Origin: Planctomicrobium piriforme
GTDB taxonomy: Bacteria; Planctomycetota; Planctomycetia; Pirellulales; UBA1268
Length of the DNA: 64,000 bases
Direction of reading: 5' to 3'
Assembly: GCA_945861585.1 (NCBI GenBank)
Contig: CAMAVC010000007.1
Coordinates: 515-64,514 of the forward strand
Below the pieces are notes generated by a model. That model searched no databases. It was not told the DNA's origin and worked only from the letters and a program-made list of their open reading frames with translations. This document shows positions 1 through 64,000 of this stretch, piece after piece (the first letter of the stretch is position 1; each line of letters starts with the position of its first letter). The position numbers and the translations under genes were made by a program.

Positions 1-1356
1 GACGCGGCCGAGCACCGTGATCGCCTGCTCGAGCAAGGCCCGCACGCCGGGCTTCGCGAGCCGCTGCTTCACCGCGGCCTCGTCCAGCGGCGGCTCTGCG
101 ACCAGAAAAAAGTCGGCGTAGCCGAGGATGTCGCCGGCCACCTTGAGCCGTTCGCCCGAGGCTTCGATCACGCGCCGCACCGTCGCGACGGCGTCGGCCC
201 CCGGCGGGTCGGCGAGAAGCTTCGCCTTCGTGAGAAACGGCAGCATCAGCGCGAGTTTGTCGTCGATGGTGAGCTGCCCCATGTAGTGGTCCTGCACGGC
301 CCACAGTTTCTTGGGGTCGAAGCTCGCCGGCGACGAGTTGATCCGCTCGAGCGTGAAGTGTTGCACGAGCTCGTCGCGCGAGAAGAACTCCGTCTTGTCG
401 TCGAGCGACCAGCCGAGCAGGGCCATGTAGTTGTCGATTGCCCACGGCAGGTAGCCGACTTCGCGGTAGAAGTCGACGATCACGGGATTGAACGTGTCGG
501 CCTCGGCGGCGAGGCCGATCCGCTCCGCGATCTTCTGCCCGTGGTCCATCACCTGCTTGAAGTCGTGGTTCTTGAGGTACTGGGCGAGCTTCCGCTTCGA
601 GAGCTTCGTGCGGCTGCCCGGCTCGGCCACGAGCGGGAGATGGGCGTAGGCTGGCAGCGGGTAGCCCAGCGACATCGCGATGAACGCCTGCCGCGGCGTG
701 TTCGAGAGATGCTCCTCGGCGCGGATCACGTGCGTGATCGCGAAGTCGTGATCGTCGACGACGCTCGCGAGGTGGTAGAGGCAGGAGCCGTCGGCCCGCT
801 GGATGACGTGGTCCTGCTCCCGTTCCCACGCGAACTCCACACGCCCGCGGACCGCGTCGTCGATCACGAGCGACCCTTCGCGCGGCATCTTCAGGCGGAC
901 CACGCTCGTGCGGCCCTCCGCTGCAAACCGGGCCGCCGCGGCGTCGTCGAAGGCGGCGAAGCGCCGGCTGTAGAGAAACGGTCTGCCCGCAGCCTGCGCG
1001 GCCTTGCGCTCCTCGTCGAGCTCCTCCGGCCTGGCGAAGTCGCGGTAGGCATGGCCGGAGGCGACGAGGCGCTCCGCAGCCGCCTTGTGGCCCGCGGCTC
1101 GCTGCGACTGGAAATACGGCGCGTGGGGGCCGCCGACGCCCGGGCCCTCGTCCCAGTCGATGCCGAGCCAACGGAGCCCATCGAGGATGGGCTGCAGGGC
1201 CTCGTCGACATTCCGCTCCGCGTCGGTGTCGTCGATCCGCAGGATGAAGGCGCCGCCGTGTCGGCGGGCGAAGAGCCAGTTGAAGAGCGCCGTGCGGACG
1301 CCACCGATGTGGAGATAGCCGGTGGGGCTCGGAGCGAACCGGGTGCGGACGGTCAT
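1..1356 (-). CDS. gltX: Glutamate--tRNA ligase (3' end runs off the window)
   Basis: Manual translation from CAT 1354-1356 gives [45 protein letters not shown]; HIGG and KLSKR class I motifs. Confidence 0.96.
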
Positions 1357-1387
1357 GAGGCGAAGCGGTCGGAGGAAGGGGAGCGGC

Positions 1388-2464
1388 TCACGCCACCCGG
1401 TTCATCCGGGCCAGCTTTTTGAGACGCTTGCGCTCGGCTTTCGAGAGGTGTCGCGTGTCACGATCCTCGTCGGCGTCCGAGCCGTCAGTGTAGCCGGTCG
1501 CTTCGCACGTGTCGGAGCCCCAGTCGGGCGACTCCTGCGGCTCGTCGTCCTGGTCGGCAGCCTGCTTGATCGGGAGGGGCCGCGCGGTTGCAGCCTGCGG
1601 CTTCGGCGCGGCCGCCTTGGCTTCGCCGCGCACTTCGCGAATCACCGACCGCGCCGCCACGAGCATCGCAATCGCGAGCAGGCCGCTGCCTGCCGCCCAA
1701 GCCGCGGGGGCCACGCCCGGATGCACGCCCTGCAACGCACTGAACCATGCCGCCGCCGCCGACACACCCCATGCCATGAGGCCGCTCGCGAGCCAGAGGG
1801 CCGTGGCGGCTCGTTCATGCAGCGGGAGAACGGCCCACAGCGACACGCCGCCAAGGAGCGTGGCCGCGATCGCCACCCACCAGCCCGAGCCGGCCGGACC
1901 GAAAGCCACGCCCGTGGCTTCCGTCATGAAGGTGCCGACGACCCGGCCAACTGGCGTCTGAGCCGAGCACGAGGCGGCGACGAACAGGCCTGCCAGCCAG
2001 CCCCAGGCACGATACCGGCCCGCGAAGTCGTCGCGTCGATGCCGGCGCATGAACCGCACGACCAGCGCCACGGCCGCCGCCACCATCAGCAGCGCCTGGG
2101 AGAGCCAGCCCGCGAGCGACAGCATCGAGCTGGCATCGAAGCACGCCGCAGCCGCTGCGACCGTCCGCGCGAAACGCGGCCCGGCCGCCCGGCCGAGCGC
2201 CGAAAACGTGGGCGCGTGAAGCCCGGGGGCCACGACCGCCGCGATGGCGACGGCGATGCCGACTGCCCAAGCCGCGAGACGACCAAGATGGGTCGGCAGA
2301 AGCGTCGCCACGGCCGGCTGACGCTCAGGAAGCGCCACGGGGTCGTATTCGGCCGGGGTGCGCGCCGCGGCCGCCCGGCCGCCGGATGGCGATGCGGTGT
2401 CTCGAGACCAGACCATGAGCAGCCGCCGACGCTGTCCGCGCCGCTGGCTTCCCGGCAGTGCCAT
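1388..2464 (-). CDS. Hypothetical multi-pass membrane protein with acidic then basic C-terminal tail
   Basis: ORF 1388..2551; several hydrophobic segments; tail [19 protein letters not shown]; start at MALPGS uncertain. Confidence 0.7.
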
Positions 2465-2737
2465 GAAAGTGCCCCGGATCCTTCCCTGGATCCATCCCGA
2501 CGAGTACCCGGCCCGGCGGTGGCCGCAGCGGCATCCTGCCGGCGGACCCACTGCCCTGGAGGGAGGTTCGACCGGCGGCGGCGTGCAGATTCAGCGGGCG
2601 GCTGCCAGAACGGGCAACGCGCACGCGCGTTATCGTCGGCACGGTCGACGGCCCGTTCGCCGGCCCTACAATCGTCAACCGCAGTCGGGTCGTCTGCCCC
2701 GACCGATTCTGTCCGAACGTCCTTGGAGATGACCCTC

Positions 2738-3349
2738 ATGGCTTACACACTGCCTCCCCTGCCCTACGCCTTCGACGCGCTCGAGCCGTTCATCGACGCG
2801 CGGACGATGGAGATCCATCACGACAAGCACCATGCCGCGTATGTGACGAACGTCAACAAGGCGCTCGAGGGCAACGCGCTCGGCGACCTCCCCGTGGAGA
2901 AACTGATCGCCGATCTCGAGAAGGTGCCCGAGACGATCCGCACCGTGGTGCGCAACAACGGCGGGGGCCATGCCAATCACACGATGTTTTGGGAGACGAT
3001 CGGCAAGGGCAAGGGCGGCGAGCCCGCCGGCCATCTCGCCGAGGCGATCCGGAGCGTGTTCGGCGGCTTCGACAAGTTCAAGGAGTTGTTCACCGATGCC
3101 GCCATGAAGCGGTTCGGCAGCGGATGGGCCTGGCTGTCGGTCGACCCCACGGGCAAATTGCTGGTGGAGAGCACGGCCAATCAGGACAGCCCGATCATGC
3201 ACGGCAACACGCCGGTCCTCGGCGTCGACGTCTGGGAGCACGCCTACTACCTGCTCTATCAAAACCGCCGGGCCGACTACGTGAACGCTTTTTACAACGT
3301 GATCGATTGGGACGCCGTTTCCAAGCGGTTCGCGGTCGCGAAGAAGTAG
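2738..3349 (+). CDS. sodA: Fe/Mn superoxide dismutase
   Basis: [48 protein letters not shown]; Mn-type assignment inferred from GGG-H. Confidence 0.95.
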
Positions 3350-3378
3350 CCGCCCTTCTTCTCCAGGTTGCCCACTCG

Positions 3379-3415
3379 CCGGCGCGTGCCCCTGGCACGC
3401 GCCGGTTTTTCTTTT
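3379..3415 (+). terminator. Rho-independent terminator after sod
   Basis: CCGGCGCGTGCC-cct-GGCACGCGCCGG 12-bp stem followed by TTTTTCTTTT. Confidence 0.85.
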
Positions 3416-3533
3416 CAGACCCTGCTGGCGTTGACGGCACGTCGACTGCCCGCCTATTCCCCTGCCATCGACGGGGCCGCAGGGCGGTCGGTCCGCGTCG
3501 ACGTCCGATCTGCACCGTCCGGAGAATTTCCCC

Positions 3534-4601
3534 ATGGGCACGCCCATCCTGCGCATCAGAGACCTGCATCGCCATGCCGCCGGGCGGCCACTGATTGCGG
3601 TGGCCGTGATGGCCGTCGCCTGCGGGGCGATCGCGTCGACGGGATGCCGCAGCGGTGCCACGGCGATGTCAACGCCGTCGTGGTGGTCGCTAGGCGGATC
3701 GAAGACGTCCGATGCTGAAAAACTCGCCACCGCGCCTCCCTTCGAAGGCAGCATCAAGAAGCCCTCGGAATCGGCCGCTCCCTACCCGACCACGACCACG
3801 CCCAACGGCTATGCGGTGGCCGACACGGCCGCCGGGCAGCCGAATCAGCCGGTCGCACCGCCGGCGCTCGCGGCGACTGAGCCCGCCGCGATCACCTACG
3901 GCAGCCCGCCGGCGCCGGCCGCCATGGCGGTGGCCGCAGCGACCACCGCCGTCACCGCCCCGCCGCCCCAGCAAGCCGCGCCGTCCATCGCCCCGCAGGT
4001 CGGGCCCTACGCGCCGCTCGCGGGTGGCCCCCCTGCGCCGTCGATGGCGGCCGTGCCGGCGACACCCTTCAGCGCCGCGGCCGCGCCACCGGCGGCGACG
4101 TCCGGCGCCTTCCCGGCCACCGCCGGCTACGAACCGGCACCGGCCGGCAGCGCGGCCGATTCCTCTCGCTTTGCCGCGCCGCCCGCCGCGAGCCCTGCTC
4201 CCCAGAGTCTGGCTTCCCCGCAGGGGGTCGATCCGCTTTCGGCGGCGTCGCGCTATGCAAGCGTCCCGGGCAGCCGGTTTGGGGGCGCGAGCTTCGGCAG
4301 TTCTCCACCGCCGCTCGAGCCTGCGATGTCGGCCATGCCGAGCGCTGCAGCGCTCCCGGCGGCCGCTCCGCCGCTCTCGGCCGCTCCGCCGCCGCTGCCC
4401 GCCACCCCGGCGCTTCCCGGAGCCCCGCCGCCTCCTGCGGCGCCCATGACCCCGCCCCCGCGGCGGCCCGACCCGGGCTACCGTCCGGCCGGCACGTCGA
4501 GCTATCGCCCGACCCGCGCGATTCTCGTCGAGGCCGCGCCGGCGGCGCCATCGGCCGTGCGCACGGCATCGTTCGAGACGCCGGCGCCAGCCGCACCGTA
4601 G
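3534..4601 (+). CDS. Pro/Ala-rich low-complexity putative lipoprotein
   Basis: Signal peptide ending AIASTG-C; long P/A-rich disordered body. Confidence 0.65.
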   Translation: MGTPILRIRDLHRHAAGRPLIAVAVMAVACGAIASTGCRSGATAMSTPSWWSLGGSKTSDAEKLATAPPFEGSIKKPSESAAPYPTTTTPNGYAVADTAAGQPNQPVAPPALAATEPAAITYGSPPAPAAMAVAAATTAVTAPPPQQAAPSIAPQVGPYAPLAGGPPAPSMAAVPATPFSAAAAPPAATSGAFPATAGYEPAPAGSAADSSRFAAPPAASPAPQSLASPQGVDPLSAASRYASVPGSRFGGASFGSSPPPLEPAMSAMPSAAALPAAAPPLSAAPPPLPATPALPGAPPPPAAPMTPPPRRPDPGYRPAGTSSYRPTRAILVEAAPAAPSAVRTASFETPAPAAP

Positions 4602-4656
4602 CCCACTCGGTCCGTCCACGACGTCTCCTGCGAGCGGGCTGGTACGATGCGTTGTG

Positions 4657-5712
4657 ATGCCTGCCGCGCCCCCACATTTCGTCGCTCGGCTGTGCGTTGC
4701 GGCGATCGTCGCAGCGGCCATCGACAGGAGTCCTCTCCACGCCGCCGATCGAACCCCGGTCGGACTGCACGTCGAACACCGCGGCGCGGTGTCACTGCCC
4801 GACGAGGTGTCGGCTGCCGACGACCCATCGCTTCGGCTCACGGGTCTGAGCGGCGTGACGTGGCTGGGGGGTGATCGCTACGTCGCGGTCTTGGACAACA
4901 GTGCCAGCCTGATCCGCTTTCGGCTCGAAATCGCCCCGGATGGCACGCCGCGGTCGGCATCGGCCTTCGAGGCGATCACCGTCGCCGAGCGACACGACTA
5001 CGAGGACGTCGCGCCTCGTCTGGATGGGGTGCCTGCCGTCTTTCTGTGCGAGGAGGAGACGCCCGCGATCCGCGTCTTTCGCCTCGACGACGGCGCGGCA
5101 GACGGCACCATCCCGCTGCCCGCGGTGGCGCGGTCGCGGCGCGTCAATCGCGGCCCCGAGTCACTCGCACTCGATCCCGATGGGGCTCATTTGTGGACGG
5201 CCAACGAAGAGGCGCTCGTTCCCGACGGCAGCCCGGCGGCGGCCGGGGTCGGGACGGTCGTGCGGCTGATGCGGCTGCCGCTCCGGACAGGAAGCCCGCC
5301 GCTCCAGGTCGCCTACCGGGTCGATCCCCCCCACGACTTCGTGCCCGTGTTTGCGGGGCCCACGCTCTCCGGGGTCGTGGCGCTCGTCGCCCTCGGGCAC
5401 GGTCGGCTGCTCGTGCTCGAACGCAGCGGCGGGCCGGGGCTGCCTCCCTTCGAGAGCCGCCTCTATACGGTCGACACGTCGGCTGCCGCCGACGTGTCCG
5501 GCATCGGGAGCGATCTGGCCGGCATGCCCGACCGGCTCGTCGGCAAGACGCTCGTCTGGTCGGGGGCGTTGGGGCTGAATCTGGAGGGGCTGTGTCTGGG
5601 GCCGAAGCTCGACGCTAGCCGGAGAGCGCTTCTCGGCATCTCCGACAACGGCGGCCTTGCCACGCCAACGCAGGTCGTGGGCTTCGAACTGACGGCCGTC
5701 ACCAGCCCATGA
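4657..5712 (+). CDS. Secreted esterase-like/phytase-family beta-propeller protein
   Basis: Signal peptide; GLSG, DYED, NRGPESL, LLVLERS, NLEGL, ISDN motifs. Confidence 0.75.
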   Translation: MPAAPPHFVARLCVAAIVAAAIDRSPLHAADRTPVGLHVEHRGAVSLPDEVSAADDPSLRLTGLSGVTWLGGDRYVAVLDNSASLIRFRLEIAPDGTPRSASAFEAITVAERHDYEDVAPRLDGVPAVFLCEEETPAIRVFRLDDGAADGTIPLPAVARSRRVNRGPESLALDPDGAHLWTANEEALVPDGSPAAAGVGTVVRLMRLPLRTGSPPLQVAYRVDPPHDFVPVFAGPTLSGVVALVALGHGRLLVLERSGGPGLPPFESRLYTVDTSAAADVSGIGSDLAGMPDRLVGKTLVWSGALGLNLEGLCLGPKLDASRRALLGISDNGGLATPTQVVGFELTAVTSP

Positions 5713-6025
5713 CCATGTTCGATTCGATCACCTTGCGGGCCCGCTCGAGATCGTCGCCGGTTTCGTGCATGTAAAGCCGGATCGCGTGGAGCTTGTCGCC
5801 CGACGCTTTCGCCAGGCACTCGCGGGCAGTGTGGCAGGGGTTGGCACGCGACGAATTCAGCCCAAGCGCCGACTTGGAGATCACCCAGGAGTCGCGCGGG
5901 CGGCGCACCATGCGCACCACCTGCTCGCCAGGGTAGGCGTCTTCGACGACCGCGGCTGCAGCCTGCTCATCAGCCGCCCACGAAATGATGATGTGGGCGC
6001 TGGTCTCGATCTCGAACAGCGGCAT
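5699..6025 (-). CDS. Small hypothetical protein (108 aa) with L7/L12-CTD-like C-terminus
   Basis: Globular composition; GDKLHAIRLYMHETGDDLERARKVIE. Confidence 0.75.
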   Translation of the reverse strand: MPLFEIETSAHIIISWAADEQAAAAVVEDAYPGEQVVRMVRRPRDSWVISKSALGLNSSRANPCHTARECLAKASGDKLHAIRLYMHETGDDLERARKVIESNMVMGW

Positions 6026-6191
6026 GATGCGGCCTCCACGGGATTGAGACCTTACGCCAGTGGCTGCGGCGCGTCAATTGTGGGGCCGAGGTGCGCGTGG
6101 CTACGATGATGGCGGAGCTATGATGATCAGGATGGCGGTGCGATGGCGACGCCATTTCCGCCCATCAAGTGCGCGGTGAAAGGGTGTCCGC

Positions 6192-7112
6192 ATGCGGTAC
6201 GATCGCGATGGATTTCCCGTTCCGCCGGGTTTCGAGCCGATGCCCGCGACGCCGGATCGCGATGGCTCGGCACCCCGCCGTGGCCGTTCGTGGCCCGCGT
6301 GGAAGCGGCTCGTGCTGCTCGGTCTCGTGGCCGGCGTGCTGCTGCCGGCGATCGTGCTGCCGGAAGCAGCGCCCCTCGTGCGGCAGCTCGTGGTCGGCTG
6401 GTCGCTCGAGCGGGCCGCGGCCTGCGAGGCGCGCGACGACGTGCGGGGTGCCGTGGTCGAAGTGGGGCGGGCGCTCCGCTGGCATGGTGTCGACGCGGAG
6501 CTGTTGTGCCTGAGGGCGATGCTCCGACTCGAGGATCGTGACGCCCCCGGCGCTCTCGACGACGCCGAAGCGGCGGCCGCGGCCGCGCCGTTGTCTCCGC
6601 AGCCTCTCCGGGTTCGGGCGCTCGCGCGGGTCGTGCTCGGCGATGCCGATGCCGCCCTGGCCGATGCCTCGCAGGTGGTGTCGCTGGCCACACCGGGCGA
6701 TGCCGACGCCCTCAACTTCCGGGCCTACGTGCGGGCGCTCGTGGCCCGCGAAGTGCCCGAGGCGCTCGCGGATGTCGAGGCCGCGATCGTGGCCGTCGGC
6801 GAGGCCCCGCCCGAACTGCTCGACACGAGGGGCTACATCCTGTTTCTCGCCGGCCGCACCCAGGAGGCGATCGACCAGCTCAATCTCGCGATCGACGGCA
6901 TGCAGCAGCAACGCCGCCAGCTCACGCTGCTGGCCGGTCGCATGGATCGTGACGAACTGGCCCGCCGGCTTCGGACGTTCGACCACGGCCTGGCAGTGAT
7001 GCTCCATCACCGCGCCCAGGCCTGCGAGAAGGCCGGCCTGGTCGAGCAGGCGAAGCAGGACTTCGAACTGGCGAAGAAAAAAGGCTTCGATCCCTCGCGT
7101 GGGATCATGTGA
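6192..7112 (+). CDS. Membrane-anchored TPR protein
   Basis: One TM helix followed by TPR-like helices (ALNFRAY, LLDTRGYILF, AKQDFELA). Confidence 0.8.
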   Translation: MRYDRDGFPVPPGFEPMPATPDRDGSAPRRGRSWPAWKRLVLLGLVAGVLLPAIVLPEAAPLVRQLVVGWSLERAAACEARDDVRGAVVEVGRALRWHGVDAELLCLRAMLRLEDRDAPGALDDAEAAAAAAPLSPQPLRVRALARVVLGDADAALADASQVVSLATPGDADALNFRAYVRALVAREVPEALADVEAAIVAVGEAPPELLDTRGYILFLAGRTQEAIDQLNLAIDGMQQQRRQLTLLAGRMDRDELARRLRTFDHGLAVMLHHRAQACEKAGLVEQAKQDFELAKKKGFDPSRGIM

Positions 7113-7214
7113 AGCGGCGAATTCCCACCGCTCTTCCGGCGCGGAGCGGCCGCGGTATACTTCGGAGCACGCGAGGCTTTCGTCCCGGCGACTTCCATCT
7201 GATGGCGGTCATAC

Positions 7215-7288
7215 GGGGGTGTAGCTCAGTTGGTTAGAGCGCCAGCCTGTCACGTTGGAGGCCGCGGGTTCGAGTCCCGTCACCCTCG
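7215..7288 (+). tRNA. tRNA-Asp(GTC)
   Basis: GGGGGTG/CACCCTC acceptor, anticodon arm CCAGC-CT-GTC-AC-GTTGG, TTCGA T-loop; CCA not encoded. Confidence 0.97.
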
Positions 7289-7332
7289 CTTGTTTGCCCG
7301 CGTTCCGTTTCCCCTCCGCCCTCTCGCTCCGG

Positions 7333-8142
7333 ATGCCGGTGCGTCGAACTGCCGTCATCACGGGTGCGGCAAGCGGCCTGGGAGCGGCCCTCACCCGGCT
7401 GCTCGCCGCTGAAGGCTGGAGCCTGGCCCTCGTCGATCTTCCCGAATCGGCGGCCATGCTCGAACGCGTCGCGCCCGCATCGTCCGGAGGGGCGTCCACG
7501 GCGCTCGTGGCCCCATTCGACGTCCGCGACGCTGCCGGCTGGCAGGCGCTCCACGACCGCGCGCGGGCCGCTTGGCCGGCGCTCGACCTGCTCGTGAACG
7601 CCGCCGGCGTCGGAGCCACCGGCGAAGTCGGCCAGCTGCCCGACGCGCAGTGGCGCAGGGTGATCGACACGAATCTGGTCGGCACGGCCCTGGGCTGCGA
7701 GACCTTTCTGCCGTGGCTGCGCGAGCACCCCTCTGGCGCACGCGTCGTAAACGTGGCTTCGATCTCGGGCCTGCTCGGCATTCCCTCGATGGCCGCCTAT
7801 TCGGCGAGCAAGGCCGGTGTGATCGCGCTCTCCGAATCGATCGCGGCCGAATCTCCCGCCGGCCGGCCCGGCGTCACGATCGTGTGCCCCGGCTTCTTCC
7901 GCTCCGGGCTCCTCGACACCTGGCACTTCACCGCCGACCGCGAGGCCCACGAGGCCCGCCGCCGCATGGACGCGACACCGCTCGACTCCGCCGCCCTTGC
8001 GCATCGCATCCGCCGCGCGATCGATCGCGACGAGCGCTACGTGGTCGAAGGCTTCCAGGCCCGCTGCCTGTGGCGGCTCAAGCGTCTCGCGCCGCGTCTC
8101 TCGACGGCGCTCTTACGGCGCGTCTATCGCCGGCTGGGGTGA
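7333..8142 (+). CDS. SDR family NAD(P)-dependent oxidoreductase
   Basis: TGAASGLG, NAAG, NVAS, YSASK. Confidence 0.92.
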   Translation: MPVRRTAVITGAASGLGAALTRLLAAEGWSLALVDLPESAAMLERVAPASSGGASTALVAPFDVRDAAGWQALHDRARAAWPALDLLVNAAGVGATGEVGQLPDAQWRRVIDTNLVGTALGCETFLPWLREHPSGARVVNVASISGLLGIPSMAAYSASKAGVIALSESIAAESPAGRPGVTIVCPGFFRSGLLDTWHFTADREAHEARRRMDATPLDSAALAHRIRRAIDRDERYVVEGFQARCLWRLKRLAPRLSTALLRRVYRRLG

Positions 8143-8269
8143 GGCGTTGCCCGTGCCGATCTGCAAGTGCGCCGGCTCGGGGTTACCCCGTACCATCTCG
8201 CCGGACGCTCGCTGCGGGCTGGCTGTCGCGCCGTCGCCGCCGTCCCGGCGTCGTCTCCGGCTTACAGTC

Positions 8270-8292
8270 GCCGGGCAAAGCCCGGCTCCCAC
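8270..8292 (-). repeat. GTGG-type REP
   Basis: Minus strand reads GTGG-GA-GCCGGGC-TTT-GCCCGGC. Confidence 0.65.
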
Positions 8293-8300
8293 GCCTTCGG

Positions 8301-8383
8301 CGTCAGGGCCGGAAGCCCGGGTGAACACCGGCCGACGGAGGTCGGCCAAGGGAAAATGGCAGGACGCCATGTTTCCCGTGAAG
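8301..8383 (+). repeat. ~85-nt three-hairpin repeat (family 2), copy 1
   Basis: Reverse-complement homolog at 15240-15322. Confidence 0.85.
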
Positions 8384-8436
8384 TGGCCCAGATACGCCGG
8401 CTCAACGGTAGGGGTAACCCCTCGCCTCCCCGTCTG

Positions 8437-8517
8437 GAAGCCCGAGGCGTGAGCCGAAGGGAATACGCGTCGTGTTTCGCCACCGGGGCATCCTCTCGGC
8501 TTACGCCTCGGGCTTTC
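8437..8517. repeat. REP-doublet-like inverted repeat
   Basis: AAGCCCGAGGCGTGAGCCGA ... TCGGCTTACGCCTCGGGCTT arms around a short spacer. Confidence 0.8.
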
Positions 8518-8523
8518 GTTGAA

Positions 8524-8672
8524 GAGGCTTCGGGCTCCCCGTGTCCCGCTCGCCGGCGTATGTGACGAGCGAAGCCATGGATGGCGCAGCGCAGGCAAAT
8601 CCGAGTGAGCCGGAGCCTGGAGGGCGGAGGCGAACGTCCGGCGACGGGACATGGGGAGCCTGAAGCCGGCGC
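8524..8672 (-). repeat. ~150-nt structured repeat copy A2 (complete); a further partial arm at 8682-8720
   Basis: Aligns end to end with copies at 15371, 25580, 25793 and 44206. Confidence 0.92.
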
Positions 8673-8720
8673 GCGCCCAACGAGGCGAACGTCCTGCGAG
8701 GCGGTATGGGGCAACCCCGA

Positions 8721-9863
8721 TCACGCCAGCTCATCCAGCCAGGCGCGGATTTCGTTTTCGTATTCGCTCGCCAGGCCGCCCACGATCAGTTGGCGGTGGA
8801 AGCTCGCCGCGCCCCCCTTGAGGAGGTCGGCGTCTTCGGCGCTCGGGAAGCGCTTGGCCGGATCGGCGGCGATCATGCCCCGGCAGAAGTTCATCAGGAG
8901 CTCGTTGCAGGTGACGTCGGCCGGCAGGAGTTGGGGGAGGCGCTGGCCGAGCGACCGCTTGGCTTCGAGGAGGTCGCGGTAGGACTGGAGGCCGCTGAAC
9001 GGGGGCTGGCCCGAGAGCATCTCGATGAGCACGTAGCCGAGGCTCGCGAGGTCGGAGCGGGGGGAATTCTCCTTGCCTTCGAGCACCTCGGGGGCCGCGT
9101 ACGACGGCGTGCAGGTGCGGTTGGCCGGCATGTCGTCGAGCGCGAGTGCGGAGCCGATGTCGATGATCTTCGCGTTGCCCGTGCGCTTCACCATGATGTT
9201 CGAGGTCTTGATGTCGCCGTGGACGATGCCGTCGCGGTGGAGGGCGGCGAGGGCCGCGAGGCATTCCCGCACGATCGCGATCGCCACGCCCGGCTTGAGC
9301 CGCGACTGCTGCGGGCCCGCCGTCACGATCACGTTGTTGAGGTATTTCCAGCGGTCGTCGCTCACGCTCTGACGGGTGCGGTCGAGGAGTTCCGGAGCCA
9401 GCAGCCGCGAGAGGTCGTAGCCGTCGATCCACTCCATCTCCATGATTCGGATGCGCCGCTGCTCGACGAAGTTTTGCACGTCGAGAAGGTTGTCGTGCTG
9501 GATCTGGGCCACGCGCGACGAAACCTGGGCGATCCGCTCCATCGCCTCGTCGTAGAGGGCTTCGGTTTCGTAGCGTTCCGGAGAGAAGATTTTGAGGGCC
9601 ACGGGGAGCGTGAAGCCGTCGGAGCCGCGCCGGGTGGTGAGGAACACGATCCCCTGCCCGCCCGCCCCCAAACGCCGGCCAAGGTTGTGGTATTCGGTCC
9701 AGTTGAGCCTGCCGCCCGCCACGATATCACCGTAGCGGGCGAGCAGTTCCTCGGGGCAGCGGCTGCCCACTTCGCCCGACACGGAGATCGTGGGCCGACC
9801 CTCCTGATAGAGCGTGGTCGACATCGAGTGGCCGCGGTCGTCGTCGTGGTCGGAGGCGTTCAC
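8721..9863 (-). CDS. Hanks-type Ser/Thr protein kinase, kinase domain only
   Basis: LGAGGQGIVF, VALKIF, HGDIKTSN, DIG, APE; GTG start overlaps the upstream stop (GTGA). Confidence 0.93.
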   Translation of the reverse strand: MNASDHDDDRGHSMSTTLYQEGRPTISVSGEVGSRCPEELLARYGDIVAGGRLNWTEYHNLGRRLGAGGQGIVFLTTRRGSDGFTLPVALKIFSPERYETEALYDEAMERIAQVSSRVAQIQHDNLLDVQNFVEQRRIRIMEMEWIDGYDLSRLLAPELLDRTRQSVSDDRWKYLNNVIVTAGPQQSRLKPGVAIAIVRECLAALAALHRDGIVHGDIKTSNIMVKRTGNAKIIDIGSALALDDMPANRTCTPSYAAPEVLEGKENSPRSDLASLGYVLIEMLSGQPPFSGLQSYRDLLEAKRSLGQRLPQLLPADVTCNELLMNFCRGMIAADPAKRFPSAEDADLLKGGAASFHRQLIVGGLASEYENEIRAWLDELA

Positions 9864-10855
9864 GGGTGCTCGTCGGAGGGGCCGGTGGGCGGCTCGGGAA
9901 AACCAAGCCGCTTGTCGACGAGGTTTTCCAGCGACCTCCCCGACAGGTATCGAGAAAGATTATCGCAGAAAAAATCGGTCATTGCATCGATCCGGTTCGC
10001 GGCCTGGCCGCCGACGTGCGGCGTGATCACGAGCCGTGGGGCTGCCCAGAGCCGGCTCGACGGTGCGGGCGGTTCCTCCGGAGTGACGTCGATTCCCGCC
10101 GAATCGAGGTGGCCGCTCTCGAGCGCGTCGACGAGCGCGTCTTCGACGACGAGCGGGCCGCGGGCCAGATTCACGAGAATCGCACCCGGCTTCAGGCGGG
10201 CGATCGCGGCCGCGTCGATCATGCCGCGAGTGCGGTCGGTGAGTGGTGCGCAGAGGATCAGGATGTCGGCCTCGGGGAGGAGGTCGTCGAGCGTCTCGGG
10301 CCCGCCGAGGAACTCCACAGCCGCGGGCTTTCTCACAGGAAACCAGTCGGTGGCCAGGATCCGCACCCGGAAGGGAGCGAGCACTTCGACGAGCCGGCGG
10401 CCGTTGCCACCGAGGCCCACGATCACGACCGTGGCCCGGGTGAGATCGCGGGTGGGCCGGCGGACGAATTCGCGCCGGGCCTGCTGCTCGAGAAAGAGGG
10501 GGATTCGCCGCGTGCACGCGGTGACGAGGGCCAGCGTGTGTTCGGCGACCTGATCGGCGAGCACGCCCGACGCGCTCGTGACCGTGATCGACGAGTCGAC
10601 GACGCTCGGCACGAGACAGTGATCGAGGCCGGCAGCCGACGACTGGATCCAGCGCAGCCGGCCGGCCGCCACGACCTCCGGCCAAGGCACCGGCACTTTC
10701 GGGTGGCCGCAGAAGATGTCGGCCCCGGGAAGCTCCGCCGCGACCCGCTCCTGGCCGGCATCCACGATCGTGGCCGTCGGCGCGGAGGCCTGGATTTGGG
10801 CGACGTGCCGCGGCTCGACGGGGTAGCAGAGAACGATGCGGGGGCTGGAAGTCAT
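9860..10855 (-). CDS. D-2-hydroxyacid dehydrogenase family protein
   Basis: VAEH, GLGGNG, NLARG, DVTPEEP, TPHVGG. Confidence 0.92.
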   Translation of the reverse strand: MTSSPRIVLCYPVEPRHVAQIQASAPTATIVDAGQERVAAELPGADIFCGHPKVPVPWPEVVAAGRLRWIQSSAAGLDHCLVPSVVDSSITVTSASGVLADQVAEHTLALVTACTRRIPLFLEQQARREFVRRPTRDLTRATVVIVGLGGNGRRLVEVLAPFRVRILATDWFPVRKPAAVEFLGGPETLDDLLPEADILILCAPLTDRTRGMIDAAAIARLKPGAILVNLARGPLVVEDALVDALESGHLDSAGIDVTPEEPPAPSSRLWAAPRLVITPHVGGQAANRIDAMTDFFCDNLSRYLSGRSLENLVDKRLGFPEPPTGPSDEHP

Positions 10856-11018
10856 GGACCCGGGTTGTGGCAGGTGGGGGGGCGGTTTGGCAAGCGTCGG
10901 CATCCGATGATCGGGCCGACCGCTGGCGGTTTCAGCCTCGGAGCATAGAATTGAGCGGGCGTGGTCAACGGTCCGAAGGCCGGTGATCGCCTCCTCACCA
11001 TCCCCTGGTGGTGTCTCG

Positions 11019-11948
11019 ATGCGTTCGACGCTTCTCGCCGTAGCAGCCCTTGCCTTCCTCCGCATCGTGGTGGGCCTCCACTTTTTTCTGGAAGGCATGA
11101 GCCATTTGCGGGATCCCGACTGGTCGAGCGCCGGCTTCCGCAGGGCGGCGGTCGGGCCCTTGGCCGAGTTGTATCGCGCCGGACTGCCGCAAACGGGGGA
11201 TTGGTCGGCGACGCTCGGTGCCCGCGATCAGCGATCGGCCGCAGAGGCTGGGGACGCCTGGAAGGCCTCGGTCGTCGCCGGCTGGGGAAAGCTCCTTGCG
11301 GACCGAGGGCGGGTCGTGCCCCTCGATGCGCCGCGGGCCGCCGAGGCGAAGAAACTCCTCGAGACGGCGGGCGGCGAACTCGACGCCTACGTGGCGGGTC
11401 TGGCAGACGACCTCGGAAGTTACCGGCTGGAGATCGCACGGCTCGATGAGATGCTGCGATCGCCCGCCTCCCGGCAGGTGCCGTTTGCCCGCGACCGCGT
11501 GGCCAAAAAGCAAAAGGAACTCGCCGGCCAGGCTGCGGGGTGGATGAAGGACGCCGCGGCGATCGGCGCGAAGCTCGTCGCCGGGTGGGACGAGCAGCTG
11601 TCGGCCGCCGAACGGCTACGGGCTGCCGATGCTGCGGGGCCGGCCGCGCTTTGGAAGGCCGACCGGTTCGTGAGCTGGTCGCTCGTCACGATCGGGGCCT
11701 GTCTCGTGCTCGGCCTGTGTGTGAAATTCAACGCCGTGGGCGGTGCCTGTTTCCTGGGGAGCGTGCTCGCATCGCAGCCGTTCTGGGTGCCTGGGGCCCA
11801 GGCCACATACGACCAGTGGGTCGAGCTCGCCGCGCTCCTCGCGATCGCGGCCCTCCCCGTCGGCGGTTGGAGCGGCCTCGACTACTTTTTGAAATCCTGG
11901 TGCCCGCTGTCGCGCTGCTGCGATGGCGCGCCATCCACGAACTCGTGA
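11019..11948 (+). CDS. DoxX-family membrane protein with large helical insertion
   Basis: FLRIVVGLHFFLEGMSH, IGACLVLGL, WSGLD. Confidence 0.8.
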   Translation: MRSTLLAVAALAFLRIVVGLHFFLEGMSHLRDPDWSSAGFRRAAVGPLAELYRAGLPQTGDWSATLGARDQRSAAEAGDAWKASVVAGWGKLLADRGRVVPLDAPRAAEAKKLLETAGGELDAYVAGLADDLGSYRLEIARLDEMLRSPASRQVPFARDRVAKKQKELAGQAAGWMKDAAAIGAKLVAGWDEQLSAAERLRAADAAGPAALWKADRFVSWSLVTIGACLVLGLCVKFNAVGGACFLGSVLASQPFWVPGAQATYDQWVELAALLAIAALPVGGWSGLDYFLKSWCPLSRCCDGAPSTNS

Positions 11949-11980
11949 ATCCAGCCTGACGAACGGCACGGAGTGCAGCG

Positions 11981-13663
11981 ATGAATCTCAGCGAAGCGCA
12001 GAAGTGGGTCGGCAAGGAGAATTTCGCCGATGCGATCGCCGTCACGCGGCGTGATTTCCTCACCGGCACCGTCGCGGCCGGCATCGCCACCGGTGCGGGG
12101 CTCGGCTCGATCTATTTCGGCTACGGCAAGAGCGTGGGCAGCCCGCTCCGCATCGGCGTGGTCGGCACCGGCGACGAAGGGAGCGTGCTCCTCGGCGCTC
12201 ACAACCCCGACTACCTCAATGTCGTCGCGATCGCCGACATCCGCCCCTACAACATCTATCGGGCGTTCCACGGCGACGCCTCGAGTGCCAGTGCCAACAC
12301 CGCGCGGCCGGGCCTGATGGCGAAGTACAAGTGGGCCACCGAAGACGAGGCCCGCAAGAAGGTGAAGGTCTACGGGGCCTACGAAGAACTGCTCGCCGAC
12401 AAGAACGTCGAGGCGGTGGTCATCGCCCTGCCCCTGCATCTGCACGCCGAGGCCGCGATCAAGGCGATGCGGGCCGGGAAGCACGTGCTCACCGAAAAGC
12501 TCATGGGGCACAGCATCCACGAGTGCAAGGAGATGGGCCGCGTCGCCCGCGAGACGGGGAAGATTCTCGCCACCGGTCATCAGCGGCACTACAGCATCCT
12601 CTATGACAATGCCGTGCACACCATCGGCACGGCCAAGCTTCTCGGCGACCTCCATTCGATCCGGGCCCAGTGGCATCGTGGCAATCTGCCGGGCAACGAT
12701 TCCTGGAAGCCGCCGATGCCCGACGACGAGTCGTTCGCCAAGAAGCTCGCCGGCTGGAAGAAGGATCTGGCCACCGCCAAGCCTTCCGACATCGACGCCC
12801 TCACGAAGCGGATCGCCCAGATCGAGGCTCAGATCGAAGACAAAGTGGTGGATGCGGCGAAGTACGGCTACACGTCGATGACGCTCGCCGACGGCTCCAC
12901 GCGGACGCCCCTGCAAGAATTGATCCGCTGGCGGCTCTGGAACCGCACGGGCGGCGGCCTGATGGCCGAGCTCGGCAGCCATCAGCTCGACGCGGCCGGG
13001 ATCTTCGTGTCGGCGATGCACGGCCCCGGCAAGAAGGTGAAGCCGCTCACGGTGACGGCCGTCGGCAACCGGAGCATCTTCCCGGCCGACCGCGAGATCG
13101 ACGACCACGTGTACTGCATGTATGAGTACCCCGCCCCGGGCTACGACGAAGACAAAAACAAGAAGATCGTGGTCACCTACTCCTCGATCAACGGCAACGG
13201 CTTCGGCGACTACGGCGAGGTCGTGATGGGCACGAAGGGCACGCTCGTGCTCGAGCGCGAGCAGGAAGTGATGCTCTACAAGGGCGGCGCGAAGGACACC
13301 CGCGTGACCGTGGCCAAGGCGAAGGATGGCACTCCCACGCTCGATACCACCGAAAGCGGCGGTGGTGGCGGGGCGGTGGCCGGCAAGCCGGGCAGCGACG
13401 GGGCCCCACCCTCCCGCGGCTACACTGAGGAGATGGAGCACTGGGCCTGGTGCATCCGCAACCCTTCGCCTGAGAATCAGCCGCGGTGCAAGCCGGAAGT
13501 GGCGATCGCCGACGCCGTGATCGCGCTCGTGAGCAACGTGGCCCTGGCAAACCCCGACACGCAGCCCCGGATCACGTTCAAGCCCGAGTGGTTCGACATC
13601 GCGAGCGACGACACGCCCGAAGGCGTGAAGCCCGACGTCGCCCGCGACCGCTATAAAATTTGA
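11981..13663 (+). CDS. Gfo/Idh/MocA family oxidoreductase with twin-Arg motif
   Basis: TRRDFL, IGVVGTG, GKHVLTEK, ELGSHQLD. Confidence 0.9.
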   Translation: MNLSEAQKWVGKENFADAIAVTRRDFLTGTVAAGIATGAGLGSIYFGYGKSVGSPLRIGVVGTGDEGSVLLGAHNPDYLNVVAIADIRPYNIYRAFHGDASSASANTARPGLMAKYKWATEDEARKKVKVYGAYEELLADKNVEAVVIALPLHLHAEAAIKAMRAGKHVLTEKLMGHSIHECKEMGRVARETGKILATGHQRHYSILYDNAVHTIGTAKLLGDLHSIRAQWHRGNLPGNDSWKPPMPDDESFAKKLAGWKKDLATAKPSDIDALTKRIAQIEAQIEDKVVDAAKYGYTSMTLADGSTRTPLQELIRWRLWNRTGGGLMAELGSHQLDAAGIFVSAMHGPGKKVKPLTVTAVGNRSIFPADREIDDHVYCMYEYPAPGYDEDKNKKIVVTYSSINGNGFGDYGEVVMGTKGTLVLEREQEVMLYKGGAKDTRVTVAKAKDGTPTLDTTESGGGGGAVAGKPGSDGAPPSRGYTEEMEHWAWCIRNPSPENQPRCKPEVAIADAVIALVSNVALANPDTQPRITFKPEWFDIASDDTPEGVKPDVARDRYKI

Positions 13664-13664
13664 C

Positions 13665-13692
13665 TAGACAGTTTTCGCGGACCGACCATACT
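13665..13692 (+). promoter_or_regulatory. Putative sigma70-like promoter of the efflux operon
   Basis: TAGACA-16 nt-CATACT upstream of a hairpin-rich leader. Confidence 0.35.
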
Positions 13693-13804
13693 AAGGGAAG
13701 GGCCGCAAGGCCTCCCACCCACCCCGCCGGCGATTCTGGACGTCGGCGACCAATTCCACCGGACCTACCGCTGGCGGCGGCAGGCCTCGTTGAGGAGTTC
13801 GTCG

Positions 13805-15196
13805 ATGCATCAACGTTCCAGGGTTTCGCGACCTCGTGTGTCGTGGGCGAATGTCGCCGCGTCGGCTGCGAGTTGGGCGCTGTCCATCTTTACGACGGCG
13901 TGTCTGGTGGCCGTGGGCTGGTTTGGCCACGCGACACACTGGTCATTCGGCTTGGGAGGGCACTCGGGCGGGCATCACGACCCAGCCGCAGGCCATGGCG
14001 CGCCGCCTGATGCGGAGGCGGCGGGTTCCGCGGCTACCACGGCGGACGGCACGGTCCAGTTTCGCTCCCAGGAGGCGCTCGATCGCACCGGCATCGAGGT
14101 GCAGTCGGTCGAGCAGCGGCCGATGGTGAGCGAGCTCGTCGTCAACGGTGTGGTCGCGTACGACGAGCGGCGGATCGCACAGCTTTCGACGAGGGTGCCG
14201 GGCAGCATCTGGCGGGTGGAGAAGCGGCTCGGCGACCACGTCCATCGAGGCGATGTGTTGCTCGTGATCGACAGCCAGGACGTCGGGCAGCTGAAGGCCG
14301 AGTTTCTCAATGCCCTCGTCGTGCACGAGTCCCGGCGCGAGCAGCTCACCATTCTGGAAGAGGTCAAGAGTGCGGTGATGGGGCGGCAATTGCGCGAGGC
14401 GCGGGCCGCGCTCCGCGAAGCCCGCAACCATCTCGTCAACTCCGAGCAGTCGCTCGTGAATCTTGGCTTCGACATCTCGATCGCCGACTTCGAACAGCTC
14501 GACGACGATGCCCGGGCGGCGAAGATTCGGACGCTCGGGCTGCCGCCCACGTTCACCGCCGCCCTGCCGGGGGATCGCCTGACGTCGAATCTGCTCCCGC
14601 TGTACTCCCCCTTCGACGGGATCGTCGTGGGGCGCGAGGCGGTGATCGGCGAGGTGATCGAGGCCGCCAAGCCGATCTTCGAGGTCGCCGACGTGTCCAC
14701 GATGCTCCTCGTGCTGAACGTCAGCAAGGAGGACGCCGGGAAGGTGGCCATCGGGCAGCGGGTGAAGTTCCGCCCGGACGGCTCGAGCGAGGAATACGCG
14801 AGCACGATCACCTGGATCAGTACGGAGGTGAATGAAGAGACCCGCACGCTGCAGGTCCGGGCCGAGGTTCAGAACGACGCCGAGCCGCTCGCGGCCACCC
14901 GCGGGCTCCGTGCCAATACGTACGGTGCCGGCCGGATCGAGGTCGACCGTCGCGGCACGGCCGTGGTGGTGCCGCGGCAGAGCGTGCAGTGGGACGGCAG
15001 CCGGTGGGTGGTGTTCGTGCCGAGCGGCGAGGCCGCGTTCATGGCCCGGCCCGTACAGCCCGGTGTGCAGGAGGGCGACTTCGTGGAGATCATCGACGCC
15101 GCCGATGGCCAGCCGCTCACGCACGTCGTCGCCGCGGGAAGCCACGTGCTGAAGAGCCAGATCCTGCTCGAGCGCATGGAGCGCGGCGAGCTGTGA
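13805..15196 (+). CDS. RND efflux membrane-fusion protein (CzcB/CusB-like)
   Basis: N-terminal TM and His patch, SPFDG lipoyl-like motif, TRTLQVRA; adjacent to HME-RND permease. Confidence 0.9.
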   Translation: MHQRSRVSRPRVSWANVAASAASWALSIFTTACLVAVGWFGHATHWSFGLGGHSGGHHDPAAGHGAPPDAEAAGSAATTADGTVQFRSQEALDRTGIEVQSVEQRPMVSELVVNGVVAYDERRIAQLSTRVPGSIWRVEKRLGDHVHRGDVLLVIDSQDVGQLKAEFLNALVVHESRREQLTILEEVKSAVMGRQLREARAALREARNHLVNSEQSLVNLGFDISIADFEQLDDDARAAKIRTLGLPPTFTAALPGDRLTSNLLPLYSPFDGIVVGREAVIGEVIEAAKPIFEVADVSTMLLVLNVSKEDAGKVAIGQRVKFRPDGSSEEYASTITWISTEVNEETRTLQVRAEVQNDAEPLAATRGLRANTYGAGRIEVDRRGTAVVVPRQSVQWDGSRWVVFVPSGEAAFMARPVQPGVQEGDFVEIIDAADGQPLTHVVAAGSHVLKSQILLERMERGEL

Positions 15197-15210
15197 TCGC
15201 CACCCCGCCC

Positions 15211-15232
15211 GTAGGACAGGCTTCAGCCTGTC
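15211..15232 (+). repeat. GTAG-type REP
   Basis: GTAG-GACAGGCT-TC-AGCCTGTC; identical at 15331 and 58378 (-). Confidence 0.92.
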
Positions 15233-15239
15233 ATGCTGT

Positions 15240-15322
15240 CTTCACGGGAAGGCTCGGCATCGTGCCGACCTTCCCTTGGCCGACCTCCGTCGACTGGTGC
15301 CTACCCGGCCCTCCGGGCCTGG
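15240..15322 (-). repeat. ~85-nt three-hairpin repeat (family 2), copy 2
   Basis: Homolog of 8301-8383 in the opposite orientation. Confidence 0.85.
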
Positions 15323-15330
15323 CCCGTCAA

Positions 15331-15352
15331 GTAGGACAGGCTTCAGCCTGTC
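15331..15352 (+). repeat. GTAG-type REP
   Basis: Direct copy 120 bp after the first. Confidence 0.92.
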
Positions 15353-15370
15353 GTGCCTCACTCGCCCAAT

Positions 15371-15516
15371 CCGGCTCGGGACTGCCCATGCCCCATCGCC
15401 GGACGTTCGCTTCAGCCATCCTGGCTTTCGCTCACTCGGATTTGCCTGCGCTGCGCCATCCATGGCTTCGCTGGTCAAATACGCCGGCTCACGGGGCACG
15501 GGCAGCCCCTCACCTC
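15371..15516 (+). repeat. ~150-nt structured repeat copy B
   Basis: Shared core TCGCCGGACGTTCGC...TCACTCGGATTTGCCTGCGCTGCGCCATCCATGGC...TACGCCGG. Confidence 0.92.
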
Positions 15517-15558
15517 CCTGTACATCCTCGCCTCCCCGTTTGAGGTGGGACATCGCTC

Positions 15559-18651
<3,093 letters not shown>

Positions 18652-18695
18652 CGCGCCCAAGCCGGTGCACGCACGTTGACGCTTTGACGTGAGAA

Positions 18696-19787
18696 TCACC
18701 CGATATCGAGGATGCGGGGCAGCGGCGTGTCGGTGGGGAGGCCGAGGATCTCGCGGAGGCGGGTGAGGTCGGCATCGTCGAGCGGTACGAAGACGACCGG
18801 ATCCTGGCAGAGTTCGTGATCGACGAGGCGGTAGGTGACCGTGCCGTCGCGGTCGACGGCGGTCGCGCGGCCGTAGCCGTACATCATGTTGTCGACCTTC
18901 TCGAAGAAGTCGCGGAGCGTGATCCGGGCCGGCCGCGGCCGGCGGACGTAAAAGAGCTCGATCACGTCGCGCCAGAAGTGGGGGACGAACTTTTCGCCGA
19001 AGTCGGCGTGGCCGACGCAGTCGCGATTCGTACCGGCGATCAGGTAGGGGAGCGACACGAGGGGGAGCCGCCGTTCACTGCTGCCCCGTTTGAGCGCGGC
19101 GGCGAGATTGAGCGAGAAGTCGGCGCTGTAGCAGTCGTCGAATACGAGGACGAGGTGGCCGAGGTCGACGCCGGGCCTGGCGCCACGGCGGCTGGCCGCG
19201 CCGTCGAGCAGGGCCGCGGCGAGCCGCTCGACTGGGATCGCGTAGCTCTGGATCTGCGTCGGCAGGCCGTGGCCGAGCACGACGATCGTCGTCGGGTTCA
19301 TCGAGGCGGCCGCGCCCGATACGGCAGTGAGAAAGTCGGCCGCGACCGATCTGATCGTCTCGCCGGGTTCGTCCTTCTTGAAGATCGTGGCCGTCGTGCC
19401 GTAGGCCGTGGCAAGTGCCGTGATCTCCTTGGGGTCGAGGCCCCGGTCGGGGTCGAGCAGGCCGATCAGTGGGCGGTCGGCAGTGATGACTGGAACGTCG
19501 GCCGCGGCGGTGCGCTGTTCGTCGATGAACCGGGCGAGTGTCGTGAGCAGGTCGGCCTGCTCGTCGCGGGTTCGCGATGCCAGCTGGTCGGCGTGCTCGC
19601 AGGCCAGGTGGAAGAGCGACGGTTCGAGCTGCCTGTAGTGCTTGGGTGTGATTCCCAGCCTCTCGGCCACGAGGGGTGAGAGTTCGCGTGCGAAGGCGTC
19701 GAGCGACGGGGGAAGCCCCGGCTCTGCAGCGAGCGCAGAAGACACCGCGATGACGGCGAGCAACAGGGGCCGGAGGGCGTGGGGCAT
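18696..19787 (-). CDS. Secreted hypothetical protein, candidate clan-CD (caspase-like) peptidase
   Basis: Signal peptide MPHALRPLLLAVIAVSSALA; IVVLGHG and LVFDDCYS. Confidence 0.6.
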   Translation of the reverse strand: MPHALRPLLLAVIAVSSALAAEPGLPPSLDAFARELSPLVAERLGITPKHYRQLEPSLFHLACEHADQLASRTRDEQADLLTTLARFIDEQRTAAADVPVITADRPLIGLLDPDRGLDPKEITALATAYGTTATIFKKDEPGETIRSVAADFLTAVSGAAASMNPTTIVVLGHGLPTQIQSYAIPVERLAAALLDGAASRRGARPGVDLGHLVLVFDDCYSADFSLNLAAALKRGSSERRLPLVSLPYLIAGTNRDCVGHADFGEKFVPHFWRDVIELFYVRRPRPARITLRDFFEKVDNMMYGYGRATAVDRDGTVTYRLVDHELCQDPVVFVPLDDADLTRLREILGLPTDTPLPRILDIG

Positions 19788-19826
19788 GTGAGAAGCATAG
19801 GCCGGCGCCCGGGGTGCGCCTCCTGC

Positions 19827-19869
19827 TTGACGGCCGGGCTGCCGATCGTATAGTGTACGCACGTATACA
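19827..19869 (+). promoter_or_regulatory. sigma70-like promoter with overlapping candidate LexA operator
   Basis: TTGACG-16-TATAGT followed by TGTACGCACGTATACA; GGAGG RBS at 19878-19882. Confidence 0.65.
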
Positions 19870-19883
19870 ACCAGTATGGAGGC

Positions 19884-20669
19884 GTGGCCGTGGTGACGGG
19901 TGGGCTGCTCGAAACGATGGTGCAGGCGGGCGATTTCGTCGGTTTTTCGGCCGGCTGGCACCGGGGCGACGTGGTGCCGACCGGCTTCGCGCCGCTCGAT
20001 CGGCTCCTGCCGGCCGGTGGCGTCCGGCGCGGCAGCCTCGTCGAGTGGCTCTCGGGCGGTGAGGCGTCGGGCGCGGCCGCGCTCGCCTGCGCGGTGGCGT
20101 GCCGGCTGGCCGGGGAGGCGGATCGTGCCGGTGACATGCCGTCCACCATCGTCGTTGTCGATCGTACGGGGCGGTTTTATCCACCGGCGGTGCTGGGCTG
20201 GTTTGAGCGGGCGCGGGTTGCCGGGCGGCCTGCCCCCCGGCTCGTCGTGGCGCGGCCGGCCCACGATGCCGACGAGGTGTGGGCGATCGATCAGGCGCTC
20301 CGCTGCCGCGGCGTGGCGGCCGTCGTGGCATGGCCAGCCCGCATCCACTCCACGGCCATGCGGCGGTGGCAGTTGGCGGCGCGAGCGAGCCTTGCGGTGG
20401 GCATGTTCATGCGGCCACTCGCGGCCCAGCGTGAGCCGAGCTGGGCGGAGGCGCGCATCGTCGTGACGGCGCGGCCGGGAGGGAGCCTGGCCGCGCGCCG
20501 TCTGCGGCTCGCGCTTGCAGGCGGGCCGTGGGCGGGCGAGGCGCAGTTGCAGGAACGGTCGGTCGAGATTGGCCTCGATCTGGCATGTGGCGGTGAGGCG
20601 ATTCTCCCGCCCGAGGCAGCCGCACCGCGTGTTCACGAACGGGAGCGGGTCGCATGCCGCGCATCATGA
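19884..20669 (+). CDS. imuA: ImuA (RecA/SulA-like translesion accessory protein)
   Basis: PTGFAPLDRLLPAGGVRRGSLVE, WAIDQALRC, RRWQLAA; cassette position. Confidence 0.88.
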   Translation: MAVVTGGLLETMVQAGDFVGFSAGWHRGDVVPTGFAPLDRLLPAGGVRRGSLVEWLSGGEASGAAALACAVACRLAGEADRAGDMPSTIVVVDRTGRFYPPAVLGWFERARVAGRPAPRLVVARPAHDADEVWAIDQALRCRGVAAVVAWPARIHSTAMRRWQLAARASLAVGMFMRPLAAQREPSWAEARIVVTARPGGSLAARRLRLALAGGPWAGEAQLQERSVEIGLDLACGGEAILPPEAAAPRVHERERVACRAS

Positions 20670-22333
20670 CGATCTGGCTGCCGCGGTGGCCCGTGCAACG
20701 TCGGCTCGGCGAGCGGCCAGAGCTGCGCGCGGTGCCGGTATTCGTCTGCCGCCGAGAGCGCCGCGGGGTGATGACGATCGTGTCGTGGGCCTGGGCGCTG
20801 CCACCGCGGCTGGAATCGCCTCGCAGCAGGCGTTCATCGGCGCCGCGCATTCCGCCGGGCATGTCTCTGGCCGAGGGGATGGCCGTGCTCGCGCTCGCGC
20901 ATGGGTCGCGTGCCTGCCACATGGCCGAAGTCGATTCCGACGATCCGGCCGCCGATCGGGCGGCGCTCGAGCGCCTGGCGCGGCAGTGTCGACGATTCGC
21001 TCCGATCGTGGCCCTCGAAGACGCCGAGCGGCCCGAATGCATCCATCTCGACGTCACGGGCACGGCAGGCTTCTTCGGTGGCGAAGCGTCACTCGTGCGC
21101 ACGGCCGCATGGACACTCGCTGCGCATGGCATCCATGCCCGTGTGGCCATCGCCGACACGCCGGGGGCGTCGTGGGCAGCCGCCCACCATGCCGAGCGGC
21201 TCGGCCAGCCCCATGCCCCGCCGTTTCATCGTCGGCGCCGGTTCGTCGTCGTGTCGCCCGGTGAGCAGGCCACGGCCTTGGCGGCGCTGCCTGCGGCGGC
21301 GCTCCGCCTCGAGGCAGATGTGCTCACCATCCTCGGTGAGGTGGGCATCGATTCGATCGGTGGCGTGCTCAAGCTGTCGCGCAACAGCCTCGCTGCGCGG
21401 TTCCCGCCGACGCTTGCGATCAGGCTGTCGCAGTTCACCGGCAGCCGGGCCGAGCCGCTCATGCCCACGTTCGGGGAAGCCTTGCCGCAGGCGGCGCATG
21501 CCTGTGACGTCCCGGTGTCGCTCCGGGAGATGGATGCGGATTCGATCGCGGCCGTGCTCGAGCGTCTCGTCGGGCAGTGCATGGCGGAGCTCATGGCCCG
21601 CGGGCAAGGGATCACCGCGCTCCAGGTACGGTTCGAGCCGTATGCGGGCGTCGGTGACCGGGGAACCTGCCCTCCCGTCGTGATCGACGTCGGGCTCTAC
21701 CGTCCGACGGTCGCCGTGCGGCACGTGGTCGAGCTCGTGCGGCTGCGCATGGCTCGCGTGCGCATGCCACGAGAGATCGAAGGGATCGCCGTGGAGGTGG
21801 TGGCGGCCGCCCCGGCGCTCTGCCGGCAGCGCACGCTCTTTTCTGGTGCGAGCTCTGGTGCGAGCGAGTCGGCGGCGGCGGAAGTGGGAATGTTGTTCGA
21901 CCGGCTCGCCGGCCGACTCGGCGCGAAGGCGGTGGTCGAGCCCCATCTCGTGCGCGACGCACAGCCCGAGCATGCGTGGATGGGCATGCCGCCGGCTGGC
22001 GGAGCATCCCGTGCGTCGGCGACACAAACGCGGCTTGCCGCGCCGGCGGAGCGCCGGCCGAGCTGGCTCTTCCCGCGGCCCGTGGTGCTCGACGTGGTGG
22101 CGGTGGTATCCGCCGCGACGGATGCCGGCCGGCCACCCGTACGGTTTCGGCACGGTGGCCAGGTGCACGATGTGGCCGCGGCCCACGGGCCGGAACGAAT
22201 CGAGACAGCCTGGTGGCGCGGGCCGATCGTGCGGCGCGACTACTACGTGGTCGAGACGCAGACGGGGGGGCGGTTTTGGATCTTTCGGCGGCTGAAAGAT
22301 GGGGGCTGGTTTCTGCATGGCGTGTTTGCCTGA
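20654..22333 (+). CDS. imuB: ImuB (Y-family polymerase-like)
   Basis: IWLPRW, PGMSLAE, LDVTG, GPERIETAWW...RRDYY. Confidence 0.92.
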   Translation: MPRIMTIWLPRWPVQRRLGERPELRAVPVFVCRRERRGVMTIVSWAWALPPRLESPRSRRSSAPRIPPGMSLAEGMAVLALAHGSRACHMAEVDSDDPAADRAALERLARQCRRFAPIVALEDAERPECIHLDVTGTAGFFGGEASLVRTAAWTLAAHGIHARVAIADTPGASWAAAHHAERLGQPHAPPFHRRRRFVVVSPGEQATALAALPAAALRLEADVLTILGEVGIDSIGGVLKLSRNSLAARFPPTLAIRLSQFTGSRAEPLMPTFGEALPQAAHACDVPVSLREMDADSIAAVLERLVGQCMAELMARGQGITALQVRFEPYAGVGDRGTCPPVVIDVGLYRPTVAVRHVVELVRLRMARVRMPREIEGIAVEVVAAAPALCRQRTLFSGASSGASESAAAEVGMLFDRLAGRLGAKAVVEPHLVRDAQPEHAWMGMPPAGGASRASATQTRLAAPAERRPSWLFPRPVVLDVVAVVSAATDAGRPPVRFRHGGQVHDVAAAHGPERIETAWWRGPIVRRDYYVVETQTGGRFWIFRRLKDGGWFLHGVFA

Positions 22334-22359
22334 CGTGTGGGCCCGAAGAGGAGGAAGCG

Positions 22360-25300
22360 ATGGCTGGAACAGGGGGTGATCGGATGGAACCGCGTTATAC
22401 CGAGCTTCATTGCACGAGCAATTTTTCGTTTCTGCGCGGAGCATCGCATCCGGACGAGCTCGTGCAGACAGCCGCAGCCCTCGGCTACGACGCCCTGGCA
22501 ATCACCGACCGTGGCACCCTCAGCGGTATCGTGCGGGCGCACGGTGCCGCGAAGCAGGCGGGGCTGAAGCTCATCGTCGGGGCGCATCTCGAGCCCTGCG
22601 ATGCGGCGCCGCTCGTCGTCTGGGCCGCCGACCGGACGGGCTATGCGAATCTCTGCCGGCTGCTCACCCGCGGCTCTGCGCGGGCTGCAGAGGAAGGTGG
22701 CGAGGGCCCGGAGGGGCGGTGTGTGCTCACCTTCGACGACATCGCGGCTCATGCGGGCGGCCTCTTGGCAGGCATGCCGTTGGCGATGCTCGCGGAGCCG
22801 CTCGAGCACCTCGCCCACTGGCGGAGCGTGTTCGACGACCGGCTCTGGGCGCTCGCCGAGGTGGCGCTCGAGGGCGACGACGACGATCGCCTGCGGGAGT
22901 TCGCCCGCCTGGCTCAGCTGGCTGGCGTGCCCGTGGCGGCGGCCGGCGACGTGCGCTATCACGAGCGGGCCCGGCTGGCGCTGGCCGACGTGCTCACGGC
23001 CGTGCGGCTCGGAGGCACGGTGGATGCGATTCGCGGCGAGCTCCTCACGAATGGCGAGCGGCATCTGCACGAACGCCGGCGAATCGCCGAGCGGTTTCGC
23101 GCCCTGCCCGGAGCCCTCGAACGCACCGTCGAGATCGCTGGGCGGTGCACGTTCTCGCTCGACGAACTGCAGTATGAATACCCCGAGGCAAACGTGCCGG
23201 CCGGCCGCTCGGCTCGGGAGCATCTGGCCCACCTTGCCTGGAAGGGAGCCGCACAGCGCTATCCCGACGGGATTCCCGAGAAGGTTCGCGAGCTCGTGGC
23301 CCATGAGCTCGCGCTCGTCGCCGAGCTCGGCTATGAGGCCTACTTCCTCACCGTGTTCGACATCGTGCGGTTCGCCCGCCGCCGCGGCATTCTGTGCCAG
23401 GGCCGGGGGTCGGCGGCCAATTCGGCAGTCTGCTATTGCCTGGGCATCACGTCGGTCGATCCGGCGCGCATGAACGTGCTGTTCGAGCGGTTTGTGAGCC
23501 GTGAGCGGCGCGAGGCCCCCGACATCGACATCGATTTCGAGCACGACCGCCGCGAAGAGGTGATCCAATACATCTACAGCACCTACGGTCGCACCCGTGC
23601 GGCGATGACTGCCGAGGTGATCTCGTATCGCCTGCGTTCGGCCGTCCGCGACGTCGCCAAAGCGCTGGGTTTTTCGCTCGATCGGGTCGATCACCTCGCT
23701 GAAGCGATCGATGTGGGGGATGGGGTGGAAGACCTGCCGACGCGGCTGGCCGAGGCGGGGCTCGACCCGACGAGCCCCGCGTGCACGCATCTCACGGCGC
23801 TCGTCGGCCAGGTCATCGGCTTTCCCCGCCACCTCGGGCAGCACGTGGGGGGCATGGTGATGACCCGGGGCGAACTGTGTGACCTCGTGCCGATCCAGCC
23901 GGCCACGATGGAAGGCCGCACGATCGTGCAATGGGACAAGAACGACCTCGACGAACTGGGCATTCTGAAAGTCGATTGCCTCGCCCTCGGCATGCTGTCG
24001 GCGATCCACCGGGCGTTCGACCTCGTGGCCGAGGCCGGGGGGCCGCAACTCACGCTGGCGACGGTGCCGGCGGAAGACCCGGCCGTTTACGAGATGATCT
24101 CCCGCGCCGATACGGTGGGCGTGTTTCAGATCGAGAGTCGGGCGCAGATGAGCATGCTGCCCCGGCTCAAGCCGCGGTGCTTCTACGACCTCGTGATCGA
24201 GGTGGCGATCGTGCGGCCGGGGCCGATCCAGGGCGACATGGTGCATCCCTATCTGCGCCGGCGGGCGGGCGAAGACCCCGTCATCTATCCCAACGACGCG
24301 ATCCGCGAGGTGCTCGAGAAGACGCTCGGCGTGCCGCTCTTTCAGGAGCAGGCGATGCGGCTGGCGGTGGTGGCGGCCGGCTTCACGCCGGGCGAGGCCG
24401 ATCAATTGCGGCGGGCGATGGGGGCCTGGCGACGGCCGGGGCTGATCGAGGAGTTTCGGCAGAAGCTCATCAATGGCATGCTCGCGCGGGGCCTGTCGCA
24501 GCAGTTCGCCGAGCAGGTGTTCGGGCAGATTCGGGGCTTCGGCGAATACGGCTTTCCCGAATCCCATGCCGCAAGTTTTGCCTTGCTCGTCTATGTGTCG
24601 GCCTGGCTCAAGTGCCATCATCCGGCCGCCTTCACTGCCGCGCTCCTGGGCAGCCAGCCGATGGGGTTCTACGCCCCTGCCCAGCTTGTGCGTGATGCCA
24701 AGGCGCATGGCGTGAGAGTGTTGCCGGCCGACGTCAACTCGAGCTGCTGGCATGCCACGCTCGAAGGCCGGCTGAAAGCCGGCCATGAGAGACAGCCGGC
24801 GATTCGGCTGGGCCTCGAGCAGGTGTATGGCCTGAGCGAGGCGGTGGCCTCGAGGATCGAAGCGGCCCGTCGCGAGGGGGCCTTCCGGCTGCCACGCGAG
24901 CTCGCCCGCCGCGCCGGGCTCGATCGCGACGCGCTGTTGCATCTGGCTCGGGCGGGGGCGCTCGCCTCGCTCGGCCTCGATCGGCGGCGGGCGGTGTGGG
25001 AGGCGATGCAGTGGCTGGAGCGGCCGGCAGCCCGGCCGCTCTTCGCAGAGCTCGACGACGACGATGACGAAAGCGACGGCGACCTGCTGCCAGTGCTCGC
25101 ACCCGAGGAAGAGGTGGTGGCCGACTACCGCACCGCCGGCCTGTCGCTCGCCGGCCATCCGCTGCAGTTCGACCGCGACTGGCTCGCCGCTCGCAGCGTG
25201 GCGACCACTGCCGAGGTGGCCGGGCTGCCAGAGGGCCGCCGTGTGGCCGTGGCTGGCATCGTGCTCACGCGGCAGCGGCCCGCGACCGCGAAGGGGATGA

Positions 25301-25536
25301 TTTTTCTCACGATCGAAGACGAAACCGGCGCTGCCAACATCGTCGTCCATCCGCGCGTGTGGGAGGCAGCCGACCTCGCCGCCCGCCGCGCCGCTGTGCT
25401 CGTGGTGCACGGCCGGATCCAGCGGCGCGGCGCAGTGGTGCACGTGGTGAGCACGCGGCTCGAATCGGCCGCCACCCTCCGCCCCGAAACCTCTCCCGCC
25501 ACCGCCCTGCCCCGCATGTCCCGCGATTTCTGCTGA
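22360..25536 (+). CDS. dnaE2: Error-prone DNA polymerase DnaE2 (ImuC)
   Basis: YTELHCTSNFSFLRGASHP, GRGSAANS, PDIDIDFE, FPESHAASFA, C-terminal SRDF. Confidence 0.97.
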   Translation: MAGTGGDRMEPRYTELHCTSNFSFLRGASHPDELVQTAAALGYDALAITDRGTLSGIVRAHGAAKQAGLKLIVGAHLEPCDAAPLVVWAADRTGYANLCRLLTRGSARAAEEGGEGPEGRCVLTFDDIAAHAGGLLAGMPLAMLAEPLEHLAHWRSVFDDRLWALAEVALEGDDDDRLREFARLAQLAGVPVAAAGDVRYHERARLALADVLTAVRLGGTVDAIRGELLTNGERHLHERRRIAERFRALPGALERTVEIAGRCTFSLDELQYEYPEANVPAGRSAREHLAHLAWKGAAQRYPDGIPEKVRELVAHELALVAELGYEAYFLTVFDIVRFARRRGILCQGRGSAANSAVCYCLGITSVDPARMNVLFERFVSRERREAPDIDIDFEHDRREEVIQYIYSTYGRTRAAMTAEVISYRLRSAVRDVAKALGFSLDRVDHLAEAIDVGDGVEDLPTRLAEAGLDPTSPACTHLTALVGQVIGFPRHLGQHVGGMVMTRGELCDLVPIQPATMEGRTIVQWDKNDLDELGILKVDCLALGMLSAIHRAFDLVAEAGGPQLTLATVPAEDPAVYEMISRADTVGVFQIESRAQMSMLPRLKPRCFYDLVIEVAIVRPGPIQGDMVHPYLRRRAGEDPVIYPNDAIREVLEKTLGVPLFQEQAMRLAVVAAGFTPGEADQLRRAMGAWRRPGLIEEFRQKLINGMLARGLSQQFAEQVFGQIRGFGEYGFPESHAASFALLVYVSAWLKCHHPAAFTAALLGSQPMGFYAPAQLVRDAKAHGVRVLPADVNSSCWHATLEGRLKAGHERQPAIRLGLEQVYGLSEAVASRIEAARREGAFRLPRELARRAGLDRDALLHLARAGALASLGLDRRRAVWEAMQWLERPAARPLFAELDDDDDESDGDLLPVLAPEEEVVADYRTAGLSLAGHPLQFDRDWLAARSVATTAEVAGLPEGRRVAVAGIVLTRQRPATAKGMIFLTIEDETGAANIVVHPRVWEAADLAARRAAVLVVHGRIQRRGAVVHVVSTRLESAATLRPETSPATALPRMSRDFC

Positions 25537-25579
25537 ATCGCAGAGCAGCGCATAACGACTCGCACACGGAGCCGGAGAA

Positions 25580-25730
25580 GTGCGCCGGCTGCGGGCCACC
25601 CGATCCCCCTCGCCGGACGTTCACTGCGCCCATCCTGGGCTCCGTTTACTCGGATGTGCCTGCGCTGCGCCATCCATGGCTCCGCTGGTCACAGACGCCG
25701 GCTCAAGGGACACGGGTGGCCCGCAGCCTC
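25580..25730 (+). repeat. ~150-nt structured repeat copy C1
   Basis: Same core; distinct self-complementary arms GGCTGCGGGCCACCCG/CGGGTGGCCCGCAGCC. Confidence 0.92.
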
Positions 25731-25792
25731 CTCGATTCGGTCGTGTTGAGAGTTCGGGGTTCGTGGGATTGCTGAGGCGCCTACGAGTTGGG

Positions 25793-25942
25793 GAGGCGAG
25801 GGGTTGCCCCTGCCGTCGAGACGGCGTATTTGACCAGCGCAGGCAGGATGCCGGAGCGCAGGCAAATCCGAGTGAGCCGGAGCCTGGAGGGCGGAGGCGA
25901 ACGTCCGGTGAGACGGTACGGGGTAACCCCGAGCCGGCGCAC
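25793..25942 (-). repeat. ~150-nt structured repeat copy C2
   Basis: Inverted relative to C1; arms match copy D. Confidence 0.92.
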
Positions 25943-25999
25943 TTCGCTGGCTCCGATTGCGGGTGGTTATCGAGTGCGCGACCGCGTACAACACGCTGC

Positions 26000-26896
26000 A
26001 TGCAAGACGCCGTCGTCGAAACGAATCTGGGCATCGGTACGCTCTATCGCGGCAAGGTCCGCGACTGCTATCGACTCGCCGACACGATGCTCATCGTGAG
26101 CACCGATCGGATCAGCGCGTTTGACTGGATCCTGCCGACGCCGATTCCCGGCAAAGGGCAGGTGTTGACGGCGATCTCGGCGTTTTGGTTCGACTGGCTC
26201 GCCCGTGGGCCGCGTCCGGTGGCCCACCATCTGCTCACCACCGACGTCGATGCGATGGGGCTCCCGGCGAGCGTCGATCGCGGCCCGCTCCGCGGCCGGT
26301 CGATGCTCGTGCGGCAGGCCGAGGTGATCCCGTTCGAGTGCGTGGTGCGCGGCTGGCTCGCAGGATCGGGGCTTGCCGAATATCGCCGGAGCGGCACCGT
26401 GTGCGGCGTGCCGCTGCCCGCCGGCCTGACGGCCGGCAGCCGGCTGCCGGAGCCGATCTTCACGCCCGCCACGAAGGCCGCGAGCGGCCACGATGAAAAC
26501 GTGAGCTTCGACGTGATGGCGGCAGCCATCAGCGCCGAGCTGGCAGCGACGCTCCGCGCCCGCAGTCTCGATGTCTACACGCGGGGCGCAGAACATGCGG
26601 CGACGCGGGGGATCGTGCTGGCCGACACGAAGTTCGAGTGGGGCCGCACGGCCGATGGCGAGCTCCTGCTCGTGGACGAGGTGCTGACGCCCGACAGTTC
26701 GCGATTTTGGCCCGCCGCGGCGATCGCACCCGGCCGCGTGCCCGACTCGTTCGACAAGCAGTTCGTGCGCGATTGGCTCGAGCGGAGCGGCTGGGACAAG
26801 GCCAGCCCGCCCCCTGCCCTGCCCGCCGAGGTGGTGGCGAAGACGCGGGAGAAGTATTTCGAGGCCTGCCGGCTCCTGACCGGAAAAACCCCGTGA
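26000..26896 (+). CDS. purC: SAICAR synthetase
   Basis: GKVRD, TDRISAFD, DTKFEWG, DEVLTPDSSRFW, DKQFVRDW. Confidence 0.96.
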   Translation: MQDAVVETNLGIGTLYRGKVRDCYRLADTMLIVSTDRISAFDWILPTPIPGKGQVLTAISAFWFDWLARGPRPVAHHLLTTDVDAMGLPASVDRGPLRGRSMLVRQAEVIPFECVVRGWLAGSGLAEYRRSGTVCGVPLPAGLTAGSRLPEPIFTPATKAASGHDENVSFDVMAAAISAELAATLRARSLDVYTRGAEHAATRGIVLADTKFEWGRTADGELLLVDEVLTPDSSRFWPAAAIAPGRVPDSFDKQFVRDWLERSGWDKASPPPALPAEVVAKTREKYFEACRLLTGKTP

Positions 26897-26995
26897 GGCG
26901 GCCGAGAGGAAGTGGCCTAGGGGAGCGGGTTTTTTCGAACTAGAATCGGGGCGTTCCGCCCGTCATCCGCTTGTCTTCCCCCTCTCGCTCATTCC

Positions 26996-28135
26996 ATGCT
27001 GCGTTACTGGACCGCCGGAGAATCACACGGCCCGGCCCTTGTCGCCCTCGTCGACGGCTTTCCCGCCGGACTGGCAGTCGATGTGGCGAAGATCGATGCC
27101 GAGCTCGTGCGCCGTCAGGGAGGCTATGGCCGCGGCGGCAGGCAGCGGATCGAGACGGACGCCGTCACGTTTTTGTCGGGGCTGTGGCGGGGTGTCACGC
27201 TCGGCAGCCCGCTTGCGTTGCAGGTGGTCAACAAAGACGCGAAGCTCGAAAAACTCGACGATGTCGATCGGCCCAGGCCTGGCCACGCCGACCTGCCGGG
27301 GGCGATCAAGCACCTCGGCGGGGTGCGGGCCGTGCTGGAGCGGGCGAGTGCCCGTGAAACAGCCGCCCGGGTGGCGGCGGGCGGCCTCGCCCGACAGCTC
27401 CTCGCGGTCTTCGGTATCGACGTCGCCGGCTGGGTGACGGAGCTGGGTGACGTGCGGCTCGGCGATCGTTCGGGCACGCTCGACGAACTGCGCGCGCTCC
27501 GCGACACGAGTGCCATCTATTCACTCCATCCCGAACGTGATGCCGAGGTGACGGCGCTGATCGACCGCGTCGGCAAGGAGGGCGACACGCTCGGTGGCGT
27601 GGTCGAAGTGCGGGTCGATGGTCTGCCGATCGGCCTCGGCACGCACGCGCAGTGGGATCGGAAGCTCGACGGCCGGCTCGCCCAGGCGGTGATGGCGGTG
27701 CAGGCGATCAAGGGCGTGGAGATCGGCCTGGGGTTCGAGGCGGCCCGTCGCCGCGGCTCGCAGGTGCACGACGCGATCCACTACTCGGCGGAAGACCGCG
27801 CCGGCCCCACGCTCGGATTCACGCGGCCCACGAACAATGCCGGCGGCCTCGAGGCCGGGATGACCAACGGCCAGCCGCTCGTGATCCGGGCCGCCATGAA
27901 GCCGATCAGCACGTTGCGGAAGCCGCTTGGGTCGGTGAACCTGCGGACGAAGCAGCCGGAAGAGGCGGCCTACGAGCGCAGCGACGTGTGTGCGGTGAGC
28001 GCGGCCAGTGTGATCGTGGAAAACGTGGTGGCCTTCGAGGTGGCGGCGGCGGTCGTCGACAAGTTCGGTGGCGACAGCGTTGAAGAGATGCAGGCACGGG
28101 TTCGGCTGTATCACGATCTCGCCCGGGCCCGCTGA
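26996..28135 (+). CDS. aroC: Chorismate synthase
   Basis: TAGESHG, RPGHAD, RASARETA, KPIST, RSDVCAV. Confidence 0.97.
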   Translation: MLRYWTAGESHGPALVALVDGFPAGLAVDVAKIDAELVRRQGGYGRGGRQRIETDAVTFLSGLWRGVTLGSPLALQVVNKDAKLEKLDDVDRPRPGHADLPGAIKHLGGVRAVLERASARETAARVAAGGLARQLLAVFGIDVAGWVTELGDVRLGDRSGTLDELRALRDTSAIYSLHPERDAEVTALIDRVGKEGDTLGGVVEVRVDGLPIGLGTHAQWDRKLDGRLAQAVMAVQAIKGVEIGLGFEAARRRGSQVHDAIHYSAEDRAGPTLGFTRPTNNAGGLEAGMTNGQPLVIRAAMKPISTLRKPLGSVNLRTKQPEEAAYERSDVCAVSAASVIVENVVAFEVAAAVVDKFGGDSVEEMQARVRLYHDLARAR

Positions 28136-28167
28136 CGCGGAGCCTGGAAATCCGGAGGTGAACAAGG

Positions 28168-29382
28168 ATGTTCATCGAGCAGTCCGCGGACCGGAGACGT
28201 ACCGTGCGCACGCTGTTCGTGCTGGCGGGTGTGGTGCCCTGCGCCGCGCTCGCGACGATCGCGTGGTGGTGGCACTCGAGCGGCCACGTGGATGCCGTCG
28301 CGCGGGCGTCGGCGGTGCATCTCGGCCTGCCGGTCGCGGTGCGTGCGGTTGGCCATCCCCGCCCGGGTGTGCTCCGGCTCACGCACGTGACTCTCGGCGC
28401 CGCGGCCGATGACGACGCGGTGCGCGTGCCGCACGTCGAGGTGGAGCGGGCGGTCGGTGAGGTGCGCGTGCGGGTGCCCCGGCTCGAGTGTTCGCCGGAG
28501 GCGGTGCGCACGCTGGCTGGCATCGCCGGCGAATGGCTGCTGCGGCCGACACGATTTCCTGATGCATGGGTCGTCGACGTCGGCAACGTGGCCTGGCTGC
28601 CCGTGGCTGGCGTGCACGACGCCGCATCGGACGGATGGCACGTCGAGTGTGTGGCCGTCGATGATCACCGCGCCGTGCGCTGTCGTCGTGAGCCCTCCTC
28701 GGCCGACGAAGCGAGGGTGCGGGTGGGCCCCGAGGGACTCGCCGTCGAGGGCACTGTCGCAGAGGCGGTTCCGCTGGCGATCCTCGCGGCGCTCGTGCCC
28801 GGCTTTTCCGGATGGGCCGACATGGCCGGTGACCAGGCGCTTGTGAGCGGCCGTATCGATGCCGTGTCGAATGCGGAAGGGTGGTCGGGCACCGCGGCGG
28901 GCACGGTCGAGCATGCCGCGCTCGGCAGTGTGCTGGCCGCAGGTGGCGGGGCGGTCCAAGGAGAGGCGATGATCACCGTCAACAGCCTGCGATTTGCCGC
29001 CGGCCGACTCGTCGCCTGCGACATGCTCGTGTCCGCGTCGGCAGGGACGCTCCCTCAGCGGGTGCTCGACGGCCTCGTCAGCAGCTTCGGGTGCCGTCCA
29101 GGGCCGGCCTATCGCTCGATCGGTGGTGATTCGGTGCGGCGGTTCGACCGGCTCGCTTGCCGGCTCGTGATCGACGACGCTGGCCTGCGCATGCGCTCAG
29201 CCGAGGGGGGCGAGCAGGCGATCCTCGCGGTCCAGGGGTTGAGCATCCTCGACGAACCCGTGGCTGCCGTGCCCATGACGAGGCTCGCCTGGTTTTTCTC
29301 GCCGGACGGCCGGCCGGCGGTGCCGGCCACGCCGACGAGCGTCTGGCTGATGTCCGTGCTTCCCGATGCCGGCAGCTTTTGA
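28168..29382 (+). CDS. Hypothetical membrane-anchored beta-rich protein
   Basis: GGAGG RBS, N-terminal TM helix, fills the aroC-desaturase gap. Confidence 0.65.
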   Translation: MFIEQSADRRRTVRTLFVLAGVVPCAALATIAWWWHSSGHVDAVARASAVHLGLPVAVRAVGHPRPGVLRLTHVTLGAAADDDAVRVPHVEVERAVGEVRVRVPRLECSPEAVRTLAGIAGEWLLRPTRFPDAWVVDVGNVAWLPVAGVHDAASDGWHVECVAVDDHRAVRCRREPSSADEARVRVGPEGLAVEGTVAEAVPLAILAALVPGFSGWADMAGDQALVSGRIDAVSNAEGWSGTAAGTVEHAALGSVLAAGGGAVQGEAMITVNSLRFAAGRLVACDMLVSASAGTLPQRVLDGLVSSFGCRPGPAYRSIGGDSVRRFDRLACRLVIDDAGLRMRSAEGGEQAILAVQGLSILDEPVAAVPMTRLAWFFSPDGRPAVPATPTSVWLMSVLPDAGSF

Positions 29383-29508
29383 CGCATTCTTGACACAGGT
29401 GAGACCGGTTGCTGACGGGTGGAGGCTGGCAGATTTGCCGAAAAACGTCAGAGTATCGACATGAGCGTCCGATGTTCGCGACGTTCCGGCCTTCAGGAGA
29501 GGAACCTC

Positions 29509-30510
29509 ATGGCAACCGTGCCCATGCCGTGCGATCTGCTCGATTCCGACGCCGGCCCCGACGTCAGCGCGGCTGCTCCGTTGCAGAGGCATGAGAAAGA
29601 GCCGCGGCGCGACGGACGAGCCCACGCGGGCAGCGGCTGGGCCGACATCGACTGGCCCGTCGCCATCTGGATCGGTGGAATTCATCTGGCGGCACTGGCC
29701 GCACCCTTTTGCTTCACCTGGTCGGGGCTCGCAATCTGCCTGGCGCTGTACTACATCTCCGGCAGTCTCGGCGTCTGCCTGGGCTACCATCGGCTGCTCA
29801 CGCATGGCAGTTTTTCCACATGGCGGCCCGTGAAGGTGTTCTTCGCGTTCCTGGGGGGCATCTCCGGCGAGGGGTCAGCGATCGACTGGGTGGCGAACCA
29901 CCGCAAGCATCACGCCTTCAGCGATCAGGAGGGAGATCCGCACACGCCCCGCGAAGGTGGCTGGTGGGCTCACATGACCTGGCTGTTTCGCAAGCACACG
30001 GCCGCCGAGTTGGCAGCCCACGTGAGCCGCTGGGCGCCGGACCTCGCCCGCGATCCGGCGATCCTCGCCCTCCACAAGACATTCATTCTCTGGCACGTGC
30101 TCGCTGGTGCCGTCCTGCTCGGCCTGGGGTGGTCGCTCTACGGACCGGCCACCGGAGTGTCGTGGCTCGTGTGGGGCCTGGCGGTGCGGATGGTGATCGT
30201 GTTTCACGTCACGTGGCTCGTAAACTCCGCCTCCCACATGTGGGGTTACCGCAACTACGAGACCACCGACGACTCCCGGAACCTGTGGTGGGTCGGCCTG
30301 CTCGCCTTCGGCGAGGGGTGGCACAACAATCACCACGCGTTTCAGCGGATGGCGAAGCACGGCCACAAGTGGTGGGAGGTCGACGTCACCTACTGGGCGA
30401 TCCTGGCGATGGAGCGACTGGGGCTGGCCTGGAATGTCGTCCACCACCCGCCGGGTGGGCGCCGCACCGGTGCCGCAATCGCGGTCCAGGGTGCCGACGG
30501 CGATGGCTGA
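29509..30510 (+). CDS. Delta-9-type fatty acid desaturase
   Basis: His boxes HRLLTH, HRKHH, HNNHH; GEGW. Confidence 0.93.
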   Translation: MATVPMPCDLLDSDAGPDVSAAAPLQRHEKEPRRDGRAHAGSGWADIDWPVAIWIGGIHLAALAAPFCFTWSGLAICLALYYISGSLGVCLGYHRLLTHGSFSTWRPVKVFFAFLGGISGEGSAIDWVANHRKHHAFSDQEGDPHTPREGGWWAHMTWLFRKHTAAELAAHVSRWAPDLARDPAILALHKTFILWHVLAGAVLLGLGWSLYGPATGVSWLVWGLAVRMVIVFHVTWLVNSASHMWGYRNYETTDDSRNLWWVGLLAFGEGWHNNHHAFQRMAKHGHKWWEVDVTYWAILAMERLGLAWNVVHHPPGGRRTGAAIAVQGADGDG

Positions 30511-30747
30511 AGGGGCGGCTGAATTCCGCCCGCAGCGGGTGATCCAACGGGCCGCTGTTGCAGCGGAAGGGCCGTTCGGTACACTCGTGGCCTCGAGCCG
30601 ATCAGGGCAATCTGGTCGCTCGAACCCACGCGGCAGGCGTGCCGGTCGACATGCGTGCGGGTGCATTGGGCACCTGCGGATACCGGCCAGTGCAGGTGCC
30701 CGCTGACCCAAGTAGGGTCGTCCCATGACGGGGCGAAACAACGGCTG

Positions 30748-31014
30748 ATGCTGACGAAAGATCGCAAGAAAGAACTGATCGGTAGTTACCGTCGCGGCAC
30801 CGCCGACACGGGGTCTGCGGAGGTGCAGATCGCCCTTCTCTCGGGCAGGATTTCGCACCTCACGGATCACTTCAAGAAGCACTCGAAGGACCACGCGAGC
30901 CGTCGCGGCCTGCTCATGATGGTGAGCCGGCGTCGCCGGCTTCTCGACTACCTGAAGCGCATCGCGCCGCAGCGGTATCTCGACGTGATCAAGCGGTTGG
31001 AGATCCGCAAGTAG
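30748..31014 (+). CDS. rpsO: 30S ribosomal protein S15
   Basis: [22 protein letters not shown]; upstream of pnp. Confidence 0.97.
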
Positions 31015-31253
31015 TGACCCGCTCTCTCCTTCGCCTTGGCGGGCGGGGAGATCGCCGGTTGAAGGCCCGCCGGGCCGGGAGCAGATCCCGCCGGCCGGAC
31101 ACCGGGCCCGAAGCGGTTGTGGGCACGAGGGCCGCGTCGCTGCCGCTGTCGCCAAGGTAAACCGCCAAGACAAACATTGTGGCTATTGGATTTTTATGAA
31201 GGCTGGTCCGACCCGCTGAGGTCGGCCATGAAGGGAAGAAAGAGAAACAAATC

Positions 31254-33386
31254 ATGAAGGTACGAGTTGAACGCACGATCGGCGACCATGTGCTCGCCAT
31301 GGAAACGGGCCTCCTCGCCAAGCAGGCCGCCGGCAGTGTGCTGGTGAGCTACGGCGACACGACGGTGCTCGTGGCCGCCGCCACCGGCGCTCCGCGGCCT
31401 GGCATCGACTTTTTTCCGCTCACCTGCGACTACCGCGAGCGTGCCGCTGCAGCCGGCAAGTTTCCGGGTGGCTTCCTCAAGCGTGAGGGTCGGCCCACGA
31501 TGAAGGAGACGCTCACGAGCCGCCTGATGGATCGGCCGATTCGGCCGCTCTTCCCCGACGGCTTTTTCGACGAAGTGCAGATCCAGGCGTCGGTGCTGTC
31601 GAGCGACAAGCAAAACGACGGCGACGTGCTCGCGATGAACGGTGCTTCGGCGGCGCTCTGTATTTCGCCGCTGCCCTTCCGGGGCCCGCTCGGCAGCGTG
31701 CGGCTGGCGCAGGTCGACGGCCGCTTCATTCCGTTCCCCACGCAGGACCAGCTCGAGGAGAGCGACCTCGATCTCGTGATCTCCGGCAGCGAGACCGCTG
31801 TGCTCATGATCGAGGGCTTCGCCCGCGAGATGCCCGAAGACCGCATGCTCGAGGCGATCGCCGAGGCGCACCGCTACGTCCGTGAGATCTGCGCGATGCA
31901 GCACGAGCTCGTGCAAAAGGCCGGGAAGCCGAAGAAGGAATACGTGCTCGCCGACTACACGCACCTCCGCGACCGGCTGACCCGCGACTACCTCGGCGAC
32001 TTGAAGGCCGCCAAGGCGATCGAGGGCAAGCAGGATCGCGGTCAGGCCGTGAAGGCCCTCCGCGAGCGGGCCAAGGCCGCCGTGGTGCCTGGCGAGCCCG
32101 CTCCGGGCAAGGCAGGCGACGCCGGCGGCGTGAGCGACGGCGACTTCGCGCACGTCTGGCACGCTCTCGAGGAGCGGGCCGTCCGCGAGCTGATCCTCGA
32201 GGGTCGCCGTCCCGATGGCCGCGACTACGGCACGCTTCGCCAGATCTCCTGCGAGGTCGATCTGCTGCCGCGGGTGCACGGTTCGGCCATGTTCCAGCGG
32301 GGCGAGACGCAGGCCCTGGTCACGATCACGCTCGGCACCGGCAAGGACGAGCAGCGGGTCGATGGCCTGATCGACGAGTATTCGAAGAAATTCATGCTCG
32401 ACTACTACTTCCCCTCGTTCTCCGTGGGCGAGGTGCGGCCGATCCGTGGTCCGGGCCGGCGCGAAATCGGCCACGGTGCGCTCGCCGAGCGCAGCGTGAA
32501 GCCGGTGTTGCCCGAGCCCGACACCTTTCCCTACACGATCCGCGTGATCTCCGACATCCTCGAATCGAACGGCTCGAGTTCGATGGCGAGCGTCTGTGGC
32601 GCCACTCTCGGCCTGATGGCCGCAGGCGTGCCGATCACCAACCCCGTGGCCGGCATCTCGGTGGGCCTCGTCAAGCAGTCCGAGGACAAGTGGGTGCTGC
32701 TCACCGACATCATCGGTGACGAAGATCACTACGGCGACATGGACTTCAAGATCGCCGGATCGCAAAACGGCATCACCGGCATCCAACTCGATCTCAAGAT
32801 CGACGGCATCTCGGTGGCGATCATCGAGGCCACGCTGCGGCAGTCACGCGAGGCGCGGCTCGAGATCCTGCGATCGATGCTGTCGGCGATCCGTCGTCCG
32901 CGTGCGGAAATCTCCCCCTGGGCGCCGCGCCTGCTGCGGACGCAGATCAATCCCGAGAAGATCGGCCTGCTCATCGGCCCCGGCGGCAAGACGATTCGTG
33001 CGATCCAGGAGTCGACCGGCGCCAGCATCGAGGTCGAGGACGACGGCACCGTGACGGTGGCCAGCCACGACGCCGAGGGGGCGATGGCGGCCATGGGCAA
33101 GATCGAGGCGCTCACGGCCTCGATCCAAGTGGGCCGGATCTACGAAGGCCGGGTCACGAGCATCAAGGATTTCGGGGCCTTCGTCGAGCTCGTGCCGGGC
33201 AAGGACGGCCTCTGCCACGTCAGCGAGCTCTCCGACGATTTCGTGAAGAGCGTGGCCGACTTTTGCAAGGTCGGCGACGTGATGCGGGTCAAGGTGATCG
33301 CGGTCGACGATCAAGACCGCGTCAAGCTCAGCCGCAAGGTCGCGATGCGGGAAATGGCAGAGAACGGCGGCGGCAACCCGTCGTAA
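31254..33386 (+). CDS. pnp: Polynucleotide phosphorylase
   Basis: [33 protein letters not shown] and S1 domains. Confidence 0.98.
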
Positions 33387-33425
33387 CGGAGCGGGCTTCA
33401 TCCTTCCCCCGGGGCTCGGTCGGCC

Positions 33426-34181
33426 ATGTCGTCGGATGACGAGTCGGCCCGCTCGCGGGCGGAGACGTATGCGGAGTTTGCGGAGCTCGTGGGTGCCCTG
33501 GCCCATGAAATCCGCAATCCGCTCTCCACGATCCGGCTCAACATGGAACTCCTCGCGGAGGACTTCGAGAGCACCGATCACGACTCGCCGACGAAGCAGC
33601 GCGACCGGCGGGCGAAGGCGAAGATCGAGCTCGTGCGGCATGAATGCGACCGGCTTCAGAAGCTGCTCGGCGATTTCCTTGACTTCGCCCGCCAGGAGAA
33701 ACTGTCGATCGAGCCAGGAAGCCTCAATGCCGAGCTGGAGCAGCTGCTCGACTTCTACGGGCCCCAGGCTCGGGATGCCGGCGTGGAGGTGGTGCGGTAC
33801 CTCGATCCGGAGCTGCCAAACGTGCGGCTCGATCGGGAGACGTTTCGGTCGGCGGTGCTGAACCTCCTCATCAACGCCGTGCAGGCGATGGAGGGCGGCG
33901 GCCAACTCGTGGTGCGGACACGGCCGAAGGGGCTCGGGGTCGTGCTCGAAATGATCGACACTGGCCCCGGCATGGACGAGGAGACGCTCGCGAAGGTCTT
34001 CCGGGCGTTCTACACGACCAAGCAGGGAGGCTCGGGGCTGGGGCTGCCCACCGCACGGAAGATCATCGAGGCGCACGGTGGCACGATCGACATCGAGAGC
34101 ACGCCGGGCCGCGGCACGAAGGTCACGATTTGGCTCCCGGCGCCGCCCCGGCTTCCGACCGTCGGCCCGCCGACGCGGTAG
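33426..34181 (+). CDS. Cytoplasmic histidine kinase without a sensor domain
   Basis: AHEIRNPL H-box near the N-terminus, N-box, DTGPG, GSGLGL. Confidence 0.92.
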
Positions 34182-34230
34182 CAGCCGCGGAACTGGACGG
34201 GCACAGGCGTCGCTTCGTACGATCGTTCGC

Positions 34231-35652
<1,422 letters not shown>

Positions 35653-35675
35653 AAGGTGCAGCAGTCGCGGCGCGC

Positions 35676-37448
35676 ATGGGAAGGATCCACATACTCCCCG
35701 TTTCGGTCGTCAATCGGATCGCCGCCGGCGAGGTCGTCGAGCGGCCGGCCAGCGTCGTGAAGGAACTGCTGGAGAACGCCCTCGACGCGAAGCCCGGGCG
35801 GATCGACGTCACGCTCGACGAGGGCGGCGTCGGGCTCGTGCGGGTCGTCGACGACGGCTGCGGCATCGAGCCGGAAGATCTGCCCTTGGCCGTGTCGCCG
35901 CACGCCACGAGCAAGCTGCGCGTCGCCGAGGATCTCGAGCGGATCTCGACGCTCGGCTTCCGCGGCGAGGCCCTCGCCTCGGTGGGTGAAGTCGCGCGGC
36001 TCGTGATCCGGTCGCGGCCCGTCGGGGCCGAGGCCGGGGCCGAGATCGAGGTCGACAACGGCCAGGCAGGCGGCGTCGCCCCGCGGGGGATGCCCGTCGG
36101 CACGACCGTCGAGGTGCATCAGTTGTTCGCCAAGGTGCCGGCCCGGCGGGCGTTCCTACGGGCCGCTGCCACCGAGTGGTCGCATGCATCCGAGGCCTTC
36201 GTGCGGACGGCGCTCGCGAATCCTGGCGTCGCGATGAGCCTCTCCCACAACGGCCGCCGCATCCACGAGCTGCAGGCCACGGACTCCTGGCGCGGCCGGA
36301 TCGGCGGGCTGTTCGGCCAGAAGCTCGCCGACCGCCTGCTCGAGGTCGAGGGACGCGACGGCGAAGTAGCGGTGCGTGGATTCGTCGGCCGCCCCGACGA
36401 CGACATGGCCAGCGGCCGCCTCCAGCACCTGTTCGTCGCAGGCCGGCCCTTTCGTGATCGGTCGATCCTGCACGCCGTCCAGGAGGCCTACCGGGGCCTG
36501 TTGCTTTCGGGTCGCCAGCCGATCGTCTTTCTCGAGATCGAGCTGCCGCCCGAGATGGTCGATGTCAACGTGCATCCTGCCAAGATGGAGGTGCGGTTTC
36601 GAGATCCCGCGCGTCTCTACCGGCTCGTGCTGTCGACACTCCGGGCGAAATTTCTCGCGTGCGATCTCTCGGCGCGGCTCGATCCGCCTGTGCCGGCCGG
36701 GTGGGCTGGCCGCGGTCCTGCGCCCCTGCCCTTCGCCGGCGGCGGGGCGTCGTTCGCGCCGTTTCCGACGCCGCTCGGCGGAACAGCGGGCGGCGGTCAG
36801 GGCCAGGCGATCCTGCCGCACGCCGCGCCCCCTCCGCCGCCCTGGGAAGACGTATCACCGGCCTCGGGCTTCCAGCCTGCGCACGTCGAGATGGCGGTTC
36901 AGATGCACGATCGCTACATCGTCGTCGAGAGTGAGGCTGGCATCGAAGTGATCGATCAGCACGCCCTCCACGAGCGTGTGCTGTATGAGCGGCTGCGCGA
37001 GTCGGTGGCGGCCGGCGCGCTCGAGGTCCAGCAGTTGCTCGTGCCTGAGACCGTGGATCTGTCGCCACCCGAACTGGAGCTGGTGTCGGAGCATGCCGAG
37101 GCCCTGGGCCGCGCGGGCATGCGGGTGGCGCCCTTCGGGGGTGCCACCGTCGTGGTGAATTCGAAGCCGGCGCTCGCAGGCAAGGTGCCCGCGGCCGTGC
37201 TCGTGCGCGAGGTGCTCGGCCGGCTCGCCGCCTCGGCCACTTCCACCGGCATGCTCGTCGACGAGATCCTCCACGGCCTCGCCTGCAAGGCCGCCGTCAA
37301 AGCCGGCGACCCGCTGTCGCAGGCGGAGGTCGATGCGCTCGTTCGCGAGCGGCGGAGCGTGCCGGATTCGCACCACTGTCCCCACGGGCGTCCCACGTCG
37401 CTCACGCTGTCGAGGCTGGAGCTCGATCGGCAGTTCCGTCGTACCTGA
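35676..37448 (+). CDS. mutL: DNA mismatch repair endonuclease MutL
   Basis: IAAGEVVERP, GFRGEAL, DVNVHPAK, DQHALHER, ACK, CPHGRP. Confidence 0.97.
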   Translation: MGRIHILPVSVVNRIAAGEVVERPASVVKELLENALDAKPGRIDVTLDEGGVGLVRVVDDGCGIEPEDLPLAVSPHATSKLRVAEDLERISTLGFRGEALASVGEVARLVIRSRPVGAEAGAEIEVDNGQAGGVAPRGMPVGTTVEVHQLFAKVPARRAFLRAAATEWSHASEAFVRTALANPGVAMSLSHNGRRIHELQATDSWRGRIGGLFGQKLADRLLEVEGRDGEVAVRGFVGRPDDDMASGRLQHLFVAGRPFRDRSILHAVQEAYRGLLLSGRQPIVFLEIELPPEMVDVNVHPAKMEVRFRDPARLYRLVLSTLRAKFLACDLSARLDPPVPAGWAGRGPAPLPFAGGGASFAPFPTPLGGTAGGGQGQAILPHAAPPPPPWEDVSPASGFQPAHVEMAVQMHDRYIVVESEAGIEVIDQHALHERVLYERLRESVAAGALEVQQLLVPETVDLSPPELELVSEHAEALGRAGMRVAPFGGATVVVNSKPALAGKVPAAVLVREVLGRLAASATSTGMLVDEILHGLACKAAVKAGDPLSQAEVDALVRERRSVPDSHHCPHGRPTSLTLSRLELDRQFRRT

Positions 37449-37483
37449 GTCGCTGTGTGCGGTCCGTGGCCCAACTGGAGAAC

Positions 37484-38980
37484 ATGATGATCTGCGTGAG
37501 CATCGGGCGTGGTCGCCATCGGCACGTGATCGCCGAGCATCGGCACCTGGCCGAGCAAGGCATCCGGCTGGTGGAGCTACGGCTCGATTACATCCAGGGC
37601 AACGTGCAGGTGAAGCGGCTTCTCCAGGAGCGTCCCTGCCCGGTGATCGTCACCTGCCGGCGTGTCGTGGATGGGGGCAGGTGGGAGGGGTCGGAGGAGG
37701 AGCGGCTGCTCGTGCTCCGCACGGCGATCGTCGAGGGAGCCGAATACGTCGACCTCGAGGATGACATCGCCGCCAAGGTGCCCCGGTACGGGTCGACGAA
37801 ACGAATCGTCAGCCACCACGACTTCCACAAGACGCCGCCCGACCTGGCGGCCCTCCACAAGCGACTCGCGGGCTTGGACGCCGATATCGTCAAGATCGCA
37901 ACGATGGCGAACCACCCGACCGACAACCTGCGGATGCTGGAGATGGTGCGGGCGAGCAAGGTGCCGACCGTGGGCGTCTGCATGGGCGACATCGGCATGC
38001 CGACCAGGGTGCTGGCCGGCCGGGTCGGTGCGCCGTTCACGTTCGCCACGTTTCATGACGACCGCGTCCTCGCGCCCGGGCAGATTGGCTGGCGGCAGAT
38101 GCGCGATGTCTACCGCTATGATGCGATCGGGCCCAAGACGCGGGTGTACGGCGTGGTGGCCGATCCGGTGGCGCACAGCCTGAGCCCAGTGGTTCACAAT
38201 GCCGCGCTCGCCGCAGCAGGGATCGACGCCGTGTACCTGCCCTTTCGGGTGCCGGCCGAACAAATCGGAGAGTTTCTCTCGGGTGCCGGCCGGTGGCCGC
38301 TGGCCGGCCTGAGCGTGACGATCCCGCACAAGGAGACGGTGCTTCCCCTGACGACGCTGCAAGACGACCTCGTCAAGGCCATCGGGGCCGCCAACACGCT
38401 CACCTTCAAGCCGGCGGGCGTATCCGCCTCCAACACCGATGCCACGGCGGCGGTCGAGAGCCTGGAGGCGGCCATTCGCGAGCAGGACTCGACAGCCGAA
38501 GGCCTGGGGGTGAAGACGACGCTCGTGCTCGGTGCGGGCGGCGCGGCGCGGGCCGTGGCGTTCGCGTTGCGTCGCCGTGGTGTCGACGTGACCGTGGCGT
38601 CGCGCACGCTCGAGCGCGCCAAGAAGATCGCCGCCGAGGTGGGCTGCAAGGCCATCGACTGGGCTGCCCGCTACCGGCTTCCCTACGACTGCCTCGTCAA
38701 TGCGACTCCCGTCGGCATGCACCCCAACGTCGATGAGACGCCCTTTGACAAGGAGCACCTGCGGTCGTACATGATCGTCTTCGACACGGTCTATAATCCT
38801 GAAAACACCCTCCTGGTGAAGGAAGCCCGATCGCTCGGCTGCCGGATCGTGACGGGCGTCGACATGTTCGTGCGGCAGGCCGCCATCCAATTTCGGCTCT
38901 GGCACGATCGTGAGCCCCCTCAGGACGTGATGCGCGACGCGCTCAAGCGGGCCACTGCTTCAGCCAAACAGCCGGCGTAG
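37484..38980 (+). CDS. aroE: Bifunctional type I dehydroquinase / shikimate dehydrogenase
   Basis: ELRLD, SHHDF, VKIA, APGQ then HSLSP, VTIPHK, NTD, GAGGAARA. Confidence 0.93.
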   Translation: MMICVSIGRGRHRHVIAEHRHLAEQGIRLVELRLDYIQGNVQVKRLLQERPCPVIVTCRRVVDGGRWEGSEEERLLVLRTAIVEGAEYVDLEDDIAAKVPRYGSTKRIVSHHDFHKTPPDLAALHKRLAGLDADIVKIATMANHPTDNLRMLEMVRASKVPTVGVCMGDIGMPTRVLAGRVGAPFTFATFHDDRVLAPGQIGWRQMRDVYRYDAIGPKTRVYGVVADPVAHSLSPVVHNAALAAAGIDAVYLPFRVPAEQIGEFLSGAGRWPLAGLSVTIPHKETVLPLTTLQDDLVKAIGAANTLTFKPAGVSASNTDATAAVESLEAAIREQDSTAEGLGVKTTLVLGAGGAARAVAFALRRRGVDVTVASRTLERAKKIAAEVGCKAIDWAARYRLPYDCLVNATPVGMHPNVDETPFDKEHLRSYMIVFDTVYNPENTLLVKEARSLGCRIVTGVDMFVRQAAIQFRLWHDREPPQDVMRDALKRATASAKQPA

Positions 38981-38988
38981 GGTTCAGC

Positions 38989-39540
38989 ATGCCGATCGCC
39001 ACACTCATCGGGTATCGCGGCACCGGCAAATCGACGGTGGCGCGCCTGCTCGCCTCCCGCCGCGCGGCCTCCTGGATCGACGCCGATGCGGTGCTCGAGG
39101 AGCGGCTCGGGTGCACGATCGCCACGCTCGTGCGCGACCGCGGTGAAGGAGCATTTCGGGATGCCGAGGCGGACGTGCTGGCGAGTCTTCTGGCGACGTT
39201 CCACGGCGTGCTGGCCACCGGCGGTGGCGTCGTCATTCGCGACGCGAATCGACGGCTTCTCGCCGAACTTGGCCGACCGATCGTCTGGCTGACGGCGCCG
39301 GCGGCCACGATCCGTCAGCGGCTCGCGGCCGATCCATCCACGCTCGACCGCAGGCCGGCTCTGCAGGGCACCGACGCCCTCGCGGAGGTCGATGTGGCGC
39401 TGCAGGTGCGAGAGCCGCTCTATGCGGCGTGCGCCGACTGGGCGATCGATACGTCCGACAGATCGCCGGCCGAGGTGGCGGAGCGGATCGCAGCCTGGCT
39501 CGAGGGCCCGGGTGTCGGGGTCGGCGGGGGCACGCCGTGA
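38989..39540 (+). CDS. aroK: Shikimate kinase
   Basis: GYRGTGKST, GEGAFR, TGGG. Confidence 0.93.
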   Translation: MPIATLIGYRGTGKSTVARLLASRRAASWIDADAVLEERLGCTIATLVRDRGEGAFRDAEADVLASLLATFHGVLATGGGVVIRDANRRLLAELGRPIVWLTAPAATIRQRLAADPSTLDRRPALQGTDALAEVDVALQVREPLYAACADWAIDTSDRSPAEVAERIAAWLEGPGVGVGGGTP

Positions 39541-40658
39541 TGCATGCGATGATGCTCACGTGGATGCACGGGCCCGCAGGCGGCCTGGCGGCTCTCGTGA
39601 CCGGCGCCGTTCTCGGGCATCTGCTCTGCCGGGCCGTTGCCGAATGGTTTCGGATCACCGGCGACGCGCCCGTCAAAACGGGAACGCGGACGCTCGTGAC
39701 GATGGCCGCGGCAGTGGGGGCCGCCGGGCTGTGGTGGTGGGAAATCATCGCCCGGGGGCAAGTGTCCGCGGTCAGCCTGGCCAGCCTGCCGCAGACCGAG
39801 TTCGTCCTTCGCTCCATTGCCCACCTCGTCCTCTTCTGGCTGCTGGCCGCGGCGACCTGGATCGACTTCCGCCAGCGGGTGATCCCCGACTGGATCACGC
39901 TCCCGGGAACGCTCACAGGCCTGGCTGCGGCGTGGGCCTGGCCCCGGATCCTGCTCCCGGTGGCGGTGGAGGTGCCCAGATCTTTCGCTGCTCCCGTCAT
40001 GCAGGCCGACGTGCTCGGCTGGTACGGAGGCCTCGAGGCAGCGACAGGCGGGGCGTTCACGGCAGCGCCTCATGTGGCAGGGCTCGCGCTCGCCGCAGCA
40101 ATCTTCGCGGCGTGGTGGCTGGTGTGCACCGAGCCGGCCCCTGACGATGGAGCCCGCTGGCGTGCTCCGCGAACCCTTCTCATCCTCGTCGGGCTGTGCC
40201 TGGTGACGGCCGCCTGGTGGCTCGGCACCGAACGATTCGATGGCCTCCTCAGCGCGCTTGTCGGGCTGGCCGTTTCGGGAGGCCTCGTCTGGACGACCAG
40301 GGCCGGTGCGTCGTATGCCCTTGGCAAGGAGGCCATGGGCCTCGGTGATGTGACATTGATGGCGATGGCGGGCGCCTGGCTCGGATGGCAGGCGTGCGTG
40401 CTCACGTTTTTCCTGGCCGCGTTCATCGGCCTTGGCCACGGCGTCGCCCAGTTTCTCCGACACCGGGAGAACGAACTGCCCTTCGGCCCGAGCCTGTGCC
40501 TCGCGATGGTGCTCGTGGTCGTCGCATGGCGACCGCTCTGGCGAGCCACGGCCGTGCACTTCGAGCAGCCGGGCCAATTGGCGTTGGTGATCGCGGCGGT
40601 CGTCGTCCTGACCGCCGTGACCCTGTCGGTCTGGCAGTTTTTTCGCCGATCCTGCTGA
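39540..40658 (+). CDS. A24 prepilin peptidase family protein
   Basis: WIDFRQRVIPD, MGLGDVTL, LPFGP; multiple TM helices. Confidence 0.87.
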   Translation: MHAMMLTWMHGPAGGLAALVTGAVLGHLLCRAVAEWFRITGDAPVKTGTRTLVTMAAAVGAAGLWWWEIIARGQVSAVSLASLPQTEFVLRSIAHLVLFWLLAAATWIDFRQRVIPDWITLPGTLTGLAAAWAWPRILLPVAVEVPRSFAAPVMQADVLGWYGGLEAATGGAFTAAPHVAGLALAAAIFAAWWLVCTEPAPDDGARWRAPRTLLILVGLCLVTAAWWLGTERFDGLLSALVGLAVSGGLVWTTRAGASYALGKEAMGLGDVTLMAMAGAWLGWQACVLTFFLAAFIGLGHGVAQFLRHRENELPFGPSLCLAMVLVVVAWRPLWRATAVHFEQPGQLALVIAAVVVLTAVTLSVWQFFRRSC

Positions 40659-40742
40659 TGTTTCGGGCCGCGTGAAGGCCTTGTCCGGACCGCCCCGAGT
40701 CCCTAGGATCCCGGCCTTCCCGAGCGGCTCGGAGCTGGATGC

Positions 40743-41609
40743 ATGGTGAATGGACGGAGTCTGACCACCGGCCTGGCCGTGTTCGTGGCGGTCGCTTCGT
40801 GCCTCACCGGCTGCACGCAGAATCCCTTCCGGCAGTCCCCGGCGCCCGTGCAGCCTGGTGTCGCGCAGCCCCCGGGCGTGGCTGCCTTCGCTCCGACAGC
40901 GTCGGTCCCCGCCGCTCCGTCGTTCGTCGATGCCGATCCGCGGCAGCTCGAGGCGGGCCTGGCCCGGAGCCGCCAGGAGGCACAGGTGATGCAGGATGAA
41001 ATCACGGCGCTGCGTGACCAGCTCGCAAGCACATCCACCCAGTTGGCTCAGGTCCGTGCCGTGGGGCCGCAATCGCCGCCGGCGGCCCCCGCGTCCCCGC
41101 CCGGCACGATGACGCCGACTGCCATGCAGTCGGCGATGACGACGCTCGCACTGACAGGTGTCGAGAAGCGCACGGATGGCGGTGTCGTGCGGATCGAGAT
41201 CCCGGCCGACACGTTGTTCGAGTCTGGCGGTGCCAACCTGATGCCCGCCGGCACGGCGCTCCTGACCCAGATTTCGGACGAGGTCGAGCGGGTCTATCCT
41301 GGCCACTTTCTCGGCATCGAGGGGCACACCGATACCGAGCCGCTCAAGAATGCATCATGGGGATCGCAGCACCAGTTGAGCGTCGCTCGCGCGTCGGCAG
41401 TGTTCGACTTTCTCACCAGTCGCACGTCGCTGAAGCAAGGCCAACTGTTCCTCGTCGCCCACGGCCCGAACCACCCGGTGGTGTCGAACGCCACGGCGGC
41501 AGGCCGGGCCCGCAACCGGCGGATCGAGCTGGTCATCTATCCAGAGCGATCCGGGGCCGACGGTCCGGCGGCCGCGCATCCGGCTGCCGCAGCCACCGGT
41601 GGCGGCTGA
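40743..41609 (+). CDS. OmpA/MotB-domain lipoprotein
   Basis: LTGC lipobox, coiled coil, EGHTD, LSVARA, NRRIE. Confidence 0.9.
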   Translation: MVNGRSLTTGLAVFVAVASCLTGCTQNPFRQSPAPVQPGVAQPPGVAAFAPTASVPAAPSFVDADPRQLEAGLARSRQEAQVMQDEITALRDQLASTSTQLAQVRAVGPQSPPAAPASPPGTMTPTAMQSAMTTLALTGVEKRTDGGVVRIEIPADTLFESGGANLMPAGTALLTQISDEVERVYPGHFLGIEGHTDTEPLKNASWGSQHQLSVARASAVFDFLTSRTSLKQGQLFLVAHGPNHPVVSNATAAGRARNRRIELVIYPERSGADGPAAAHPAAAATGGG

Positions 41610-41633
41610 CGTCGTTGCCGCTACACTCGCGGC

Positions 41634-42236
41634 ATGGTGACCATCGTCGATTACGGCAGCGGCAATCTCCGTAGCGTGCAAAAGGCCTGCGAGCGGCTGG
41701 GTGTGGCCGCGATCATCACGGACGACCCAAACCGCGTGGCAGACGCCGACCGGCTGATTCTGCCCGGCGTGGGTGCCTTCAGCGACGCGATGCGGGAATT
41801 GCATGCCAGGGGGCTCGTCGAGCCCATCATCGCCCACCTGCGGGCCGATCGTCCCTTCTTCGGCATCTGCATGGGGCTGCAGTTGCTCTTCGAGACCGGC
41901 CTCGAGGGCGGGCGACATGCCGGTCTGGGCGTGCTGGCGGGAGACGTCGTCCGCTTCGATCTTCCGGCCGGCATGAAAGTGCCGCACATGGGCTGGAACA
42001 CGGTCGCCTGGACCGGTGAGTGTGAGATGCCGACCGCCGGGCGGGCGGACGACTACTTCTATTTCGTGCACGCCTACCACGCACGTCCGTCTGACGCGTC
42101 GATCGTCGCGGCGACGACCGACTACGGCGGCCCTTTCTGCTCGGCGGTGCGGCGCGGTCGTCTGTTCGCCACCCAATTTCATCCTGAGAAGAGCCAGGCG
42201 GCTGGCCTCAGGCTCCTTGCTTCCTACCTGGCGTGA
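41634..42236 (+). CDS. hisH: Imidazole glycerol phosphate synthase glutaminase subunit
   Basis: DYGSGN, PGVG, GICMG, PHMGWN, QFHPEKS. Confidence 0.96.
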   Translation: MVTIVDYGSGNLRSVQKACERLGVAAIITDDPNRVADADRLILPGVGAFSDAMRELHARGLVEPIIAHLRADRPFFGICMGLQLLFETGLEGGRHAGLGVLAGDVVRFDLPAGMKVPHMGWNTVAWTGECEMPTAGRADDYFYFVHAYHARPSDASIVAATTDYGGPFCSAVRRGRLFATQFHPEKSQAAGLRLLASYLA

Positions 42237-42258
42237 TGCCCTCCGGAGACTGTCGGCG

Positions 42259-42984
42259 ATGGAACTCTGGCCAGCGATCGATCTGCGGGGCGGGAAATGC
42301 GTGAGGCTTCTCCAGGGTGACTATGCCCGGGAGACGGTCTTCGGCGACGATCCTCTCGCGATGGCGCGGCAGTTCGTCGCCGCGGGAGCGCGGCGGCTGC
42401 ACATCGTCGACCTCGACGGCGCCAAGGCCGGTGAGCCCGTGCAGATCGATCTGATCGAGCGGATGGCGAAGGCCGCCGGCGTGCCCTGCCAGGTGGGCGG
42501 CGGCATTCGTTCACTCGACACCGCGCGACGCTATGCCGCGGCGGGTGTTGCCCGCATCGTCGTCGGCAGCATCGCGATCGAGCAGCCAGCGCTGCTCGAG
42601 ACCATGGCGACCGCCTTGCCCGGCAGGATCGTGCTGGGGCTCGATGCCCGTGATGGCAACGTCGCCGTGCGGGGCTGGGTGGAGACGAGCCGGCTCACGG
42701 CGCTCGAGGTGGCCCGGCGGTCGGAGCACCTGCCGTTGGCCGCCCTCGTCTACACCGACATCGCGACCGATGGCACGCTGGGTGGCCCCAACCTGGCGGC
42801 GCTCGACGAGATGATCCGCGGCGTGAAGCTGCCGGTCGTCGCTTCCGGGGGCATCGCGGAGGCAGATGACCTCACGCGCGTGGCAGGGATCGGTGCCGCA
42901 GGCTGCATCGTGGGGCGGGCACTCTACGACGGGGGGCTCTCGCTCGCCGCCGCCGCGGCCGCCTGCGGCGAGGGCCCCGCCTGA
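42259..42984 (+). CDS. hisA: ProFAR isomerase
   Basis: [29 protein letters not shown]. Confidence 0.95.
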
Positions 42985-43183
42985 AGCCAGCCGTCCGGAT
43001 CCGGCAGACTTCGCCCGTTCTGCCGAGACCTCCAGGGTCGGGCTGCGGAGCGGAAAAACCCCGAGGATCACTCAATTTTTCCCGCGTCCGAGGCCGACCG
43101 TACGGATGGCGTTCCGGGGCATCGACAGGGCGGACGCCGCCCTGTGTTGCTGGCGGCGGAGCCCGATCCTACGATCCAATCTC

Positions 43184-44185
43184 ATGGCCACAGACGTCCG
43201 TCTCAAGGAGCAGTTGCCCGAGCTCACCCGACGGATCGTGGAGACCTACCAGGCGGTCCCCACGATCCACTATCTCGGTCACTGCCCGCTCCCGAACTAC
43301 GAGTCGATCATCGCGGCTTGCGAGGATCTGAAGGAGATTCTCTATCCCGGCTATCGGCGCCGGGAGAATCTCCACCTCGGCAACGTCACCTACCATGTGG
43401 GTGATCTCATCGACGGGCTGCATGACAAGCTCACCACGCAGATCGGCCGGGCGCTCCGGCACAGTGTCGCCGCGCAGCATGCGGCGGCCGAGCACGGTGT
43501 CGAGCCCCCTGCCCTGTCCGACGCCGTGCAGCACTGCACCGAGGAGGCCGACTTCGAAGCCCTCGGACAGGCCAAGGCGGTCGAATTCCTCGAACGCATC
43601 CCCGACCTCCGCCGGGTGCTCGCCACCGACGTCCAAGCTGCCTACGATGGCGATCCGGCCGTGCGGACGCTCGACGAGGTGATCTTCTGCTACCCCGGCC
43701 TGGAGGCCGTGACGATCCACCGCCTGGCCCACCTCCTGCACGCGCTCGAGGTGCCGCTCATCCCCCGGATGATGGCCGAATGGGCCCACGCTCGCACCGG
43801 CATCGACATCCATCCCGGCGCCACGATCGGCGACCACTTCTTCATCGATCACGGCACGGGCGTCGTCATCGGCGAGACCTGCGAGATCGGCAGCCGAGTG
43901 AAGCTCTACCAGGGCGTCACGCTCGGCGCACTCTCCTTCCAGACCGACGGCGACGGCAACCTCGTCCGCGGCACGAAGCGGCATCCGACCATCGAAGACC
44001 GTGTGGTGATCTACGCCAACGCCACCGTCCTTGGCGGCTCGACGCGCATCGGCCACGACTCCGTGGTCGGCTCCAACGTCTGGCTCACCCGCTCGATCGA
44101 CCCGCACACCACGGTCGTCCTCGAACGGCCAAAGCTCCGGATGCGCGGCGAAGCCCCGAGCCCGGAAGCGGACTACCAGATCTAG
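43184..44185 (+). CDS. cysE: Serine O-acetyltransferase
   Basis: [32 protein letters not shown]. Confidence 0.93.
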
Positions 44186-44205
44186 CGCGGGTGTCGTCAG
44201 TACGC

Positions 44206-44356
44206 GTGCGCCGGCTCGGGGTTACCCCGTACCGTCTCGCCGGACGTTCGCTGCGCCCATCCTGGGCTTCACTCACTCGGATGTGCCTGCGCTCCGGCAT
44301 CCATGCCTGCGCTGGTCACATACGCCGTCTCAACGGCAGGGGTAACCCCTCGCCTC
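44206..44356 (+). repeat. ~150-nt structured repeat copy D; partial inverted arm D2 at 44537-44574
   Basis: Full alignment with the other copies; D2 matches the end of A2. Confidence 0.92.
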
Positions 44357-44586
44357 TCGTTCTCGAAGGCGCTTGGAACTTTCGGCGGAGACGGTCGGTG
44401 GGCACGCGCAGAAGAAGGGAGTCCTTGAGGACTATGGGCGTCCGATCAAAACCCACGAGTTGTGGACTCTCAAGACGACCGGATTCGAGCATGCCTACCG
44501 CCGGCTCCGAATCCGGGCAATTAACTGCCGCCCTGCCGTCCGGCGACGGGATACGGGGAGCCCGAAGCCGGCGCGTCCAACGTCTC

Positions 44587-45852
44587 CTACCGTGGCTCGG
44601 TGCTCATCACCTGGCCGTCGATCACGACGCCGGTGCAGTGCGTCGTGTATTCGAAGGGGTCGCCGTCGAAGATCGCGATGTCGGCGTCCTTGCCCACTTC
44701 GAGCGAACCGACCCGATCGGCCACGCCGATGATTTTCGCCGCGTCGATCGTGATCGCGGCCAGGGCTTGGGGGAACGACAGGCCGTGGGCCGCGGCGAGG
44801 CCGGCCTCGAAGAGCACGACACGGGTCTTGGGCACGTACGACTCGTAGCCGCTCTGGAGAGCGATGGGGATGCCGGCCTTCGCGAGCGTCGCAGCGGTCT
44901 CGAAGCTCAGGTTTTCGGTTTCGCCGCCGCCGCCGGCACGTCGCATCGTGGGGTGCACGATCACGGGCACCCCTGCCGCCTTGATCTGGTCGGCGAGCAG
45001 GTAGGCCTCGGCAGCCGAGTCGAGCACGACGCGGAGCTGGAATTCGTCGGCGATCCTGAGGGCCGAGGCGATGTCGGTGGCCCGGTCGGCCGTGACGAGG
45101 AGCGGCCAGTCGCGGGCGAGCACGTTCCCGAGCGCTTCGAGCCGGAGGTCGGGGTCGGGGCGTTTCGATTCGTCGGCGAGCTGCCGTTTACGGGCGTACT
45201 CACGGGCTTTTACGAATTCCGCCCGCAGCATCGCCACCGCCTTGCTGCGGGTGCCGGGCGATTTCGTGTCGGCGCCGTCGCCCGTGGCCCGGGCCGAGTC
45301 GCCGAGCGTGGCGGCCACCATCGCCACGGGCCGGAGCACGGCTGCGTCGGCCGTGGTGCCGGCAAGCTTCACCACCATGGTCTGGCCTGCCACGAGCGCC
45401 CCCGGAGCGTGGCCGGTGTGGATCGTCGTGACGCCGAAGCCCCGGAGCCACTCGATGAGCCGCTCCTGCGGGTTGTAGGCGTCGATCGCGCGCAATTCGG
45501 GCTGGATCGCCTCGACAGGGTCGAGCTGGTCTTGGTCTTGCGGCTGATTGAGATAGCCACTCAGGCCGACGACGCTGTGTGCGTCCACCAGGCCGGGCGT
45601 CACGATGGCTCCGCGCAGTTCCCGTGCGTGTGGTGGGATCGGTGTCGTGGCGGCAGCACCGACGGCACGGATTTTCCCTCCCTCGATCACCACCACGCCG
45701 GCGGCGATCGCGGGGCCGGCCATCGTGTGCACCACGTCGCCGCGCACCACGAGCGTCTCGCCGCCGTGGCAGAGGCTCGCCCACGCCAGACACACGCCGC
45801 CGGCAGCGGCAGCCAGATGTCCGAGGTGGATTTCGCGACGGCCACTGCTCAT
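44587..45852 (-). CDS. Secreted amidohydrolase-fold protein with degenerate metal site
   Basis: PGLVDAHSV, GSLEVGKDAD; ATGA overlap with the upstream paralog. Confidence 0.88.
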   Translation of the reverse strand: MSSGRREIHLGHLAAAAGGVCLAWASLCHGGETLVVRGDVVHTMAGPAIAAGVVVIEGGKIRAVGAAATTPIPPHARELRGAIVTPGLVDAHSVVGLSGYLNQPQDQDQLDPVEAIQPELRAIDAYNPQERLIEWLRGFGVTTIHTGHAPGALVAGQTMVVKLAGTTADAAVLRPVAMVAATLGDSARATGDGADTKSPGTRSKAVAMLRAEFVKAREYARKRQLADESKRPDPDLRLEALGNVLARDWPLLVTADRATDIASALRIADEFQLRVVLDSAAEAYLLADQIKAAGVPVIVHPTMRRAGGGGETENLSFETAATLAKAGIPIALQSGYESYVPKTRVVLFEAGLAAAHGLSFPQALAAITIDAAKIIGVADRVGSLEVGKDADIAIFDGDPFEYTTHCTGVVIDGQVMSTEPR

Positions 45853-47174
45853 CGCATCGCCCCCACCTTCGTCGGCCCGTTGCAGCACGATTCGGCCCGC
45901 TGGTCGCGGCTGGCGCCGAATCCGCCCACGGCAAACAGACGGTCTTCGGGATCGTCGCGGTCGAACACCTTTTGGCCCTGCACGTAGGTCTGCAGCACCT
46001 TCGTGTGCGTGCTCAACGGGTCGCCCGAAAGCACGACGAGATCAGCGTCTTTGCCGACCTCGAGCGAGCCGATCCGGTCGTGCAGGCCGAGCATCTTCGC
46101 GCCGGCGAGCGTGAGGGCTTCGAGGGCCTTGCCGCGGGTCATGCCGGCCCGCACGGCGAGGGCCGCGGTGCGCAGGAACAGGCGCGAGTCGGTGACCGGG
46201 TCGTCGGTATGGATCGCGCAGGGCACGCCCGCCTCCTCGAGGACGGCGCCGGTGACGAGCGAGAAATCGGCCGCCTCGATCTTTCCTCCCGGGCTGTCGA
46301 GCACGATCACGGAGCAGCCGACACCGGCCCGTGCGATCTCGGGGGCCACCTTCCAGGCTTCGCTCACGTGGTGCAGCACGGCTTCGAACCCGAATTCCTC
46401 GCGCAGACGCAGGACCGTGATGATGTCGTCGGCGCGGTGGCAGTGGTGGTGCACGATCTTCCGTTTCTCGAGGACATCGACGAGGGCCTCGAGTTCGAGG
46501 TCACGATCGGGGAGCTTCTCGGTGTCGCCCCCTGCCTTGGCGAGCTTGTCCCGATACGCGATCGCCTTGACGAATTTCTGCCGGACGATGGCAGCCGCCT
46601 TGCCGCGGGTGCCCGGAAACGGCGGGTCGCGCTGCGAGTTCGTGCCGTTGGCCATCTTGAGGCCGCCGAGCGGACGGCCGCCGGCATCGCGGTAGAGGAT
46701 GTCGTCGATCGTGGCGGCCTTGCGGAGTTTCACGTACACCGTTTGTCCGCTCGCGAGGTGGCCGGAGCCGGGCATGATGTTGAGCGTCGTCAGGCCGCCG
46801 GCAAGGCACTTGCGGAATCCCACGTCGTGCACGTTGATCGAGTCGAGGATGCGGACGTCGGGCTGCACGGGGCCGCTCGCATCACCCCCCTGCCCGCCAC
46901 CGACGTGGCTGTGCGTATCGACGAGCCCCGGCATGATCACGAGACCGCCCGCGTCGACCCGCGTGGCGTCGGCCGGGATGGAGACCGCATCCACCGGGCC
47001 CACCGCGGCGATCGTGCCGCCGCGGATCAAGAGCGTGCCGGCTGCGATCTCTGGCTGTCCGACCGGGATCAGGCGGGCACCGACGAATGCGGTGCAGGGG
47101 TCGGCTGCTCGCGCCGTGAAGGCGGGAACGCAGGCGAAAGCAACAGCGAGACCGATGGCCCAGAGTGTTTGCAC
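45849..47174 (-). CDS. Secreted metal-dependent amidohydrolase
   Basis: PGLVDTHSH, HCH, LHH, HTDD, GSLEVGKDAD; GTG start approximate. Confidence 0.9.
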   Translation of the reverse strand: MQTLWAIGLAVAFACVPAFTARAADPCTAFVGARLIPVGQPEIAAGTLLIRGGTIAAVGPVDAVSIPADATRVDAGGLVIMPGLVDTHSHVGGGQGGDASGPVQPDVRILDSINVHDVGFRKCLAGGLTTLNIMPGSGHLASGQTVYVKLRKAATIDDILYRDAGGRPLGGLKMANGTNSQRDPPFPGTRGKAAAIVRQKFVKAIAYRDKLAKAGGDTEKLPDRDLELEALVDVLEKRKIVHHHCHRADDIITVLRLREEFGFEAVLHHVSEAWKVAPEIARAGVGCSVIVLDSPGGKIEAADFSLVTGAVLEEAGVPCAIHTDDPVTDSRLFLRTAALAVRAGMTRGKALEALTLAGAKMLGLHDRIGSLEVGKDADLVVLSGDPLSTHTKVLQTYVQGQKVFDRDDPEDRLFAVGGFGASRDQRAESCCNGPTKVGAMR

Positions 47175-47181
47175 CACCGAA

Positions 47182-47613
47182 TTATCGGCGGGCCTCGGCG
47201 GCCCGCACAAGTGCCCGGGCAGTCTGGACGGCTCGCAGCTTCGCATCGATCGCCTCGTCGCCGGCAGCCACTTCGCCGGAAGCCTTCGCGAGATCGGCCC
47301 GGGCGGCGGCCACATCGACCTTCTCCACGGGCAACGCTCGCTGCGTGATCACCGTGACCTGGTCGTGCGCCACCTCCACGAAGCCGCCCTCGACGAACAG
47401 CCGGCGGTCCGCATCGGCAGGCCCGCCCTGCTCTCCCACGATCCGCACCTCACCGGCGCCGAGACGGCCGATGAACGGGGAGTGGCCGTGGGATACCCCC
47501 CGCAGCCCGTCGAACAGTGGCAGCATGACCGAGCGGGCCTGGGTATCGAGGCTCGTCTGCTCGGGCGTGACGATCACGCAGCGCACCGTGTCGGACTGTT
47601 TCTGATTTGCCAT
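47182..47613 (-). CDS. atpC: ATP synthase epsilon subunit
   Basis: IVTPE, GHSP, VEGGFVEV; last gene of the operon. Confidence 0.92.
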   Translation of the reverse strand: MANQKQSDTVRCVIVTPEQTSLDTQARSVMLPLFDGLRGVSHGHSPFIGRLGAGEVRIVGEQGGPADADRRLFVEGGFVEVAHDQVTVITQRALPVEKVDVAAARADLAKASGEVAAGDEAIDAKLRAVQTARALVRAAEARR

Positions 47614-47639
47614 GGGTGGTTCCGTCGACGTCGTGAGGC

Positions 47640-49100
<1,461 letters not shown>

Positions 49101-49172
49101 TCAAAGTTTGAGTGTTTTGACGCGCGTGGTTCGATGTGCCGGGGAATGGGGGCTGCCGCGGTGTTGATCGAG

Positions 49173-50054
49173 CTATTTTTTCAGGGCTTCGACGCCCCCA
49201 AGGATCTCCATGATCTCACCGGTAATCTGGCTTTGTCTGGCTCGGTTGTACTGCCGCGACAGGCTCTTGATCAGGCCGCCGGCGTTCTCCGTGGCGGCCT
49301 TCATCGCCACCATCCGGGCCACCTGCTCGCTCACGGCCGCATCCAGAAAGCACTTGAAGAGCCGCGACAAAAAGCTCGCCGGCAAAATCTCTTCGAGGAT
49401 GCTCGCCGCCGAGGGATAGAAGTCGTAGTCGTCGGACGCCAGCGTCGCGGCGGCCGTGGTGGCCGTGGCCTGCGGCGGCGCCAGAGGCAGGAGCGTCTCG
49501 GTGACGGCCTGCTGGCGGGCGATCGAGTCGAACTTCGTGTACACCACGTCGAGCCGGTCGATATCGCCCGCGGAATACGCCTCCAAGTAGGCCCGCCCGA
49601 TCGGCGCCACGGCGGCGAACTCCGGCTTGTCTTCGAACGTCGTGTACGGCTCGGCGATCTCGACGCCACGGAATTTGAGCGCCGAAATGCCCCGCTTGCC
49701 CGACACGCTCACGTGGGCCGGCACCTGCTCGCTCTTCCACTGCCCGAGCAGGGCGACGCCCTGGCGGACGACGTTGGAGTTGTACCCGCCGCAGAGGCCG
49801 CGGTTGCCGCTGAGCACGAGCACCGCCGTCCGCTTTGTCGGACGGATCTCGAGCAGCGGGTGGGCCACGTCGGCGCCCACGCTTGCGATGTTGCCGAGGA
49901 TCTTCGCCAGATGCTTGGTGTAGTCGCGGGCAGCCACCGACCGGTCCATCGCTTTCTTGAAGCGGGCGGTGGCGATCAGTTCCATTGTGCGCGTGATCTT
50001 CCGGATGTTCCTCACGGATTTCCGGCGGCGATCGAGTGCCCTGGCTTTTGCCAT
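49173..50054 (-). CDS. atpG: ATP synthase gamma subunit
   Basis: KITRTMELIA, RGLCG, NRARQSQITGEI. Confidence 0.97.
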   Translation of the reverse strand: MAKARALDRRRKSVRNIRKITRTMELIATARFKKAMDRSVAARDYTKHLAKILGNIASVGADVAHPLLEIRPTKRTAVLVLSGNRGLCGGYNSNVVRQGVALLGQWKSEQVPAHVSVSGKRGISALKFRGVEIAEPYTTFEDKPEFAAVAPIGRAYLEAYSAGDIDRLDVVYTKFDSIARQQAVTETLLPLAPPQATATTAAATLASDDYDFYPSAASILEEILPASFLSRLFKCFLDAAVSEQVARMVAMKAATENAGGLIKSLSRQYNRARQSQITGEIMEILGGVEALKK

Positions 50055-50091
50055 CGTGTGCGACCTACGGCGTGGGGGTGTGGATCCTTGC

Positions 50092-51623
<1,532 letters not shown>

Positions 51624-51636
<13 letters not shown>

Positions 51637-52253
51637 GTGTACTCCCCGTTTTGGATGGCGTGGATGTTTCGCTGCTGGAGGCAACCGCTGAGCCTGGTCA
51701 GGCTCGTGGCCACCGACTGGTCGTAGATGGTGTCGCCGATGCGGACGACGAGGCCGCCGATGATGGTGGGATCGACGACGAATGACGGCTTCAAGCGGGC
51801 CGAGAGCCCCTTCTCGACGTCGGCCACGATCCGCGCCTGCTCCTCGGCACCGAGGGCGACCGCCGTCGTGAGCGTCGCCTGCTGCCGGCCTGCCCGCTCG
51901 TCGGCGAGGCGTTCCGCGGCGGCTACGACCAGCGACAAAATGCCGAGGCGTCCGTGACGGGCGAGCACGTGGAGGGCGTTGACCGTGGTGGGCACCAAGC
52001 GTCCTTTGCCCAGCTTGTCGATCAGCGCCGCCTTCTGCTCAGCCGGAATCTTCGGAGACGCGAACACCGCCCGGGCCTCGGGCACCTTCGGCAGCACATC
52101 GCGGGCGAGGGCCGCAAGTTCCGCAAGCACGGTGTCGGTGCACTTCGCCGTGTCGGCCGCCTCGAGAATCGCCTGCGCGTAGACCTTGGCCACGCGGTCG
52201 GCCGCGATGTCGACGTGAGCGGCTTCGCTTTCGTGAGTGCTGGATCGGGACAT
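51624..52253 (-). CDS. atpH: ATP synthase delta subunit
   Basis: [22 protein letters not shown]. Confidence 0.93.
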
Positions 52254-52285
52254 GAAACCTTCGGTCTGCGGGGTCGGGAGACGGC

Positions 52286-52930
52286 TCAGTTCACGCTCGG
52301 GCGGCTGGAGAGGCTGGCGACCGACTCCCGCACCAGCCGGGCCTGGTCGTCGTTGCCCAGTTTGTCGCGGAGAAACTTCCCGGCCACCTCGACGGCCAGC
52401 CGGCCCGCCTTCTCGGCGATCTGCGACAGTGCGTCATCTTTGGCCAACTGGATCTCGTGCTTCGCCCGGGCTTTCTCGTCGTCAGCCGCCTTGCGGGCTT
52501 CGGCGACGATCGCCTGGCGGGTGTTGTCGGCGTCGCGGCGGGCTTCTTCGAGCATGCCGCGAACCTCCTCGGAGGCTTCGGCCAGCCGCCGCTCGTACGA
52601 CGCCAGCATCCGCCGCGCCTCTTCGTTGGAGGCCTTCGTCTCGGCGATCTGCCGGAGGATTCCTTCCTCCCGTTTTTCGAGCCCCTGCATGATCGGCTTC
52701 CAGGCGAACTTCGTGAGCAGGCCGAGCAGGCCGAGGAACACCGCAAACGACCACACGGCCAGATCGGTCTGGAACCACGCCGGGCTCTCGAAGTCTTTCT
52801 GGCTCACCCCCGCCGGGGCGTTATGGCCGATTTCCGGACCGTGGCCGTGCGCGTCGCTGGCCGATGCGGCACCGGCGGGCAGGAGCGCCACAGCCAGGCA
52901 CAGAGCTCGAAGACAGGCGGTCGTGTTCAT
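52286..52930 (-). CDS. atpF: ATP synthase b subunit with N-terminal extension
   Basis: KFAWKPIMQGLEKRE plus coiled coil. Confidence 0.93.
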   Translation of the reverse strand: MNTTACLRALCLAVALLPAGAASASDAHGHGPEIGHNAPAGVSQKDFESPAWFQTDLAVWSFAVFLGLLGLLTKFAWKPIMQGLEKREEGILRQIAETKASNEEARRMLASYERRLAEASEEVRGMLEEARRDADNTRQAIVAEARKAADDEKARAKHEIQLAKDDALSQIAEKAGRLAVEVAGKFLRDKLGNDDQARLVRESVASLSSRPSVN

Positions 52931-53016
52931 GGGAGACTCCGCGGGCGAGACGATGTCGGAAGAATCGGGGACTGGTGCCGGAAACGTCGGTTTCCCGGTA
53001 AATCGACGCTTCATCG

Positions 53017-53062
53017 CCGTGGGAAGACGGGGTGCGGACACCGCACCCAGTCTTCTCGACGG
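53017..53062 (-). other. Strong stem-loop between atpE and atpF
   Basis: GAAGAC-GGGGTGCGG-ACA-CCGCACCC-A-GTCTTC. Confidence 0.6.
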
Positions 53063-53105
53063 ATCACCAGCCGGCCGGACGAGGTCCGCTCCAGCCGGTC
53101 AAGAC

Positions 53106-53420
53106 TCAGGCCTTCTGCGAGCAGATGAACAGCGCGTAAAAGGTGAAGCCTTCGATGAGGGCCGCCGCGATGATCATCGCGGTCTGGATGCTGCCCGCCA
53201 CTTCCGGCTGACGCGACATCCCTTCGTAGGCGGCCGACGCCAGCTTGCTGATGCCGTAGGCGGCGCCGATGACCACGAGGCCCACGCTGAAGGCCGACGT
53301 GAGGTCGATCAGCGAGCGGCCGGCGGCTTCTTGGGCGCTGGCCACGTCGGCGCAGAAGAAAGCGACGGCGACGGCGGCAACGGTGACGAGCGAGCGGGTC
53401 GAGAACAGGGATCGGATCAT
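53106..53420 (-). CDS. atpE: ATP synthase c subunit
   Basis: RQPE loop, AALIEG carboxylate. Confidence 0.95.
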   Translation of the reverse strand: MIRSLFSTRSLVTVAAVAVAFFCADVASAQEAAGRSLIDLTSAFSVGLVVIGAAYGISKLASAAYEGMSRQPEVAGSIQTAMIIAAALIEGFTFYALFICSQKA

Positions 53421-53513
53421 CACTGGATCAAGCTCCTTGAAATACGAGGGACCGAACGGGTGTCCGGAGGGAAACGGAAAATCGAAACGAAGTCGGATGC
53501 GATGGCGGCAAGC

Positions 53514-54569
53514 CTAATGCTGGTGTACCGCCGCGCCAATGAAGAGTGCGGAAAGAAAGGTGAAAATGTAGGCCTGGAGGAACGCGACGAAGAGTTCGAG
53601 CACGCTGAACAGCGTGCTGCTCACGACGCTGATGCCGGTGACGGTGGCCCACAGCCCCATCGAATAGGTGGCCGCCGCCGAAATCAGCCCCATGATGCCG
53701 AGCAGCACGAGGTGGCCGGCCACCATGTTGGCCAGGAGCCGGACCGCGAGGATCAGGTGCTTGATGCACAGGCCCAGCATCTCGATCGCGAAGATCATCG
53801 GCTTGAGAAGAATCGCCAGCGGCAGCGGCAGATCCATCGAGGGCACCTGGTTCTTGAAAAACCCGAAGAAGCCAAACTTCAGCATGCCGGCCACGATCAC
53901 GCTCAGGAACGTGACTCCGGCCAGCGCGAGCGTGACCGAGAACGACGCCGTGGGCGAGCCGGCCCAGGGCAGCATGCCGAGCAGGTTGCAGCCCAACACG
54001 AAGAAGAAGAGTGTGAGCAACAGGGGTACGAAACGGTCGCCGTCGTGCACCTCACGATGGACATGCACCGCCGGGCCGCCGGCGCCCGCGAGGGCGACGT
54101 CGCCGTGCCCGTGGTGAGCATGCTCGTCGTGGGCGCCGTGGTCTCCATGGCCGTGGTCGTGGCTGTCGATCGCCGGCCGCGCGATCTGGTCGCGCACGAA
54201 GAGGATCATCGCCTCGAACAGGTTCGCGAACGCGCCCCTTGCCGGCTCGCCGGACTGGAGTCGCTTCGCGAGCCGGCTGAAGAGCAACAGCAGCACAGCC
54301 CCCAGCAGCAGTTCGAGCAGCATGTATTTGGAGATGCAGAAGCCGCTCTTTTTTTCGTACAGGCTGTCGAGCGTGCCGAACGGCTGCGGGATCAGGATCT
54401 TGCCGTCCATCGCCTGGTTGAACTCGGCGACGTCCGTGATGTCGGGGCGGGGTTCCCGGAGGAACGCGGGCACGTCGTCGAGCGACCGCCAGCCTTGGCG
54501 CCAAAACGCCTTGGGGACCTCGAAGTAGTACGCGTCCTTGAGGTGGTAGATCGGGTTGTGGTCGGACAT
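53514..54569 (-). CDS. atpB: ATP synthase a subunit with His-rich insertion
   Basis: NLLGMLP, LAVRLLANMVAGH, LQAYIF. Confidence 0.96.
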   Translation of the reverse strand: MSDHNPIYHLKDAYYFEVPKAFWRQGWRSLDDVPAFLREPRPDITDVAEFNQAMDGKILIPQPFGTLDSLYEKKSGFCISKYMLLELLLGAVLLLLFSRLAKRLQSGEPARGAFANLFEAMILFVRDQIARPAIDSHDHGHGDHGAHDEHAHHGHGDVALAGAGGPAVHVHREVHDGDRFVPLLLTLFFFVLGCNLLGMLPWAGSPTASFSVTLALAGVTFLSVIVAGMLKFGFFGFFKNQVPSMDLPLPLAILLKPMIFAIEMLGLCIKHLILAVRLLANMVAGHLVLLGIMGLISAAATYSMGLWATVTGISVVSSTLFSVLELFVAFLQAYIFTFLSALFIGAAVHQH

Positions 54570-54654
54570 CGCGAAAATCGTTCCTCACGGACCTGCGCGG
54601 GGGCCGATCGGCCGCCCTCGAGCCGCCGAGTGTGCGGGATCGGCACGCGCGCCG

Positions 54655-55083
54655 TCAATTCGCGTCGGTGCCGCCGCGGCGCCGGGCCCCTGCCCGCCCA
54701 CGTATGATCATTCGAATCACTTCGGCCGCAAGCGCGGCCAGATAAAAAACGACGAGAAATTCTCCGGCGCCCGCATCCGCCAGCGCCCGCCCGCCCGTCT
54801 GCAGCCACGCCAGGGCCACGAGCGCGGGCGCGAGCCGCAGGCTCGTCGCTGCCAGAGGCGCGGTCACGCGGCCTGCGGGGCTCGTCGAGCGAACCTGGCC
54901 GACGGCCCAGGCCGCCGCACATCCCAGGCCGCAGACGCCGGCCGCAAAGGCCACTGCCCGGCCCCGGCCGGGAGTCGCCGGGCTCGCGACGACCGCCACG
55001 ACCGCGAGGACGGCCACCACCGCCAACGGCACGCCGATCCCTGCCGCCGCAGAGCCTTCAGGTGCCTGACGGATTTCGTTCAT
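54655..55083 (-). CDS. AtpI-like four-TM membrane protein
   Basis: Hydrophobic ORF directly upstream of atpB; ATGA overlap with the preceding gene. Confidence 0.6.
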   Translation of the reverse strand: MNEIRQAPEGSAAAGIGVPLAVVAVLAVVAVVASPATPGRGRAVAFAAGVCGLGCAAAWAVGQVRSTSPAGRVTAPLAATSLRLAPALVALAWLQTGGRALADAGAGEFLVVFYLAALAAEVIRMIIRGRAGARRRGGTDAN

Positions 55084-55304
55084 CGTGTGCGCCGGCCTGG
55101 GCCGCCCCTCAAGCGAGCGAGGATGGCGATCGCCACGGCGAACCCGGCGACCAAGCCCACCGGCCCGAGCCATGTCGTCGCGAGCCTGGTGTCGAGCCAG
55201 GTGCCCAGGACCCCCGGGAGAAACATCGTCAGGCCGATCGCGATGATGCGGGCAGCCCAGCCCATCGCCTCGCCGATCGAAGACTCCTCTGGTCGCTGGC
55301 CCAT
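55080..55304 (-). CDS. AtpZ/AtpI (gene 1) family protein
   Basis: LGTWLD..L.T motif, two TM helices, first gene of the operon. Confidence 0.75.
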   Translation of the reverse strand: MGQRPEESSIGEAMGWAARIIAIGLTMFLPGVLGTWLDTRLATTWLGPVGLVAGFAVAIAILARLRGGPGRRTR

Positions 55305-55395
55305 GCCGCGAGAATACCTCGCGTCGCGGCTTTTCGCCGGGGGTCCGTGCGGCGTTCGACCCCGGCCCGCCCGGGCCGGTATCGTTGAGGGCAGT

Positions 55396-56490
55396 ATGGC
55401 CACTCGCAAACACCGCCGCCGCCGCCGTCGGGTCCCTCGGCATGGCGCTGCTCCCCTGCCGGCCGACGCCCTGCCCTCCGGCCAGCCCACCGTGCTGCGG
55501 CTCGTGGCGTGCGACGGGTCGACGACGGAGGAATCCACGGTGGTCGCGCCCCAGGAGCTGACGATCGCCCGGGAGAAGTGGCCCGTCGTCTGGCTCGATG
55601 TCGATGGCTTCGGCGATGCCGCGCTGATTCGGGCCGTCGGCCAGGTGTTCGAGATCGGTGACCTCGCCCTCGAGGACGCGGTCACCCCGGACGAGCGGCC
55701 CAAGGTGGAGGTCTTCGGCCACCAGGTGCTGATCGCCGTGCGGATGGCCCGCTTCGACGGCGAGGCGATCGTCACCGATCCGATGGCGATCTTTTTGGGC
55801 GACCGCTACGTGATCACGTTTCACGATCGCACCGTGCCCGACGGGTTCGCCAGCGTGCGCGAGCGAATTCGCAACGGCCGCACACGGCTCGGGCAGCTCG
55901 GGGCCGACCACCTCTGCGCGATGCTCCTCGACGCCGTGATCGACGGCTATTTTCCGGTGCTCGAGCAGTTCGGCGACCGTCTCGAAACGATCGAGGAGGA
56001 GGCGCTCGACAACCCGACCCGAGACCTGCTCGGGCGGATCCACGATGTGCGGACCGATCTCATGGCCCTGCGCCGCGCGCTCTGGCCGACCCGCGACGTG
56101 CTCCATGCCCTGGGCCGGGAGTCAACGGCCTTCGTGGGCGATCACGCCCGGCAGCACTTCCGCGACAGCTACGACCACACGATGGAACTGCTCGACCTCA
56201 CCGAGGGCTACCGCGAGATCGGCAGCGATCTCCGCGACATCTACCTGGCGAGCATCAACAACCGCATGAACGACGTGATGAAGGTGCTCACCGTGATCGC
56301 CACCGTCTTCATGCCGCTGACGTTCATCACCGGCTACTACGGCATGAACTTCGACACGAACTCCCCGTGGAACATGCCGCTGCTCACGTTTCGCTATGGC
56401 TCGCTCGTGGCGCTCTCGATCATGGCGGCGACGACGATCGGCATGGTCGTGTTTTTCTGGCGCCGCGGCTGGCTCCGCCGTTGGCATTAG
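55396..56490 (+). CDS. corA: Mg/Co transporter CorA
   Basis: LALED, RPKVE, MNDVMKVLT, YGMNF, MP.L. Confidence 0.95.
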   Translation: MATRKHRRRRRRVPRHGAAPLPADALPSGQPTVLRLVACDGSTTEESTVVAPQELTIAREKWPVVWLDVDGFGDAALIRAVGQVFEIGDLALEDAVTPDERPKVEVFGHQVLIAVRMARFDGEAIVTDPMAIFLGDRYVITFHDRTVPDGFASVRERIRNGRTRLGQLGADHLCAMLLDAVIDGYFPVLEQFGDRLETIEEEALDNPTRDLLGRIHDVRTDLMALRRALWPTRDVLHALGRESTAFVGDHARQHFRDSYDHTMELLDLTEGYREIGSDLRDIYLASINNRMNDVMKVLTVIATVFMPLTFITGYYGMNFDTNSPWNMPLLTFRYGSLVALSIMAATTIGMVVFFWRRGWLRRWH

Positions 56491-56493
56491 GGT

Positions 56494-57576
56494 TCACGCG
56501 CGGCCAAGGAGGAAATATGTGCGCAGCGTGCCCTTGCCCTTCACGGGGATTTCGCCGCGGTCGGCGAAGCGGAAGGCGTCGCCGAGGAGATCGCGGGTGG
56601 CCTGTGAGACGTGAATCCGCGAGGGCTCGCCGTGCGACTCCATACGGCTCGCGAGGTTCACCGTGTCGCCCCACAGGTCGTAGCTGAACTTGTGGCGGCC
56701 GATCACTCCGGCGGCGACGGGCCCCGAGTGGACGCCGATGCGGAGTTCCATGGCGAGGCCGCGGGCGCGCATCACGCCGCGAAATGCCTCCTGCATGCCG
56801 AGGGCCATGGCTGCCACCGCTTCGGCATGGTCGTCTCGCGGCACCGGCAGCCCGGCGACGGCCATGTAGGCGTCGCCGATCGTCTTGATCTTTTCCACGC
56901 CGTGGGCCCGGGCGAGGTGGTCGAACGTGGAGAATATCTCGTCGAGGATCGCCACCAGGTGTCGGGCATCGACGTGCTGGGAAAACTCCGTGAAGCCCGC
57001 GAGGTCAGCGAACAGCACGGTCACGCAGGCGAAGCTTTCCGCGATCGAGGCCTCGCCGTTCTTGAGCCGTTCGGCCACTTTTTCGGGCAGGATATTGAGG
57101 AGCAGCCGCTCCGATTTCTCCTGCTCGCGCCTGAGGTCGGCGAGCGATCGCTCCAGGGCCTCGAAGGCGGCGTTCCGCTCGAGGAGCCGCTGATAGGCGT
57201 CGGAGTGCACCCGGATGCGGGCGATGAGTTCGACCGGGTCGGGCAGCTTCACGAGGTAGTCGTTGGCGCCGGCGTCGAGGAGCTGGGCCTTCACCACGGC
57301 CTCTTCCTTGGCCGAGAGCACGATCACCGGCACCTGTGCCGTGGCAGCGACCGAGCGAAACCGCCGCACCATGTCGAGGCCGTCGATTCCCGGCATCACG
57401 AGATCCTGCAGGATCAGCGTGGGCCGGAAGGCCGCAGCCGAATCCATGGCCGCGTCGGCGTCGCGGCAGAACTCGAAAGCGACGTCCGGCTGGTCGGCGA
57501 GCATACGCCGCACCGCCTCGCCGATCATTGCCTGATCGTCAACAAGCAGGACGCGGTGCCGGGCAGCGTCAGCCAT
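56494..57576 (-). CDS. Receiver-domain class III adenylate/guanylate cyclase
   Basis: REC domain, LLLNILP, FADLAGFT, KTIGDAY, GDTVNLASRME. Confidence 0.93.
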   Translation of the reverse strand: MADAARHRVLLVDDQAMIGEAVRRMLADQPDVAFEFCRDADAAMDSAAAFRPTLILQDLVMPGIDGLDMVRRFRSVAATAQVPVIVLSAKEEAVVKAQLLDAGANDYLVKLPDPVELIARIRVHSDAYQRLLERNAAFEALERSLADLRREQEKSERLLLNILPEKVAERLKNGEASIAESFACVTVLFADLAGFTEFSQHVDARHLVAILDEIFSTFDHLARAHGVEKIKTIGDAYMAVAGLPVPRDDHAEAVAAMALGMQEAFRGVMRARGLAMELRIGVHSGPVAAGVIGRHKFSYDLWGDTVNLASRMESHGEPSRIHVSQATRDLLGDAFRFADRGEIPVKGKGTLRTYFLLGRA

Positions 57577-57621
57577 TGGAACACAAGGGAGAAACACCCG
57601 GCACATGAGGGCCGAGGAGGT

Positions 57622-57711
57622 GGCCTCGGGACTGCGAGGCAAGCCCCCCGGCGCGTGAGGGCGTTTGAAACGGCCTCAGGAACGCAAGGCAAGCCCCCCG
57701 GCGCGTGAGGG
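57622..57711. repeat. Imperfect 40-bp direct repeat, two copies with a 50-bp period
   Basis: GGCCTC...AGGCAAGCCCCCCGGCGCGTGAGGG at 57622-57661 and 57672-57711. Confidence 0.85.
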
Positions 57712-57718
57712 ATAAAAA

Positions 57719-57789
57719 CTGGGGAACTAGGATTCGAACCTAGACTAACTGGTTCAGAGCCAGTCGTGCTACCGTTACACCATTCCCCA
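57719..57789 (-). tRNA. tRNA-Gln(CTG)
   Basis: TGGGGAA/TTCCCCA acceptor, ACTGG-CT-CTG-AA-CCAGT, GGTTCGAATCC. Confidence 0.96.
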
Positions 57790-58098
57790 AAATCGTGGCT
57801 CGCAGCCGCGATTCCGGCGTCGCGGTCGCGCCGTCGAGGGGTGACCTTCGAGCGGGCCGTGAGCTGCGATGCTCCGCGAGCGTACCTGCTCCCCTGCCCC
57901 CGGGCAATCGTGGTCGCGGAGCCTGCCGGTCGCGCGTGACGCCGCAAGCTGCGGGAACGCCGCGGGCTCTGGCTGCGGGCGGCAGAGTCAGCCCAGAGGC
58001 CCGGTCCAGACCGCCGGGCCGCTGGTGCAAGCCCCTGCAACGGCAGGCCGATACCGCCTCCAGAGGTCGACGGTCACAACTACGTTTGAGTCAGGAGC

Positions 58099-58371
58099 AT
58101 GTCGATGAGTTTCTTCCAGTGGGTTCGCGAGGGGGTGCGTCAGGCCGTGGTGCTGGGGCTGGCGGATGCCGTCGAAGACGTCGGCACGCGGATGCGCGGC
58201 GAGGATCTCGGTCCGGCGCTCGCCCAGTCGCTCCGCGAGCGGCTCGCCGTCGCCCCGGCCGACTCGGCTCACGCGGCCGTGCTCGAGTCGTCACCCGCGG
58301 CCGGAGCCCCGCGGCGGCGGCTCGGACGATCGCTCGACGGCGTGCGCGATCCGCTGCGGAAGGCGGCGTGA
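58099..58371 (+). CDS. Small hypothetical protein (90 aa)
   Basis: AGGAG RBS; MSMSFFQWVREGVRQAVVLG...RRLGRSL. Confidence 0.7.
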   Translation: MSMSFFQWVREGVRQAVVLGLADAVEDVGTRMRGEDLGPALAQSLRERLAVAPADSAHAAVLESSPAAGAPRRRLGRSLDGVRDPLRKAA

Positions 58372-58377
58372 GGTCGT

Positions 58378-58399
58378 GACAGGCTGAAGCCTGTCCTAC
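58378..58399 (-). repeat. GTAG-type REP between convergent genes
   Basis: Exact reverse complement of 15211-15232. Confidence 0.9.
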
Positions 58400-58411
58400 G
58401 CTGCTCCCGCG

Positions 58412-59173
58412 CTACGTCGCGGGGCCCAGGTCGGTGCCGGCCGGCGGCGGCCCGAAGTCGATCTGCGGCAGCAGCCCGACGGCCCGGCGGAGCTCGCGTT
58501 CCCAGTTGGAGCGGATCTCCAAGAGGTCGGGGTCCGACGTCGAGAGCCGTCGGTAGCGCCGCACGGCGAGGTCGTCGTTCGCATACACGAGCAGATCGAT
58601 CGGGGGCCCCACCGCCACGTTCGACCGCATCGTCGAATCGAGCGAAATGATCGCGTATTTCACCGCCTGTTCGAGCGTGGTCTCACCGAAGCGGATGCCG
58701 CGGTCGAGGATCGGCCGCCCGTATTTCGCCTCGCCAATCTGGAGAAAGGGCGACGAGCGGGTGCAACGCAGTGGATTGCCCTGCGCGTAGATCATGTAGA
58801 GCTGCGGCTCCTCGCCCTTGATCTGCCCCCCCACGAGCAGGTTGACCGCGAAGCTGATGTGGTCGCGCTCCATGTACTCGCGGTCGAGCGCGGCCACATC
58901 GCGCACCTGCGTGCCCACGCACCGGGCGGCGTCGTAAAACGTGGCGGCCTTGGCGAGCCCCTGGCCGGCGTGAAAATCCTGCTCCAGCCGCGTCATGATC
59001 GACTGCGTGAGCGACAGGCTGCCGCTGGAGAGGATCGTGAACATCCGCTCGCCGTGCGTCACGAAGGTGTGCATCTTGCGACACACGTCGACCTGGTCGA
59101 TGCCCGAGTTCGTGCGGGAATCGGAGGCCATCACGAGGCCCTGGTGGGTGCGGATACCGACGCAATACGTCAT
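58412..59173 (-). CDS. Proteasome-type Ntn protease (Anbu family)
   Basis: M-TYCVG (N-terminal Thr nucleophile), [27 protein letters not shown]. Confidence 0.92.
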
Positions 59174-59380
59174 CGCGATCTCCAGAAAATGCCGTCGCGG
59201 CGCGCGACTTGCACTACGATGCCGGACGAGAGCCGCAGACTAGCCGTTGCGGCCCTTTCGTCAAGGAAAAGGCGGGTTTTCGAATCCAACGCAGCGTCAG
59301 GGTGCCGCCGTGCGCGGCACCCTCTGCCTGGTATTCGCGCATTTCCCGGCGACGGTGACGCGCGGAAGGCGGCGGTGACG

Positions 59381-60877
59381 ATGCAGAATTCCACGATGGC
59401 GGGCAGGTCGGGCCCGGCGGCGGCCGATGCGGTGGCCTTGCTCGGCGACTACGAGCTGGGGCTCGCCTACGACGAGATGGTCGATCGCGACGGCGGCCCG
59501 CGGCCGCACTACGGGCCGCTGCACGGCCGCCTGCGGACGACGAGCCCCGACGATTTCCGCCGCCGCAAGGCGATGACGGATCTCTCGATGCAGCAGGACG
59601 GCGTCGGCTTCACGGTGTATCGCGCCGAGGAGGGCATCGAGCGGGTCTGGCCGATGGATCCCGTGCCGCGGATCATCCCCGCCGCCGAATGGCGCCGGGT
59701 CGAATCGGGGCTGATCCAGCGGATCAACGCCCTCAATCTCTTCCTGTGGGACGTCTATCACGAGCAGCACATCCTGCGCGACGGCGTCGTGCCCGCCCGG
59801 CTCGTGCTCCAGGGCAGCTCGTTCCGCCGCGAGTTCGTCGGCGTCAACGTGCCGCGGCGGATCTACATCCACATCTGCGGCTCCGATCTGATTCGGGCCG
59901 CCGACGGCGAATACCTCGTGCTCGAAGACAACGCCCGCACGCCGTCGGGCGTGAGCTACATGCTCCAGAACCGGCAGGTGCTCAAGCGGGTGTTTCCCGC
60001 GCTCTTCAACGCGTACGACGTGCTGCCCAACGACGACTACCCGGCCGCCCTGCTCGACGTGCTGCAGTACATCGCGCCGGAGTCGGCTGCCCAGCCCACG
60101 GCCGTGCTCCTGAGCCCGGGCATGTACAACTCGGCCTACTTCGAACACAGCTTTTTGGCCCAGCGCATGGGCATCGAGCTCGTGGAAGGCCGCGACCTGC
60201 TCGTGGACGGCAACCGCGTCTTCATGCGCACGACCCGTGGCCGGCAGCGGGTGGACGTGATCTACCGCCGCATCGACGACGACTTCCTCGACCCGCTCAC
60301 CTTCCGCCCCGACAGCGCCCTCGGCGTGCCGGGGCTCGTGAACGCCTACCGCTCGGGCACCGTGGCGCTCGCCAACAGCATCGGCACGGGCATCGCCGAC
60401 GACAAAGGCGTGTATCCCTTCGTGCCCGACATGATTCGCTACTACCTCAAGCAAGAGCCGCTGCTCAACAACGTCGAAACCTTCCGGCCGGAGATTCCGG
60501 CCCAGCGCAGCCACGTGCTCGCGAATCTGGAGCACCTCGTGGTGAAGCGGGTGAACGAGTCGGGCGGCTACGGGATGCTCGTGGGCCCCGCCTCCACGAA
60601 AGAGCAGCGCGAGGAGTTTCGGCGGGCCATCCAGGCCAACCCGCGCGACTTCATCGCCCAGCCCACGATCCAGCTGTCCACGCACCCCACGTTCGTCGAT
60701 GGCCGGCTGGAGGGGCGGCACGTCGATCTGCGGCCGTTCATCCTCTGCGGTGAGCGGGTCACCGTCACGCCGGGCGGGCTCACGCGGGTGGCGCTGCCGA
60801 AGGGCAGTCTCGTGGTCAACAGCTCCCAGGGGGGCGGCAGCAAAGACACGTGGGTGCTCGCGGAGGAGCGGGCATGA
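59381..60877 (+). CDS. Circularly permuted type 2 ATP-grasp protein
   Basis: [46 protein letters not shown]. Confidence 0.93.
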
Positions 60878-60893
60878 GCCGCCGAGGTGGAGC

Positions 60894-61844
60894 ATGTTGA
60901 GCCGGGTCGCCGACGCGCTCTTTTGGATGAGCCGGTATCTCGAACGCGCCGACCATCTGTCGCGGGCGGTGGATGTCACATTTCATCTCGATCTCGACCT
61001 CCACGGTGTGCTGGCGAACCCCGTCGAACTGGAGTGGAACGCCCTGCTGAGCCTGCTTCGGCAGCCCCCGCCCCCCATGGCCGCCGGCGAGCAGCCTGTC
61101 GTCGCCGTGCAGCGCTGGCTGCTCCTCGACACGGCGAATCCGGGCAGCGTGATGGCCTGCGTCAACCGCTCCCGCAACAACGCCCGCAGCATCCGCGGCT
61201 CGATCAGCCCGTCGATGTGGCGCGAGCTCAACAAGCTCCATTGGCGGCTCGCCGATCCGCAGCTCCAGGGCCGCGTCGCCGAGTCGCCCCACGATTTCTG
61301 CCAGGAGGCCCAGCTCGGCGTGCTCCTGTTTCACGGCGTCTGCGAGGCCACACTCACGCACGACGAGGGCTGGCACTTCATCCAGCTCGGCCGTTACCTC
61401 GAACGGGCCGACAAGATCCTGCGGGTGCTCGACTCGAAGTTCAACCTGCTGGAGCGGGGCGACGGCGTCGATCTGCCGATCCGAGCCCTCCAGTGGGGCG
61501 CGGTGCTCAAGAATTGCGCGGCCTACGAGGCCTACCAGCGGCTCTACATCAGCCGCGTGGAGCCGGAGCGGGTGGTGGAGTTCCTCCTCGTGAACCCCGA
61601 CTTTCCCCACTCGGTGCGGTTTTGTCTGTCGCGGATCATGCACTCGCTCACCGAGATCAGCGGCCGGCTGCCGGAGCGGTGCAGCGACGACGTGGTGCGC
61701 ACCGTGGGCCGTCTCCTCAACGACCTCGTCTACCTCGACGGCCACGCGCTCGACGGCGAGCGGCTGCACGCCTTCCTCGGCGACGCCCTCGTCCGCACAG
61801 CGCGGATCGGCCACCACCTCCACGAACAATACGCGCTGCAGTAG
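60894..61844 (+). CDS. Alpha-E domain protein
   Basis: MLSRVADALFWMSRYLERA, second GRYLERAD, FPHS. Confidence 0.92.
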   Translation: MLSRVADALFWMSRYLERADHLSRAVDVTFHLDLDLHGVLANPVELEWNALLSLLRQPPPPMAAGEQPVVAVQRWLLLDTANPGSVMACVNRSRNNARSIRGSISPSMWRELNKLHWRLADPQLQGRVAESPHDFCQEAQLGVLLFHGVCEATLTHDEGWHFIQLGRYLERADKILRVLDSKFNLLERGDGVDLPIRALQWGAVLKNCAAYEAYQRLYISRVEPERVVEFLLVNPDFPHSVRFCLSRIMHSLTEISGRLPERCSDDVVRTVGRLLNDLVYLDGHALDGERLHAFLGDALVRTARIGHHLHEQYALQ

Positions 61845-61871
61845 CCAGCCAGGCCCGGGAAGGTCCCACCG

Positions 61872-62825
61872 ATGATCCTCGAGATCCAGCACGAGACGAC
61901 GATGGAGTATTCGCAGCCGGTGAGCGAGTGGCAGTGCGAGTTGCGCATGGAGCCGATGAGCGACGGCGGGCAGCGGTGCCATTCATTTCAGATCACGCTC
62001 GGCCAGCCGGTGTCGATCACGAAGTATCTCGACGGCTTCGGCAATCGCGTGCATCATTTCAATCTGCTCAAGCCGCCCACGCGGCTGCGGATCCTCGCGG
62101 CGAGCGTCGTCGAGACGGAAGACGCGTCGGTGGGGCCGATCGCGAGCCAGGTGGAATTTCCCGAGGGGGTTCCGGCCGACGCTTGGCAGCTGCCGCTCGA
62201 GGCGCTCGACTACCTGCCCCTGCGTGGTCCCGTGCAGCACACGCCGCTCCTCGAGCCGCATCTCGAGCAGCTGCGGCCGGTCACGCGGGCCCGGGTAGGG
62301 ATGTGGGTCTGCCAGGTCGCGGAGCACATCCGCAGCCGCTTCGTCTATGCCCGCGACGTGACGTCGGCGACCTCGCCGATCGACCATCTGCTGGCTTGCG
62401 GCAAGGGCGTGTGCCAGGACTTTACGCATCTCATGATCGCGATCCTGCGGTCGAACGGCGTGCCCGCCCGCTACGTCAGCGGCTACATCCATCGACCCAA
62501 CAAGGAGTCACAGAGCCATGCCTGGTGTGAGGTCTGGCTGCCTGACATGGGCTGGACCGGCTTCGATCCCACGAACGGCTGCCCGGTGAATCACGACTTC
62601 GTGAAGACGGCCGTGGGCCGCGACTTCTTCGACGTGCCGCCCAACAAGGGCGTGTATCGGGGCGCGGGCGACGAGCGCATCGAGGTGCGTGTGGCCACCC
62701 GCACGCTCGACCGTCTGCCGTCGCTTTCCTGGCACGATCAGCTCGCTCCGCTCGACGTTCCGGTACACTCCGTCCTCCGCACCGTGCCGTCGAACGACGA
62801 CGACATCGACATCCAGCAGCAGTAG
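61872..62825 (+). CDS. Transglutaminase-like protein
   Basis: GVCQDF, ARYVSGY, HAW.E, FDPTN (Cys-His-Asp triad). Confidence 0.93.
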   Translation: MILEIQHETTMEYSQPVSEWQCELRMEPMSDGGQRCHSFQITLGQPVSITKYLDGFGNRVHHFNLLKPPTRLRILAASVVETEDASVGPIASQVEFPEGVPADAWQLPLEALDYLPLRGPVQHTPLLEPHLEQLRPVTRARVGMWVCQVAEHIRSRFVYARDVTSATSPIDHLLACGKGVCQDFTHLMIAILRSNGVPARYVSGYIHRPNKESQSHAWCEVWLPDMGWTGFDPTNGCPVNHDFVKTAVGRDFFDVPPNKGVYRGAGDERIEVRVATRTLDRLPSLSWHDQLAPLDVPVHSVLRTVPSNDDDIDIQQQ

Positions 62826-62851
62826 GGGCGGGTGCGCGAGGAGAGGAGACG

Positions 62852-64000
62852 ATGAGACGGATCGACCTGTCCGGGCACGGCATCACCGTGGCCGACGTGC
62901 GGCGGAATCTCTCGCCGGCCGAGCTCTATGCCGAGGCGATCCGCCTCGAGCCCGACTGTGCGATCGCCGATTCTGGGGCCCTGATCGCCTACTCCGGCGC
63001 GAAGACGGGCCGGTCGCCGCAAGACAAGCGGATCGTGCGGCACCCGGCGAGCGAGCACGACGTCTGGTGGGGGCCGGTGAACGTGGCGATCGACGACGAG
63101 ACGTTTCAGATCAACCTGGAGCGGGCGAAAGACTATTTGAACACGCGGCGCATCCTTTACTGCGTCGACGCCTACGCGGGCTGGGATCCGGGCCACCGGC
63201 TGAAGGTGCGTGTGGTCTGCTCGCGGCCCTACCACGCGCTGTTCATGCACACGATGCTCATTCGGCCGTCGCGCGAGGAGCTGGCGACGTTCGGTGAGCC
63301 CGACGCCCTGATCTACAACGCCGGCCGCTTCCCCGCCAACCGTCGCATGCACGGGATGACGTCGACGACGAGCATCGATTTGTCGCTCGAGTCGAAGGAG
63401 CTCGTGATTCTCGGCACCGAGTATGCGGGCGAAATGAAGAAGGGCGTCTTCACGATGCTCAACTACTTTGCGCCCAAGCGCAACATCCTCTCGATGCATT
63501 GCTCCGCCACGGCCGATCGCACGACAGGCGCCTCGTCGCTCTTGTTCGGCCTCTCCGGCACGGGCAAGACCACGCTCTCGGCCGACCCCAAGCGGCTGCT
63601 CATCGGCGACGACGAACACTGCTGGAGCGATTCCGGCATCTTCAACATCGAGGGAGGCTGCTATGCGAAGGCCGTCGATCTGGCCCCCGAGACGGAGCCC
63701 GACATCTTCCAGGCTCTGCGGTTTGGCGCCGTGCTCGAAAACGTGGTCTATGACCAGGACAGCCACCACGTGGATTTTCACGACACGAGCATCACGCAGA
63801 ACACCCGCGGGGCCTATCCAATCGAGTTCATCCGCAACGCCAAGATCCCCTGCGTGGCGGGCCATCCGACGAACGTGATCTTCCTCACCTGCGACGCCTT
63901 CGGTGTGCTGCCGCCCGTGAGCCGCCTCACGCCCGCCCAGGCGATGTATCACTTCATCAGCGGCTACACGGCGAAGGTGGCCGGCACGGAAATGGGCGTG
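62852..64000 (+). CDS. pckA: Phosphoenolpyruvate carboxykinase (ATP), runs off the window
   Basis: Manual translation: KTGRSPQDK, YAGEMKK, MHCSA, GLSGTGKTTLS, IGDDEH, EGGCYAK. Confidence 0.96.
   Translation, partial: MRRIDLSGHGITVADVRRNLSPAELYAEAIRLEPDCAIADSGALIAYSGAKTGRSPQDKRIVRHPASEHDVWWGPVNVAIDDETFQINLERAKDYLNTRRILYCVDAYAGWDPGHRLKVRVVCSRPYHALFMHTMLIRPSREELATFGEPDALIYNAGRFPANRRMHGMTSTTSIDLSLESKELVILGTEYAGEMKKGVFTMLNYFAPKRNILSMHCSATADRTTGASSLLFGLSGTGKTTLSADPKRLLIGDDEHCWSDSGIFNIEGGCYAKAVDLAPETEPDIFQALRFGAVLENVVYDQDSHHVDFHDTSITQNTRGAYPIEFIRNAKIPCVAGHPTNVIFLTCDAFGVLPPVSRLTPAQAMYHFISGYTAKVAGTEMGV

What the first reader, a model, noticed from the sequence alone, without database searches (positions are those of the whole stretch)
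8301..8672. Repeat loops display GGA: candidate dispersed CsrA/RsmA-binding RNA system
Seen: read on the purine-rich strand, all ten core hairpins in the five complete 150-nt copies carry GGA in the loop. They are gcc-ATGGAT-ggc (8577-8582; complement at 15458, 25672), ggc-ATGGAT-gcc (complement at 44299), AGGAT loops (25845; complement at 15418, 25632, 44259) and gcc-TGGAG-ggc (8618, 25885). The unrelated 85-nt family shows CGGAA, GGAG and AGGAC loops (8310-8365). Stems change while GGA is kept, with one exception (ACGAT in the 15240 copy). Established: CsrA/RsmA dimers bind CANGGANG or CAGGA(U/C)G hairpin loops, as in CsrB/RsmY/RsmZ, and can bridge two sites. Inference: each unit is a two-site CsrA ligand spread like a mobile repeat, acting as a distributed sponge or UTR module, or recruiting CsrA for its own propagation. 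I know of no described Csr sRNA in planctomycetes, but csrA is not in this window.
Basis: partly seen in the sequence, partly recalled or inferred. Interest (0 to 1): 0.88.

Follow-up and report, generated by a model that had tools for sequence, protein, structure and literature searches.

The report
Dispersed GGA-loop repeat in a planctomycete
A 150-base structured repeat, present about 300 times in this planctomycete genome, shows two conserved GGA hairpin loops like the TwoAYGGAY repeats of Pseudomonas, so CsrA binding is plausible but untested.

Summary

**What the unit is**
- It is a ~150-nt repeat: 303 nhmmer hits in this genome, 193 of them near full length.
- It occurs in 15 of 15 congeners searched and in one sister genus.

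**Structure**
- One strand folds into a long basal stem carrying two hairpins.
- 29 of 38 pairs show compensatory changes; covariation is 0.433 against 0.163 for shuffles.
- Pairing is kept on the GGA strand: 231 G·T cells against 25 A·C.
- Loop GGA persists across species: 73 of 78 in loop 1 and 68 of 78 in loop 2.

**For the CsrA reading**
- Five csrA genes exist in the genome.

**Against it**
- csrA is present in all 31 relatives searched, whether or not they carry the repeat.
- About half of the loops in the 85-nt family read ACGAU.
- The GGA strand is usually antisense to the gene whose stop codon lies about 41 nt away.
- I found no promoter, no strand-resolved RNA data and no binding data.

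**Other findings**
- Copies form head-to-head doublets (59 against 0) and abut a REPIN-like hairpin that also flanks a RAYT-like gene.
- The repeat does not track any Y1 transposase.

**Closest known:** the TwoAYGGAY RNAs of Pseudomonas, for which the same Csr/Rsm idea is already in print. The Rfam model does not match this repeat. I file it as a new variant of a known kind.

The parts
8514..8677 (+). Full copy of the ~150-nt structured repeat, with the GGA strand on +. It has a long basal stem and two inner hairpins.
   Evidence: nhmmer hit covering HMM columns 4-167, score 160.3. RNAfold gives -97.3 kcal/mol on + against -85.1 on -.
8574..8585 (+). Hairpin 1, GCC-ATGGAT-GGC (loop 1, GGA at 8579-8581).
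   Evidence: Sequence read. Family columns 61-72; stem pair 62/71 covaries C-G 129 / G-C 64.
8615..8625 (+). Hairpin 2, GCC-TGGAG-GGC (loop 2). Across the family the loop flanks covary A-U 36 / U-G 26, which leaves a GGA triloop.
   Evidence: pair 177-182 of alignment A2.
8441..8515 (.). 74-nt palindromic hairpin module (REPIN-like) lying between the two inverted copies. The same module flanks a RAYT-like gene elsewhere in the genome.
   Evidence: 195 non-overlapping hits in the genome. It lies within 100 nt of the head end of 87 of 193 copies and of the tail end of 8 of 193. It flanks C106:4551-5063 on both sides.
8165..8440 (-). Variant copy in the opposite orientation. The repeat ends are at 8165-8217 and 8389-8440; the core is replaced by about 172 nt that contain the 85-nt unit.
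   Evidence: Eleven such end pairs with a 161-169-nt interior occur in the genome.
8296..8385 (+). 85-nt three-hairpin unit with loops CGGAA, GGAG and AGGAC.
   Evidence: 42 copies aligned, with many compensatory stem changes. Weak PrrB_RsmZ match: 17.5 bits against a gathering score of 44, E 0.1.
8685..8728 (+). Extra fragment of the repeat's right end. It runs into the stop codon of the convergent gene 8721-9863 (-).
   Evidence: BLAST copy-number profile; ORF list and my own gene calls.
15364..15518 (-). Full copy, also present at the orthologous site of congener G009.
   Evidence: L142 2699-2855.
15235..15330 (-). 85-nt unit whose third loop reads ACGAT.
25577..25738 (-). Left member of a head-to-head (divergent) doublet.
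25782..25944 (+). Right member of the doublet, 43 nt from its partner.
44203..44366 (-). Full copy with the swapped hairpin-1 stem (GGC-ATGGAT-GCC). Its tail lies 18 nt after the stop of gene 42866-44185 (+).
44367..44530 (-). Conserved upstream module (type U1) attached to the head of the copy.
   Evidence: 48 of 174 copies carry a U1 or U2 module.

Best explanation
The flagged stretch is part of a ~560-nt mosaic of dispersed repeats between two convergent genes. Its main unit is a ~150-nt non-coding element that I read as a planctomycete counterpart of the TwoAYGGAY repeats of Pseudomonas.

It is non-autonomous and mobile-element-like. Selection acts on one single strand, the purine-rich GGA strand. 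That strand folds into a basal stem of roughly 30 pairs that carries two hairpins. The apical loops, A(N)GGAU and UGGAG/AGGAU, stay constant while the stems change by compensation.

Shown here:
- Copy number and spread through the genus.
- The fold, its covariation and its strand specificity.
- Invariance of the loop GGA.
- Presence or absence at orthologous sites.
- Head-to-head doublets.
- The tail facing a stop codon.
- Polar attachment to a REPIN-like hairpin.
- Independence from Y1 transposases.

Inferred:
- The selected single strand is RNA rather than single-stranded DNA (about 60:40). The basis is a conserved G·U pair and an A-U/U·G closing pair on a triloop.
- The two loops are protein-recognition sites.
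- The protein is one or more of the five CsrA paralogs. I put this last step alone at about 0.3.

Because the GGA strand is antisense to the adjacent gene, GGA-strand RNA would have to come from one of three sources: the distal copy of a doublet in read-through transcripts, the opposite gene of a convergent pair, or an unrecognised promoter.
For: - Abundance: 303 hits, 193 near full length.
- Spread: found in 15 of 15 genomes of the genus and 1 of 3 other genera of the family, and in 0 of 12 other families. Also found in many MAG records titled Pirellulales or Planctomycetota.
- Fold: 38 pairs, 29 with compensatory change. 94.0% of cells are paired against 78.5% in shuffles. Covariation 0.433 against 0.163 (0 of 500 shuffles reach it); slid controls 0.03-0.07.
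- Strand: the GGA strand is the more stable in 191 of 193 copies, mean -90.3 against -78.1 kcal/mol. G·T cells 231 against A·C 25. One G·U pair is conserved in 76 of 78 sequences.
- Loops: GGA in 73 of 78 and 68 of 78 copies across species, and in 31 of 31 and 25 of 31 in genus g4. Of the 8 invariant columns of A2 that the search pattern did not fix, 3 belong to the GGA motifs and a fourth is the closing G of loop 2.
- Mobility: the whole array at 8143-8720 is missing in G011, where the intergenic gap is 12 nt. It is also missing in G009 and G002. The 15364-15518 copy is shared with G009.
- Doublets: -+ 59, +- 0.
- csrA: five copies, only one beside fliW.
- Parallel in print: TwoAYGGAY has two AYGGAY-loop hairpins on a basal stem, up to 202 copies per genome, 68.4% divergent doublets and REP arrays at a fixed position. 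[quoted passage not shown]
Against: - No transcript evidence with strand information, and no sigma-70-like promoter in 8100-8760 or 44150-44620.
- The tail faces a gene's 3' end in 138 of 190 copies, at a median of 41 nt, with the GGA strand antisense to that gene. Tight doublets with gaps of about 0-5 nt leave no room for a promoter.
- csrA number does not follow the repeat: 2-5 copies in carriers against 2-13 in non-carriers.
- CGA replaces GGA in 9 of 78 loop-2 sequences and in 32 of 61 third loops of the 85-nt hairpin family. A strict CsrA site should not tolerate this (recalled knowledge).
- Other columns, for example 53-61 and 119-131, are as invariant as GGA, so GGA is not the only constraint.
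- Rfam models for TwoAYGGAY and for the Csr/Rsm sRNAs do not reach threshold.
- Copies share descent, so the counts overstate the number of independent events.
Confidence: 0.45

Rival explanations
1. A DNA-level mobile element. The conserved strand-specific fold is a single-stranded DNA structure recognised by a transposase or nuclease, as in the REP/RAYT or IS200/IS605 style. The invariant loop bases are that enzyme's recognition site, and CsrA plays no part.
For: - Hundreds of near-identical copies and several subfamilies.
- Presence or absence at orthologous sites.
- Strict head-to-head doublets, 59 against 0. HH dimers are reported as the usual form for REPs (PMC3733652, passages).
- No obvious target duplication in the 57 flanks printed from the 60 best-scoring copies. 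This was judged by eye only.
- Polar attachment to a REPIN-like hairpin that flanks a RAYT-like gene on both sides.
- The same [A/T]GGATG word occurs inside that hairpin.
Against: - The repeat does not track a Y1 transposase. The C106-type gene at over 90% identity is found only in G000 and G004. The C9 type is found in 8 of 15 congeners and also in a genus without the repeat.
- PF01797 is not found in G005, G007 and G018, which carry many copies. These assemblies are 94-97% complete, so absence is not proven.
- No longer element with the same ends exists in this assembly: all 13 end pairs have interiors of 161-268 nt.
- A conserved G·T pair and a T·G closing pair on a triloop fit RNA better than DNA. 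This is inference.
Confidence: 0.25
2. An element of the mRNA 3' end. It acts on the transcript of the upstream gene (the TCC strand) as a terminator, a 3'-end protecting hairpin or a read-through barrier. The loop sequence is then incidental.
For: - The tail lies within 60 nt of a stop codon in 89 of 138 cases.
- Copies are enriched between convergent genes: 68 of 152 placed copies, against 341 of 1923 intergenic gaps. They are depleted between divergent genes: 5 of 152, against 343 of 1923.
- The related lone hairpins sit 1-3 nt from stop codons in 6 cases.
- The TCC strand still folds at about -78 kcal/mol.
Against: - Pairing is preserved on the other strand: G·T 231 against A·C 25, with a conserved G·U that would be an A·C mismatch in the mRNA.
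- No U tract follows the stem on either strand in the window copy.
- This reading does not explain why loop GGA and about 25 core columns are invariant while the stems drift.
Confidence: 0.15
3. No function in the loops. GGA is simply inherited from a recent founder, and the family is neutral junk.
For: Most columns are at least 90% identical within this genome. About 25 other columns are as invariant as GGA.
Against: GGA persists in copies of only 72-81% identity in another genus, and across many species, while the adjacent loop positions and the stems change.
Confidence: 0.05

Closest known systems
TwoAYGGAY RNA motif (Rfam RF01731), as extended in Pseudomonas by bioRxiv 10.64898/2026.09.22.753630 (passages read)
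   Same: - Two hairpins with A(Y)GGA(Y) terminal loops on a common elongated basal stem.
[quoted passage not shown]
- Excess of divergent (head-to-head) doublets.
- Fixed-position association with REP-type repeats.
- A Csr/Rsm-binding idea that is proposed but unproven.
   Different: - The covariance model does not match. The best hit in this genome scores 19.3 bits against a gathering score of 43, and it lies on an unrelated lone hairpin.
- The phylum differs: Planctomycetota rather than Pseudomonadota or Bacillota.
- Doublets here are much tighter, with gaps of about 0-5 or about 74 nt against a median of 249 bp.
- The REP-like module sits at the 5' (head) side, not downstream.
- Loop 2 is often UGGAG.
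- Homology and convergence cannot be told apart.
REP / BIME / REPIN-RAYT systems (PMC3733652, passages read; E. coli BIMEs recalled)
   Same: - Extragenic and close to 3' ends of genes.
- Inverted head-to-head dimers.
- A mosaic with other short repeats.
- A RAYT-like gene in the genome flanked by palindromic units.
   Different: - The 150-nt unit is a branched fold, not a 20-40-nt palindrome.
- Its core, not its stem, is the conserved part.
- It does not flank a RAYT gene and does not co-occur with one.
- Only the 74-nt module behaves like a REPIN.
CsrB/CsrC/RsmX/RsmY/RsmZ sponge sRNAs
   Same: GGA displayed in hairpin loops. Two sites about 40 nt apart could be bridged by one CsrA dimer (recalled). 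csrA is present.
   Different: - Those are single or few-copy genes with their own regulated promoter and terminator, and 4-22 GGA sites.
- Here there are two sites per unit and about 300 units, and no promoter or terminator was found.
- There is no model match, apart from a sub-threshold PrrB_RsmZ hit on the 85-nt unit.
Structured MITE-like repeats such as Correia, ERIC or RUP (recalled)
   Same: Non-autonomous, 100-200 nt, with long complementary ends and many intergenic copies.
   Different: No target duplication was seen and no parent insertion sequence with the same ends was found. The ends vary by compensation while the interior is conserved, which is the reverse of a transposase-bound inverted repeat.

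Membership tests
TwoAYGGAY (RF01731) | Match to the Rfam covariance model at or above its gathering score | tested here: not met
   The gathering-threshold scan of the window found only 2 tRNAs. RF01731 does not appear at E up to 10 in 8100-8760. Over the whole genome the best hit is 19.3 bits against 43, and it is not on a copy of the repeat.
TwoAYGGAY (RF01731) | Two sequential hairpins with AYGGAY terminal loops on a common basal stem | tested here: inconclusive
   The architecture is met. Loop 1 reads ATGGAT in 28 and AGGAT in 30 of 78. Loop 2 reads TGGAG in 25, AGGAT in 25 and ATGGAT in 6 of 78. Only some copies fit AYGGAY literally.
TwoAYGGAY (RF01731) | Multi-copy, with an excess of divergent doublets and association with REP-type repeats (per the 2026 preprint) | tested here: met
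   303 hits. Doublets -+ 59 against +- 0. The 74-nt module lies at the head end of 87 of 193 copies.
Csr/Rsm sponge sRNA | csrA/rsmA present in the host | tested here: met
   Five PF02599 hits over the cut-off. The same is true of all 31 relatives searched.
Csr/Rsm sponge sRNA | Several GGA motifs in loops or single-stranded stretches of the transcribed strand | tested here: inconclusive
   There are two GGA loops per unit on the structurally conserved strand. Which strand is transcribed is unknown.
Csr/Rsm sponge sRNA | Own promoter and terminator, that is, an independent sRNA gene | tested here: not met
   No sigma-70-like promoter and no terminator-like site flanks the unit. The scan covers only one promoter type.
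Csr/Rsm sponge sRNA | GGA-dependent binding of CsrA | not testable with these tools
   Needs EMSA, ITC or CLIP.
Csr/Rsm sponge sRNA | Match to a Csr/Rsm Rfam model | tested here: not met
   Only PrrB_RsmZ at 17.5 bits against 44, E 0.1, and that hit lies on the 85-nt unit, not on the 150-nt unit.
REPIN/RAYT | Units flank a single-copy RAYT gene and co-occur with it | tested here: not met
   Not met for the 150-nt unit. Met for the 74-nt module at C106:4551-5063. That gene reaches the Pfam Y1_Tnp cut-off (30.9 bits against 23) but not the NCBIfam RAYT cut-off (32 bits against 80).
REPIN/RAYT | Inverted dimers of a short palindrome; extragenic position | tested here: inconclusive
   Head-to-head dimers and extragenic position are met. 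The unit is a 150-nt branched fold rather than a short palindrome.
MITE | Terminal inverted repeats shared with an autonomous insertion sequence, plus target-site duplication | tested here: not met
   Complementary ends exist, but no end pair encloses more than 268 nt. No duplication was seen in the 57 flanks printed from the 60 best-scoring copies; this was judged by eye and not scored.

The most novel reading that the evidence does not exclude
Planctomycetes carry a self-spreading CsrA-ligand RNA. It arose independently of the Pseudomonas TwoAYGGAY elements or shares a very old origin with them. About 300 two-site units sit behind stop codons and, when read through or transcribed antisense, act as a genome-distributed decoy for the four CsrA paralogs that lack a FliW partner. 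The capacity of this decoy changes as copy number evolves. Mobility and regulation would then be coupled in one element.
Probability: 0.2. Interest if true: 0.85.

Novelty: new variant of a known kind. Interest (0 to 1): 0.6.

Why it matters
No Csr/Rsm antagonist RNA is known from Planctomycetota, although the order searched here carries 2-13 csrA genes per genome.

A repeat with the same architecture as the TwoAYGGAY elements, in a distant phylum, argues that the design itself is selected. That design is a basal stem, two A(N)GGAU loops, divergent doublets and REP neighbours.

It also offers a second, independent system for testing whether such repeats bind CsrA and how they spread.

Practical points:
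- The family takes up about 40 kb of a 3.7-Mb genome.
- 58 of 314 contig ends lie within 200 nt of one of these repeats.
- The repeats sit within tens of bases of stop codons, so they matter for the assembly and annotation of these freshwater MAGs.

Tried and rejected
- **RNA evidence.** One run search and one laying of four metatranscriptome runs gave only assembled contigs. Pieces of the repeat occur in them at summed depths far above the flanking genes, but that is what copy number alone would give. Contigs carry no strand, so I draw nothing from this for or against expression.
- **Promoter and terminator scan.** Nothing useful came of it.
- **Co-occurrence of the repeat with csrA.** Uninformative, because csrA is universal in the 31 genomes searched.
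- **RAYT as the mobiliser of the 150-nt unit.** Considered after finding the flanked gene on C106, then rejected on distribution.
- **Autonomous parent element.** None found.
- **Phage carriage.** The anchor pattern has 0 matches in viral contigs.
- **Pseudoknot idea.** I considered loop GGA pairing with the invariant TCC at columns 87-89 or 124-126, by eye only. It was not tested, and the search pattern fixed those columns in the cross-species set.
- **First column-pair screen.** The screen was too permissive (432 candidate pairs). Its totals were dropped in favour of the RNAalifold structure.
- **Orientation count.** My first count (93 antisense against 21 sense to the nearest 3' end) is inflated by doublets and by contig-edge halves. 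Single copies in tandem gene contexts give 36 against 20.
- **Gene positions.** They come from my own GC3-based caller (2,080 genes, 73% of bases) and are approximate. The gene called at 7255-8142 overlaps a tRNA and is doubtful.
- **Hairpin-loop enrichment outside the families.** ATGGAT ranks first of 90 permutations, with 10 intergenic cases. This turned out to be mostly diverged members of the 85-nt hairpin family, so it is not independent evidence.
- **Tools and papers.** In PMC2864571 the words AYGGAY and CsrA gave no passage, and I take nothing from it beyond the search listing.
Full report
**What is at the coordinates.** Window 8143-8720 is an intergenic gap between two convergent genes, 7255-8142 (+, doubtful) and 8721-9863 (-). 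It is filled with repeats. A copy-number profile splits it as follows:
- A variant repeat copy in minus orientation at 8165-8440. Its core is replaced by about 172 nt that include the 85-nt unit (8296-8385).
- A 74-nt palindromic hairpin at 8441-8515.
- A full 150-nt copy in plus orientation at 8514-8677.
- A further right-end fragment at 8685-8728 that reaches the stop codon of the minus-strand gene.

The window holds five full copies.

**Size and spread of the family.** The window lies in a 3.67-Mb, 157-contig genome with 67.5% G+C.
- A profile built from 76 full BLAST hits finds 303 places in the genome. Of these, 193 are near full length: 102 on one strand and 91 on the other.
- The family occupies about 40.5 kb. 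58 of 314 contig ends lie within 200 nt of it or of the 74-nt module.
- The 152-nt query matches 17 of 31 genomes, counting this one. That is 15 of 15 congeners and one of three other genera of the family, and none of 12 genomes from other families of the order.
- A pattern anchored outside the loops finds it in over 100 stretches of public MAG records titled Pirellulales, Planctomycetia or Planctomycetota.
- The same pattern has no match in viral contigs.

**Structure.** The consensus folds as a long terminal stem enclosing two hairpins. I aligned 79 copies, five from the window and 74 from other species (alignment A2).
- RNAalifold predicts 38 pairs, and 29 of them show changes on both sides.
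- 94.0% of cells are paired, against 78.5% after shuffling.
- The covariation score is 0.433 against 0.163, reached by 0 of 500 shuffles. Sliding the partners by 1-3 columns gives 0.03-0.07.
- These sequences are related, so the shuffle control overstates significance. The slid control does not have that weakness.

The terminal stem differs between subfamilies by compensation, while the core is conserved. That is the opposite of a transposase-bound inverted repeat.

**Which strand.** The GGA strand folds better in 191 of 193 copies (-90.3 against -78.1 kcal/mol) and in 28 of 31 copies of the sister genus. On the consensus pairs there are 231 G·T cells and 25 A·C cells. Without the one pair that is G·U in 76 of 78 sequences, the count is 155 against 25. 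The flanks of loop 2 alternate between A-U (36) and U·G (26), leaving a GGA triloop. The single-stranded form that selection sees is therefore the GGA strand. I lean towards RNA over single-stranded DNA, but that is inference.

**The GGA test.**

| Set | Loop 1 GGA | Loop 2 GGA |
|---|---|---|
| This genome (193 copies), per base | 192 / 193 / 193 | 188 / 192 / 192 |
| Other species (78 distinct copies) | 73 of 78 | 68 of 78 |
| Sister genus g4 (31 copies) | 31 of 31 | 25 of 31 |

- Within this genome, the neighbouring loop positions and stem columns vary.
- Across species, the loop-1 exceptions are mostly ACGA. Nine loop-2 sequences read ACGA.
- Of the eight invariant A2 columns that my search pattern did not force, three are G67, A68 and G107.
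- So GGA is more conserved than its neighbours. It is not uniquely conserved: columns 53-61 and 119-131 are as constant.

The 85-nt unit is a well-supported three-hairpin family with abundant compensatory change. Its third loop reads ACGA in 32 of 61 family-like hairpins and GGA in 28 of 61. Strict GGA is not what that family keeps.

**Placement.**
- Of 193 full copies, 68 lie between convergent genes, 79 between tandem genes, 5 between divergent genes, 4 inside called genes and 37 at contig edges. The background is 341 convergent, 1239 tandem and 343 divergent gaps.
- The 3' end of the GGA strand (the tail) faces the 3' end of a gene in 138 of 190 copies, at a median of 41 nt and within 60 nt in 89 copies. 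The head end is rarely close to a gene.
- The adjacent gene's mRNA would therefore carry the TCC strand.
- Neighbouring copies within 400 nt are head-to-head in 59 cases and tail-to-tail in none. Gaps cluster at about 0-5 nt and at 74-81 nt.
- Contig-edge copies are oriented as halves of such doublets: 37 fit and 7 do not, by my count.
- Single copies in tandem gene contexts are antisense 36 and sense 20.

**Mobility.**
- The whole array at 8143-8720 is absent from the orthologous gap of G011, which is 12 nt long.
- No 150-nt hit occurs in that gap in G009 (237 nt) or in G002.
- The copy at 15364-15518 is present at the same site in G009 but not in the closest relative, G004.
- No element with the same ends encloses more than 268 nt.

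**Relation to REP/RAYT.**
- The genome has two Y1_Tnp genes.
- The one at C106:4551-5063 is flanked on both sides by the 74-nt hairpin module, which is a REPIN/RAYT-type arrangement.
- That module lies within 100 nt of the head end of 87 of 193 copies of the 150-nt unit, and of the tail end of only 8.
- However, the module is abundant only in G000, G004 and G013. The C106-type gene at over 90% identity is found only in G000 and G004.
- The C9-type gene is found in 8 of 15 congeners and in a genus that lacks the repeat.
- PF01797 was not found in three carriers that are 94-97% complete.
- The 150-nt family is therefore older and wider than this RAYT system and does not depend on it, as far as these assemblies show.

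**CsrA.**
- Five csrA genes pass the Pfam cut-off. All have the usual conserved N-terminal and beta-5 stretches. Only one lies beside fliW.
- csrA is present in all 31 genomes of the order searched, at 2-13 copies each. That satisfies 'csrA present' but gives no co-occurrence signal.
- Loop 1 (C-A(U)GGAU-G) fits the CANGGANG and CAGGAUG forms. I recall these from the literature and did not test them here.
- A sub-threshold PrrB_RsmZ match (17.5 bits, E 0.1) falls on the 85-nt unit.

**Known relatives.** The closest described thing is the TwoAYGGAY motif. In the passages I read, a 2026 preprint (10.64898/2026.09.22.753630) describes it in Pseudomonas as follows:
- Two AYGGAY-loop hairpins sit on a basal stem.
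- Median copy number is 11-23, with up to 202 copies per genome.
- 68.4% of doublets are divergent.
- REP arrays lie at a fixed position.
- Planctomycetes are not mentioned in its main text.

RF01731 does not match this family. My searches for such repeats in planctomycetes listed no paper that describes them. PMC3733652 (passages) reports that head-to-head dimers dominate in REP families and that REPs occur in Planctomycetes.

**Verdict.** The element is a strand-specific, structured, mobile-looking repeat with two conserved GGA loops. It is best filed as a new variant of the TwoAYGGAY/REP-associated kind, and it fails membership of RF01731 by model. CsrA binding remains a reasonable hypothesis that is not original to this finding. 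I put it at about 0.3 for the ligand and 0.2 for a real distributed-sponge role. Three things weaken it: the antisense placement, the ACGAU variants, and the lack of any transcript or binding data.

Noticed in passing
G000:C106:4340-5340 (locus L015/L130): A 171-aa Y1_Tnp (RAYT-like) gene is flanked on both sides by the 74-nt hairpin module, with half-modules upstream and an 85-nt unit downstream. This is a REPIN/RAYT-type system in a planctomycete. The module is abundant only in G000, G004 and G013.
   Followed up: partly
genome-wide; window 8296-8385 and 15235-15330: There is a 'CAAG - long hairpin - GTGAA' family (61 hits) with very variable, compensating stems and loops ACGAT (27), AGGAT (22), ATGGAT (4) and ACGAC (4). 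In 6 cases its 3' flank ends 1-3 nt from the stop codon of a convergent gene.
   Followed up: partly
window 44367-44530 (-); 48 of 174 copies genome-wide: Two further conserved modules of about 150 nt (U1, U2) are attached to the head of the 150-nt unit, so some copies belong to composites of 300 nt or more. Their nature is unknown.
   Followed up: no
window 8165-8440; 11 similar cases: A long variant has the usual repeat ends but an interior of about 168 nt that carries the 85-nt unit. In the window copy, that unit's GGA loops lie on the strand opposite to the one implied by the ends.
   Followed up: partly
31 genomes of the order; G000:C108:8210-8812: csrA is strongly multiplied across this order, at 2-13 copies per genome. 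In this genome only one copy sits next to fliW, which leaves four paralogs without a known antagonist.
   Followed up: partly
G000:C12:5052-5101: A lone long hairpin with a GGCC-ATGGAT-GGCC top gave the best (sub-threshold) RF01731 score in the genome. It belongs to the CAAG...GTGAA hairpin family rather than to the 150-nt repeat.
   Followed up: partly
window 57597-57696: Two tandem 50-nt units (74% alike) lie just upstream of the tRNA gene at 57719-57789 (-).
   Followed up: no
window 7215-7288 and 7255-8142: A tRNA gene overlaps the start of the ORF that my GC3-based caller took as the left flanking gene. That call, and hence the 'convergent' label for this gap, is uncertain.
   Followed up: no
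window 15180-15575 against L141 (G004): In the closest relative, the intergenic region starts like the repeat's right end and then continues with unrelated sequence. This points to replacement or partial deletion rather than a clean empty site.
   Followed up: no

Follow-up and report, generated by a model that had tools for sequence, protein, structure and literature searches.

Several intergenic regions of the window (the whole 64,000-nt stretch of DNA analyzed here) carry copies of one non-coding repeat with a unit length of ~155 nt, which raises the question of what kind of element this is: a structured RNA gene, a mobile repeat, or a by-product of duplication and repair. The preliminary description of the locus proposed selection on a Y-shaped single-stranded fold and recognized no named family. 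Our analysis places the element as an undescribed family within the known class of small structured intergenic repeats, and not as a new kind of RNA gene. No Rfam family matches the repeat: at gathering thresholds, a scan of the window gave two tRNAs only, and a permissive Rfam scan of a 3.2-kb locus with one copy gave nothing on the repeat. Literature searches turned up no account of this family.

A covariance model of the repeat, built from the five complete copies in the window, finds all five at 147-174 bits, and only 15-23 bits on their opposite strands. The strand given for each copy is the one that carries the G-rich sequence. The first complete copy (8520-8678, plus strand, 159.3 bits) has its GGAGG end toward a separate hairpin repeat, referred to as module B, and its CCGGC end toward the stop codon of the minus-strand gene at 8721-9863. 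The second (15362-15520, minus strand, 174.2 bits) occupies a tandem intergenic region, with the start of a 1030-aa ORF (15559) 39 nt downstream. The third and fourth form an inverted pair (25576-25946), in which the left half (25576-25734, minus strand, 167.0 bits) and the right half (25789-25946, plus strand, 147.4 bits) are oriented GGAGG end to GGAGG end. The fifth (44202-44360, minus strand, 161.8 bits) lies in a convergent intergenic region, behind a gene ending at 44185. Besides these, a split copy (8163-8432, minus strand, 42.6 bits) has a normal 5' arm (~8165-8219) and 3' arm (~8389-8431), and its Y core is replaced by a foreign core of ~170 nt (8220-8388). A truncated arm fragment found by repeat comparison within the window (8682-8720, plus strand) stops at the conserved GGACGTTCG motif; it immediately follows the stop codon of the 8721-9863 gene and is in tandem with the first complete copy. 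Another arm fragment (44536-44580, plus strand) scores 12.6 bits with an E-value of 0.36 and is 92% identical to 8635-8673. The covariance model and the repeat comparison thus recover all five complete and three partial or split copies of the preliminary description, and its junction motifs CCGGACGTTC, ACTCGGAT, and ACGCCG do not vary among the five complete copies.

The window also holds repeats of other kinds. Two tandem 50-nt units (57597-57696, 74% identical) adjoin a minus-strand tRNA gene (57719-57789). Direct repeats at 48630-48863 and 51151-51384, 2521 nt apart and 71-76% identical, lie inside two neighboring minus-strand ORFs, a sign that these may be paralogous genes side by side.

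A profile search of the assembly (3,668,697 bases, or 3.67 Mb, in 157 contigs, 94.9% complete) gave 313 hits to the repeat, 199 of them full length and mostly 154-162 nt long, and many of the 157 contigs start or stop inside a copy. The repeat was found in all 15 other genomes of the genus and in seven of nine other genera of the family; with one genome sampled per family, none of 16 other families of the order had it. Searches of viral contigs (0 hits) and plasmids gave no match. At least 80 public loci carry the conserved motifs, and their contig titles are those of freshwater MAGs of Planctomycetia or Pirellulales, except for two records labeled otherwise. Judging from this sequence distribution, the repeat appears to be confined to one family of freshwater Pirellulales and to be inherited mainly vertically. 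Within this genome the mean pairwise identity among copies is 78.6% and the median identity to the nearest neighbor is 94.8%; since no copy has a nearest neighbor at 99% or above, there is no sign of a recent burst.

What these divergent copies share is a fold. For the complement of 15371-15516, which is the G-rich strand, RNAalifold predicts a three-way junction made up of a closing stem, in which the outer ~40 nt of each side are paired, an inner hairpin with internal loops (hairpin 1), and a shorter hairpin 2. The consensus energy is -80.2 kcal/mol for this strand and -62.6 kcal/mol for the other. The model of the ~155-nt unit comprises 52 base pairs and one branch point, and its outer arms contribute 23 + 3 modeled base pairs with 92-98% of the cells paired.

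Covariation was assessed in an alignment fitted to the model, with 106 copies drawn from the window and from 83 loci of other assemblies. Standard pairs fill 94.3% of the 4817 cells, compared with 84.2 ± 0.3% in shuffles, and 36 of the 52 pairs show two-sided changes (17.9 ± 2.0 in shuffles). The refuting test set in the preliminary description was a larger alignment; covariation holds in this one, where none of 500 shuffles reached the observed value for any of five measures. It is present in all three helices, for instance as GC 32 / AU 29 / CG 17 in the closing stem, GC 46 / UA 30 / CG 15 in hairpin 1, CG 59 / GC 40 at a further inner-hairpin pair, and GC 82 / CG 22 in hairpin 2. An alignment of 197 copies of this genome made with MAFFT, and hence not fitted to the structure, still has 93% canonical cells (8904 Watson-Crick and 497 G-U of 10110). 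The pair tables also contain the arm pairs, the inner-helix flip from G/T to C/A, and the GCC/GGC flip of hairpin 2 that had been quoted from the window.

Covariation of this kind might be only apparent if the copies descended from a few clonal subfamilies whose founders were palindromic by chance, with no constraint on the fold. Two arm types do dominate this genome (~50 and ~35 of 197 copies), and the cells are not independent events: many are inherited within a subfamily or brought in by replacement of whole copies, so that independent events must be far fewer than covarying cells. Nevertheless, the same 197 copies show 116 distinct arm-pair combinations and 11 Watson-Crick pair states private to one copy, and many pairs occur in at least three Watson-Crick types, such as the closing-stem example above. 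Sliding the partner by 1-3 columns, a control that retains the relatedness of the copies, makes pairing collapse to 31-41%. Given this poor fit to the controls, and a strand asymmetry that it would leave unexplained, we consider a constraint-free origin most improbable. Selection on a Y-shaped single-strand fold, as first proposed, is supported instead by the three-way junction, the compensatory covariation, and the preferred strand.

The preference for one strand is nearly uniform. The fold energy is lower on the G-rich strand in 196 of 197 copies, with means of -86.9 and -75.2 kcal/mol for the two strands. On the G-rich strand, the non-Watson-Crick cells of the 106 copies from across genomes comprise 201 G-U and 25 A-C, those of the 197 copies of this genome (MAFFT, not structure-fitted) 497 G-U and 87 A-C, and tandem G-A/A-G mismatches occur at helix ends. 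The earlier suggestion that the mismatches point to a functional strand therefore stands, on both the G-U excess over A-C and the energies. Among the 197 copies, pair states seen in a single copy are evenly divided (12 G-U and 12 A-C), whereas those seen in at least five copies are strongly skewed (457 vs. 44). Because private states are even and widespread states are skewed, the filter would seem to act on propagation or retention, while new mutations show no visible filtering. A mutational bias is unlikely to have caused the G-U excess, since the C-rich strand is usually the non-template one and its deamination during transcription would shift the ratio of G-U to A-C the opposite way.

Whether the selected molecule is RNA or single-stranded DNA is a finer question. 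With RNA energy parameters, the z-scores of 30 of the 197 copies (60 shuffles each) average -5.98 on the G-rich strand and -4.74 on the other; with DNA parameters the strands are equal for the same 30 copies (-4.78 and -4.76). These modeled values lean a little toward RNA over single-stranded DNA, without deciding between them.

A bias toward one replication strand was considered as well: when 137 single copies were compared with the local GC skew, 68 were concordant and 69 discordant. As an orientation test this is uninformative, because the skew fails to track gene orientation (56 vs. 58 bins).

The copies are placed with respect to genes by strict rules. Genes were called with a crude codon-usage caller written for this analysis (2301 calls, 81% coding). 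For most copies (183 of 199), any overlap with a called gene is at most 60 nt; each of the remaining 16 has the 5' end of a longest-ORF call no more than 206 nt away, and lies at a miscalled 5' end. The 165 copies flanked by called genes fall into 70 convergent, 89 tandem, and 6 divergent regions, against a background of 391 convergent, 1361 tandem, and 392 divergent intergenic regions. Their polarity is also constrained. The CCGGC end tends to point toward the stop codon of the nearest gene, so that the C-rich strand is in the sense of that gene; this holds for 41 of 48 singles in convergent regions and for 38 of 57 tandem singles (binomial p = 0.016), the latter 38 at a median distance of 55 nt from the stop. 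Adjacent full-length copies are always inverted with the GGAGG ends facing (30 of 30 pairs), separated by spacers of either 1-14 nt or ~82-88 nt, and six adjacent pairs picked by eye from the table of other assemblies have the same arrangement.

Such placement bears on the possibility that the repeat is a structured RNA selected by the host. Host retention in place has been proposed for some REP, ERIC, and bcr1 copies. Here transcripts of the G-rich strand would arise by read-through entering from the opposite side of the intergenic region, or at a promoter within a neighboring repeat module, and would act as a barrier or processing site against antisense transcription into the 3' end of the gene, or as a 3'-end stabilizer, for which the host would retain the repeat. 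The strong polarity behind genes and the avoidance of divergent, promoter-side regions agree with such a role, as do the G-U excess, the tandem G-A/A-G mismatches at helix ends, and the strand difference in z-scores that appears with RNA parameters only. There is also a precedent in bcr1 of the Bacillus cereus group (~155 bp), which is transcribed and whose RNA fold is kept by compensatory changes according to Delihas (2011; PMC3184786). The same polarity, however, means that the strand in the adjacent gene's sense is usually the C-rich one (41/48 and 38/57), so that the proximal mRNA carries the weaker fold; in close pairs, moreover, only 1-14 nt separate the 5' ends of the G-rich strands, which leaves no room for a dedicated promoter. 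Private mutations pass without a strand filter (12 vs. 12), and ~200 copies per genome would be unusual for an RNA gene. Nor does the repeat behave as a canonical intrinsic terminator, a candidate that we rejected: the stem is not followed by a T-run (a U-tract in the RNA), and terminator-like sites occur at the frequency expected by chance (9 vs. 8.2 ± 3.2). On balance we regard a host-selected RNA as less likely than enzymatic propagation, but as a live rival, and the two are not mutually exclusive.

One observation on transcripts can be added. In contigs of a freshwater metatranscriptome, a single RNA run that holds part of the stretch (share 0.08) and is stored as contigs, bins with the repeat have depths of 18.5-53.7 and neighboring genes 0-7, values that are strandless, summed over many copies and organisms, and open to DNA carry-over, and that are no measure of the transcription of the copies in the window.

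Rather than being a stand-alone RNA gene, the 155-nt element is a module among others in a larger intergenic mosaic of repeats. Module B, ~82 nt long, is represented in the window at 8436-8517, between the GGAGG ends of the split copy and of the first complete copy, and the long spacer (~82-88 nt) of inverted pairs is this same module; the genome contains 381 occurrences of its 10-nt arm motif. The modules follow an order. Among 189 copies, module B adjoins the GGAGG end in 79 and the other end in 6, a small hairpin referred to as A0 is found at the CCGGC end in 56, and the GGAGG end is adjoined by module D in 29 (in the window at 44361-44402, plus strand) and by module E in 9. A truncated arm lies ahead of the copy in 13 of the 189, and its end is at the same motif each time. 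Upstream of the second complete copy, the mosaic at 15211-15355 (plus strand) consists of two A0 hairpins (15211-15235 and 15331-15355) bracketing another module (~15240-15325), which is related to the foreign core (8304-8354) enclosed by ordinary arms in the split copy at 8163-8432, an example of the same arms around a different core of ~170 nt.

This last module (8220-8388 and 15240-15325 in the window) is thus seen once as the core of a split copy and once free-standing between A0 hairpins, and a module of the 15240-15325 type is in tandem duplicate at the orthologous site of a congener (G012).

A separate ~87-nt repeat has both terminal motifs in common with the 155-nt element and likewise folds better on its G-rich strand. 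It has 32 BLAST matches in this genome (25 of them listed, some partial), for example at C58:11940-12031.

An ordered mosaic of palindromes could also be read as DNA-level architecture. For E. coli BIMEs, roles of the duplex or of extruded palindromes in interactions with nucleoid proteins, gyrase, or polymerase have been proposed. By analogy, the repeats here could be binding or cleavage sites for such proteins, and the complementarity of the arms would come from hairpin-templated repair or gene conversion and not from selection on a single-strand fold. The fixed order of neighbors (A0 at the CCGGC end in 56/189; module B at the GGAGG end in 79/189 vs. 6) is what such a reading would lead one to expect, and two features of the orthologous sites considered below point the same way, namely replacement of whole copies at fixed sites, which fits frequent conversion, and collapsed 21-nt hairpins, which show hairpin-mediated deletion. 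A strand-symmetric mechanism, on the other hand, does not predict an ~8:1 to 10:1 excess of G-T over A-C on one strand, and the two inner hairpins lie outside the large palindrome and yet covary. A purely architectural repeat is in our judgment very unlikely.

Comparison of orthologous sites indicates how the copies turn over. Of ten congeners compared at the site of the second complete copy (15371), six carry the element, one has a bare 27-nt spacer, and in the other three (loci L088, L094, and L095) the ~87-nt repeat lies between the same end motifs. The sites at 25576-25946 and 44202-44360 are occupied by other subfamilies in other species, and in one copy at an orthologous site a 7-bp stem is wholly swapped and still paired. 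Many sites stay occupied across species whose flanking genes are ~80% identical. Host selection for an element at these places would have the same effect, and the occupancy speaks for a host-selected RNA.

The closest genome (G004) provides a finer comparison. A 240-nt mosaic of G004 is missing from this genome (G000), and one full copy of G004 corresponds in G000 to a collapsed 21-nt perfect hairpin, which, from its sequence, presumably arose by deletion between near-identical arm cores. A strict pattern search found three further 21-nt hairpins in this genome. Because the closest relative has a full copy at one such site, these hairpins look like scars of hairpin-mediated deletion.

The 21-nt perfect hairpins consist of the outermost parts of the arms and are found on C6 (~8961-8990 and elsewhere), C2, and C101, in the usual mosaic context. 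Origin of the element by insertion into an abundant small hairpin was considered and ruled out, there being only three such hairpins besides the one at the G004/G000 site, all in mosaic context.

Across 11 orthologous pairs of copies from G000 and G004, 139 of 1098 paired positions differ, as do 71 of 595 unpaired ones, and the divergence of the element is equal to or greater than that of its flanks (84-95% identical). This equal divergence of paired and unpaired positions counts against a host-selected RNA. The double changes speak for it: 21 of the 90 changed base pairs went from one Watson-Crick pair to another, whereas by our estimate independent changes at 12.7% divergence would give ~9 double-hit pairs of any kind. 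The differences between orthologues result from compensatory change, from whole-copy replacement or conversion, or from the two combined.

A target-site duplication did not emerge clearly from position logos of the flanks, which are mostly other modules, or from a search for empty sites. The one near-empty orthologous site is the collapsed hairpin and not a pre-insertion site, and because no clean empty site was found a target-site duplication cannot be defined.

This genome has two matches to PF01797 (Y1 transposase), on C106 and C9. The C106 ORF (4488-5066, 192 aa; locus L086 1264-1842) is Y1/HUH transposase-like at 31.3 bits, above the Pfam cut-off and below the NCBIfam cut-offs, and has copies of module B on either side. 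This looks like the classic layout of a REP-associated transposase, for module B and not for the 155-nt element, so that HUH-type machinery for hairpin repeats would exist in the lineage. Homologues of this ORF were found in only 7 of 41 genomes of the family.

On C9 there is a Y1-transposase-like ORF of 261 aa (locus L085 1366-2151; NF047646 at 65.5 bits, below the cut-off), with a short inverted repeat on either side that has ~5 copies in the genome.

The 155-nt element itself is within ~1.5 kb of none of 28 Y1 (PF01797) loci from 19 of 41 family genomes, which are incomplete drafts, and the congeners G007 (96% complete) and G005 (94% complete) contain the element and have no match to PF01797. 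In this 94.9% complete draft of 157 contigs, no arm pair encloses 0.3-4 kb, the largest true spacing being 279 nt. The same draft gave no match to TnpB, reverse transcriptase, or IS110, and its contigs, many of which end in the repeat, yielded no autonomous insertion sequence that shares the ends of the element.

Taken together, we favor, with moderate confidence, the reading that the element is a REPIN- or MITE-like, non-coding and non-autonomous repeat, whose G-rich single strand is handled by an enzyme during copying or replacement. We infer that the selected form is single-stranded DNA rather than RNA and that propagation is enzymatic. The G-rich strand would be, as a single strand, the form handled when copies are made or replaced, most likely as single-stranded DNA whose conserved termini and junction motifs are recognized by an enzyme, as in HUH/Y1-type systems. 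Only well-folded copies would then leave descendants. The data themselves show the copies, their fold with its covariation and strand preference, the turnover at orthologous sites, and the placement rules, by which copies lie behind genes with one polarity, are paired with their GGAGG ends facing, and are combined with other modules in a constant order. Points against the favored reading are the Y1 loci without the element, the lack of a clean empty site and of near-identical copies, the z-scores that lean toward RNA, and the occupation of many sites across species.

A more far-reaching variant is that the repeat has become a domesticated, strand-specific module, its G-rich strand acting as RNA or single-stranded DNA to mark the 3' ends of genes with a fixed polarity, and is renewed at the same sites by a copy replacement that acts at the conserved termini through an enzyme outside the Y1/RAYT, TnpB, reverse transcriptase, and IS110 groups. 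We consider this quite unlikely; if true, it would mean that structured repeats are propagated or maintained by a new kind of system.

The family is also of practical consequence. Small structured repeats make up ~1% or more of the compact genomes of these freshwater planctomycetes and interrupt their assembly. Annotation would gain from a covariance model of the family, with which copies would no longer be taken for gene-specific regulatory RNAs. With ~200 copies per genome, many species, strict placement rules, and a three-way-junction fold kept on one strand through heavy sequence turnover, it is an unusually clean case, well suited to asking whether such repeats survive because they replicate, because they serve the host, or for both reasons, and a good place to hunt for the enzyme.

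Among known systems of structured repeats, an integron attC array is a series of same-orientation sites that separate cassettes beside an integrase. We rejected this comparison: the copies here are scattered over many of the 157 contigs, in both orientations and behind ordinary genes.

The REP, REPIN, and BIME repeats are closer. Like them, the element is extragenic, G+C-rich, palindromic, and present in hundreds of copies, and as in E. coli BIMEs it is combined with other motifs into mosaics of constant order. Within REP families, most dimers are of one inverted type, with few or no head-to-tail dimers (Di Nocera et al. 2013; PMC3733652), and the element similarly occurs in a single inverted dimer type without head-to-tail pairs (30/30). 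It is also lineage-restricted, long-lived, and inherited mainly vertically, with no matches on the viral contigs or plasmids searched, and the single-strand hairpin is likewise the form that counts. It differs in being ~155 nt long with a three-way junction, four to five times the length of a 20-40-nt stem-loop, and in having no invariant unpaired GTAG or CGTC tag at an end. REP and REPIN populations are served by RAYT (Y1/HUH) transposases (Bertels and Rainey 2011; PMC3116915), whereas the 155-nt element flanks none of the 28 Y1 loci and it is module B that flanks a Y1-like gene.

The repeat bcr1 is comparable in other respects. It is similar in size, with many dispersed copies and a multi-helix fold kept by compensatory changes, and its distribution differs between close strains, as described by Delihas (2011; PMC3184786). 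According to the same paper (PMC3184786), bcr1 has 5-bp direct repeats at its ends and its transcription has been shown, whereas no clear duplication was found beside the element and the transcript depth over its copies is strandless and summed. The two belong to unrelated phyla and are compared here by description and not by sequence, and the element is distinguished by its strict polarity behind genes and its obligatory inverted pairing.

Finally, the element resembles several bacterial MITEs. These, such as Correia/NEMIS, ERIC, and Nezha, are non-coding and intergenic, with terminal inverted repeats that fold into a long hairpin; different cores occur between the same ends, and presence or absence varies between relatives. 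The element, too, is intergenic with terminal inverted repeats folding into a long hairpin, its ends carry different cores, and its presence is polymorphic between close relatives. Its length also falls within the 100-170 nt of these MITEs (Table 1 of PMC3184786). It differs in that neither a clear target-site duplication nor an autonomous IS with the same ends was found. A further difference is that its arms vary between copies and yet stay complementary, which would be unexpected if the arms were only duplex binding sites for a DDE transposase.
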